Shown: positions 1 to 10,543 of the stretch, in pieces
Position numbering within the stretch: the first letter of the stretch is position 1
How the letters are laid out: the number at the start of each line of letters is the position of its first letter
Virus record (IMG/VR): IMGVR_UViG_2690316231_000017
Span: 1 to 10,543 of that record
Strand: one strand, 5' to 3'
Length of the DNA: 10,543 nucleotides
DNA from: a virus
Taxonomy: Duplodnaviria; Heunggongvirae; Uroviricota; Caudoviricetes
Program-made: the position numbers and the translations under genes
Notes under the pieces: generated by a model
Databases searched by the model: none
Told to the model about the DNA's origin: nothing
The model's input: the letters and a program-made list of their open reading frames with translations, nothing else

Positions 1-11
1 AGTATTAAGAC

Positions 12-31
12 TATCACTTATTTAAGTGATA
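12..31. repeat. 9-bp perfect inverted repeat (TATCACTTA-tt-TAAGTGATA) just downstream of the DUF262 ORF stop
   Basis: Read directly: plus-strand 12-20 tatcactta, 23-31 taagtgata are reverse complements. Could be a weak terminator stem or a protein-binding palindrome. Confidence 0.4.
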
Positions 32-60
32 TTGGTTGTCTGGAGATTCAGGGGGCCAGT

Positions 61-501
61 CTACTGAATGTTGTTTTGAAAGTATGGCTTAGGAGTTTCA
101 TTAACTAATTTAAAAAAAGGTCTGCCATCGTCATCCATACCAGATATATAATTATTATATATTGATTGAGCTACAGCCAACTCATTTATCAACTTAAATT
201 TATCACATAATGCTGATAACAATATAGTAAGAGTCGTAAGACGTTGTTGACCATCTACAATCATCAGCTCAGAGCTAGTTTCCTGCCCGACCAAAACGAG
301 AGCACCGATGAAATACTCATCATATTGATACTGCCCATCCTCCTGGTAATGAATATTGGAAACTATATCATGCCAAAGTTCACTTACTTGTTCCTTCCCC
401 CAAGAATATTCTCTTTGGAATCTAGGGACTATATATTTTTTATTTACAGATAACACGTTTGTTAAGGTTCGAGCATTTGCTTGCAGTTCCACTGAGGCCA
501 C
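61..501 (-). CDS. DUF262 / ParB-like nuclease-domain protein (GmrSD N-terminal-type), only 146 aa, possibly a truncated remnant
   Basis: ORF track protein contains the hallmark DGQQR motif (..MIVDGQQRLTTL..) preceded by the Y-IVP-FQREYSW segment typical of DUF262. First codon is GTG (plus-strand 499-501 = cac) with an in-frame TAG immediately upstream. After the TAG stop at 61-63, all three frames hit stops within the remaining 60 nt, so the ORF does not continue. Visibly AT-rich. Confidence 0.6.
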   Translation of the reverse strand: MASVELQANARTLTNVLSVNKKYIVPRFQREYSWGKEQVSELWHDIVSNIHYQEDGQYQYDEYFIGALVLVGQETSSELMIVDGQQRLTTLTILLSALCDKFKLINELAVAQSIYNNYISGMDDDGRPFFKLVNETPKPYFQNNIQ

Positions 502-630
502 CTACTTTAGTTGTTTGTATTACACAGTTTTATAGCATTGGAGTTTGAATGACAACCCGTTGCGCGCGCTCGTATCCCCGCCACGCCTGCCCGCTTTATG
601 TAGTGGTTTTCATGCAGGTGCATGACATAA

Positions 631-654
631 GCAAAAGCCCGCCAGTTCTGGCGG
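631..654 (-). terminator. Candidate intrinsic terminator for the minus-strand cargo operon
   Basis: GC-rich inverted repeat CCGCCAG/CTGGCGG (plus 639-645 and 648-654). On the minus strand it is followed by GCTTTTGCTT (T-tract). It lies about 150 nt downstream of the membrane-protein gene stop (802). Confidence 0.4.
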
Positions 655-663
655 ACCTCAGCA

Positions 664-683
664 AAAACGATCCTAAAACGATC
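664..683. repeat. Tandem direct repeat AAAACGATC x2 (period 11 bp), each carrying a GATC site
   Basis: Read directly: 664-672 aaaacgatc and 675-683 aaaacgatc. Sits in a GC-richer intergenic block flanked by imperfect direct repeats TTCATGCAG (609-617 and 691-699). Confidence 0.5.
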
Positions 684-801
684 ATGCGGATTCATGCAGC
701 ATAGACATGCAAAGCTTGTTAGAACGGTGATTCCCATGTTAAAGGAGGCTTACTCTTGTTGAGGTTAAACATCCACAGTAACTCCTGCCAATACGAACAC
801 T

Positions 802-1338
802 TTATTCATCATAGTGTTCTAATTTCGCTTTTGCTAAACGTCCATGTAAGTGATTAACAAAATGTAAATTACTCAAAATCAGGCTCATAACGCATTTTAA
901 TTGCATCCAGCTAATAAAGTAAATGAAGAAAATACCAATGTATTTAAACAAGTCTTTATTAGCTTGATAAACAGGTAATGCATAAAACACTGCCTTAACC
1001 AAAAAGAAAATTAGAATCCCAGCCATAACACAAGCAGATGTGATTATTGTATAAACTAATTTCTCTATTCTTGGTGAGTCATGCTCATTTTTTATATAAC
1101 TTACATCATCCTTAACAATACTATTCATTGCATTCGGATATAAAAAACCGACCCATAAACCGACAATAGTGAATATAGATGCTGAAATATTTATAAGCGC
1201 ACCTAAAATATCTTTTGCATCATTATAGGAAAAACTTTTGAACGAAAAATAGCTTATAACGCAGCACAAAACAACAGCAACAAAATTAATCGCCTGCTGT
1301 TTTGCAACTGTTATTATCAAACCTTCCGTTTCTGTCAT
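802..1338 (-). CDS. Small integral membrane protein (178 aa, about four predicted transmembrane helices); second gene of the cargo operon
   Basis: ATG at 1338 (plus 1336-1338 = cat), stop TAA at 802-804. Four long hydrophobic stretches (INFVAVVLCCVISYFSF; ILGALINISASIFTIVGLWVGFLY; LVYTIITSACVMAGILIFFLVKAVFYALPV; YIGIFFIYFISWMQLKCVMSLILSNL). GGAAGG Shine-Dalgarno about 6 nt upstream. Stop of the upstream gene and this ATG are separated by 1 nt (TGATATG). AT-rich. Confidence 0.75.
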   Translation of the reverse strand: MTETEGLIITVAKQQAINFVAVVLCCVISYFSFKSFSYNDAKDILGALINISASIFTIVGLWVGFLYPNAMNSIVKDDVSYIKNEHDSPRIEKLVYTIITSACVMAGILIFFLVKAVFYALPVYQANKDLFKYIGIFFIYFISWMQLKCVMSLILSNLHFVNHLHGRLAKAKLEHYDE

Positions 1339-1339
1339 A

Positions 1340-2539
1340 TCAACCTTCCGCTATCTTTTTTGTGGATGCAGCTTCAGATTCTTTAATGGATGCTTCCTCA
1401 GCATATTTTACTTCACTAATCAAATCATCACGAATTTTGTTTATTTCATCCAGTAAAAAACGCGCTGAATAATGCTCAAACCCATCCGAATCTTGAAGAG
1501 GAAGTTTAGTCCTGGCTACATAGCTACTGAGCCAAACCGGATTAGCACGATCAGCCAGTAAAAAACCCACATCCCATTCAGACTCTTCACCTCTCATTGA
1601 GAAGAGATTTCGAAGCTCATCCGATGATGGTGCACCGTCAATTTTAACTTCAATTTTACGAGGCTGCTCCAAAACAGGAGGTGCCCCAATAAGCTTATTA
1701 CGCTTTTCTTCACCCACCAGAGATGCTAAAGCTACACTTGTTAGCTTCAACAATGGTTGCCTTGTGTCATTTTGGTTTATTACCGTTGTATCCTTTATCA
1801 ATGTGTGTGTAATTTTATGCCTTAACCTTTCAAAGTTTTCCTCAGCGGCTTTAAGTTTTGTTTCTTCCAATACAAACTTGAAGATACAGTTTATCTCATT
1901 TTTGCCATCTTTATATTGAAACTTAGTATTGTAGACATCCACACAACGACCAGGGGTCTTAGCTGATTCAAATGTACGCTTAGATTTCGTTCTTTTACCT
2001 AACTTACTATTATTATTTACATGCTGAATGAAGTATTGTGCGAAGAGATAAGTATCAGCGAAAGAATGGGGGAATCTGATTGATGCTATTTTATTCAACT
2101 CAGGAATAATCCAGTAATAGCAGGGTTCACCCCAAATTATTTTATCCTCACCATGTTCTCTTCCCGCCCTAATGGTTCCTTTACTATCACCACTTACTTT
2201 AGAACCGACCTTAATACCATGTATTCCGTTACCGTTCCCCACTTCACGGTATAAAACAATTACTGCATCTTTAGTCTGGCTGTCCCTCACAAGGCCTCGA
2301 CTGTAAACTCGTGTTCGCAGAGGTTGTTCTTCTTTATTCCATGGGAGAGTCTGCTCAAAATTTTTATCCTTGAGCCACCCTTCTAAATCGTCCAAAACCC
2401 CCATAAGATCGCCGAATTTATAATCAAGCTCTTCGGGTTTATTCTTTAAACGATAAAACCCACAAGCAGTAATATCAAAGAAGGTGATTGAGCCGTTGTC
2501 CACTAAAACTCCTTTTTGCCAAAGCAACACACGATACAT
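1340..2539 (-). CDS. Hypothetical 399-aa soluble protein, first gene of the cargo operon; no family assignable by eye
   Basis: Long uninterrupted minus-strand ORF, ATG at 2539 (plus 2537-2539 = cat), TGA at 1340-1342. No Walker A, no RT YxDD, no obvious nuclease motif. The only motif-like element is a GDSKG (GxSxG-like) pentapeptide, which is weak. AT-rich composition contrasts with the adjacent phage backbone. Confidence 0.75.
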   Translation of the reverse strand: MYRVLLWQKGVLVDNGSITFFDITACGFYRLKNKPEELDYKFGDLMGVLDDLEGWLKDKNFEQTLPWNKEEQPLRTRVYSRGLVRDSQTKDAVIVLYREVGNGNGIHGIKVGSKVSGDSKGTIRAGREHGEDKIIWGEPCYYWIIPELNKIASIRFPHSFADTYLFAQYFIQHVNNNSKLGKRTKSKRTFESAKTPGRCVDVYNTKFQYKDGKNEINCIFKFVLEETKLKAAEENFERLRHKITHTLIKDTTVINQNDTRQPLLKLTSVALASLVGEEKRNKLIGAPPVLEQPRKIEVKIDGAPSSDELRNLFSMRGEESEWDVGFLLADRANPVWLSSYVARTKLPLQDSDGFEHYSARFLLDEINKIRDDLISEVKYAEEASIKESEAASTKKIAEG

Positions 2540-2704
2540 TTTTCACGTATACCATCAGAATCGTCCCTAAACTTCAAGTTACTTATGATAATCAAGAAAG
2601 CTGTCGAATGTTGTTGCATAGGCCAAAGTTTCAGGGGAACAAGGCATTCTTAAATCACTTTTCACTACCTGTTTCTAACGCCTCACGCGGCTCGTTGTTC
2701 AACC

Positions 2705-2739
2705 TTGCGGACGATAAAAACCAGTTTTATCGTCCGCAA
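2705..2739. repeat. Perfect palindrome: 15-bp arms with a 5-nt spacer (TTGCGGACGATAAAA-accag-TTTTATCGTCCGCAA)
   Basis: Read directly: 2705-2719 is the exact reverse complement of 2725-2739. It lies 6 nt downstream of the DinI-like stop (2746) and at the boundary where composition switches to AT-rich cargo. No U-tract follows on either strand, so it is not a canonical intrinsic terminator. Confidence 0.7.
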
Positions 2740-2745
2740 CGTTCG

Positions 2746-2979
2746 CTAGTGTAACCAGCTGTCGTCCTCCCAGACCTTCTGCATAATTTTCATCACTTGT
2801 TTTCTTTCTTCGTCCAGTTGCAGTCCGGTCAGTTCCACACCGTTAGAGCTACCTTTGCGGATACGAATTACCGTTTTGGGATACAGGGGGCGCAGATTGC
2901 GGTAAAGCTCGGATTCAAGGGCGTCCAGTGTAGACTGGCTAATCTTCTGCTCTTTATCGATCATTATTTCAATGCGCAT
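2746..2979 (-). CDS. DinI-family protein (77 aa), SOS-regulated
   Basis: Protein MRIEIMIDKEQKISQSTLDALESELYRNLRPLYPK...KIMQKVWEDDSWLH aligns by eye with E. coli DinI (MRIEV..IDALAGELSRR...WESADDW) as recalled from memory. Start refined from the ORF-track 3051 to the ATG at 2979, which has a GAGGTG Shine-Dalgarno 4 nt upstream that overlaps the TGA of the preceding gene. Confidence 0.8.
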   Translation of the reverse strand: MRIEIMIDKEQKISQSTLDALESELYRNLRPLYPKTVIRIRKGSSNGVELTGLQLDEERKQVMKIMQKVWEDDSWLH

Positions 2980-2989
2980 AAAAGTCACC

Positions 2990-3178
2990 TCAGCTGATGA
3001 CATCCATTGAGCGGTTGTATTCATGGGTTCTGATTTTTGCCATGAGTTCATCTGTCAGTTCAGAAACCCACTGCAGGGCCAGCCCCTTCTCTTCATCACT
3101 ACATTCACTAGCCGCTACAAGCTTAAGAAAAAAATCAATGCGCTGGAGCTTCAAAGACTCCAAAAAATAGTCCTGCAT
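2990..3178 (-). CDS. Small SOS-operon protein (62 aa); possible Tum-like antirepressor or unknown function
   Basis: Start refined to the ATG at 3178 (plus 3176-3178 = cat) with a strong AGGAGG Shine-Dalgarno 4 nt upstream; stop TGA at 2990-2992. First gene downstream of the LexA box. No recognisable motif. The position is analogous to the tum region of phage 186, but the size does not match my recollection of Tum (about 146 aa). Confidence 0.55.
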   Translation of the reverse strand: MQDYFLESLKLQRIDFFLKLVAASECSDEEKGLALQWVSELTDELMAKIRTHEYNRSMDVIS

Positions 3179-3220
3179 CTTTCCTCCTATGACACCAAAG
3201 CAATACTGTATACATAACAA

Positions 3221-3245
3221 CTGTTTATATTTACAGTATATAATA
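3221..3245 (-). promoter_or_regulatory. LexA (SOS) box CTGT-N8-ACAG with an overlapping candidate -10; SOS-repressed promoter of the small-protein/DinI operon
   Basis: Plus-strand 3221-3236 = ctgtttatatttacag (CTGT, 8 AT-rich nt, ACAG; palindromic). On the minus strand TATACT (3240..3235) and TATTAT (3245..3240) are -10-like hexamers abutting the box. The box lies 43-58 nt upstream of the ATG at 3178. No convincing -35 found. Confidence 0.65.
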
Positions 3246-3251
3246 ATCTTA

Positions 3252-3282
3252 CTGATGTAAAACGTTTTTTTACGTTCATCAG
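3252..3282 (-). terminator. Candidate hairpin/terminator between the gene A stop and the SOS promoter
   Basis: Inverted repeat ctgatg...catcag (3252-3257 and 3277-3282) enclosing a palindromic AAAACGTTTT-type core. On the minus strand it is followed by AT-rich sequence. Position is consistent with termination of the early operon after A. Confidence 0.3.
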
Positions 3283-3330
3283 CCTGATATGCCTGGTATT
3301 ATTAAGAGCACGAATTGTTAACCCGCGTAA

Positions 3331-5745
3331 TTAATACAGATCCCGCCACTTATCATCTTCCTGCAAACGCTGGTTCCGATAGAAGATACGCAGGCCTGCT
3401 CCTGACGGAATACTGCCACCGCGAAGGAGTAAATCGACCTCTTTCTCGCTGCCATCAAATCCTCTGGACTTCAGTTCATAGACGAGCTGCTGTCGCTGAT
3501 GATCTGTAATTCGCTGTTTGTAGTCTCTACGCCGTTTCGGTTTCACCAGGCGTAACCTTGCAGCCAGTTCCCGGCGCTCTTTTTTGTTCATACTGTGCAG
3601 GTAATCGTGCAATTCCTTGTCATCCATGCGGGTGATATCCGTTCTGGTATCCCCATCAGCTGATTTGTCTTTCCCTTGTTGGTACAAATTTTCAGCAAGG
3701 GGACAGTTATTGCCACGAGTCCAAGGGGCGCAAGCGCCCTGGTCGGCTGCCGCCTCCTGAACGTCAACGGCCTTACGAACTATTTTCCACTTCACTGCAT
3801 GAGTGCAGATCTTGCCCTCTGCAATGGGTGACCAGATGCCATAAATACGAATACCGTGATCACCATAGGCGGTCGGCTCTTCGTTGATTTCATAAGCGGT
3901 TCTGATCAAGTGATATTTGCGGGGAACCAGTACGCCGCCCTGCTTCATGATGTAGGTGGCAAAACAACCAGCATCAGCAGCAGCCAGGATGGCATCAAGG
4001 CGCGGGTTATCCAGTACCGGCGCACCTGCTTTTTTGTCACCCTGTTGCCTTGCCGCCTGACCAGCCAGCAATCGCAGTTCACGGTAAGCCTGACGCCCCG
4101 GAATGCCAAAGAAGCGGAATTGCTGAACACGATGCAGAGACGCCCAGGCATTAACGTATTCAGCGTTATCACGCAGGGATTTACCCGTTTCCTTACTGAT
4201 CTCGCCAGCCAGACCACGCCCGTCAATATTCTTACTGATATATTTCGCAATGTAGCTTGTCGGCGTTCCTTTGCGCGGGTTTATCAGCTCAGACTTAAAG
4301 CGTGGCCCCGTGTTATTGCCCAGCTCCTCGCGGTCTTCACGGATGGCAAACTTACGCAACAATGCAGTAATGGCGCGGCGGTCTTTTTTGCGCATGAAAC
4401 ACAACAGGTGCCAGTGAACTGTGCCGTCATGATGCGGCTCAGCCACCCGCACGCCATACCAGCGCAACCCGGCTTTGTGCATAGCCTTACGAAATGCAGC
4501 AAACATGCCGACCAGATAATCGCTGCTTTGTCTTACTGTCGCGTTGGTCCAGGTCGGGTTTGGCCTACCGTTATTTAGCGTGGAATGGAAACGTGACGGA
4601 CAGGTGATGGTGTAGAAAACGGCGCAGTCACCACGCATTTCCGCGATAAGCTCCAGGCCTTTAACACAGGCCATCATCTCGTTGCGGCGATGCGCCGGGT
4701 TGCTGCTGCTGGCGTTTACCACATCCTCCATGTTCAGCGTGTCGCCGTCTTCGTTCACCAGTTCATGAGAACGGAAAAACTCCAGCGACTTACGGCGCTG
4801 CTCACGTTTATGCATCACGGCTTCATAGCTGACATAGGGAGATGCTTTTTTGCTGACCAGGCAGACAGCACGCAACTGCTCTTCCCGCCATTCGCAACGC
4901 ATCTTCCATAATTTCCGATACCACCAGTCGGCGCACAGCATACGCGCCAGCGACCCCGGAATGAGTTCATAGGGCACGGGTTTACGGCGGTTTCTTTTCC
5001 GGCGGAGTTGCTCAAACGCAGGCGGTATGACATCCAGTCGCAGGGTTTCTGCTGCCACCTTTTCCCATGTCTTGCGGATTTCTTCTGGCTTAACGTCATC
5101 GGTGGCATACAAATCACCACAAGCGGCATCAAGGCACATGCTCATATGCGCAGCGACAAGGGTAGACAGGCGCTTCACCTGATCCTGACTCATTTCAGGC
5201 AGGATAAGCAGGCCATCCAGCCCTTCATGGCTTGCCATAAAGCGAAAAGAAGTGGATAGCTGACAGTCGCGGACATGCTCCAGTCGTTCCAGACATGGCT
5301 TAATCGTCTCACGCAAATAGCGGGAATAAGCCTTTGGCCTGCCCAGGCTGCTGAAATATTCAATACGTTGCATCAGCGGCTTGCTGATATGGGAAGGCTG
5401 GGCATTGACGTCAGCCAGAATGACCATGTCTGGATTAAAACGCTGCTGCTCATGCGCCAGCTTTGCCCGGCTAATGAGCTTATCCTGCTCCATTTCGCGC
5501 TGGACAGGATCACGGGATTCATTAAAGAAATAACGCTCCCAGACCTGATCACTCAGTGCCTCGCGGCGCAGTTGTTCCTGCTCGTTATCGGCAGCGTACA
5601 GAGTGATCAGGTTTGAAAGTGCAGAAACCGGCGCAACTTCCGCCGGGTCCTGATAAGGGTTAATAGCCTTTTTCGGGCTGTTCCATGAGAATGCTGCGGC
5701 GACCTCGTTAAAGCCGCTGCAGTTGTTCATATCATCATGGCTCAT
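3331..5745 (-). CDS. A: Phage replication initiation protein A (P2 gpA-like HUH rolling-circle endonuclease), 804 aa
   Basis: 804-aa minus-strand ORF with an HUH motif (HWHLL, residues 444-448) and a paired-tyrosine active-site motif SYIAKYISK (Y498 and Y502, codons at about 4252-4254 and 4240-4242), the arrangement characteristic of the P2 A-protein family. Start ATG overlaps the dam stop (ATGA). Stop TAA at 3331-3333. Confidence 0.9.
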
Positions 5746-6599
5746 GCACGCACTCCGTATACGGCTGAACTATCCACGCCACGCGAAGGATCAAATCCCA
5801 CCCAGCAGCGCGGCCCGGAAACAGCGATGATTTCAGTTGCAGATTTACTCTCACCAGCTGCTACGCCGATGCTGCGTTTTGCCTTGATGTAGTGGTGAGT
5901 AAAATTGCGATACAGCGAACGGATCAGGGATGTGTCACTGTTAGAAACAATGACCGGATGTCCTTCTGATGACCGATGTTCAAGCACAGATGCCAGGCGA
6001 TACTGGTCATCTTCAGTGAAGCCATCAGTGTGATAGCCGGAAAACGTACCGTCATAAGGCGGATCGCAATACACAACATCCCCCGCGTGCAACATCGCCA
6101 GCGTTTCATCGAAGCTGGCGCAGATAAACGTTGCCCGCTGGGCTTTCTCTGCAAATGCGCGAATTTCTTTTTCAGGGAAATACGGATTTTTATAATTACC
6201 GTAGGGAATGTTGAAATGCCCGCTCTTGTTATAGCGACATAACCCACGGTAACCATGTCGATTGAGATACAGGAAATATACCGCTTTCATGAAATTAGTA
6301 ATTTCAGTTGAGTAGTTAAACTCCTGCCTTATGTTGTAATAAGCCACCTCCCTGTTTGCTTCCTCAAATAAAACTCTGGCGCGAGATATAAATAATTCAC
6401 AATCAGCGGCAACCTTTTTATAGAGGTTGATTAAATCAGGATTAATATCCGCAACCAGATAGCTGGGGTAATCCGTTTCCATCATCACTGCACAGGAACC
6501 CGCGAAAGGTTCAACCAGTCGCAGGCCAGCAGGAAGGTGTTTTTTCAGTTCTGGCATAATGGCGGTTTTATTTCCCGCCCATTTCAGGATGGTGCTCAT
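5742..6599 (-). CDS. dam: Dam-family DNA N6-adenine methyltransferase (GATC-specific type predicted)
   Basis: Protein shows the conserved Dam blocks as recalled for E. coli Dam: [41 protein letters not shown], and the catalytic DPPY motif ([10 protein letters not shown]). Start ATG overlaps the TraR-like stop (ATGA); stop overlaps the A start. Confidence 0.9.
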
Positions 6600-6823
6600 A
6601 CAGCACCTCCGTTGTAATGTTTACCTTTCAGCTCTGCGATTTCCTGACAGGTAATGCAAAGCTGCACTCCCGGAATGGCGCGGCGGCGTGCTGGCGGAAT
6701 TGGCGCTTCACACTCTATGCAAAGCACGCGAGACACGCCCGGTGTTTTGGCACGGGCAGCACGGATGTGGCGCTGGCGTTCTTCTTCAACGCGCTGCTGT
6801 ACGAGATCCATTGCATCAGCCAT
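6596..6823 (-). CDS. TraR/DksA-family C4 zinc-finger protein (75 aa)
   Basis: LCIECEAPIPPARRRAIPGVQLCITCQ...KHY matches the C-x2-C...C-x2-C finger and flanking residues of F-plasmid TraR as recalled (CEACGNPIPEARRKIFPGVTLCVECQ). ATG at 6823 overlaps the upstream stop (ATGA). Confidence 0.8.
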   Translation of the reverse strand: MADAMDLVQQRVEEERQRHIRAARAKTPGVSRVLCIECEAPIPPARRRAIPGVQLCITCQEIAELKGKHYNGGAV

Positions 6824-7056
6824 CAGTGGATCTCCTGCGCTTCGTTCTGGATTGCTTCAGCAGTCACACGCAGCAGTTCTGCCGCTTCGACGTGGTTTAG
6901 TTGGCGGGATGTGATATGACACGCCAGGCTATCAAGGCGAGCTGCCATTGCTTCAGCCCTTGCCCGGCGTTCTTCCAGACGAGCCTCTGTCAGTAAAATA
7001 TTAAGCCCTGCATCATCCGGTCCGGTTTTAGTCGTGAGGGTTTCAATATTACGCAT
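6823..7056 (-). CDS. Hypothetical small protein (77 aa) of the early lytic operon
   Basis: The ORF-track start at 7062 is a TTG; the first ATG is at 7056, with an AGGAGA Shine-Dalgarno about 8 nt upstream. Backbone-like GC content. Stop overlaps the TraR-like start. Confidence 0.55.
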   Translation of the reverse strand: MRNIETLTTKTGPDDAGLNILLTEARLEERRARAEAMAARLDSLACHITSRQLNHVEAAELLRVTAEAIQNEAQEIH

Positions 7057-7123
7057 AATCAATTCTCCTGAATTTAGATAAAGGGATGCCCGGCGGGTTT
7101 ACGCCATTAATTTCATTAGTTGG

Positions 7124-7465
7124 TTAATTCGGCATGGTTAGCCGTCTGGGAAATAAGCTCACCACTGCACGAAAATGATTCATTGCTTTAATCAACTCCC
7201 GCTTTTCGTCAGTGGTCAGCTCATTAATGCTGATGCTATGACGTTCAGCTGGAATTTTTGCCATAAAGAATATGGCAGCCAGTGCCCTTTTATTTTGTTC
7301 ATTATTGATATCCCATGGATCACGCATATCTTTAATAAACCGCTCAAGCTCTGACTCAATATTTAGGCCAAAAACTTTCGCCCTTAACTCCGCAATGTGA
7401 TTAAGTCCATTCAGGCGTTCACCGGGGCTTAATGGAACAGTCGCCGCAGTGCCTTCAATAGCCAT
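7124..7465 (-). CDS. Hypothetical protein (113 aa) of the early lytic operon
   Basis: ATG at 7465 with a GGGGGA Shine-Dalgarno-like element 5 nt upstream. Overlaps the 3' end of the upstream small ORF by 37 nt in another frame. No recognisable motif. Confidence 0.5.
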   Translation of the reverse strand: MAIEGTAATVPLSPGERLNGLNHIAELRAKVFGLNIESELERFIKDMRDPWDINNEQNKRALAAIFFMAKIPAERHSISINELTTDEKRELIKAMNHFRAVVSLFPRRLTMPN

Positions 7466-7629
7466 TTGTTCCCCCGTTTTTTCGTAGATAGTTCTGCCAG
7501 CAATTCATCTTGTGAACGGCACGGATGCCAGCGTTTACCATCCTCCCCCATGATCCAGCCGTGACCGTAATGCATTGCCGGGCTTTGTTTAACCAGCAGC
7601 GATGCAAATGATGGTTCTTTCGTCAGCAT
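7429..7629 (-). CDS. Hypothetical small protein (66 aa); positionally analogous to the post-cII small genes of phage 186
   Basis: Start refined from the ORF-track 7659 to the ATG at 7629, which has a GAGGTG Shine-Dalgarno overlapping the cII-like stop codon (TGA at 7637-7639). Identity not established. Confidence 0.45.
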   Translation of the reverse strand: MLTKEPSFASLLVKQSPAMHYGHGWIMGEDGKRWHPCRSQDELLAELSTKKRGNKWLLKALRRLFH

Positions 7630-7636
7630 AAGCACC

Positions 7637-8146
7637 TCACAGCAAACCAAATGAAGCACCGAGGCCAGTCACGGTATCAACTGCACTCGCCATCGCAGGA
7701 TTAGCCTGTAAACGGGCCTGCAATGAAACAGCCGCCAGCGCCATCAGTCGTGTTACAGAGTTAATGCTACTGATAGCATCACGACGACCGGCACAGGTTT
7801 TTACATCGCCAGACACCGCACCTGCAGCAACACGCCCGATCTCTGCGGTTGCACTCATGACGTAATGTGGCAGTTTCTCTTTTGCCACCTCATTAATCGG
7901 TACACATGGCAGACAATGAATCTGTGCCAGAAAACCATCTACCAGCGTTGAATCTTCAGTCAGATCGGTAAGCAGCCAGATTTCTGGTGCGGTTAATAAA
8001 TGAGGCTGAGCTGGGTTCAGCTTGTTCCGCAGAATCTGCACATTCATGCCTGCACGTTCTGCCAGTTGCACCAGATTGTGGCGCAGTGCAAATGCACGAC
8101 AGGCTTCATCAAAATGTGGATGTTTGGAAACTTGGTAATCAAACAT
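7637..8146 (-). CDS. cII: Phage 186 CII-like transcriptional regulator (169 aa)
   Basis: The ORF-track start is a TTG; the ATG two codons in (8146) gives a 169-aa protein, the length I recall for 186 CII. It sits immediately downstream of the excisionase-like gene, as in 186 (apl-cII). AGAGG Shine-Dalgarno about 8 nt upstream. Assignment rests on position, size and recollection, not on an alignment. Confidence 0.6.
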
Positions 8147-8178
8147 GGTCAATGCCTCTGATGTATTTCAGAATCGAA

Positions 8179-8400
8179 CTAATTAAGGTTTAGATTGCAT
8201 TCTGAAAGCGCATCAACGGTCATTGCTGCTATGTTGATCATCACTTTTTCGCGTTTTTTATCTTTGCGCAGACGGTGACGGATAAGGCGTCCATCAGCCA
8301 ACATGTCATTGATGGTATCGATGGATAGCCCTGTCAGCTCGCTATAGCGTTCAATAGTCACATGAGGCGTGGTAAGAGTGATTGAAATGTTAGGTCTCAT
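8179..8400 (-). CDS. Apl/Cox-like excisionase / early-promoter regulator (73 aa)
   Basis: First gene of the leftward operon, diverging from the repressor gene. Small basic protein with a helix-turn-helix-like segment ([21 protein letters not shown]). ATG at 8400 with a GAGGA Shine-Dalgarno upstream. Confidence 0.55.
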
Positions 8401-8472
8401 GATGCAACATTCCTCGTTTAATGATGATTAATCAGGACGAATACGGATCGTTTGTATTTTGTGAACACCATA

Positions 8473-8501
8473 AACATACGATCGCACAGTGAAATCGTCA
8501 A
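8473..8501 (-). promoter_or_regulatory. Candidate lytic (pR-like) sigma70 promoter for the apl/cII operon
   Basis: Minus-strand -35 TTGACG (plus 8501..8496), 17-nt spacer, -10 TATGTT (plus 8478..8473); predicted start about 65 nt upstream of the apl-like ATG. The switch region also holds direct repeats ATACGGATCG (8441-8450) and ATACGATCG (8476-8484) and inverted GTGAAC (8461-8466) / GTTCAC (8509-8514) motifs as candidate operators. Confidence 0.4.
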
Positions 8502-8525
8502 GATAAAAGTTCACTTGGAGTGACC

Positions 8526-9095
8526 ATGAATTTGGAGAAAGGCGGACGAGGCGCCATAGAGCGCATGGTAGAAGCTTATGGATTCAAGACTCGACAGGCG
8601 TTGTGCGATCATTTAGGAATCTCTAAAAGTACACTCGCCACACGCTACATGCGTGACTCATTCCCAGCAGAATGGGTAATCCAGTGCGCCCTTGAAACAG
8701 GCACCTCGCTTAATTGGCTCACAACCGGGCATGGTTCAAAGCAAACTTCAGGTAATACAAATACTATGGAAGTTGCTAAATATGTATTATCTGATGGGGC
8801 CTTGTGTGAAGACGGTTTTTATATTTTCGATAGAGAATTTCTACCGTCGGCATTCAAGAATCTTTTTGTAATCACAGATAATAATTCTGAATTTATTTGT
8901 GATAAGGAATTTGATGATATACGTGATGGTAAATGGGTAATAAGTATTGATGGCGAAATAACGATCCGTGACATTACTCGTTTACCCGGTGGAAGAATCT
9001 TCGTCGAGGGTGGAAACAGAGCCTTCGAATGTAAGATAGAAGACATTGAAATAATTGGTAAAATTATAAGTTTAACAGTCAAGTATGTTAAATAG
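8526..9095 (+). CDS. cI: Phage 186 CI-like immunity repressor (189 aa)
   Basis: The ORF-track start at 8520 is a GTG; the ATG at 8526 has a GGAG Shine-Dalgarno 5 nt upstream. N-terminal DNA-binding region (EAYGFKTRQALCDHLGISKSTLATRYMRD...CALETGTSLNWLTTGHG) plus a C-terminal domain. Divergent from the apl-like gene and upstream of int, as in 186. Stop TAG at 9093-9095. Confidence 0.7.
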   Translation: MNLEKGGRGAIERMVEAYGFKTRQALCDHLGISKSTLATRYMRDSFPAEWVIQCALETGTSLNWLTTGHGSKQTSGNTNTMEVAKYVLSDGALCEDGFYIFDREFLPSAFKNLFVITDNNSEFICDKEFDDIRDGKWVISIDGEITIRDITRLPGGRIFVEGGNRAFECKIEDIEIIGKIISLTVKYVK

Positions 9096-9110
9096 TACCG
9101 GGAGGAAATT

Positions 9111-9302
9111 ATGCTTGGTAAGGTATTTTTTGTGGTTTTGTCATGTTCTTTGTTATTAAACCCACTAGCTACCTATGCTAGAAATTATCCCTGCTCAGGG
9201 AAAAAGGGAGGTGTTTCTCACTGTACCTCTGATGGCAAATTCGTTTGCAATGATGGAACTATTAGTAAATCCAAAAAAATCTGTACTAAAAACTCACGAT
9301 AA
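9111..9302 (+). CDS. Small secreted Cys-containing, Lys-rich peptide (63 aa precursor) between cI and int; candidate moron
   Basis: Strong GGAGG Shine-Dalgarno (9101-9105) 5 nt before the ATG at 9111. N-terminal signal-peptide-like sequence ([23 protein letters not shown]) with no lipobox, then an approximately 40-aa mature part with four Cys and many Lys/Gly/Ser. AT-rich. Confidence 0.55.
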
Positions 9303-9437
9303 CTTTTGCTTTTATATCTGCGCCTAAAATAAAAATGAGCCACAGGTTAACCGCAAAAGTTACATGATCACATAGCAAAAAGAATAGCCTACTTCATTAT
9401 GGCTTCAGTGAGATGTATGGTCGCAGGATTTCATACA

Positions 9438-9466
9438 TTGACACTGGTTATACATACAGTAAAAAT
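9438..9466 (+). promoter_or_regulatory. Candidate sigma70 promoter immediately upstream of int
   Basis: Perfect -35 TTGACA at 9438-9443, 17-nt spacer, -10-like AAAAAT at 9461-9466, followed by a GGAGG Shine-Dalgarno (9477-9481) and the int ATG at 9491. Confidence 0.3.
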
Positions 9467-9490
9467 GCTCTCTATTGGAGGGCATTTTTT

Positions 9491-10543
9491 ATGGCTGTAC
9501 GAAAACTCACCACAGGAAAATGGCTTTGCGAATGTTACCCCGCCGGACGTAGTGGGCGTCGTGTGCGTAAACAATTCGCCACCAAAGGCGAAGCACTGGC
9601 TTTTGAGCGTCACACGATGGAAGAAACCGAAGCAAAGCCCTGGCTAGGTGAATCAGTGGATCGTCGAACACTGAAAGACGTGGTTGAGCTATGGTTCAAA
9701 CTACATGGTAAATCACTGACTGCTGGGCAGCATGTCTATGACAAATTGCTGCTGATGGTTGACGCTCTGGGCAATCCCCCTGCAACTGATCTAACCTCTA
9801 AAATGTTTGCCCACTATCGAGATAAACGCCTGACAGGTGAGATCTACTTCAGCGAGAAATGGAAGAAAGGAGCAAGCCCGGTCACCATTAATCTGGAGCA
9901 AAGCTATCTAAGTAGTGTTTTTAGCGAACTATCCCGCCTGGGCGAATGGTCGTATCCGAACCCACTGGAGAACATGCGAAAATTCACCATCGCAGAAAAA
10001 GAGATGGCATGGCTTACCCATGAGCAGATTGTTGAATTACTGGCTGATTGCAAACGTCAGGACCCAATTCTGGCACTGGTAGTTAAGATATGCTTAAGCA
10101 CAGGCGCACGCTGGCGAGAAGCCGTAAATCTTACTCGTTCACAGGTGACCAAATACCGAATTACCTTTGTAAGAACGAAGGGGAAGAAAAACAGAAGCAT
10201 CCCTATCAGTAAAGAGCTTTACGAAGAGATCATGGCGCTTGATGGGTTCAATTTCTTCACAGACTGCTATTTTCAATTTTTATCCGTGATGGAAAAAACG
10301 TCTATCGTGCTCCCTCGCGGTCAACTCACACACGTTCTGCGCCATACGTTTGCGGCGCACTTCATGATGTCGGGTGGAAACATTCTGGCCTTACAAAAAA
10401 TTCTCGGACACCACGATATAAAAATGACTATGCGTTACGCACATCTGGCACCGGATCATCTGGAAACGGCGCTCCGTTTCAATCCTCTGGCAACGCTGCC
10501 AAGTGGCGACAAAGTGGCGGCAGCGGTTGGCATTACCCCGTAA
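9491..10543 (+). CDS. int: P2-type tyrosine integrase (site-specific recombinase), 350 aa
   Basis: Start refined from the ORF-track 9413 to the ATG at 9491 (MAVRKLTTGKW..), based on resemblance to the P2 Int N-terminus as recalled and on the upstream Shine-Dalgarno. Conserved catalytic blocks LSTGARWREA, HVLRHTFAAHF and MRYAHL (catalytic Tyr). Stop TAA at 10541-10543, so the gene is complete; attP would lie beyond the window. Confidence 0.9.
   Translation: MAVRKLTTGKWLCECYPAGRSGRRVRKQFATKGEALAFERHTMEETEAKPWLGESVDRRTLKDVVELWFKLHGKSLTAGQHVYDKLLLMVDALGNPPATDLTSKMFAHYRDKRLTGEIYFSEKWKKGASPVTINLEQSYLSSVFSELSRLGEWSYPNPLENMRKFTIAEKEMAWLTHEQIVELLADCKRQDPILALVVKICLSTGARWREAVNLTRSQVTKYRITFVRTKGKKNRSIPISKELYEEIMALDGFNFFTDCYFQFLSVMEKTSIVLPRGQLTHVLRHTFAAHFMMSGGNILALQKILGHHDIKMTMRYAHLAPDHLETALRFNPLATLPSGDKVAAAVGITP

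Follow-up and report, generated by a model that had tools for sequence, protein, structure and literature searches.

A short DUF262 open reading frame in a P2/186-like Escherichia coli prophage is very likely the 5' quarter of a GmrSD-like gene interrupted by IS2

We analysed a window of 10,543 nucleotides, positions 1 to 10,543 of the virus record IMGVR_UViG_2690316231_000017, which carries a short open reading frame (ORF) of the DUF262 type close to its left edge. Very likely, the ORF represents codons 1-143 of 581, or the 5' quarter, of a HEC-06-type, GmrSD-like gene into which IS2 inserted; the gene occupies the cos-portal slot of a P2/186-like prophage. We see in the ORF an ordinary broken gene of a known family in a known hotspot and no new small defence protein, and its 143-aa product is already present in the databases as WP_162775841.1.

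In the ORF listing of the window, the short ORF occupies positions 61-501 of the minus strand and encodes 146 aa from a GTG at 499-501, with an in-frame TAG immediately before it at 502-504; stop codons occur in all three frames inside the 60 nt past its own stop. The length, the GTG after the in-frame TAG and the three-frame stops had all been reported by a sequence-only reading of the window, and each is there in the sequence. The same reading had assigned the ORF to DUF262 by its DGQQR signature, and profile searches upheld this assignment. The 146-aa product matched Pfam GmrSD_N (PF03235, DUF262) with E=5.4e-26 and 92 bits at a cut-off of 33 bits, far beyond chance. The match spans only profile positions 3-78 out of 199, and the Pfam search gave no GmrSD_C (DUF1524) match in the short ORF. 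The motif set of DUF262 comprises QR, DGQQR and FxxxN (bioRxiv 10.1101/2024.04.04.588119). DGQQR is the nucleotide-hydrolysis motif. The first two motifs are present (Table 1); the ORF ends at residue 143 and FxxxN is absent from the fragment.

A second GTG at 490-492 has a Shine-Dalgarno-like sequence, AGGTGG, 5 nt upstream and yields a 143-aa product, to which the start at 499-501 would add three codons. The second GTG is more likely to be the start because of the AGGTGG upstream, because PGAP places the start of the intact homologue in strain MB51 at the equivalent GTG, and because the NCBI entry WP_162775841.1 / CTY96146.1, labelled 'DUF262 domain-containing protein', is the 143-aa version of the ORF. 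An exact-product look-up found 10 contigs that encode the 143-aa version and nothing on record for the 146-aa version. On the coding strand between cos and the gene start, a promoter scan found no sigma-70-like site. No Rfam family reached its gathering score anywhere in the window.

The sequence that follows the short ORF was identified as the end of an insertion sequence. Megablast of window positions 1-2700 against complete E. coli genomes gave several matches to 64-711 at ~98% under the annotation 'DUF262 domain-containing protein', and the homology to these genomes begins exactly one base past the stop codon of the short ORF. In strain DSM 103246, window positions 1-63 matched right beside an IS2 family transposase annotation. 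The matching bases (L003:5001-5063, where L003 denotes this locus in NZ_CP019944.1) are the end of a 1,331-bp element at L003:3733-5063, which is annotated 'IS3-like element IS2 family transposase' and is flanked by a 5-bp duplication, TACCC. Three-way alignment of the window with the MB51 and L003 sequences put the breakpoint precisely at the boundary of window bases 63 and 64, where the intact MB51 allele reads ...AAC AAC ATT CAG CAT ATT GAT AAG... versus ...AAC AAC ATT CAG TAG ACT GGC CCC... in the window. The element has the same orientation as the gene that it interrupts. With IS2 inserted at this position, its terminal TAG is in frame and stops translation; the short ORF ends early because of this in-frame TAG of the IS2 terminal repeat, and the region with stops in all frames past the ORF is likewise due to the IS2 end. 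The IS2 identity of bases 1-63 had been missed in the sequence-only reading and is added here. Alignment with the full-length MB51 gene, a check of the kind proposed in that reading, put the end of the homology at residue 143, at the same 63/64 breakpoint.

Table 1. Features of the window around the short DUF262 ORF, the IS2 junction and cos.
Feature	Position in window	Strand	Basis or remark
Terminal 63 bases of IS2, left inverted-repeat end	1..63	-	63/63 identical to L003:5001-5063; minus strand reads TAGACTGGCCCCCTGAATCTCCAGACAACC...
TAG stop codon of the short ORF	61..63	-	First three bases of the IS2 terminal repeat, in frame
Predicted IS2 target site TTCAG (coding strand)	64..68	-	Inferred from the 63/64 breakpoint and the 5-bp duplication of the L003 IS2
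5' 429 nt (codons 1-143 of 581) of a GmrSD-like DUF262-DUF1524, HEC-06-type gene	64..492	-	Identity to MB51
DGQQR motif, residues 80-84 counted from the GTG at 492	241..255	-	Sequence
First DUF262 motif F-QR (FQR), residues 25-27	412..420	-	Motif set from bioRxiv 10.1101/2024.04.04.588119
Prophage cos site, 19-nt cohesive-end sequence GGCGTGGCGGGGATACGAG	569..587	-	Alignment to the P2 cos region

The uninterrupted form of the gene is found in strain MB51 (L001:4684-6429, minus strand), where it measures 1,746 nt and encodes a protein of 581 aa, WP_000422658.1. Window positions 64-501 align to this gene with 0 mismatches over 438 nt, and 143 of 143 residues are identical. Six complete E. coli genomes carry the gene, each with an intact allele of 1,746 nt. 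Since the 438 retained nucleotides have no mismatch to MB51, the insertion is recent and the fragment undecayed. The sequence-only reading had offered a decayed defence-gene remnant in a hotspot as one explanation. The truncation was confirmed, the intact allele being 581 aa with DUF262 and DUF1524; the decay was not, given 438 nt of 100% identity.

The MB51 protein contains GmrSD_N at residues 12-242 (profile positions 3-199 of 199) and GmrSD_C/DUF1524 at 454-567. The third DUF262 motif, in the form FETLN, is located at 221-225 and an EH motif at 490-491; both are missing from the window fragment, which retains only the first ~40% of the DUF262 domain and is devoid of the nuclease. When compared with the PADLOC profiles, the MB51 protein matched three HEC-06 profiles end to end with E=1e-89 to 7e-84; the short ORF matched HEC-06 with E=4e-31, over profile positions ~4-142 of ~560 only. 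The anti-phage activity of HEC-06 (Hma-embedded candidate 06), a GmrSD-like defence that consists of a single protein, has been validated by experiment, and each of the mutations Q79A and R80A in DGQQR and E471A and H472A in the HNH motif abolishes it (Payne et al., bioRxiv 10.1101/2024.01.29.577857). The label HEC-06 is softer than 'GmrSD-like DUF262-DUF1524' because the PADLOC 'Orf5' profiles also match the MB51 protein strongly (E=4e-77); SspE and mREase_IV profiles match it more weakly. Over the part that is present, the short ORF shows homology to the family by Pfam GmrSD_N, by PADLOC HEC-06 and by identity at 143 of 143 residues to WP_000422658.1. Judged by its sequence, the window ORF is a fragment of the GmrSD-like family and not a functional member of it.

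Relatives of the gene are of uniform architecture. The best 120 of 2,494 homologues are all 522-629 aa long and all have both domains, and their hosts range from Enterobacteriaceae through to cyanobacteria. The expectation that intact DUF262 relatives are longer and carry DUF1524 was thus borne out, both by this size range and by the 581 aa of the intact allele. Among the same best 120 of 2,494 there is no short stand-alone family, and the short members of the clusters are contig-edge 'partial' fragments of assorted lengths.

These data bear on the idea that the ORF encodes a stand-alone or split-system DUF262-only protein whose partner lies to the left, like TgvA of TgvAB. TgvAB is a two-protein GmrSD-like system in which the DUF262-only TgvA works together with a DUF262-DUF1524 partner (bioRxiv 10.1101/2024.04.04.588119), so that partners of this kind do exist; the ORF also has a start codon, an SD-like sequence and the QR and DGQQR motifs, and NCBI lists its product as a protein (WP_162775841.1). 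We nevertheless regard this reading as extremely improbable. The ORF stops at Pfam position 78 of 199, inside the domain and before FxxxN (221-225 in the intact allele), its stop codon belongs to IS2 and the sequence downstream is IS2. In addition, the product shows 100% identity to residues 1-143 of a 581-aa protein, whose gene is collinear with the ORF. The sequence-only proposal of a first gene of a split system with its partner beyond the left edge therefore fails, as IS2 lies beyond the stop and the domain ends at profile position 78 of 199 without FxxxN. A complete and conserved stand-alone family of 146 aa, which that reading had named as the outcome that would speak against truncation, finds no counterpart among the best 120 of 2,494 homologues.

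The left edge of the window coincides with the end of a draft contig. In reverse complement, the window corresponds to the end of contig CYFT01000012.1 (L004, GCA_001285945.1) with 0 mismatches over 10,492 bases, and window and contig end at the same base, 63 bases into IS2. The left edge of the window is thus a break of the short-read source assembly inside the multicopy IS2 repeat, past which this contig has no further sequence. The junction between gene and IS2 is present, base for base the same, in this isolate assembly (L004), in a Logan assembly (L005) and in two ENA metagenomes (L006 and L008); an exact scan of genome_contigs for the junction returned 0 matches. In L006, the IS ORFs that follow the junction carry HTH_Tnp_1 and HTH_21/rve domains, and this contig is possibly chimeric beyond the IS.

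Partial proteins in NCBI meet at the same point. A 438-aa 'partial' protein starts with HIDKRNEG... at H144, right after ...FQNNIQ (143 + 438 = 581), and a 142-aa 'partial' protein ends with ...FQNNI at I142. These two entries show that in other assemblies, too, the gene is broken at this codon, with its 3' part retained. A sequencing or assembly artefact, in which the stop at 61-63 or the IS2 junction would be erroneous and the gene intact in the real genome, has to be considered here, as the junction is located 63 bases from the end of a draft contig and repeat ends can be misjoined. The recurrence of an identical junction in at least four independent data sets (L004, L005, L006 and L008), the 10 contigs that encode the 143-aa product and the NCBI partial proteins that break at the same codon in other assemblies leave an artefact next to no likelihood. 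A nonsense or frameshift error near 61-63, for which the sequence-only reading had suggested a check of the reads, is likewise discounted, since the TAG is the terminus of IS2 and the junction recurs in independent data.

Many other contig-edge 'partial' fragments of the 581-aa protein are deposited in NCBI; those from the N-terminus measure 82-251 aa and those from the C-terminus 299-530 aa. Certain lengths are shared by several assemblies, such as 102 aa, which occurs on 6 contigs. The fragments could stem from further IS insertions or, the gene having 34% GC, from gaps in coverage.

For the far side of the element, we infer that the 3' 438 codons persist beyond IS2 in the source strain. The target site TTCAG would be duplicated at the far end of IS2, outside the window, and the far junction of a simple insertion would read ...GGGGCAAATCCA-TTCAG-CATATTGATAAGAG..., also given as ...ATAGGGGCAAATCCA/TTCAG/CATATTGATAAGAGAAATGAAGG.... 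Exact scans of genome_contigs and metagenome_contigs for this predicted junction (IS2 IRR, 5 nt and the continuation of the gene) gave 0 matches; the collections scanned, with a single genome for each species or with JGI metagenomes, probably do not include the source strain.

An alternative is that the IS2 insertion was followed by an IS-mediated adjacent deletion or rearrangement, in which the 3' 438 codons and possibly the portal gene were lost, making this a defective prophage end. Such a history would account for the far junction not being found in the two collection scans, and it would fit the L006 contig (ENA ERZ27246658 k141_7670), which runs from the same junction across IS2 into unrelated sequence. 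At 1902-2433 of L006, past IS2, there is a repeat-rich adhesin or autotransporter-like coding sequence, without the 5-bp target duplication. L006 is, however, a k141 metagenome contig whose IS2 differs from the L003 copy at 58 positions, as is typical of a chimeric repeat path, and it is probably a chimeric metagenome path through the multicopy IS2. L006 was considered as a read-across of IS2 and was set aside, its far flank being unrelated and adhesin-like and lacking a target duplication. The scanned collections would hardly be expected to contain the source strain, and the 438-aa NCBI partial protein that starts right after the junction indicates that the 3' part is kept in some carriers at least. 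Loss of the 3' part by a subsequent deletion is on these grounds unlikely, and a simple insertion remains our preferred reading.

Another ENA metagenome contig (L007, ERZ27233475 k141_276769) was observed to end near the same position. In its bases 1-936, DinI directly adjoins the DUF262 gene as in MB51. The last base of the contig, a C as in the intact allele, is the first one beyond the IS2 insertion point. The break may reflect a branch between intact and IS2-bearing alleles in one sample.

By analogy with HEC-06, BrxU, SspE and GmrSD, the intact protein would act as a single polypeptide, a modification-dependent type IV-like restriction or anti-phage enzyme. Its N-terminal DUF262 NTPase/sensor (QR, DGQQR, FxxxN) would control the C-terminal DUF1524 His-Me (HNH) nuclease, and the nuclease would cut the DNA of the invading phage. 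In the IS2-truncated copy this defence function is predicted to be lost, because the fragment is without the third DUF262 motif and without the whole nuclease.

The window covers the early region of a P2/186-like E. coli prophage, with genes for an integrase, a CI-like repressor, a CII-like protein, a Dam-type methylase, gpA (Pfam E=4e-127) and a DinI-like protein; the first three were assigned from domains in the gene table of L004. The gene order is gpA, DinI, the genes for a 399-aa and a 178-aa protein, cos, the DUF262 gene with its IS2 and then the portal gene, which is outside the window. In MB51 the intact gene is located between the portal gene and the DinI-like gene of a P2-like prophage, with the portal gene immediately beyond it. 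The cos site lies 77 nt upstream of the start of the DUF262 gene, which puts the gene in the cos-to-portal slot, and window positions 575-616 align at 34 of 42 bases to the P2 region with the annotated cosR/cosL sequence GGCGAGGCGGGGAAAGCAC. P2-like phages of Escherichia, Klebsiella, Yersinia and Salmonella share a conserved element that surrounds cos, at ~553-714 of the window. This element was considered as a mobile repeat or an RNA and rejected as such, being the phage cos region without an Rfam match in the window. A first megablast search had matched 7,551 records because of the cos element at 553-714 and the IS2 end at 1-63.

The cos-proximal gpA-gpQ interval of P2-like prophages is a defence hotspot (Rousset et al. 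2022, PMC9122126). The DUF262 gene is positioned within such an interval, between gpA and the portal gene and next to cos, with the portal side seen in MB51. The neighbouring cargo consists of defence candidates, namely PDC-M18 in the window, AbiU/AIPR in a related locus (L002) and a HEPN protein in L003.

Several further observations concern the sequence on both sides of cos. A two-gene cassette on the minus strand (802-1338 and 1340-2539) occupies the old/tin position, between DinI and cos, and encodes a hydrophobic protein of 178 aa and a protein of 399 aa (called 387 aa elsewhere). Neither protein had a Pfam match; the cassette matched the PADLOC candidate system PDC-M18 (B: E=3e-18; A: E=6e-31). 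A mosaic joint was noticed at ~570-625. Window positions 64-625 are identical to MB51, in which the cargo is DUF262 and the 399/178-aa cassette is not present, and window positions 570-900 are nearly identical to ECCWS199, which has AbiU/AIPR instead of DUF262 and does have the cassette. A crossover within cos or next to it thus seems to have brought the left-end and right-end cargo modules together. The DinI-like ORF (2746-3051, minus strand) is 101 aa by the longest-ORF rule and is annotated as 77 aa in related genomes. Upstream of it, a small ORF at 2990-3220 (minus strand), 62 aa as annotated, had no family match.

A parallel case is provided by DSM 103246. At L003 2084-5160, a DUF262-DUF1524 allele of 54% identity is split at about codon 32 by a second IS2, which has the same orientation. 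An ORF of 579 codons is restored when IS2 and one TACCC copy are taken out, and the 54%-identical allele is intact in three other complete genomes. At this locus PGAP calls a 561-aa 'DUF262 domain-containing protein' with its start codon inside the right end of IS2, and the disruption is not flagged.

That a rare gene family was hit twice independently by IS2, in the same orientation each time, is suggestive of recurrent inactivation; such small numbers do not allow a claim of selection. The basis for recurrence is two alleles, each in a handful of complete genomes, and the many contig-edge fragments in NCBI. A more far-reaching proposal would be that IS2 disruption of cos-portal GmrSD-like genes is both recurrent and selected as an off-switch for a costly or self-toxic nuclease, with the N-terminal fragment or an IS2-driven 3' part having a regulatory or dominant-negative role. 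We consider this very unlikely.

The biological weight of the finding is small. It adds one more IS knock-out of a prophage defence gene, in a hotspot and a family that have both already been described. It has a practical side for annotation: where a contig edge carries a short ORF with a strong defence-domain signature, a search for IS termini should come first. WP_162775841.1 is at present carried as an ordinary protein with no flag as a pseudogene fragment. The locus also illustrates that P2-like phages bear cargo on both sides of cos.

Among known systems, HEC-06 shares with the intact allele the architecture of DUF262, linker and DUF1524, together with the end-to-end PADLOC profile match. 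The DGQQR of the allele at residues 80-84 and its EH(I) at 490-491 compare with the mutated HEC-06 positions Q79/R80 and E471/H472. The assignment to HEC-06 comes from PADLOC profiles, and the 'Orf5' profiles match strongly as well. The window copy differs from HEC-06 in consisting of residues 1-143 only and ending at IS2, and its setting is the cos-portal slot of a P2-like prophage, in contrast to the Hma system for HEC-06. With GmrSD, BrxU and SspE, the intact allele has in common the presence of GmrSD_N and GmrSD_C. Matches to the sequences of solved structures were modest, weak but significant, with E=1e-12 for 9jfl (a DUF262 protein) and E=4e-4 for SspE (6jiv); BrxU was absent from these matches at E<=0.01. 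The similarity to SspE is limited to the first ~100 residues of the intact allele, and the window copy differs from all three systems in being without the nuclease. TgvA of TgvAB has a complete DUF262 domain with three motifs, whereas the window ORF stops inside the domain and is followed by an IS and by no partner gene. The case resembles inactivation by IS2 (IS3 family) in its 63 identical terminal bases, with the parallel L003 insertion having the 5-bp duplication, and differs in that the window contains one end of the element and not the other. Compared with the P2 hotspot, the gene is likewise located between gpA/DinI and the portal gene, next to cos. In P2 itself, the cos-to-Q interval is only ~170 bp and old and tin are on the gpA side of cos, whereas the DUF262 gene here lies on the portal side, at the left end of the packaged genome.

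Follow-up and report, generated by a model that had tools for sequence, protein, structure and literature searches.

A conserved structured element at the edge of the cos-proximal cargo slot in P2/186-like prophages

Introduction

The cos-proximal slot of P2/186-like prophages is a major reservoir of anti-phage systems, and this defence hotspot has been described in P2-like phages (PMC9122126, PMC13586616). In the window (the whole stretch of 10,543 nucleotides of tailed-phage DNA analysed here), a long and perfect palindrome stands between the last gene of a backbone operon and the cargo that fills such a slot. What does an inverted repeat of this length do at this place, and is it selected as duplex DNA, as a single DNA strand or as RNA?

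The window is 99.9% identical to a prophage of Escherichia coli D9 and its genes are arranged as in a 186-like phage of the P2 family (i.e. integrase, CI, CII, Fil, Dam, A, a small ORF, a DinI-like gene, cargo, cos, more cargo and portal). The gene for the replication endonuclease A (3331–5745, minus strand) contains the replication origin, recognized by similarity to the annotated origins of P2 and 186 as a hairpin (GGGCGC-TT-GCGCCC) followed by CTTGGACTCGTGGCAATAAC (3710–3745, minus strand). A LexA-box-like sequence, TACTGTAAATATAAACAGTT (3219–3238, minus strand), which matches the consensus CTGT-N8-ACAG by eye, lies upstream of the backbone operon and is the positional counterpart of the LexA site of the 186 promoter p95. 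The first gene of this presumed SOS operon is a 62-aa ORF (phrog_698; 2990–3178, minus strand), and the DinI-like gene of 77 aa follows (2746–2979, minus strand), its product sharing 41% identity with the C-terminal half of Tum, the antirepressor of 186. The 62-aa ORF (orf63) was also considered as a homologue of the N-terminal half of Tum, and BLASTP detected no similarity between them.

The cargo is a pair of AT-rich genes assigned by PADLOC to PDC-M18 (802–2539, minus strand; A at 1340–2539, E = 6e-31; B at 802–1338, E = 3e-18). This pair is a candidate two-gene defence system and is inserted exactly between the conserved module described below and the cos-binding block. The cos-proximal block, which starts at GCATGTCTATGC (560–710, minus strand), comprises an intrinsic terminator (about 655–631) and a putative cos core, GGCGTGGCGGGGATACGAG (about 587–569), assigned by its similarity to the ends of 186 and P2. 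A PIN-domain gene fills a second slot on the other side of cos.

Results

The palindrome in the window

On the plus strand, positions 2705–2739 read TTGCGGACGATAAAA-ACCAG-TTTTATCGTCCGCAA, two arms with 15/15 complementary bases around a loop of 5 nt, and lie 6 nt from the stop codon of the DinI-like gene (TAG, 2746–2748, minus strand), exactly as first reported. A repeat finder extended the arms to 19 nt (2701–2743) with a single G.G mismatch. The 15-bp palindrome is the longest perfect hairpin of the window. In 60 first-order Markov shuffles the longest measured 7–11 bp, and only about 9e-5 hairpins per window would be expected with arms of 15 bp or more and loops of 3–10 nt. Chance therefore does not account for it, in agreement with the first description.

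The predicted folding energy, a check proposed at that time, points the same way: the RNA fold of the 80-nt module reached −33.8 kcal/mol (z = −5.2), a value equalled by none of 200 shuffles, and the corresponding DNA fold reached −21.7 kcal/mol (z = −6.3). No run of T or U was present 3′ of the palindrome on either strand, and a scan of the window for intrinsic terminators did not list the site. No Rfam family matched the whole window at gathering thresholds, and relaxing the search to E ≤ 10 returned only chance-level matches, the best of which scored 19.8 bits against a gathering score of 100.

A conserved module of about 70 nt

Comparison with related prophages changed the picture of what is conserved here. 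The palindrome is hairpin 1 of a conserved module of about 70 nt on the minus (coding) strand, extending in the window from 2743 to 2675. Read along the coding strand, the module follows the stop codon after 2 nt and has the layout AAC-[17-bp stem]-GUU-GAACAACGAG-N6-GAGGCGUUAG. Hairpin 1 (2701–2743, minus strand), delimited by sequence, fold and covariation, reads AAC-G-TTGCGGACGATAAAA-CTGGT-TTTTATCGTCCGCAA-G-GTT, with the 15-bp palindrome at 2705–2739 as its core. It runs into an invariant first tail motif, GTTGAACAACGAG (2691–2703, minus strand), the first three bases of which form the 3′ base of the hairpin. A variable spacer follows, CCGCGT in the window (2685–2690, minus strand) and 5–7 nt long in relatives, which is the predicted loop of a weak second helix. 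The module closes with a second invariant motif, GAGGCGTTAG (2675–2684, minus strand), ending at the last conserved base of the backbone.

Nearly all relatives have one layout, namely a stop codon, 0–3 nt, AAC, a variable stem-loop, GTT-GAACAACGAG, 5–7 variable nt and (C)GAGGCGTTAG, after which the sequences are unrelated. The first tail motif is identical in all 107 sequences of a set that was itself selected by motif, and in an independent sample of 52 distinct sequences, retrieved through the phrog_2100 protein, conservation of the two tail motifs is 90% or more. The stem varies in sequence and is constant in length, with 44–47 nt from AAC to GUU and a helix of 19–20 positions, or about two helical turns; the G.G mismatch near its base is conserved as well. 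Prophages of the BL21 type, recovered with a covariance model, show the same layout with another stem (GCCCCCA...TGGGGGC) and a diverged tail, the first motif being somewhat altered. The module occurs as a single copy per locus, with the exception of one locus that has two inverted copies.

The first description had raised the question whether the palindrome recurs in related prophages with the same flanks. The pairing of the stem is indeed kept, but the exact sequence is not: most relatives have another stem, often with wobbles or mismatches. The perfect 15/15 stem is one lineage's version, and even the closest relatives are mismatched where the window has an A-T pair.

Covariation and strand asymmetry

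Through the DinI protein 105 loci were fetched and the 200 nt after the stop codon were inspected, and a scan of IMG/VR with the tail pattern added 120 further loci; 107 distinct module sequences were aligned and their structure was predicted with RNAalifold. The prediction comprises helix 1, of 17 pairs, and a weak helix 2. In helix 1, 14 pairs have changed on both sides across the 107 sequences, two vary on one side and one is invariant. Its cells are paired in 95.4% of cases, compared with 27–45% over the full structure once the 3′ partners have been shifted by 1–3 columns. The covariation score was 0.395, against 0.197 in shuffles and 0.07–0.12 with slid partners, and none of 500 shuffles reached any of the five observed pairing measures. 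Helix 2, being almost invariant with nearly no covariation, is uninformative either way. The base pairs of the module thus covary beyond the controls, as in a conserved cis-acting structured RNA.

Arm sequences differ even between E. coli prophages with identical DinI proteins: in the stem, structure is selected and sequence is free to change. That selection is not symmetrical between the two strands. On the coding strand the stem contains 142 G.U or U.G cells and only 11 A.C or C.A cells (107 sequences), G.U/G.T combinations making up about 8% of all stem cells, and the sample retrieved through phrog_2100 gave a similar result (77 G.U against 8 A.C). The coding strand pairs in 95.4% of cells and the opposite one in 88.2%, and the coding-strand fold is the more stable in 87 of the 107 sequences (mean −23.4 versus −17.0 kcal/mol). 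The excess of G.U over A.C indicates selection of the structure on a single strand, be it RNA or single-stranded DNA (ssDNA). Because selection on the duplex would treat both strands alike, we conclude that the module acts as a folded single strand of coding polarity.

Position, orientation and distribution

Orientation is nearly uniform among the 188 module-bearing loci. Gene A lies upstream on the same strand in all 168 loci where it was detected, as does the DinI gene in 159/160, and in 126/127 the portal gene is found downstream, on the other strand; the distance from module to cos ranges from 153 nt to 3.5 kb. In 103 of 133 distinct loci the stem is preceded, at 0–3 nt, by the stop codon of a co-directional ORF. 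These upstream ORFs are unrelated to one another, encoding either a DinI-like protein or a 72–78 aa product ending in PPPRRP; in three loci the upstream ORF extends into the stem, and one locus has the module adjoining the promoter side of a Fic gene on the opposite strand. The module belongs to the SOS operon in 186-like phages and to the early operon in P2-type phages, where it follows the PPPRRP ORF in those that encode the helicase-loader gene B.

Alignment and the covariance model found no module in P2, in the satellite P4 or in one class of DinI-bearing relatives; its absence from P2 and from such close relatives indicates that it is dispensable. We also considered an occurrence beyond P2-like phages, and the matches in a plasmid database were all P2/186-like genomes or fragments of them.

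Phage 186 itself carries the parts in the order tum, t95a (a canonical terminator, annotated as partial), orf97, module (2846–2914 of locus L110), 22 nt and t95b, the last annotated as 'p95 transcript terminator' (NC_001317). As t95b comes after the module, the long p95 transcript spans the module in the annotation, and with orf97 in front of it, the module is not tied to the DinI stop and cargo can lie on either side. Transcription of the module in the sense that folds is probable, judging from the co-directional ORF upstream, the 186 terminator downstream and the use of its GAGG as an apparent ribosome-binding site, which is taken up below.

The site of cargo exchange

The preliminary description had placed the palindrome exactly at the junction between backbone and cargo, where the base composition changes, and had suggested that the palindrome itself might be the conserved breakpoint. 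Neither held. The GC content falls gradually across 2400–2850. In megablast searches of phage records and of 5,426 complete E. coli genomes, 1072 of which (about a fifth) matched the region, homology mostly stopped at query position 276, corresponding to 2675 in the window, 30 nt past the palindrome on the cargo side. Smaller classes of matches stopped at 2691, 2736 and 2750–2755, and those with an apparent break within or ahead of the palindrome (the BL21 type) proved to have the module with a different stem. Aligned across relatives, the junction between backbone and cargo is the module's last base (GCGTTAG, 2675).

Exchange is less often seen upstream of the whole module, e.g. at orf97 in phage 186, and 13 loci have 450–900 nt between DinI and module. 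The far junction of the cargo is equally sharp and falls at GCATGTCTATGC. In 69 of the 174 module loci with a recognizable cos the slot is empty, with the cos block only 5–13 nt after the module; this block consists of GCATGTCTATGCCGCATGA..., a canonical terminator (GCCCGCCAGAACTGGCGGGCTTTTG) and the cos core (GGCGTGGCGGGG). With one module per locus, and with junctions just outside it, either immediately past the end of the tail or immediately ahead of the stem, the arrangement is not that of attC sites.

The invariant tail and phrog_2100

In 38 of the 188 loci an ATG follows GAGGCG by 6–7 nt (GAGG being 8–9 nt before the ATG) and opens a conserved ORF of 85 aa, phrog_2100, which ends at the cos block; among 80 loci found through the protein, 75 have the module directly upstream. 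The GAGG of the tail is, by its spacing, the predicted ribosome-binding site of phrog_2100 in about one fifth of relatives. From this spacing and the 75/80 association, the ancestral layout was likely the last backbone ORF, module, phrog_2100 and cos, with GAGG in the tail as the ribosome-binding site. No remnant of phrog_2100 was found in the window.

Translation does not explain the conservation of the tail, however, since it is just as invariant in loci with no ORF behind it, and also where phrog_2100 has its own LexA-box promoter and a separate ribosome-binding site about 60 nt further on. Several other ideas that involve the tail were tried and rejected. A small ORF within it is broken by the spacer of 5–7 nt, which shifts the frame, and by stop codons in the other frames. 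Antisense or seed pairing with another site in the window is no commoner than chance matches. A helix closing the module by pairing of the stop-codon flank with GCGUUAG, suggested by the window's own fold, showed no covariation and scored the same when partners were permuted. The likeness of the tail to the origin in gene A comes down to a 7-mer in common with the P2 origin, which is absent from the origins of 186 and of the window.

Discussion

The module and the backbone message

Our best explanation, to which we give an even chance, is that the module acts in cis within the mRNA, as a stem-loop on which the 3′ end or the processing of the backbone operon message depends; that RNA is the relevant strand, and processing or stabilization the activity, we infer. 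Starting 2 nt after the DinI-like stop, the stem-loop would fold in the mRNA and would not terminate transcription by itself. It could act as a barrier to exonucleases, as a site for an endonuclease of the RNase III or RNase E type, or as both, and so may fix the 3′ end and the half-life of the upstream DinI/Tum-like SOS message and uncouple that message from phrog_2100, or from swapped-in defence cargo, downstream. The invariant tail, GAACAACGAG-N6-GAGGCGUUAG, would be the likely recognition determinant.

Coding polarity, G.U wobbles, placement after an ORF, read-through in 186 and the use of the tail as a ribosome-binding site all argue for the mRNA. The stem offers about two turns of near-perfect duplex, as an RNase III site does, and its constant length fits a measured substrate better than a generic hairpin. 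Among the options first suggested, an RNA-level hairpin, for processing or for factor-dependent formation of the 3′ end, is the best fit to the compensatory changes and to G.U pairs that work only on the coding strand. Termination by Rho is unlikely for reasons given below. An intrinsic terminator can be set aside: the stem is GC-rich, but a U-tract follows in 0/107 relatives, the 3′ flank being GAACAACGAG in 107/107, and in 186 t95b lies downstream. The first impression that the palindrome, lacking a U-tract on both strands, is no simple intrinsic terminator was therefore sound.

Some observations weigh on the other side. A plain exonuclease barrier would need no invariant tail, which counts against the mRNA stem-loop in its simplest form, as do the strict conservation of the tail where translation does not account for it and the absence of the module from P2 and from one class of close relatives. 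Orientation to transcription and orientation to the rolling-circle origin in gene A are fully confounded for the module, and its occurrence in different transcription units and next to a Fic gene would suit a role at the DNA level equally well. RNA and a displaced DNA strand would look alike in sequence evidence of this kind.

Alternative readings

The module might be a signal in ssDNA. On the strand displaced from the gene A origin, which lies on the same strand about 970 nt upstream, its hairpin and tail would be recognized by a factor of the host or of the phage. The factor could be a primosome or primase entering for lagging-strand synthesis, or the A protein at a secondary site. The sites of ssDNA-binding enzymes (HUH, primase) typically combine a variable stem with an invariant single-stranded tail. 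The fixed orientation to gene A and the origin (168/168), the selection of structure on one strand, a fold that is stable as DNA too and the persistence of the module whatever ORFs or transcription units surround it are all compatible with such a signal. We nevertheless consider it rather unlikely. P2, in which rolling-circle replication was worked out, lacks the module; the predicted anti-correlation with gene B fails, relatives that encode B carrying the module; and the 7-mer likeness to the P2 origin is not conserved in 186 or the window. G.T pairs are poor in DNA, yet about 8% of the stem cells are G.U/G.T, and the GAGG-ATG spacing suggests that part of the tail is used at the RNA level. 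The idea that the module substitutes for the P2 helicase-loader gene B was discarded on the same ground, as B-encoding phages have it. A bolder form, in which the module is the ssDNA start site for lagging-strand synthesis in 186/P2-like phages and possibly channels cargo into the adjacent slot, we hold to be unlikely. If this bolder form were true, it would supply a mechanism for the piling up of defence genes at this slot.

Cargo exchange offers another reading, in which the module would serve as an anchor for recombination, with the module as left flank, the cos-binding block as right flank and, between them, either ordinary homologous recombination of co-resident phages or an attC-like single-strand exchange directed by structure. 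The recombination process at P2 hotspots is stated not to be understood (PMC13586616). The sharp breaks in homology after GCGTTAG with many different cargos, and at GCATGTCTATGC on the other side, are what an anchor would produce; they are also expected wherever two constrained elements flank a free zone. An anchor is quite unlikely on the remaining evidence: the breakpoint is 30 nt away from the palindrome, there is one module per locus instead of one per cassette, no recombinase travels with the cargo, cargo also occurs upstream of the module (186 orf97 and 13 loci), and the module is kept in the 69 loci with an empty slot. A 7-nt inverted repeat, GTTAGAA, found at both ends of the cargo in the window, was considered as a target duplication or recombination scar and was not seen at other cargos. 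The module is almost certainly a passive flank for homologous recombination, a by-product of its conservation, and the evidence does not favour a dedicated site.

Intrinsic terminators are absent from the window between DinI and the cargo genes, and the hairpin comes directly after a stop codon, as might be expected of a Rho-dependent terminator or pause hairpin that ends the SOS or early transcript before the cargo. Rho-terminated transcripts are commonly trimmed back to a stem. Some relatives, moreover, have a new LexA-controlled promoter after the module with no other terminator in between. Such a terminator is improbable all the same, since the annotated p95 transcript of 186 ends at t95b, past the module, and read-through is implied in the roughly one fifth of loci where the next gene has its ribosome-binding site within the module. 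The flank is not of the C-rich, G-poor type, and many relatives have a canonical terminator 20–90 nt further on, which would make a second one redundant.

A duplex operator for a dimeric regulator, to which the perfect dyad with its long arms gave some appeal in this one phage, is effectively refuted by half-sites that differ among close relatives while their pairing is kept (14 of 17 pairs changing on both sides), by a strand-asymmetric excess of wobbles (142 G.U against 11 A.C) that cannot arise from selection on the duplex, and by conserved bases outside the dyad.

Significance

P2/186-like prophages occur in about a fifth of the complete E. coli genomes searched, and the boundaries of their slot can now be defined to the base, as GCGTTAG and the cos-binding block. 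At the left edge stands a structured element under strong constraint. It offers a precise handle for delimiting cargo, and the covariance model provides a means of finding the element elsewhere. As a candidate regulator, the module may also act on the SOS/antirepressor message, which governs prophage induction; should it be a plain stabilizer of the 3′ end, the result would be useful but ordinary.

Comparison with known systems

The module belongs to no described family among those tested and is a conserved cis-acting structured element that is apparently undescribed. It is unannotated in the 186 record, where two terminators are annotated, and the searchable literature on the 186 SOS operon, the P2 replication strand and the P2 TO region, older subscription papers on 186 and P2 excepted, yielded nothing on it. 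The element went unmentioned in the hotspot papers and in a full-text search for its motif string.

Like the attC sites of integrons, the module conserves the structure of a stem and not its sequence, is selected on a specific strand and lies at the edge of exchangeable cassettes. Unlike them, it is present in one copy per hotspot, with junctions outside the hairpin, no dedicated recombinase and no pattern of R and L boxes. With the n′ site of phiX174, the ori-c of G4 and the ssi and sso sites of plasmids it has in common a hairpin that depends on orientation and follows a rolling-circle origin, probably on the displaced strand; P2, however, replicates without the module.

REP/BIME elements (e.g. 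between malE and malF) are likewise stable hairpins just after a stop codon, and the module, like them, could block 3′–5′ exonucleases and could buffer the upstream gene from downstream events. REPs, however, are dispersed host repeats in many copies with a consensus of their own, whereas the module is single-copy, phage-specific and fixed in place. RNase III sites of the T7 R1.1 type and lambda sib are, like the module, stem-loops of about 20 bp without a U-tract between cistrons, placed after one cistron and before the next ribosome-binding site, and bear on the stability of the upstream message. The module has no sequence relationship to these sites, and its conserved single-stranded tail is without counterpart there.

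The terminators t95a and t95b of phage 186 have the same neighbourhood, made up of a LexA-controlled promoter, a tum/DinI-like gene, hairpins and cos. They are canonical GC stems with T runs, whereas the module, without a T run and without sequence similarity to either, is a separate element; in the window, its palindrome holds the position after the DinI-like gene that t95a holds in 186.

Presumed SOS operon and cargo slots of the window

A LexA-box-like sequence (TACTGTAAATATAAACAGTT, window 3219-3238, minus strand) precedes the 62-aa ORF (2990-3178) and the DinI-like gene (2746-2979), both on the minus strand, and its location in front of these genes suggests that they form an operon under SOS control, comparable to p95-tum in phage 186. 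A weaker second LexA-like box may overlap the first, at about 3203-3222. The cargo genes beyond the module (the ~70-nt element of hairpin and invariant tail motifs, window 2743-2675, minus strand) were matched by PADLOC to the candidate defence system PDC-M18 (window 802-2539, minus strand; A, E = 6e-31; B, E = 3e-18), and neither gene of this pair contained a Pfam domain. No intrinsic terminator was found between the SOS operon and the PDC-M18 genes of the window, so that the pair may be co-induced with the operon.

The motif TGCATG occurs repeatedly in the conserved cos-proximal block (window about 560-710, minus strand), which also contains an intrinsic terminator at about 655-631 and, at about 587-569, the presumed cos core GGCGTGGCGGGGATACGAG (both minus strand). 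An ORF overlapping this block (507-737, minus strand), taken from a mechanical ORF listing, is probably not a real gene. A second cargo slot, on the opposite side of cos, is occupied by a PIN-domain gene (window 61-442, minus strand; L001 2988-4043) that is flanked by cos and the portal gene and for which PADLOC returned no match.

Genes and arrangements around the module in relatives

In many related loci (L133, L021, L014, L209 and others) the module is directly followed on its 3' side by phrog_2100, a conserved 85-aa ORF with the protein pattern MGxKDxNYQIVYRGE..PGGWVFFQRPKECGGGYWLGRTYD. This appears to be an SOS gene, since it has a LexA box of its own in L278, L284, L286, L295 and L305. 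Loci L124 and L162 have in this position a 107-aa ORF (start MGFPSPAQDYVE) that, judged by eye, resembles the UmuD family and, if truly akin to it, would represent another SOS-type gene in the slot after the module.

Locus L190, a single viral contig, contained two complete modules in inverted orientation 2.3 kb apart (3856-3938, minus strand; 6229-6311, plus strand), and a phrog_2100 ORF comes after each module, one of the two ORFs being truncated. The arrangement may have arisen by inverted duplication or from head-to-head prophages, or it may be an artefact of assembly. In L147, L204 and L221 the usual stop codon of the DinI-like gene is lost and the ORF runs into the hairpin as far as the loop, where it ends, which makes the 5' arm of the stem coding sequence in these loci. 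Locus L314 (2853-4030; Salmonella Newport record p20723-1) carries an opposite-orientation Fic-family gene between the replication endonuclease gene A and an intact module, and so exemplifies cargo placed upstream of the module where no co-directional ORF ends at the stem.

Another repeat and the replication-origin motif

An imperfect 22-nt inverted repeat (window 9451-9499; 77% complementary, 5-nt loop) was observed where the integrase gene region begins. Within gene A (window 3331-5745, minus strand) lies a replication-origin motif, composed of the hairpin GGGCGC-TT-GCGCCC followed by CTTGGACTCGTGGCAATAAC (about 3710-3745, minus strand), which by its sequence is homologous to the annotated nick regions of P2 and 186.

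Follow-up and report, generated by a model that had tools for sequence, protein, structure and literature searches.

The paradigm of phage 186 Tum dates from 1989-1998, and from the early 2000s onwards a split form of its gene has appeared in the PSP3 annotation and in discussions of Fels-2. In phage 186 the inducer is the anti-CI factor Tum, expressed from the LexA-regulated promoter p95 (PMC7708051), and the database record for 186 says of tum "expression repressed by LexA; inhibits CI DNA binding". In Fels-2 and PSP3 tum is split in two, the upstream gene of PSP3 being the antirepressor (Lemire et al. 2011, citing Bunny et al. 2002; PMC3121763), an activity that is documented solely as a personal communication, and for PSP3 (PMC3121763). 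In the PSP3 record the description of tumA reads "similar to 5' end 186 tum; UV induction of prophage", while tumB is given as "similar to dinI and 3' end of 186 tum". In Salmonella LT2, lexA null mutations are lethal owing to induction of Fels-2 (PMC8072944).

The DNA considered here is the whole 10,543-nucleotide stretch of virus record IMGVR_UViG_2690316231_000017 (referred to throughout as the window), which is 96.9% identical to Salmonella phage Fels-2. The segment of interest follows gene A (Pfam Phage_GPA, 3.5e-127), which ends at 3331; the operon starts some 70 nt beyond that point, downstream of gene A just as p95-tum is in 186. What the window holds is an operator, promoter elements, two genes that have conserved homologues and are under purifying selection, and a CI repressor of the 186 type. 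Taken together these features make it very probable that this segment serves a Fels-2-like prophage (186/P2 family, Peduoviridae) as its SOS induction operon, carrying the split form of 186 tum. The preliminary description of this DNA had proposed SOS induction in the style of 186, and the combination of a LexA-boxed operon at the p95-tum position with a 186-type CI supports it. What that description stated about the sequence itself also proved correct on checking. The relevant features, by coordinates and strand, are as follows.

3256-3261, minus strand: -35 hexamer TTTACA of a putative p95-like SOS promoter, recognised by sequence comparison
3219-3238, minus strand: LexA operator box 1, TACTGTAAATATAAACAGTT, overlapping the -10 hexamer TACTGT (3238-3233), heterology index 3.45
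3204-3223, minus strand: second LexA box, colicin-type and overlapping box 1, with a degenerate sequence in the window, CAGTTGTTATGTATACAGTA, recognised by comparison with relatives
2990-3178, minus strand: tumA-like gene whose 62-aa product, homologous to the N-terminal half of 186 Tum, is a putative antirepressor, with Shine-Dalgarno (SD) sequence AGGAGG at 3188-3183
2746-2979, minus strand: tumB/dinI-like gene for a 77-aa DinI-family protein, its SD sequence GAGGTGA overlapping the TGA stop of the tumA-like ORF
2701-2743, minus strand: conserved stem-loop directly after the dinI stop, lacking a T-run (RNAalifold), probably a 3' end or partial terminator
2675-2704, minus strand: conserved unpaired tail GGTTGAACAACGAG-N6-GAGGCGTTAG, recognised by conservation among relatives
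8520-9095, plus strand: 186-type CI immunity repressor (Pfam and 2FJR matches), the putative target of the 62-aa protein

The DNA-damage switch of Fels-2/186-type prophages that is seen here has already been described, is ordinary, and is very common in E. coli: the two-ORF module was found in 1125 of 5426 complete E. coli genomes (about one fifth), and the tumA/dinI-type arrangement is present in several other genera as well. There is little in it that is scientifically new, and the value of the analysis lies mainly in annotation.

Putative promoter and LexA operator

The canonical CTGT-N8-ACAG box that had been noticed from the sequence lies at 3221-3236 and is the sole match within the window, and it overlaps the -10-like hexamer TACTGT. 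The eight fixed bases by themselves are only mildly surprising (0.12 matches expected per window, with at least one match in 23 of 200 shuffles). When the full 20-mer was scored with a matrix, as had been suggested, its heterology index of 3.45 was beaten by only two of the 19 E. coli LexA sites making up the matrix (which themselves score 2.3-11.7), while none of 500 Markov-resampled windows reached that value, the mean of their best scores being 14.25. The operator is kept in place in 11 related phages and in 10 genomes from at least six genera; in the phages, a LexA box stands at the equivalent place before tum or tumA in Fels-2, SopEphi, 813R9, ST437phi4.1, MLG42 and 500465-1, and also in 186, PSP3, ESSI-2, ev015 and YenM_06.16-2. 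An exact search of species-representative genomes for the operator variant found in the window gave no match, and a degenerate operator pattern was used thereafter.

Upstream of the box, TTTACA (3261-3256) is unchanged in seven Fels-2-type relatives despite diverged flanking DNA, and it is separated from TACTGT by 17 nt. This may be compared with 186, for which the record annotates TTCACA and TACTGT, 18 nt apart, as the -35 and -10 elements of p95. A consensus promoter scan made no call for the p95-like promoter, because TACTGT fails the -10 rule used by the scan.

In recognising a single LexA box the preliminary description was correct as far as it went; what it missed is a second, overlapping one. 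This has the form CAGTGGTTAT..TACAGT in all 17 other Fels-2-type sequences read (CAGTGG[T/A]TAT...TACAGT in the relatives, with a heterology index of 8.2-10.3 for the two that were scored). The window differs from all of these by a private G-to-T change (T on the minus strand, hence A at plus-strand position 3219, where each of the 17 others has G on the minus strand), and its own index for this box, 14.45, is at chance level. The 40-nt Fels-2 operator shows 92% identity, over a stretch of 39 nt, to the double SOS operator carried by Col-type plasmids, one such match lying upstream of a colicin-like bacteriocin on pCKO3.

The two genes and their products

The 62-aa ORF (3178-2990) does indeed have the strong ribosome-binding site that had been attributed to it (AGGAGG, at 3188-3183). 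An alignment of its product with 186 Tum, proposed as a check, proved to be obtainable by profile-profile comparison only: BLASTP gave no alignment of the 62-aa protein with either 186 Tum or PSP3 TumA, while hhalign matched the 62-aa family to the 186 Tum N-terminal family over Tum residues 3-44 (42 columns) with 95.4% probability and an E-value of 1.7e-8. The N-terminal half of Tum in turn matches PSP3 TumA with 90.6% probability, and the direct profile match between the 62-aa family and PSP3 TumA is weak (4% probability). Since BLASTP is negative and the direct link to PSP3 TumA is weak, the assignment depends on one profile-profile link together with synteny; it is that link to Tum which justifies calling the 62-aa family a TumA-like antirepressor.

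No database offers a more direct label. The 62-aa protein matched nothing in Pfam, NCBIfam or PADLOC; it falls in PHROG 698, labelled "unknown function", and carries the RefSeq label "hypothetical protein". AlphaFold models it as a helical hairpin (pLDDT 87.9), for which Foldseek against the PDB returned only generic helical hairpins at E-values above 0.8, an uninformative result, and a sequence search of the PDB gave no match even at an E-value of 10. The family comprises 66 clusters at 50% identity, in which W37 is invariant and M1, D3, E7, R13, I14, C26, A34, E40, L41 and L45 are at least 90% conserved. The window protein is 98.4% identical to Fels-2 STM2728, and the ORF, whose conservation among related prophages had been raised as a question, is conserved with a dN/dS of 0.07-0.10.

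For the second ORF the earlier assignment to the DinI family is borne out clearly: the product matches Pfam PF06183 over profile positions 1-63 of 63 (E-value 6.6e-23, 81.3 bits against a cut-off of 24.2). It is 41% identical to residues 71-145 of 186 Tum (E-value 3e-24), 77.9% identical to PSP3 TumB and 100% identical to Fels-2 STM2726.1, and its dN/dS is 0-0.11. It shares its Pfam family with the chromosomal DinI of E. coli, the structure of which (1GHH) it matches over residues 1-75 at an E-value of 2.7e-6, but it scores below the equivalog cut-off of the NCBIfam model for chromosomal DinI, NF007893 (42.7 against 111 bits). The 77-aa protein belongs with the TumB-type phage paralogues and is not an equivalog of chromosomal DinI.

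Given that both parts form one polypeptide in 186, it might be asked whether the 62-aa and DinI-like proteins associate non-covalently as a two-piece Tum of which neither part works alone. The two genes are adjacent, 3-12 nt apart, in nearly all phages of the Fels-2 and PSP3 types, and purifying selection is equally strong on both, all of which would suit such an arrangement. However, homologues of the 62-aa gene that have a LexA box stand without dinI in ESSI-2 and ESSI2_ev015, so that the gene appears able to act independently, and the Yersinia phage YenM_06.16-2 encodes a 60-aa "tum protein" with no adjacent gene annotated as dinI; many 186-type "Tum proteins" of 63-78 aa were also present among the matches (as judged from protein records alone). 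The upstream gene of PSP3 is reported to be an antirepressor by itself (PMC3121763), for 186 the annotation calls the truncated, DinI-only products modulators and not antirepressors, and in the Gifsy phages the gene order is reversed and deletion of dinI had no significant effect on induction (PMC3121763). On this evidence a two-piece Tum seems improbable, and the 62-aa protein is better regarded as the antirepressor in its own right.

The CI repressor and the proposed course of induction

The window encodes a CI repressor of the 186 type, which matches Phage_CI_repr (2.8e-33) and Phage_CI_C (2.7e-27) in Pfam and the 186 CI structure 2FJR at an E-value of 2.6e-31. Against Peptidase_S24 it scores under the cut-off (16.3 against 23.3 bits), and because CI thus has no recognisable autocleavage domain, another inducer is needed.

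By analogy with 186, Fels-2 and PSP3, the course of induction would be as follows. In the lysogen, host LexA bound to the operator overlapping the p95-like -10 element would keep the operon off. Upon DNA damage, RecA would become active, LexA would cleave itself and the operon would be transcribed. The 62-aa helical-hairpin protein would then bind the 186-type CI stoichiometrically, the likely contact being the N-terminal DNA-binding domain of CI, which would lose its hold on its operators, so that the early lytic operon, running from apl and cII to gene A, would be derepressed. The DinI-family protein, translated from its own SD sequence, may meanwhile bind RecA filaments and tune the SOS signal, while being dispensable for derepression itself.

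The choice of CI as the target deserves some scrutiny, given that the 62-aa protein recurs with 100% identity in phages that share just 39-56% identity with the window over CI as a whole; an identical protein beside so divergent a CI is unusual for a specific antirepressor-repressor pair. It could be argued on these grounds that the operon, while SOS-controlled, encodes a 62-aa protein that modulates LexA, RecA or the downstream cargo, with induction proceeding by some other route, and both the lack of any database function and the generic fold with no significant structural neighbour speak for this. The divergence is unevenly distributed, however. Among 10 phage sequences, which are not independent of one another, TumA identity tracks identity in the CI N-terminal domain: phages with TumA at least 88% identical have a CI N-terminal domain 69-79% identical to that of the window, the corresponding figures for ESSI-2, PSP3 and 186 being 60%, 49% and 42%, while the remainder of CI is 23-41% identical throughout the 10 phages. 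The CI N-terminal domain is therefore conserved in exactly those phages that share the 62-aa protein. Furthermore, the 62-aa protein is homologous to the very part of Tum that separates the antirepressor from the DinI-only truncations, a CI of this kind requires a separate inducer, and the lethality of lexA null mutations maps to Fels-2, a carrier of the same operon. A different target is accordingly very improbable, and action on CI is the reading retained here.

As for the arrangement of the genes, it had been observed that the two ORFs lie in different frames 10 bp apart (the gap is 10 nt and the frame offset 1), and that their lengths of 62 and 77 aa sum to nearly the length given for 186 Tum, about 146 aa, which is correct. 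Of the possibilities raised on this basis, a split tum-like gene is the one that holds: the two ORFs together match Tum, and PSP3 annotates the corresponding pair as tumA/tumB. As there is no single 146-aa polypeptide, the operon is classed as the split tumA/tumB variant and not as 186 tum itself. That the two are genuine genes had also been argued, and each has its own conserved SD sequence and ATG and is under purifying selection. A frameshifted tum, by contrast, is contradicted by the relatives, among which gaps of 3, 9, 10, 11 or 12 nt and frame offsets of 1, 2 and 0 occur; together with the dN/dS of 0.04-0.11 for both ORFs this points to a stable two-cistron arrangement and to two genes, not one that has shifted frame. 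That a frameshift or nonsense mutation has put tum out of action, or that tum needs programmed frameshifting to yield the full-length product, is hence barely credible, even though the summed lengths approach 146 aa and the dinI frame has no stop in the 25 codons preceding its ATG, where it overlaps the end of the 62-aa ORF, since no single shift is conserved among relatives, each ORF has its own start signals and a low dN/dS, and the arrangement recurs in so many E. coli genomes and in several genera (programmed frameshifting in particular was rejected on account of the variable frame offsets). The sole terminator called by the consensus scan is a hairpin between the two ORFs that contains the SD sequence, and was discounted.

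The downstream end and comparison with known systems

The stem-loop that follows dinI is at the position of t95a in 186. Its RNAalifold consensus for nine relatives has 18 pairs, nine of them with compensatory changes, and its minimum free energy is -33.8 kcal/mol (z = -4.57); Rfam, searched at E-values up to 1, gave one chance miRNA match in all and nothing for this hairpin. The unpaired tail beyond it is nearly invariant in the window, PSP3, SopEphi, 813R9, ST437phi4.1, MLG42 and five genomic loci, and cannot be coding, given an indel among these sequences. Megablast matches to E. coli phages end at window position 2675, where variable cargo begins. The cargo downstream of the operon is of the defence type, with PDC-M18 genes beyond the hairpin.

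At the other side of the window, a conserved predicted LexA box occupies the spacer of another promoter, that of int (9438-9466). A literature search, using narrow terms, found no paper on a LexA-regulated P2-like integrase.

These observations invite a wider reading, namely that LexA is wired in at two points (the colicin-type operator of tumA and the int-promoter box) while one antirepressor serves across immunity types. This is a tentative proposal, and rather doubtful. If it were true, the private G-to-T change would weaken the double operator, and leakier spontaneous induction would be predicted; the box in the int promoter would allow SOS to license excision directly, besides the inactivation of CI; and a 62-aa protein recognising the conserved CI N-terminal domain could cross-induce heteroimmune Fels-2-type prophages within one damaged cell. 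On a more practical level, a family that has no name and no Pfam or NCBIfam model sits in about one fifth of complete E. coli genomes. Prophages that carry this operon should be SOS-inducible, defence cargo included, and DNA-damaging antibiotics and other SOS-inducing conditions would therefore be expected to mobilise them.

Amongst known systems, one likeness is to the operons of colicins, the double SOS operator of which comprises two overlapping LexA boxes as does that of the Fels-2 type; here, however, the operator controls a prophage antirepressor and not a bacteriocin, and the second box of the window has lost its key G. The Gifsy-1, -2 and -3 operons (GfoA, GftA and GfhA) share the general scheme, a LexA-repressed prophage operon in which a DinI homologue is paired with a small antirepressor of an uncleaved repressor (PMC3121763), but have dinI first, belong to lambdoid phages and involve another repressor family, and no sequence similarity was found between their antirepressors and the window proteins.

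The window resembles p95-tum of phage 186 in having a LexA operator over a TACTGT -10 element, in its position downstream of gene A and in its 186-type CI partner, and resembles Tum in combining an N-terminal antirepressor segment with a C-terminal DinI-like one. It differs in having two genes where 186 has one polypeptide with internal starts, in having a U-less covarying hairpin followed by defence cargo where 186 has the intrinsic terminator t95a followed by orf97, and in belonging to the Fels-2 group, which has two overlapping LexA boxes where 186 has a single one (index 1.92). The tumA/tumB pair of PSP3 has the same position, LexA box and layout, but its TumA is of a different sequence type, tied to the window protein only via the N-terminal half of 186 Tum, and its split is in frame with a gap of 3 nt. 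In Fels-2, finally, STM2728 and STM2726.1 occupy the same place after gene A, with the same LexA box, the same two-cistron layout and the same 10-nt gap and frame offset of 1, and their products share 98.4% and 100% identity with those of the window; the differences are the C-terminal part of CI, which is 24% identical, and, in the second LexA box, the G-to-T change of the window.

The SOS operon and its operator

The window corresponds to the early region of a P2/186-family prophage, and its SOS operon lies directly downstream of replication gene A on the same (minus) strand.

Features of the early region and the SOS operon
8520-9095, +: 186-type CI repressor
9111-9302, +: apparent moron, 63 aa
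9438-9466, +: promoter-like TTGACA-17 nt-AAAAAT, shortly before the int start (9491)
9491-10543, +: int
3331-5745, -: replication gene A (Pfam Phage_GPA, 3.5e-127)
minus strand: cII (Pfam Phage_CP76)
minus strand: apl/cox-like gene, further small genes and Dam methylase
3178-2990, -: 62-aa ORF, its ATG following AGGAGG (3188-3183)
2979-2746, -: 77-aa ORF, DinI family (Pfam E 6.6e-23)
2743-2701, -: stem-loop directly after the dinI stop codon (MFE -33.8 kcal/mol, z = -4.57)
to 2675, -: unpaired tail, GGTTGAACAACGAG-N6-GAGGCGTTAG, 30 nt, nearly invariant

The preliminary description had proposed a LexA box ahead of two small genes, each with a Shine-Dalgarno sequence, the second of the DinI family, and all of these elements are present. 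The CTGT-N8-ACAG motif at 3221-3236 is the sole match in the window; by itself such a match is not very improbable (0.12 expected per window, and at least one in 23 of 200 shuffles). The full site TACTGTAAATATAAACAGTT (box 1, 3238-3219) was scored by heterology index, in which a low value marks a better LexA site, using a matrix of 20 positions from 19 E. coli operators; its value of 3.45, which is approximate, compares with 2.3-11.7 for the training sites, and in 500 first-order Markov resamples of the window no site fell below 8.2. Box 1 opens with TACTGT, and TTTACA (3261-3256) stands 17 nt before it; the phage 186 record gives TTCACA as -35 and TACTGT as -10 of the SOS promoter p95, and the 186 LexA site begins at the same TACTGT.

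In all other Fels-2-type sequences read (six phages including Fels-2 and SopEphi, ten species genomes and E. coli UMNK88) a second box, CAGTGG[T/A]TAT...TACAGT, follows and overlaps the first. This is a colicin-type arrangement: matches to the 40-nt Fels-2 operator, at ~92% over 39 nt, occur in more than a thousand Col-type plasmids, and in pCKO3 the matching operator stands between a TTGACA promoter and the gene for a colicin-like tRNase bacteriocin. In the window, however, box 2 (3204-3223, minus strand) is damaged by a private G-to-T change (plus-strand A at 3219) at the G of the CTG motif in its left half-site, and its heterology index, 14.45, is at chance level. The UMNK88 prophage, the closest relative (96-99% identity over 8.8 kb), retains the G. 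Owing to this change the window operator may bind only one LexA dimer, and repression may be looser.

Two ORFs corresponding to the halves of Tum

The 800 bases round the operon share 96.9% identity with Salmonella phage Fels-2, and 90-97% with about fifty P2-like phages from Klebsiella, Escherichia and Salmonella. The first ORF corresponds to STM2728 of Fels-2, labelled ‘hypothetical’, and the second to STM2726.1, labelled ‘DinI family; similar to TumB of PSP3’. The PSP3 record calls its pair tumA, noted as ‘similar to 5' end 186 tum; UV induction of prophage’, and tumB, noted as ‘similar to dinI and 3' end of 186 tum’. The 186 record, in contrast to the two ORFs here, has one 146-aa tum gene with internal starts, whose full-length product ‘inhibits CI DNA binding’ and whose DinI-like truncations ‘modulate SOS induction’.

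Residues 71-145 of Tum align with the DinI ORF at 41% identity (E 3e-24). Because BLASTP of the 62-aa protein against Tum and against PSP3 TumA found no alignment, the three families (62-aa, Tum N-terminal and PSP3 TumA) were collected and compared as profiles. The 62-aa family matched the Tum N-terminal family with a probability of 95.4% (E 1.7e-8, columns 3-44 of both), PSP3 TumA matched the latter with 90.6%, and the direct match between the 62-aa family and PSP3 TumA was weak, in unchanged register; distant members of the 62-aa family also bridge visibly to Tum (e.g. LALQRIELVARLVADSECGDADKELAINWIAELT against MIERVEMIARLTAEGTCQERDREIALNLIAEIA). Judged by these profile links together with the DinI alignment, each ORF is one half of Tum, which had been suspected from the first.

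That the gene might be damaged, or frameshifted as was also suggested, is not borne out. The stop TGA of the 62-aa ORF lies inside GAGGTGA and the 77-aa ORF begins 10 nt on in another frame, but among relatives the gap and frame offset vary (10 nt/1, 11 nt/2, 12 nt/0, and 3 nt/0 in PSP3; 9-12 nt in ten genomes of other genera) while each cistron keeps its Shine-Dalgarno sequence and start codon, which rules out a conserved programmed frameshift. A recent pseudogene is ruled out by the same retention and by dN/dS of 0.04-0.11 for both ORFs at synonymous divergences of 0.5-2.4 (against SopEphi, ST437-OXA245phi4.1 and MLG42); the 62-aa ORF is conserved among related prophages. Homologues with their own LexA box and no dinI occur in Cronobacter phage ESSI-2 and in ESSI2_ev015, and a Yersinia phage has a 60-aa ‘tum protein’ with no adjacent dinI-annotated gene, which indicates that the putative antirepressor part works as an independent unit.

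An AlphaFold model of the 62-aa protein from 32 homologues predicts two helices (2-22 and 28-61) that form a hairpin (pLDDT 87.9), with the conserved Cys26 in the turn; a search for structural neighbours of the model gave nothing significant. In several distant homologues (among P0147, P0152, P0155, P0172, P0177 and P0181) the C-terminus is a glycine-rich tail whose last residues are LQ or FQ, e.g. NPQNGGESGRGALQ; this tail is absent from the window protein.

The CI repressor as the probable target

In architecture the window CI is of the 186 kind, and it received no autopeptidase call; it should therefore need a Tum-type inducer. The original reading of 186-style induction is essentially right. 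Cleavage of LexA would turn the operon on, the 62-aa protein would inactivate CI, and the DinI-like protein would modulate RecA filaments. We conclude that the module probably operates like known Tum systems; its own regulation and the binding events are inferred.

The 62-aa protein is 98-100% identical across phages in which CI as a whole shares only 39-56% identity with that of the window. When eleven CI proteins were aligned and split after the helix-turn-helix domain, the N-terminal domain was 69-79% identical to the window's in all phages with its TumA type, 60% in ESSI-2 (TumA 41% identical), and 49% and 42% in PSP3 and 186, which have other TumA types; the remainder was 23-41% identical in every phage compared. 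This pattern, from a small and phylogenetically non-independent sample, fits a TumA-type antirepressor that contacts the CI DNA-binding domain, and such contact predicts cross-induction between prophages sharing a TumA type.

Separately, the best identity of the window CI (8520-9095, +) to any CI of the phage collection is 55.6%, and its last ~20 residues lie outside all tblastn matches listed.

Flanking elements, cargo and occurrence

The 63-aa ORF between cI and int looks like an inserted moron. Its N-terminus resembles a signal peptide, it contains several cysteines, and its database matches are NCBIfam PRK10040 (‘hypothetical protein’, 1.3e-33) and PHROG 6000, a family of unknown function. 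Beyond this ORF, the spacer of the int promoter is filled by a strong LexA-like 20-mer, CACTGGTTATACATACAGTA (9442-9461, +; heterology index 4.71, reached by none of 500 resamples), with a Shine-Dalgarno sequence and the int ATG downstream. CTGG...ACAG and the -35 are conserved in 813R9, KP12, 4LV2017 and UMNK88, the A/T spacer being variable, and the segment is carried by 959 of 5426 E. coli genomes. This suggests that int expression is SOS-controlled where cargo lies between cI and int; a narrow literature search found no published account of a LexA-boxed int promoter.

At the other end, the post-dinI stem-loop has compensatory changes in 9 of 18 pairs (nine relatives), has no T-run and found no family in Rfam; that G-U pairs outnumber A-C mismatches suggests that it is read on the tum strand. 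Stem-loop and tail (2675-2743) may act as a terminator or stabiliser or mark a recombination boundary; at the same position 186 has a partial terminator, t95a, and then orf97. Past 2675 similarity between phages ends and variable cargo starts, at a P2-type hotspot from dinI to the portal gene (in UMNK88, cargo is followed by portal and terminase genes).

Cargo genes
1340-2539, -: candidate defence gene PDC-M18A (PADLOC E 5.9e-31)
802-1338, -: candidate defence gene PDC-M18B (PADLOC E 2.8e-18)
61-501, - (from 501 leftwards): N-terminus of a GmrSD/HEC-06-type DUF262 nuclease (Pfam GmrSD_N, 5.4e-26)

Read-through from the SOS promoter, co-transcribing this same-strand cargo after DNA damage, is possible.

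The split module occurs in 1125 of 5426 complete E. coli genomes, where its genes are labelled ‘hypothetical protein’ and ‘DinI-like family protein’, and also in Serratia, Citrobacter, Enterobacter, Kluyvera and Erwiniaceae. The tum of Fels-2 and PSP3 was described as a split gene by Lemire et al., by way of 2002 work and a personal communication (PMC3121763), and lexA null mutations are lethal in Salmonella LT2 owing to Fels-2 induction (PMC8072944). Small candidate additions are the double operator with its single-nucleotide change, the LexA box of the int promoter and the covarying hairpin; the main finding is correct but holds nothing new. The module is a textbook-type system, in the split form already known.

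Follow-up and report, generated by a model that had tools for sequence, protein, structure and literature searches.

The switch of coliphage 186 is among the best-quantified alternatives to that of lambda. The 186 repressor CI acts at three operators across the lytic promoter pR and at distal sites, and the spacing of the operators is reported as two helical turns (PMC3675496). In P2-like phages the overlap of the face-to-face transcripts is typically 40–60 bp (PMC7498355). As reference for the switch layout we used the GenBank record of phage 186, in which pR, pL, the CI and Apl sites, FL and FR are annotated. Dam-sensitive promoters and operators are known from IS10 (pIN), Tn5/IS50 (the transposase promoter), P1 cre, Mu mom with OxyR, pap with Lrp and agn43 with OxyR. 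The role of Dam enzymes encoded by phages was described in 2020 as "not well understood" (PMC7556043). A search of open-access texts gave nothing relevant on Dam control of a 186- or P2-type switch or on under-methylated GATC sites there, and no methylome or reporter data on methylation of the pR GATC described below were found in the open-access literature.

The window analyzed here, a stretch of 10,543 nucleotides, covers the early/immunity end of a prophage that belongs to the P2 family and is of the coliphage-186 type. An intergenic region of 125 bp (8401–8525) separates the apl/cox-like gene from cI. Leftward from it the order is apl/cox-like, cII, fil, DUF5347, DUF2732, a TraR/DksA protein, a Dam of the D12 class and repA; rightward it is cI, a 63-aa ORF and int (Table 1). 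An earlier note on this DNA had proposed an immunity switch of the P2/186 type, and gene families, CI identity and layout agree with the 186 type. Judged by these sequence features, 8401–8525 is with near certainty the lysis/lysogeny switch of a 186-type (Peduoviridae) E. coli prophage. CI is 33% identical to 186 CI over 175 aa covering both domains (E=7e-38). The apl/cox-like gene is the first of the early lytic operon, and the role of its product by family is that of a recombination directionality factor and co-repressor; the 73-aa ORF has no Pfam match, is annotated as hypothetical in RefSeq, and matches 186 Apl weakly and in the N-terminal part only. An Rfam search of the window gave no RNA family.

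Table 1 Features of the prophage immunity region, with putative regulatory sites assigned by pattern and homology
Feature	Position	Strand	Description
repA	3331..5745	-	P2 A-type rolling-circle replication initiator; PF05840 3.5e-127
Phage dam, 285 aa	5742..6599	-	In pR operon; PF02086 4e-76; E. coli Dam 2G1P 2.9e-72
cII	7637..8146	-	Lysogeny establishment activator; PF06892 4e-42; 69% identity to 186 CII; RefSeq coordinates
apl/cox-like gene, 73 aa	8179..8400	-	PHROG 575 'Cox-like excisionase and repressor', E=6e-31
Candidate distal CI site	8193..8209		FR-like, apl 3' end; GATTGCA-TTC-TGAAAGC; 13/14
Predicted pL (cI promoter)	8382..8410	+	-35 TTGAAA 8382-8387 within apl codons, 17 nt, -10 CAACAT 8405-8410
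GATC-1	8446..8449		+18..+21 of pR; abuts O-a, in transcript overlap region
O-a, weaker putative CI operator	8450..8466		Over pR start; GTTTGTA-TTT-TGTGAAC; 13/14
pR	8473..8501	-	-35 TTGACG 8501..8496, 17-nt spacer, -10 TATGTT 8478..8473; predicted +1 ~8466
O-b, central putative CI operator	8480..8496		Fills pR spacer; GATCGCA-CAG-TGAAATC; 14/14 to half-site pattern
GATC-2	8480..8483		-17..-14 of pR; outer 4 nt of -10-side half-site of O-b
Hypervariable 4-nt centre of O-b	8486..8489		pR spacer positions 7-10; ~17 alleles in 40-42 otherwise near-identical variants
O-c, putative CI operator	8509..8525		Upstream of -35, over cI ribosome-binding site; GTTCACT-TGG-AGTGACC; 13/14
cI, 189 aa	8526..9095	+	Immunity repressor, 186 type; PF07022 2.8e-33, PF16452 2.7e-27

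Several features of the flanking genes are worth recording. The 63-aa ORF between cI and int (9111–9302) matches PHROG 6000 and combines a hydrophobic, signal-like N-terminus with several cysteines; presumably it is transcribed together with cI in lysogens and is a moron-like gene. A DinI-like gene is annotated beyond repA in the E. coli record, and in 186 the region beyond repA is occupied by tum, the gene of the LexA-controlled antirepressor through which SOS induction acts. The dam stop codon overlaps the repA start (ATGA, 5742–5745). In 186 the dam slot holds orf84 (L380, 344–1348), a PAPS-reductase-like and unrelated gene whose translation is annotated as necessary for translation of A. 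The gene upstream of repA therefore resembles a cassette that is exchangeable and translationally coupled.

The segment 8150–9100 is 100% identical to E. coli SY3626, whose prophage adjoins rcdA, and is matched in 657 of 5426 complete E. coli genomes, with the BL21 copy at 98.4%; REL606 likewise has a copy, at 98% identity. The immunity type of the window is present in ~12% of complete E. coli genomes, including B/BL21. Megablast against phage genomes gave no close cultured relative at the DNA level, and the closest CI among phage records is 56% identical. The switch belongs to a well-known family, in which it is heteroimmune, and is ordinary apart from the conserved GATC. Two contigs labelled 'MAG: Bacillota bacterium', L003 (JAEWTL010000113.1) and L010 (QAKE01000041.1), carry this enterobacterial prophage region, and the CI of L003 is 99% identical to that of the window; both look like mis-binned contamination.

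The pR-like promoter TTGACG-17-TATGTT that had been recognized earlier is the sole promoter-like site in a consensus scan of 8100–8700, and it shares place and architecture with the annotated pR of 186 (TTTACT-17-TATATT). Shuffled sequences yield 1.3 ± 1.3 such sites in the same interval by chance, so that the support for this match is its position and homology and is not statistical. The pattern TTGACR-17-TAnnnT is kept at the pR of relatives. For cI, the earlier reader had found no convincing sigma70 promoter, and the scan likewise leaves this promoter below threshold (8/12); homology to 186 and HP1 nevertheless supplies a candidate pL, which was missed because its –35 lies inside apl, beyond 8401–8525. 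Relative to the apl/cox ATG, the –10 is 5–10 nt outside the gene and the –35 is 13–18 nt inside, offsets that are identical to those of the annotated pL of both 186 and HP1. From this we infer that TTGAAA-17-CAACAT is a weak cI promoter pL. The motif TTGAAAT is kept in the related loci that were read; the equivalent is TTGCGA in 186 and TTGCAT in HP1. The same heptamer (8382–8388) provides the codons for a conserved I-S-I of the Apl/Cox N-terminus, common to two families of recombination directionality factors, the 73-aa Apl-like and the ~90-aa Cox-like proteins, so that promoter element and N-terminal peptide motif constrain each other. Predicted pR and pL (+1 at ~8417) would stand face to face, with transcripts overlapping by ~50 nt, a value inside the range of 40–60 bp for P2-like phages.

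A scan of the window with the half-site pattern GWTYNCW gives three putative CI operators across pR, with O-a and O-b 30 bp apart and O-b and O-c 29 bp apart. O-b, by its place, is the homologue of the palindrome in the 186 pR spacer, and O-c includes a 13-bp perfect palindrome, TCACT-TGG-AGTGA. Three 17-bp elements at 29–30 bp spacing are found in the window type and also in L088, L242 and L217; those of L088 read AGTCACA-TTT-TGAAATC, GATCACA-AAT-TGAAATC and GTTCACA-AGG-TGAAATC. These patterns make it most likely that a 186-type CI represses pR via three 17-bp sites about three helical turns apart. All the features listed in the earlier note are present in their places (GATC at 8446–8449 and 8480–8483, GTGAAC at 8461–8466, GTTCAC at 8509–8514), and the pattern scan and related types identify its GTGAAC and GTTCAC motifs as probable CI half-sites, GTGAAC (within GTTCACA on the other strand) forming the right half-site of O-a and GTTCAC the left one of O-c. 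The FR-like site in apl scores as well as the candidate pR operators and is 287 bp away from O-b, a placement like that of FR in 186 at the apl stop codon; it may add to repression of pR. No equally good FL-like site was seen inside cI in the pattern scan, and by eye no full CRP or IHF site is present around GATCACA.

The window immunity type is represented by 146 copies, which fall into 40–42 distinct variants over the 157 bp compared. The arms of O-b are almost invariant among them, and position 8484, beside the hypervariable centre, varies as well. Fixed arms around a variable centre fit an operator that would be contacted at its ends. The diversity of the centre points to diversifying selection, on either operator affinity or the strength of the promoter, or else to a local mutational hotspot. 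In CI itself, residues ~30–45 (8613–8660) form nearly the same recognition helix in heteroimmune types, SKSTLATRYMRD versus SKSTMANRYLRD, in comparisons with L004–L021 and L183–L242, despite quite different spacer operators; helix positions 7, 9 and 10, or else the spacing, may account for the difference in specificity.

Between pR and pL, no convincing direct repeat of 10–11 bp periodicity was found that would represent Apl operators. All that the region offers is TTAAT, at 8418 and 8428, and the motif TGATTA. TGATTA (8424–8433; L379 ~10760–10775) recurs as GTGATTA, in a comparable location between pL and pR, in several other types that have the Apl-like protein, and it is also present just beyond int. 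We regard it as a candidate Apl box. Five nearby positions (8421–8423, 8438 and 8445) have two alleles each in similar proportions, ~26 versus 16 of 42 variants, the alleles reading AATG...C...G versus AGCA...T...T, the second of which is common to L005/L006. These biallelic positions fall where Apl binds in 186.

Taken singly, the features of the switch do not exceed chance, and it is only the comparison with relatives that gives them significance. GATC shows no enrichment in the window (35 observed versus ~40 expected), and two or more GATC per 125 bp are seen in 7% of shuffles and 5.9% of real stretches of that length. The direct repeats ATACG(G)ATCG, which had been pointed out earlier, do not hold up as control elements: a repeat as good arises in 20% of shuffles, and the repeat is out of register with the operators, decays in the nearest subtypes, L005/L006, and is absent from the output of a repeat search of the window. 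A palindrome with 18-nt arms (8446–8463/8466–8483) is real but only 78% complementary and has no counterpart in other types; O-a and the pR –10 region, with the two GATCs on either side, explain it better. A GATC pair of the SeqA type is also unlikely, with the sites 34 bp apart and the upstream site confined to one immunity type. That site, GATC-1, is kept solely within the window immunity type, including L005/L006, is missing from the closest other types, and is lost in one window-type variant. GATC-2, which is separated from the –10 hexamer by one base, is kept in 40 of 42 window-type variants, the exceptions being GATT and GGTC.

For the comparison, 261 related loci were gathered with CI and three CII queries, pR was called upstream of the apl/cox ORF in each locus, and the switch regions were clustered into 83 sequence types. 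GATC positions were counted in 66 representatives with a credible pR, types that are not phylogenetically independent. The tetranucleotide starts at –17 in 19 of these and at –16 in 3, and elsewhere between –57 and +17 in only 3, where ~0.26 starts per position are expected. All cases at –17 lie within the CI clade whose recognition helix reads S(K/Q)ST(L/M)A(N/T)R. In this clade, to which the CI of the window belongs, 18 of 27 types have GATC at spacer positions 13–16, on the –10 side, and the –13 base and positions 3–5 of the –10 hexamer are randomized in relatives. The pR GATC is missing in 186 and its near relatives, in HP1 and in most types outside the clade. Elsewhere in the switch regions GATC avoidance gives no signal (14 versus 29 expected, with several permutations of the letters equally rare). 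The view that GATC in the switch matters is backed by the comparison for the site at 8480, which is conserved in position among heteroimmune relatives, and is not supported for the type-specific site at 8446. The exact tetranucleotide at an exact position in heteroimmune relatives, with the other spacer bases differing, points to selection of the pR GATC as a Dam target as the simplest reading of the sequences. We consider the conserved pR GATC a credible new lead.

The alternative that survives best is that the pR GATC is incidental, an outer segment of a CI half-site (G-W-T-C...) that repressor contact or ancestry has preserved, with no regulatory role for methylation; we think this unlikely but serious. 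Three of the four bases of GATC-2 fall within the putative CI half-site, so that CI contact could explain a large part of the conservation. The conserved block of ~7 nt, GATC(R)C(W), resembles a protein site, but at the mirror position of this operator, towards the –35, the tetramer is GATC in 0 of 27 clade types and is unconserved. The restriction of GATC to a clade with near-identical CI recognition helices is what repressor contact would give; the flanking operators of the same phages, however, read GTTCACA, AATCACA or CTTCACA, and the L083/L056 group and the L031/L090 types keep the G although it lies outside the operator palindrome. Where GATC is replaced in close relatives, it becomes GTTC (L064, L040 and L216), the form found in flanking operators, or AATC in SopEPhi. 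These natural losses, together with those among the window-type variants, indicate that the pR GATC is dispensable, and such tolerance also agrees with an incidental site.

A second alternative, close to that of the earlier note, is that the prophage's own Dam makes the switch sensitive to methylation, with the two GATC direct repeats as operator or control elements. The phage Dam aligns with the GATC methylase Dam of E. coli over 260 residues, nearly its whole length and with the DPPY motif aligned, so that GATC specificity is likely. The gene is in the pR operon, but this operon is by homology repressed by CI, and the gene, downstream of pR, would therefore be silent in the lysogen. Enterobacterial hosts carry their own Dam, and the methylating enzyme in the prophage state would be that of the host. 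The pR GATC and dam co-occur at the level of loci (73/25 versus 30/89), an association that reflects clade structure; at the level of types the counts are 11/9 versus 19/35, which is not significant (Fisher p=0.18). Types with the pR GATC and without dam (L009, L017, L005/L006 and L008) exist alongside types with dam and without the pR GATC (L064, L074 and L035). With the repeat no better than chance and not in register with the operators, and the upstream GATC specific to one type, the link between the phage Dam and switch methylation is unsupported, and we regard this alternative as improbable. Equally improbable is that the tetranucleotide acts as a methylation-independent promoter element through a favorable –17..–14 context such as T at –15: it does lie in the extended –10 zone, and in sigma-70 promoters T-15 belongs to the TGn motif, but –14 is C and not G, T at –15 is present in just 3 of 40 types without GATC, where A is commonest, and GAAC variants persist.

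The mirror half-site, the flanking operators and the T-15 counts together make repressor contact alone, or a general promoter preference, insufficient to account for the conservation, and we return to the pR GATC as a Dam target. In the mechanism that we propose, pR would drive apl-cII-fil-...-dam-repA, and pL would drive cI-orf63-int. CI would repress pR via O-a, O-b and O-c, and convergent pR would interfere with pL as in 186. GATC-2 would place an N6-methyl group in the major groove at –16 on the top strand and at –15 on the bottom strand, positions at which sigma region 3 would read the extended –10 and CI would touch the end of O-b. Full methylation, as opposed to the hemi- or unmethylated state of DNA that has just been replicated, could then shift the balance between RNA polymerase and CI at pR in one direction or the other, and firing of pR or rebinding of CI would depend on whether the DNA is newly replicated. 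The phage Dam, which would be made with RepA in lytic growth only, could keep replicating genomes methylated. For the whole account, a 186-type switch in which methylation of the pR GATC tunes the competition between RNA polymerase and CI, we put the probability at about 0.5; within it, the architecture is nearly certain, and the odds that methylation has an effect are close to even. More tentative, and somewhat less probable than its opposite, is the broader proposal that a single Dam site at –17..–14 may be a conserved epigenetic input to the switch of a large 186-like clade, with the phage Dam keeping the lytic pR methylated.

If the account is true, a very common prophage family of E. coli, Klebsiella and Salmonella couples its silence to the replication and methylation state of the DNA, and phage-encoded Dam enzymes gain a concrete role. 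An input of this kind would never show in the model phage, since 186 itself is without this GATC. The half-site model also predicts that changing GATC to GTTC, as in the flanking operators, would leave CI binding intact. Should the Dam idea be wrong, the analysis still provides a useful operator and promoter map for an unstudied and widespread immunity type.

Of the described systems, coliphage 186 (Eganvirus) has the same gene order, int-cI / apl-cII-fil-...-repA, and a CI with the same two Pfam domains, and its intergenic region is 129 bp compared to 125 bp here. In both phages the 17-nt spacer of pR holds an operator, the –35 of pL lies inside apl at identical offsets, and a distal site is placed near the 3' end of apl, FR in 186 and a candidate site here. 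The differences are that CI is just 33% identical and the Apl-like protein barely similar, that the operator sequences differ and the candidate operators are ~29–30 bp apart instead of two helical turns, that 186 pR has no GATC, and that dam is found here in the place of the PAPS-reductase-like orf84. Haemophilus phage HP1 likewise has CI and Cox genes with face-to-face promoters and the –35 of pL inside cox at identical offsets, but it has two tandem pR promoters without GATC, and its CI is 33% identical. The C/Cox switch of P2, in which a short C-type repressor acts on direct-repeat operators, was rejected as a model, as the repressor here is a two-domain CI of the 186 type and the candidate operators are inverted, not direct, repeats.

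Salmonella phage SopEPhi, Escherichia phage vB_EcoM-813R9 and Klebsiella P2-like prophages (Felsduovirus and related) share the CI clade and the switch layout, and the pR of vB_EcoM-813R9 reads TTGACA-N12-GATC-C-TAGTAT. They differ from the window in being heteroimmune, with CI at most 56% identical and no megablast match. SopEPhi (L381, 620–665) has AATC at the GATC spot within the same operator type as L031 and L012, which read GATC; its pR is in this respect a natural single-base 'mutant' of the GATC. The known Dam-sensitive promoters resemble the present one in having GATC within the core promoter and a putative regulator site, at a position kept among homologues. Unlike them, the switch has a single conserved site, not a pair, and a phage repressor from the 186 CI family would be its regulator. 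A position-conserved Dam site shared by the lytic promoter and its central operator would make this switch a novel form of the 186 design.

Follow-up and report, generated by a model that had tools for sequence, protein, structure and literature searches.

In the window (the whole analyzed stretch of viral DNA, 10,543 nt in length), an ORF of 63 codons is located on the plus strand at positions 9111..9302, between a repressor gene and an integrase gene; it is a real gene. The upstream gene (8526..9095, plus strand) is the cI repressor of a 186-like prophage and the first gene of its lysogenic operon; it matches the Pfam profiles Phage_CI_repr (E 2.8e-33) and Phage_CI_C (E 2.7e-27), and RefSeq names it "phage repressor protein CI". 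The mechanical ORF search places the cI start at GTG 8520, and RefSeq places it at ATG 8526. The small gene starts with ATG at 9111, 16 nt after the stop codon of cI, TAG (9093–9095), and a Shine–Dalgarno sequence, GGGAGG, was read directly on the plus strand at 9100–9105, with 5-nt spacing to this ATG. The GC content is 0.33–0.38 across the gene versus 0.45–0.54 in the flanks; the low-GC tract extends from ~8775 to 9450 and takes in the C-terminal (3′) half of cI as well. Downstream, a spacer (9303..9430, plus strand) leads to the gene of a P2-family tyrosine integrase at the prophage end (int, 9491..10543, plus strand; Pfam Int_N, E 7.2e-32; Phage_integrase, E 7.5e-22). In the RefSeq context, int is followed by rcdA and ybjJ, and the identical small protein is encoded there in a 186-like prophage with apl, cII, fil, DUF5347, DUF2732, TraR/DksA, Dam, and replication endonuclease genes.

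The first 23 codons of the small gene (9111..9179, plus strand) are predicted to encode a Sec-type signal peptide in which Lys4 is followed by a hydrophobic core (residues 5–16; Kyte–Doolittle 9-residue means of 1.9–2.7). The tripeptide T-Y-A directly precedes R24, and cleavage is predicted after A23, between TYA and RN. The site was judged by rules together with family conservation: the residue four positions before the conserved Pro is Ala in 64 of the 82 family members, and the residue six positions before it is A, S, T, V, or G in 70 of the 82. Residues of these kinds at the two positions correspond to the −1/−3 pattern of signal peptidase I, and the support for predicted export of the window protein via a Sec-type signal is strong. 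The remaining part of the gene (9180..9302, plus strand) would encode the mature domain, 40 aa followed by the stop codon, with four Cys, seven Lys, two Arg, and two Asp residues, a pI of 9.7, a net charge of +7, and a mass of ~4.3 kDa. A fifth cysteine, C12, lies within the signal peptide and is not conserved among homologues. The possibility of a lipoprotein, raised by the residues VLSC at positions 9–12, was rejected: C12 is in the middle of the hydrophobic core with more hydrophobic residues after it, and the feature is absent in most homologues. The name "Lipoprotein" given to a family member from Yersinia nurmii likewise has no lipobox behind it.

According to profile searches, the encoded protein belongs to the YdcA family. 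The score with the NCBIfam model NF007463 (PRK10040.1-2) was 114.6 bits versus the curated cut-off of 93 (E 1.3e-33), PHROG 6000 was matched over its full profile (E 3.1e-34), and a precomputed PF27300 match exists for P0001, a protein identical to the window product. The local Pfam-A version, older than PF27300, gave only a sub-threshold chance match with GULLO2-like_3rd (E 0.076). Sequence-based support for membership in the YdcA family (NF007463/PRK10040; PF27300; PHROG 6000) is therefore strong. Since the protein lies above the cut-off of NF007463 and below that of NF007462, it represents a subfamily paralogous to the chromosomal YdcA.

Neither the protein nor its family is new to the databases: RefSeq lists the identical sequence as WP_001513672.1, "YdcA family protein". 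The sequence-only reading had overlooked this entry; the homology and structure search of the protein that it proposed led to the YdcA family and to one solved relative, Dis2, considered below. The searchable literature yielded no study on the function of the YdcA family (PF27300) or of YdcA as a small protein of the periplasm. DUF3761, with the motif CxDGTxSxS...GxCSxHGGV, is a possible relative of the YdcA domain; kinship between the two was not detectable by the searches made. One entry of a YdcA cluster, P0078 (379 aa), is a membrane protein without relation to the family and probably an artefact of clustering.

The family is large (1,573 clusters at 90% identity and 449 at 50% identity) and has a common layout into which the window protein fits, namely, a signal peptide followed by a single domain of ~35 aa with PCSGKKGG and CNDGTxSKSK motifs. 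Signal peptides vary freely between homologues, yet each ends in a small-x-Ala site, and the mature core hardly changes among the alpha-, beta-, and gamma-proteobacteria. The alignment of 36 members contains 14 invariant columns (P27, C28, S29, K32, G33, G34, C38, F44, C46, G49, S52, S54, K55, and C58), which include all four cysteines of the mature part. The net charge of the core is positive in 81 of 82 members, with a mean of ~+4. The AF2 model has a pLDDT of ~90 over residues 31–50.

Comparison of the 32-codon core with that of the diverged prophage copy L009 revealed 10 synonymous differences and one non-synonymous difference (omega ~0.02). With the copy L008, there were 20 synonymous differences at 20.8 synonymous sites, i.e., saturation, and two non-synonymous ones. 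This pattern indicates strong purifying selection on the mature core. The cI-ydcA-int stretch was found at a query coverage of at least 80% in 591 of 5,426 complete E. coli genomes, and it is carried by BL21 derivatives, in which the region is 96% identical to the window.

These data bear on the possibility that the ORF arose by chance, or is decaying, in an AT-rich spacer and has no function. Its shortness and its position in a low-GC tract are what such an origin would predict; against it stand the score above a curated family cut-off, the omega of ~0.02, the number of clusters at both identity levels, and the intact state of the ORF in ~590 complete E. coli genomes. As the differences from diverged prophage copies are predominantly synonymous, a chance ORF is excluded, and we give this explanation practically no credence. 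The description of the gene in the sequence-only reading thus holds in full: a real gene with a strong ribosome-binding site (GGGAGG 5 nt before ATG), family scores and omega pointing the same way; a signal-peptide-like N-terminus, recognized by rules from the hydrophobic core and the conserved cleavage pattern; a mature part of about 40 residues (40 aa) with four cysteines, all invariant across the family; and an AT-rich composition, in a tract that continues upstream beyond the gene. The mature domain itself is delimited by the three family profiles, the alignment, the AF2 model, and omega.

The space between repressor and integrase genes differs among related phages. The sequence-only reading stated that P2 has no gene between C and int and took the small gene for a probable moron, and comparison with relatives agrees with both points. 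In P2, C and int are separated by a gap of 115 bp containing no gene; cI and int of 186 lie directly against each other, in a lysogenic operon annotated as running from pL through cI, int, and orf69 to a terminator. Prophages with an int module ~96–98% identical to that of the window at the nucleotide level (blastn) fill the slot between cI and int differently: with a PD-Lambda-1 protein in L005, with a 349-aa protein without assigned identity in L006 (Klebsiella phage 4LV2017), with a 323-aa protein without assigned identity in L007, and, in L008 and L009, with a ydcA-like gene and, after it, the gene of a KAP-family NTPase matching PADLOC PDC-S20 (E 2e-171). According to the blastn boundaries, the cI-ydcA module ends at ~9279–9294, and the int module starts at ~9402–9433. 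The spacer 9303..9430 defined by them has no counterpart in the related loci compared; in the relatives with both ydcA and the KAP NTPase, the NTPase gene is at the equivalent position. Because the slot is variable, empty in P2 and 186 and filled with other cargo in relatives with a close int, it is fair to call the ydcA-like gene a moron, a true accessory gene of this 186-like E. coli prophage. Its GC content, lower than that of the flanks, is also of the kind expected of a moron, although the low-GC tract takes in the 3′ half of cI.

The ydcA-like gene shares the slot and the strand with the PD-Lambda-1 and PDC-S20 genes. The latter encode large cytoplasmic defense proteins with a PADLOC match, whereas the YdcA-like product is a 4-kDa peptide predicted to be exported, and no family model of PADLOC-DB 2.0 matches the 63-aa protein.

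As for transcription, no promoter-like or terminator-like site was predicted on the plus strand flanking the ydcA-like ORF itself, nor any plus-strand terminator from cI to the end of this ORF. Where the int module begins, the consensus scan detected a sigma-70 promoter-like sequence, TTGACA-17-AAAAAT (9438..9466, plus strand; 10 of 12 consensus positions), which is weak evidence for a promoter, since such sites are no more frequent in the region than in shuffled sequences. It is followed by a terminator-like stem-loop with a 13-bp stem (9461..9489, plus strand), for which RNA folding gave −21.1 kcal/mol (z = −6.6; none of 200 shuffles was as stable). An A-run and a U-run flank the stem-loop, which sequesters the GGAGG of int and ends 1 nt short of the int ATG. 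It is kept with the int module in L005–L009, is located ~160 nt downstream of the ydcA-like ORF, and may limit read-through from cI-ydcA into int. With the hairpin and the promoter-like site before int, the operon is organized unlike that of 186, which tells against taking co-transcription of the ydcA-like gene with cI for granted. By analogy with the annotated operons of 186 and HP2, where transcription starts at pL, such co-transcription is likely in the lysogen.

A scan of IMG/VR with the window protein returned only near-identical E. coli copies, and diverged groups were found with a homologue from Haemophilus phage HP2 as the query. In the Haemophilus phages HP2 and S2, cI is followed by an intact homologue of 60 codons, with the predicted split between signal peptide and mature part after MKKLISTVLIASSFFMVANMADA. 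This homologue has no annotation in NC_003315.1 (HP2), and no annotated feature is listed under the tblastn match in S2. Its ATG overlaps the stop codon of the CI gene, whose product is 32% identical to the window CI; the overlap suggests translational coupling with cI. After the homologue comes orf1(S), encoding a secreted protein with a tRNA_anti-like OB fold, and then int. In 16 HP2-like IMG/VR contigs, the cI-ydcA arrangement is kept, and the cargo before int varies. A third P2-like group of seven contigs (CI 38–39% and int 48% identical to those of the window) has the ydcA-like gene just before int, sometimes with ~1 kb of cargo between cI and ydcA. Judging by gene order, a YdcA-like gene thus stands after cI in three diverged Peduoviridae lineages. 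In addition, among loci taken from one genome per species, cI is followed by ydcA in Yersinia alsatica, Y. aldovae, Y. nurmii, and Buttiauxella, and in the three Yersinia loci, a P2-like int is directly downstream of ydcA.

In other genomes, the contexts are diverse. In Moraxella, Acinetobacter, and other phages, a YdcA-like gene is found among tail genes, once beside a HicB-like gene; on small mobilizable Moraxellaceae plasmids of 3.9 and 5.4 kb, it is one of five genes; and one plasmid-borne copy with a C-terminal extension directly follows tssF, tssG, tssJ, and tssE. Across 78 species, the neighbors are heterogeneous with no constant partner, and the commonest single context is a CI repressor gene upstream (5 loci) and an integrase gene downstream (6 loci). 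This heterogeneity suggests that the YdcA-like protein works without a fixed partner.

The absence of partners weighs against a secreted antimicrobial peptide, bacteriocin, or toxin directed at competitors, which the sequence-only reading had suggested. The product is small, cationic, and cysteine-rich and carries an export signal, as expected of such a peptide, and weak matches with Pin-II proteinase inhibitors were obtained at chance level (E 0.07–1). However, no adjoining gene for immunity, maturation, or dedicated export was found in the prophages, chromosomes, and plasmids examined: the neighbors in the window are only cI and int, and no such partner recurs across the 78 species. A Sec signal in a Gram-negative bacterium leads to the periplasm and not to the cell exterior, a stable chromosomal gene of the family (ydcA, the product of which is 58% identical) exists in E. 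coli, and the domain recurs inside larger proteins, as the N-terminal module of secreted ones and as a building block of Dis2 and other periplasmic ones. The suggestion was therefore dropped as highly improbable.

The sole relative in the PDB is chain AN of 7MUC/7MUD, i.e., Dis2 (Lpg0823) of the Legionella Dot/Icm type IVB system. It was matched by phmmer (E 3.2e-5), by the family profile (E 9.9e-6), and by the mature part alone (E 2.2e-4); both halves of Dis2 were matched, with the Cys and Gly-Gly motifs aligned. Foldseek also returned Dis2 as the top match (probability 0.98), and its search of the viral structures in BFVD yielded no match below E 1. Other PDB matches, with Pin-II proteinase inhibitor, LDL-receptor, and lectin structures (E 0.07–6), were rejected as cysteine-spacing noise. 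Two motifs are common to Dis2 and the window protein, C-S-K-x-G-G-[VI]-x-[HY]-C and [FL]-V-C-N-[ND]-G. The two lobes of Dis2, located near the outer membrane, are alike in sequence and structure, with five disulfides, and the authors of the structure found no structural relatives in the PDB (PMC8486379). According to these matches, the YdcA domain corresponds to one Dis2 lobe, and this homology supports a periplasmic, disulfide-stabilized fold for the window protein, Dis2 being likewise periplasmic and disulfide-rich. The likeness is confined to the lobe domain. Dis2, with its two lobes and five disulfides, is part of a 13-fold outer-membrane cap, whereas the window protein is a single free domain without tandem lobes, and its prophage contains no T4SS genes and no Dot/Icm-type system.

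In longer members of the family, the signal peptide is always followed immediately by the YdcA domain. P0080–P0082 have two or three YdcA copies in tandem. Fusions were found with Endonuclease_NS (L110, P0189, P0194, P0212, and P0254), with a staphylococcal nuclease domain (SNase; P0109), with a PLD-type nuclease (PLDc_2; P0185), and with a type VI VasL-like domain (P0116). As homology links the Endonuclease_NS fusions with one another, the number of independent fusion events is small, approximately three nuclease folds and one VasL.

The relationship with Dis2 and the UniRef label "Conjugal transfer protein", given to the protein identical to the window product, might suggest an accessory subunit of a trans-envelope machine, such as a conjugative or type IV/VI secretion apparatus. 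Dis2 is a T4SS component, and the family includes the VasL fusion and the copy in a T6SS cluster. The label itself proved to be without support: the plasmid matches examined are a prophage-like contig and small mobilizable plasmids. Moreover, no secretion-system gene is present in the window or in its prophage, and most family members stand alone in unrelated contexts. Dis2, which contacts DotK, DotC, and DotD, is itself dispensable for assembly of the Dot/Icm outer-membrane core complex (OMCC) and alters the translocation efficiency of some effectors (PMC12716638). A machine subunit is thus a very unlikely identity for the prophage protein.

The YdcA protein of E. coli K-12 (b1419) also has a signal peptide and one domain, with the pattern PCSGxKGG[VI]SHC...F[VI]CNDG[ST]xSxSKKxC and the same four invariant cysteines; the window protein is 58% identical to it. 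The K-12 gene differs in being chromosomal, between cybB and trg, whereas the window gene is prophage cargo behind cI. [quoted passage not shown] Deletion of ydcA in E. coli W reportedly confers sensitivity to 300 mM 3-hydroxypropionate, and the gene is reported to be up-regulated under YdcI at pH 5 (PMC7642389).

The main rival reading arises from this relationship: the prophage copy would be an envelope-stress or acid-tolerance factor, as the chromosomal YdcA may be, and thus a lysogenic conversion gene of the fitness type without an anti-phage role. The 58% identity, the 3-hydroxypropionate sensitivity of the deletion, and the acid induction (PMC7642389) are consistent with it. However, the phenotype comes from a single study, which itself calls the role of YdcA unclear (PMC7642389), and a tolerance role leaves unexplained both the retention of the gene next to cI in three Peduoviridae lineages and the fusions with nucleases and secretion-machine proteins. 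We regard this reading as unlikely.

Several phage proteins are known to act at the envelope in exclusion or lysogenic conversion, including Sp and Imm of T4, Llp of T5, Cor of phi80 and N15, gp15 of HK97, and SieA of P22. The ydcA-like product resembles them in being small, predicted to be envelope-targeted, prophage-encoded, and located at a position that would allow expression in the lysogen. This likeness is one of position and topology only, and no similarity in sequence or fold was found with T4 Sp/Imm, T5 Llp, Cor, HK97 gp15, or SieA.

Taking the above into account, the following course may be proposed. In the lysogen, the ydcA-like gene would be co-transcribed with cI from pL; the precursor would be exported by Sec and cleaved after Ala23; and, in the periplasm, the mature peptide would acquire two disulfides by oxidation. 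This 4.3-kDa product would act alone, as a binding module for a widely conserved and probably polyanionic ligand on the envelope side. The near invariance of the mature sequence across three proteobacterial classes suggests that the ligand itself is nearly universal, and the positive charge of the core suggests that it is polyanionic. DNA in transit, peptidoglycan, and the inner face of the outer membrane are the candidates; the nuclease fusions favor DNA, and the T4SS and T6SS contexts favor peptidoglycan, the inner outer-membrane face, or a protein anchor. The benefit to the lysogen would most likely be at the level of the envelope, either interference with foreign DNA entry (superinfection exclusion) or envelope robustness. 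This would follow from the slot, which otherwise holds anti-phage genes, and from repeated retention of the gene next to cI.

For this proposal as a whole, in which a self-sufficient binding module is made alongside CI, acts in the periplasm, and benefits the lysogen at the envelope level, the chances appear to be evenly balanced. Superinfection exclusion specifically is a more tentative claim, which we consider possible and well short of even. A defense role is suggested by position only, and the family has ordinary chromosomal members too, such as ydcA of K-12. A broader version, in which the YdcA domain is an extracytoplasmic module binding DNA or a site where DNA crosses the envelope and the free prophage copy is a periplasmic superinfection-exclusion or anti-DNA-entry factor, is distinctly doubtful.

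The gene itself is ordinary, being catalogued and present in a common E. coli prophage. To our knowledge, the searchable literature has so far described neither the recurrent placement of the family behind cI, including the unannotated ORF of HP2 and S2, nor the kinship of YdcA with Dis2, nor the fusions with nuclease and T6SS domains. These contextual points amount to a testable hypothesis and not to a discovery.

In approximately one-ninth of complete E. coli genomes, those of BL21 laboratory strains among them, the peptide would be made together with the repressor, and, given this wide carriage, any envelope phenotype would be widespread. The Dot/Icm component Dis2, which has been treated as species-specific (PMC8486379) or regarded as restricted to Legionellales (PMC12716638), has relatives across Proteobacteria, and the nuclease and T6SS fusions provide a concrete and cheap hypothesis as to what the YdcA domain binds. 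Retention of the gene behind cI in three P2-like lineages, in a slot used by anti-phage genes, makes it a reasonable candidate for an envelope-level exclusion factor, a class thinly covered in present defense catalogues. If the broader version were true, secreted nucleases, type IV and type VI machines, and temperate phages would all employ one domain, in the phages as a free peptide; the prophage protein would then be an exclusion or anti-DNA-entry factor of a new kind, conserved from 186-like prophages of E. coli to Haemophilus phage HP2.

In the Haemophilus phages HP2 and S2, an intact 60-codon ORF encoding a YdcA-family protein was found. The HP2 ORF (L001 3444-3626, the HP2 locus; NC_003315.1 2486-2668, minus strand) has no annotated feature over it in the HP2 record, and for S2 no feature is listed beneath the YdcA-family match. 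The ATG codon of the HP2 ORF overlaps the stop codon of the cI gene, and the next gene after it is orf1(S) (L001 3636-4400), whose product likewise possesses a signal peptide, together with an OB-fold domain of the tRNA_anti-like type (Pfam, E 2.8e-13). The lysogenic operon thus encodes a second exported protein, that of orf1(S).

In the window, a tract of low GC content (0.31-0.39) extends from within the CI C-terminal domain across the ydcA-like gene and the following spacer (8775-9450). Since this tract spans both the C-terminal half of CI and the ydcA-like gene, the two may have been acquired jointly from a source of lower GC content. In addition, a near-consensus sigma-70 promoter-like site, TTAACA-17-TATAAT (11/12; 9091..9063, minus strand), is located inside the 3' end of cI in antisense orientation to this gene; the AT-rich tract may have given rise to it incidentally.

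Directly upstream of the int ATG codon (9491), the interval 9438-9489 contains a promoter-like sequence, TTGACA-17-AAAAAT, and, overlapping it, a 13-bp stem-loop (-21.1 kcal/mol, z -6.6) whose two sides carry an A-run and a U-run, respectively. This hairpin encloses the GGAGG of int and moves along with the int module among relatives; it resembles a terminator and/or an element that clamps the translation of int. Phage 186 has no counterpart to these elements because its cI and int genes abut. In a third group of P2-like contigs, the gene just past int (L213 4312-5298) encodes a protein with a DUF4917 match (Pfam, E 2.9e-49); it may represent further cargo, in the interval between int and the attachment site.

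The YdcA domain also occurs in other architectures. Beta-proteobacterial two-domain forms (L140 4001-4345; similar in L125, L135, L136, L147 and L160-L168) contain an added second module that is Cys-rich and basic (CxCRSGxxCTGPRGGxYCxxDSGxKSYxRR) and matches Pfam PBCV_basic_adap at 21.3 bits (E 3e-4), barely over the model cut-off of 20.4 bits. Two contexts are related to type VI secretion, namely, a Citrobacter plasmid, where the gene for a 133-aa YdcA-domain protein comes immediately after tssF-tssG-tssJ-tssE (L256 3926-4327), and the longer family member P0116, where the YdcA domain is fused to a VasL-like domain. YdcA-like genes are also carried by mobilisable Moraxellaceae plasmids of 3.9 and 5.4 kb (L254 728-904; L255 2932-3105), being one of only five genes in each; in one of them, it has a lipoprotein gene on one side and, on the other, an unknown gene of 319 aa.

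In related P2/186-like prophages, the slot between cI and int contains PD-Lambda-1 (L005 804-2477), the KAP NTPase PDC-S20 (L008 3411-4742; L009 3255-4586), and uncharacterised proteins of 349 aa (L006 813-1862) and 323 aa (L007 1502-2473). The latter two, which gave no match in the PADLOC search, are candidate new defence genes.
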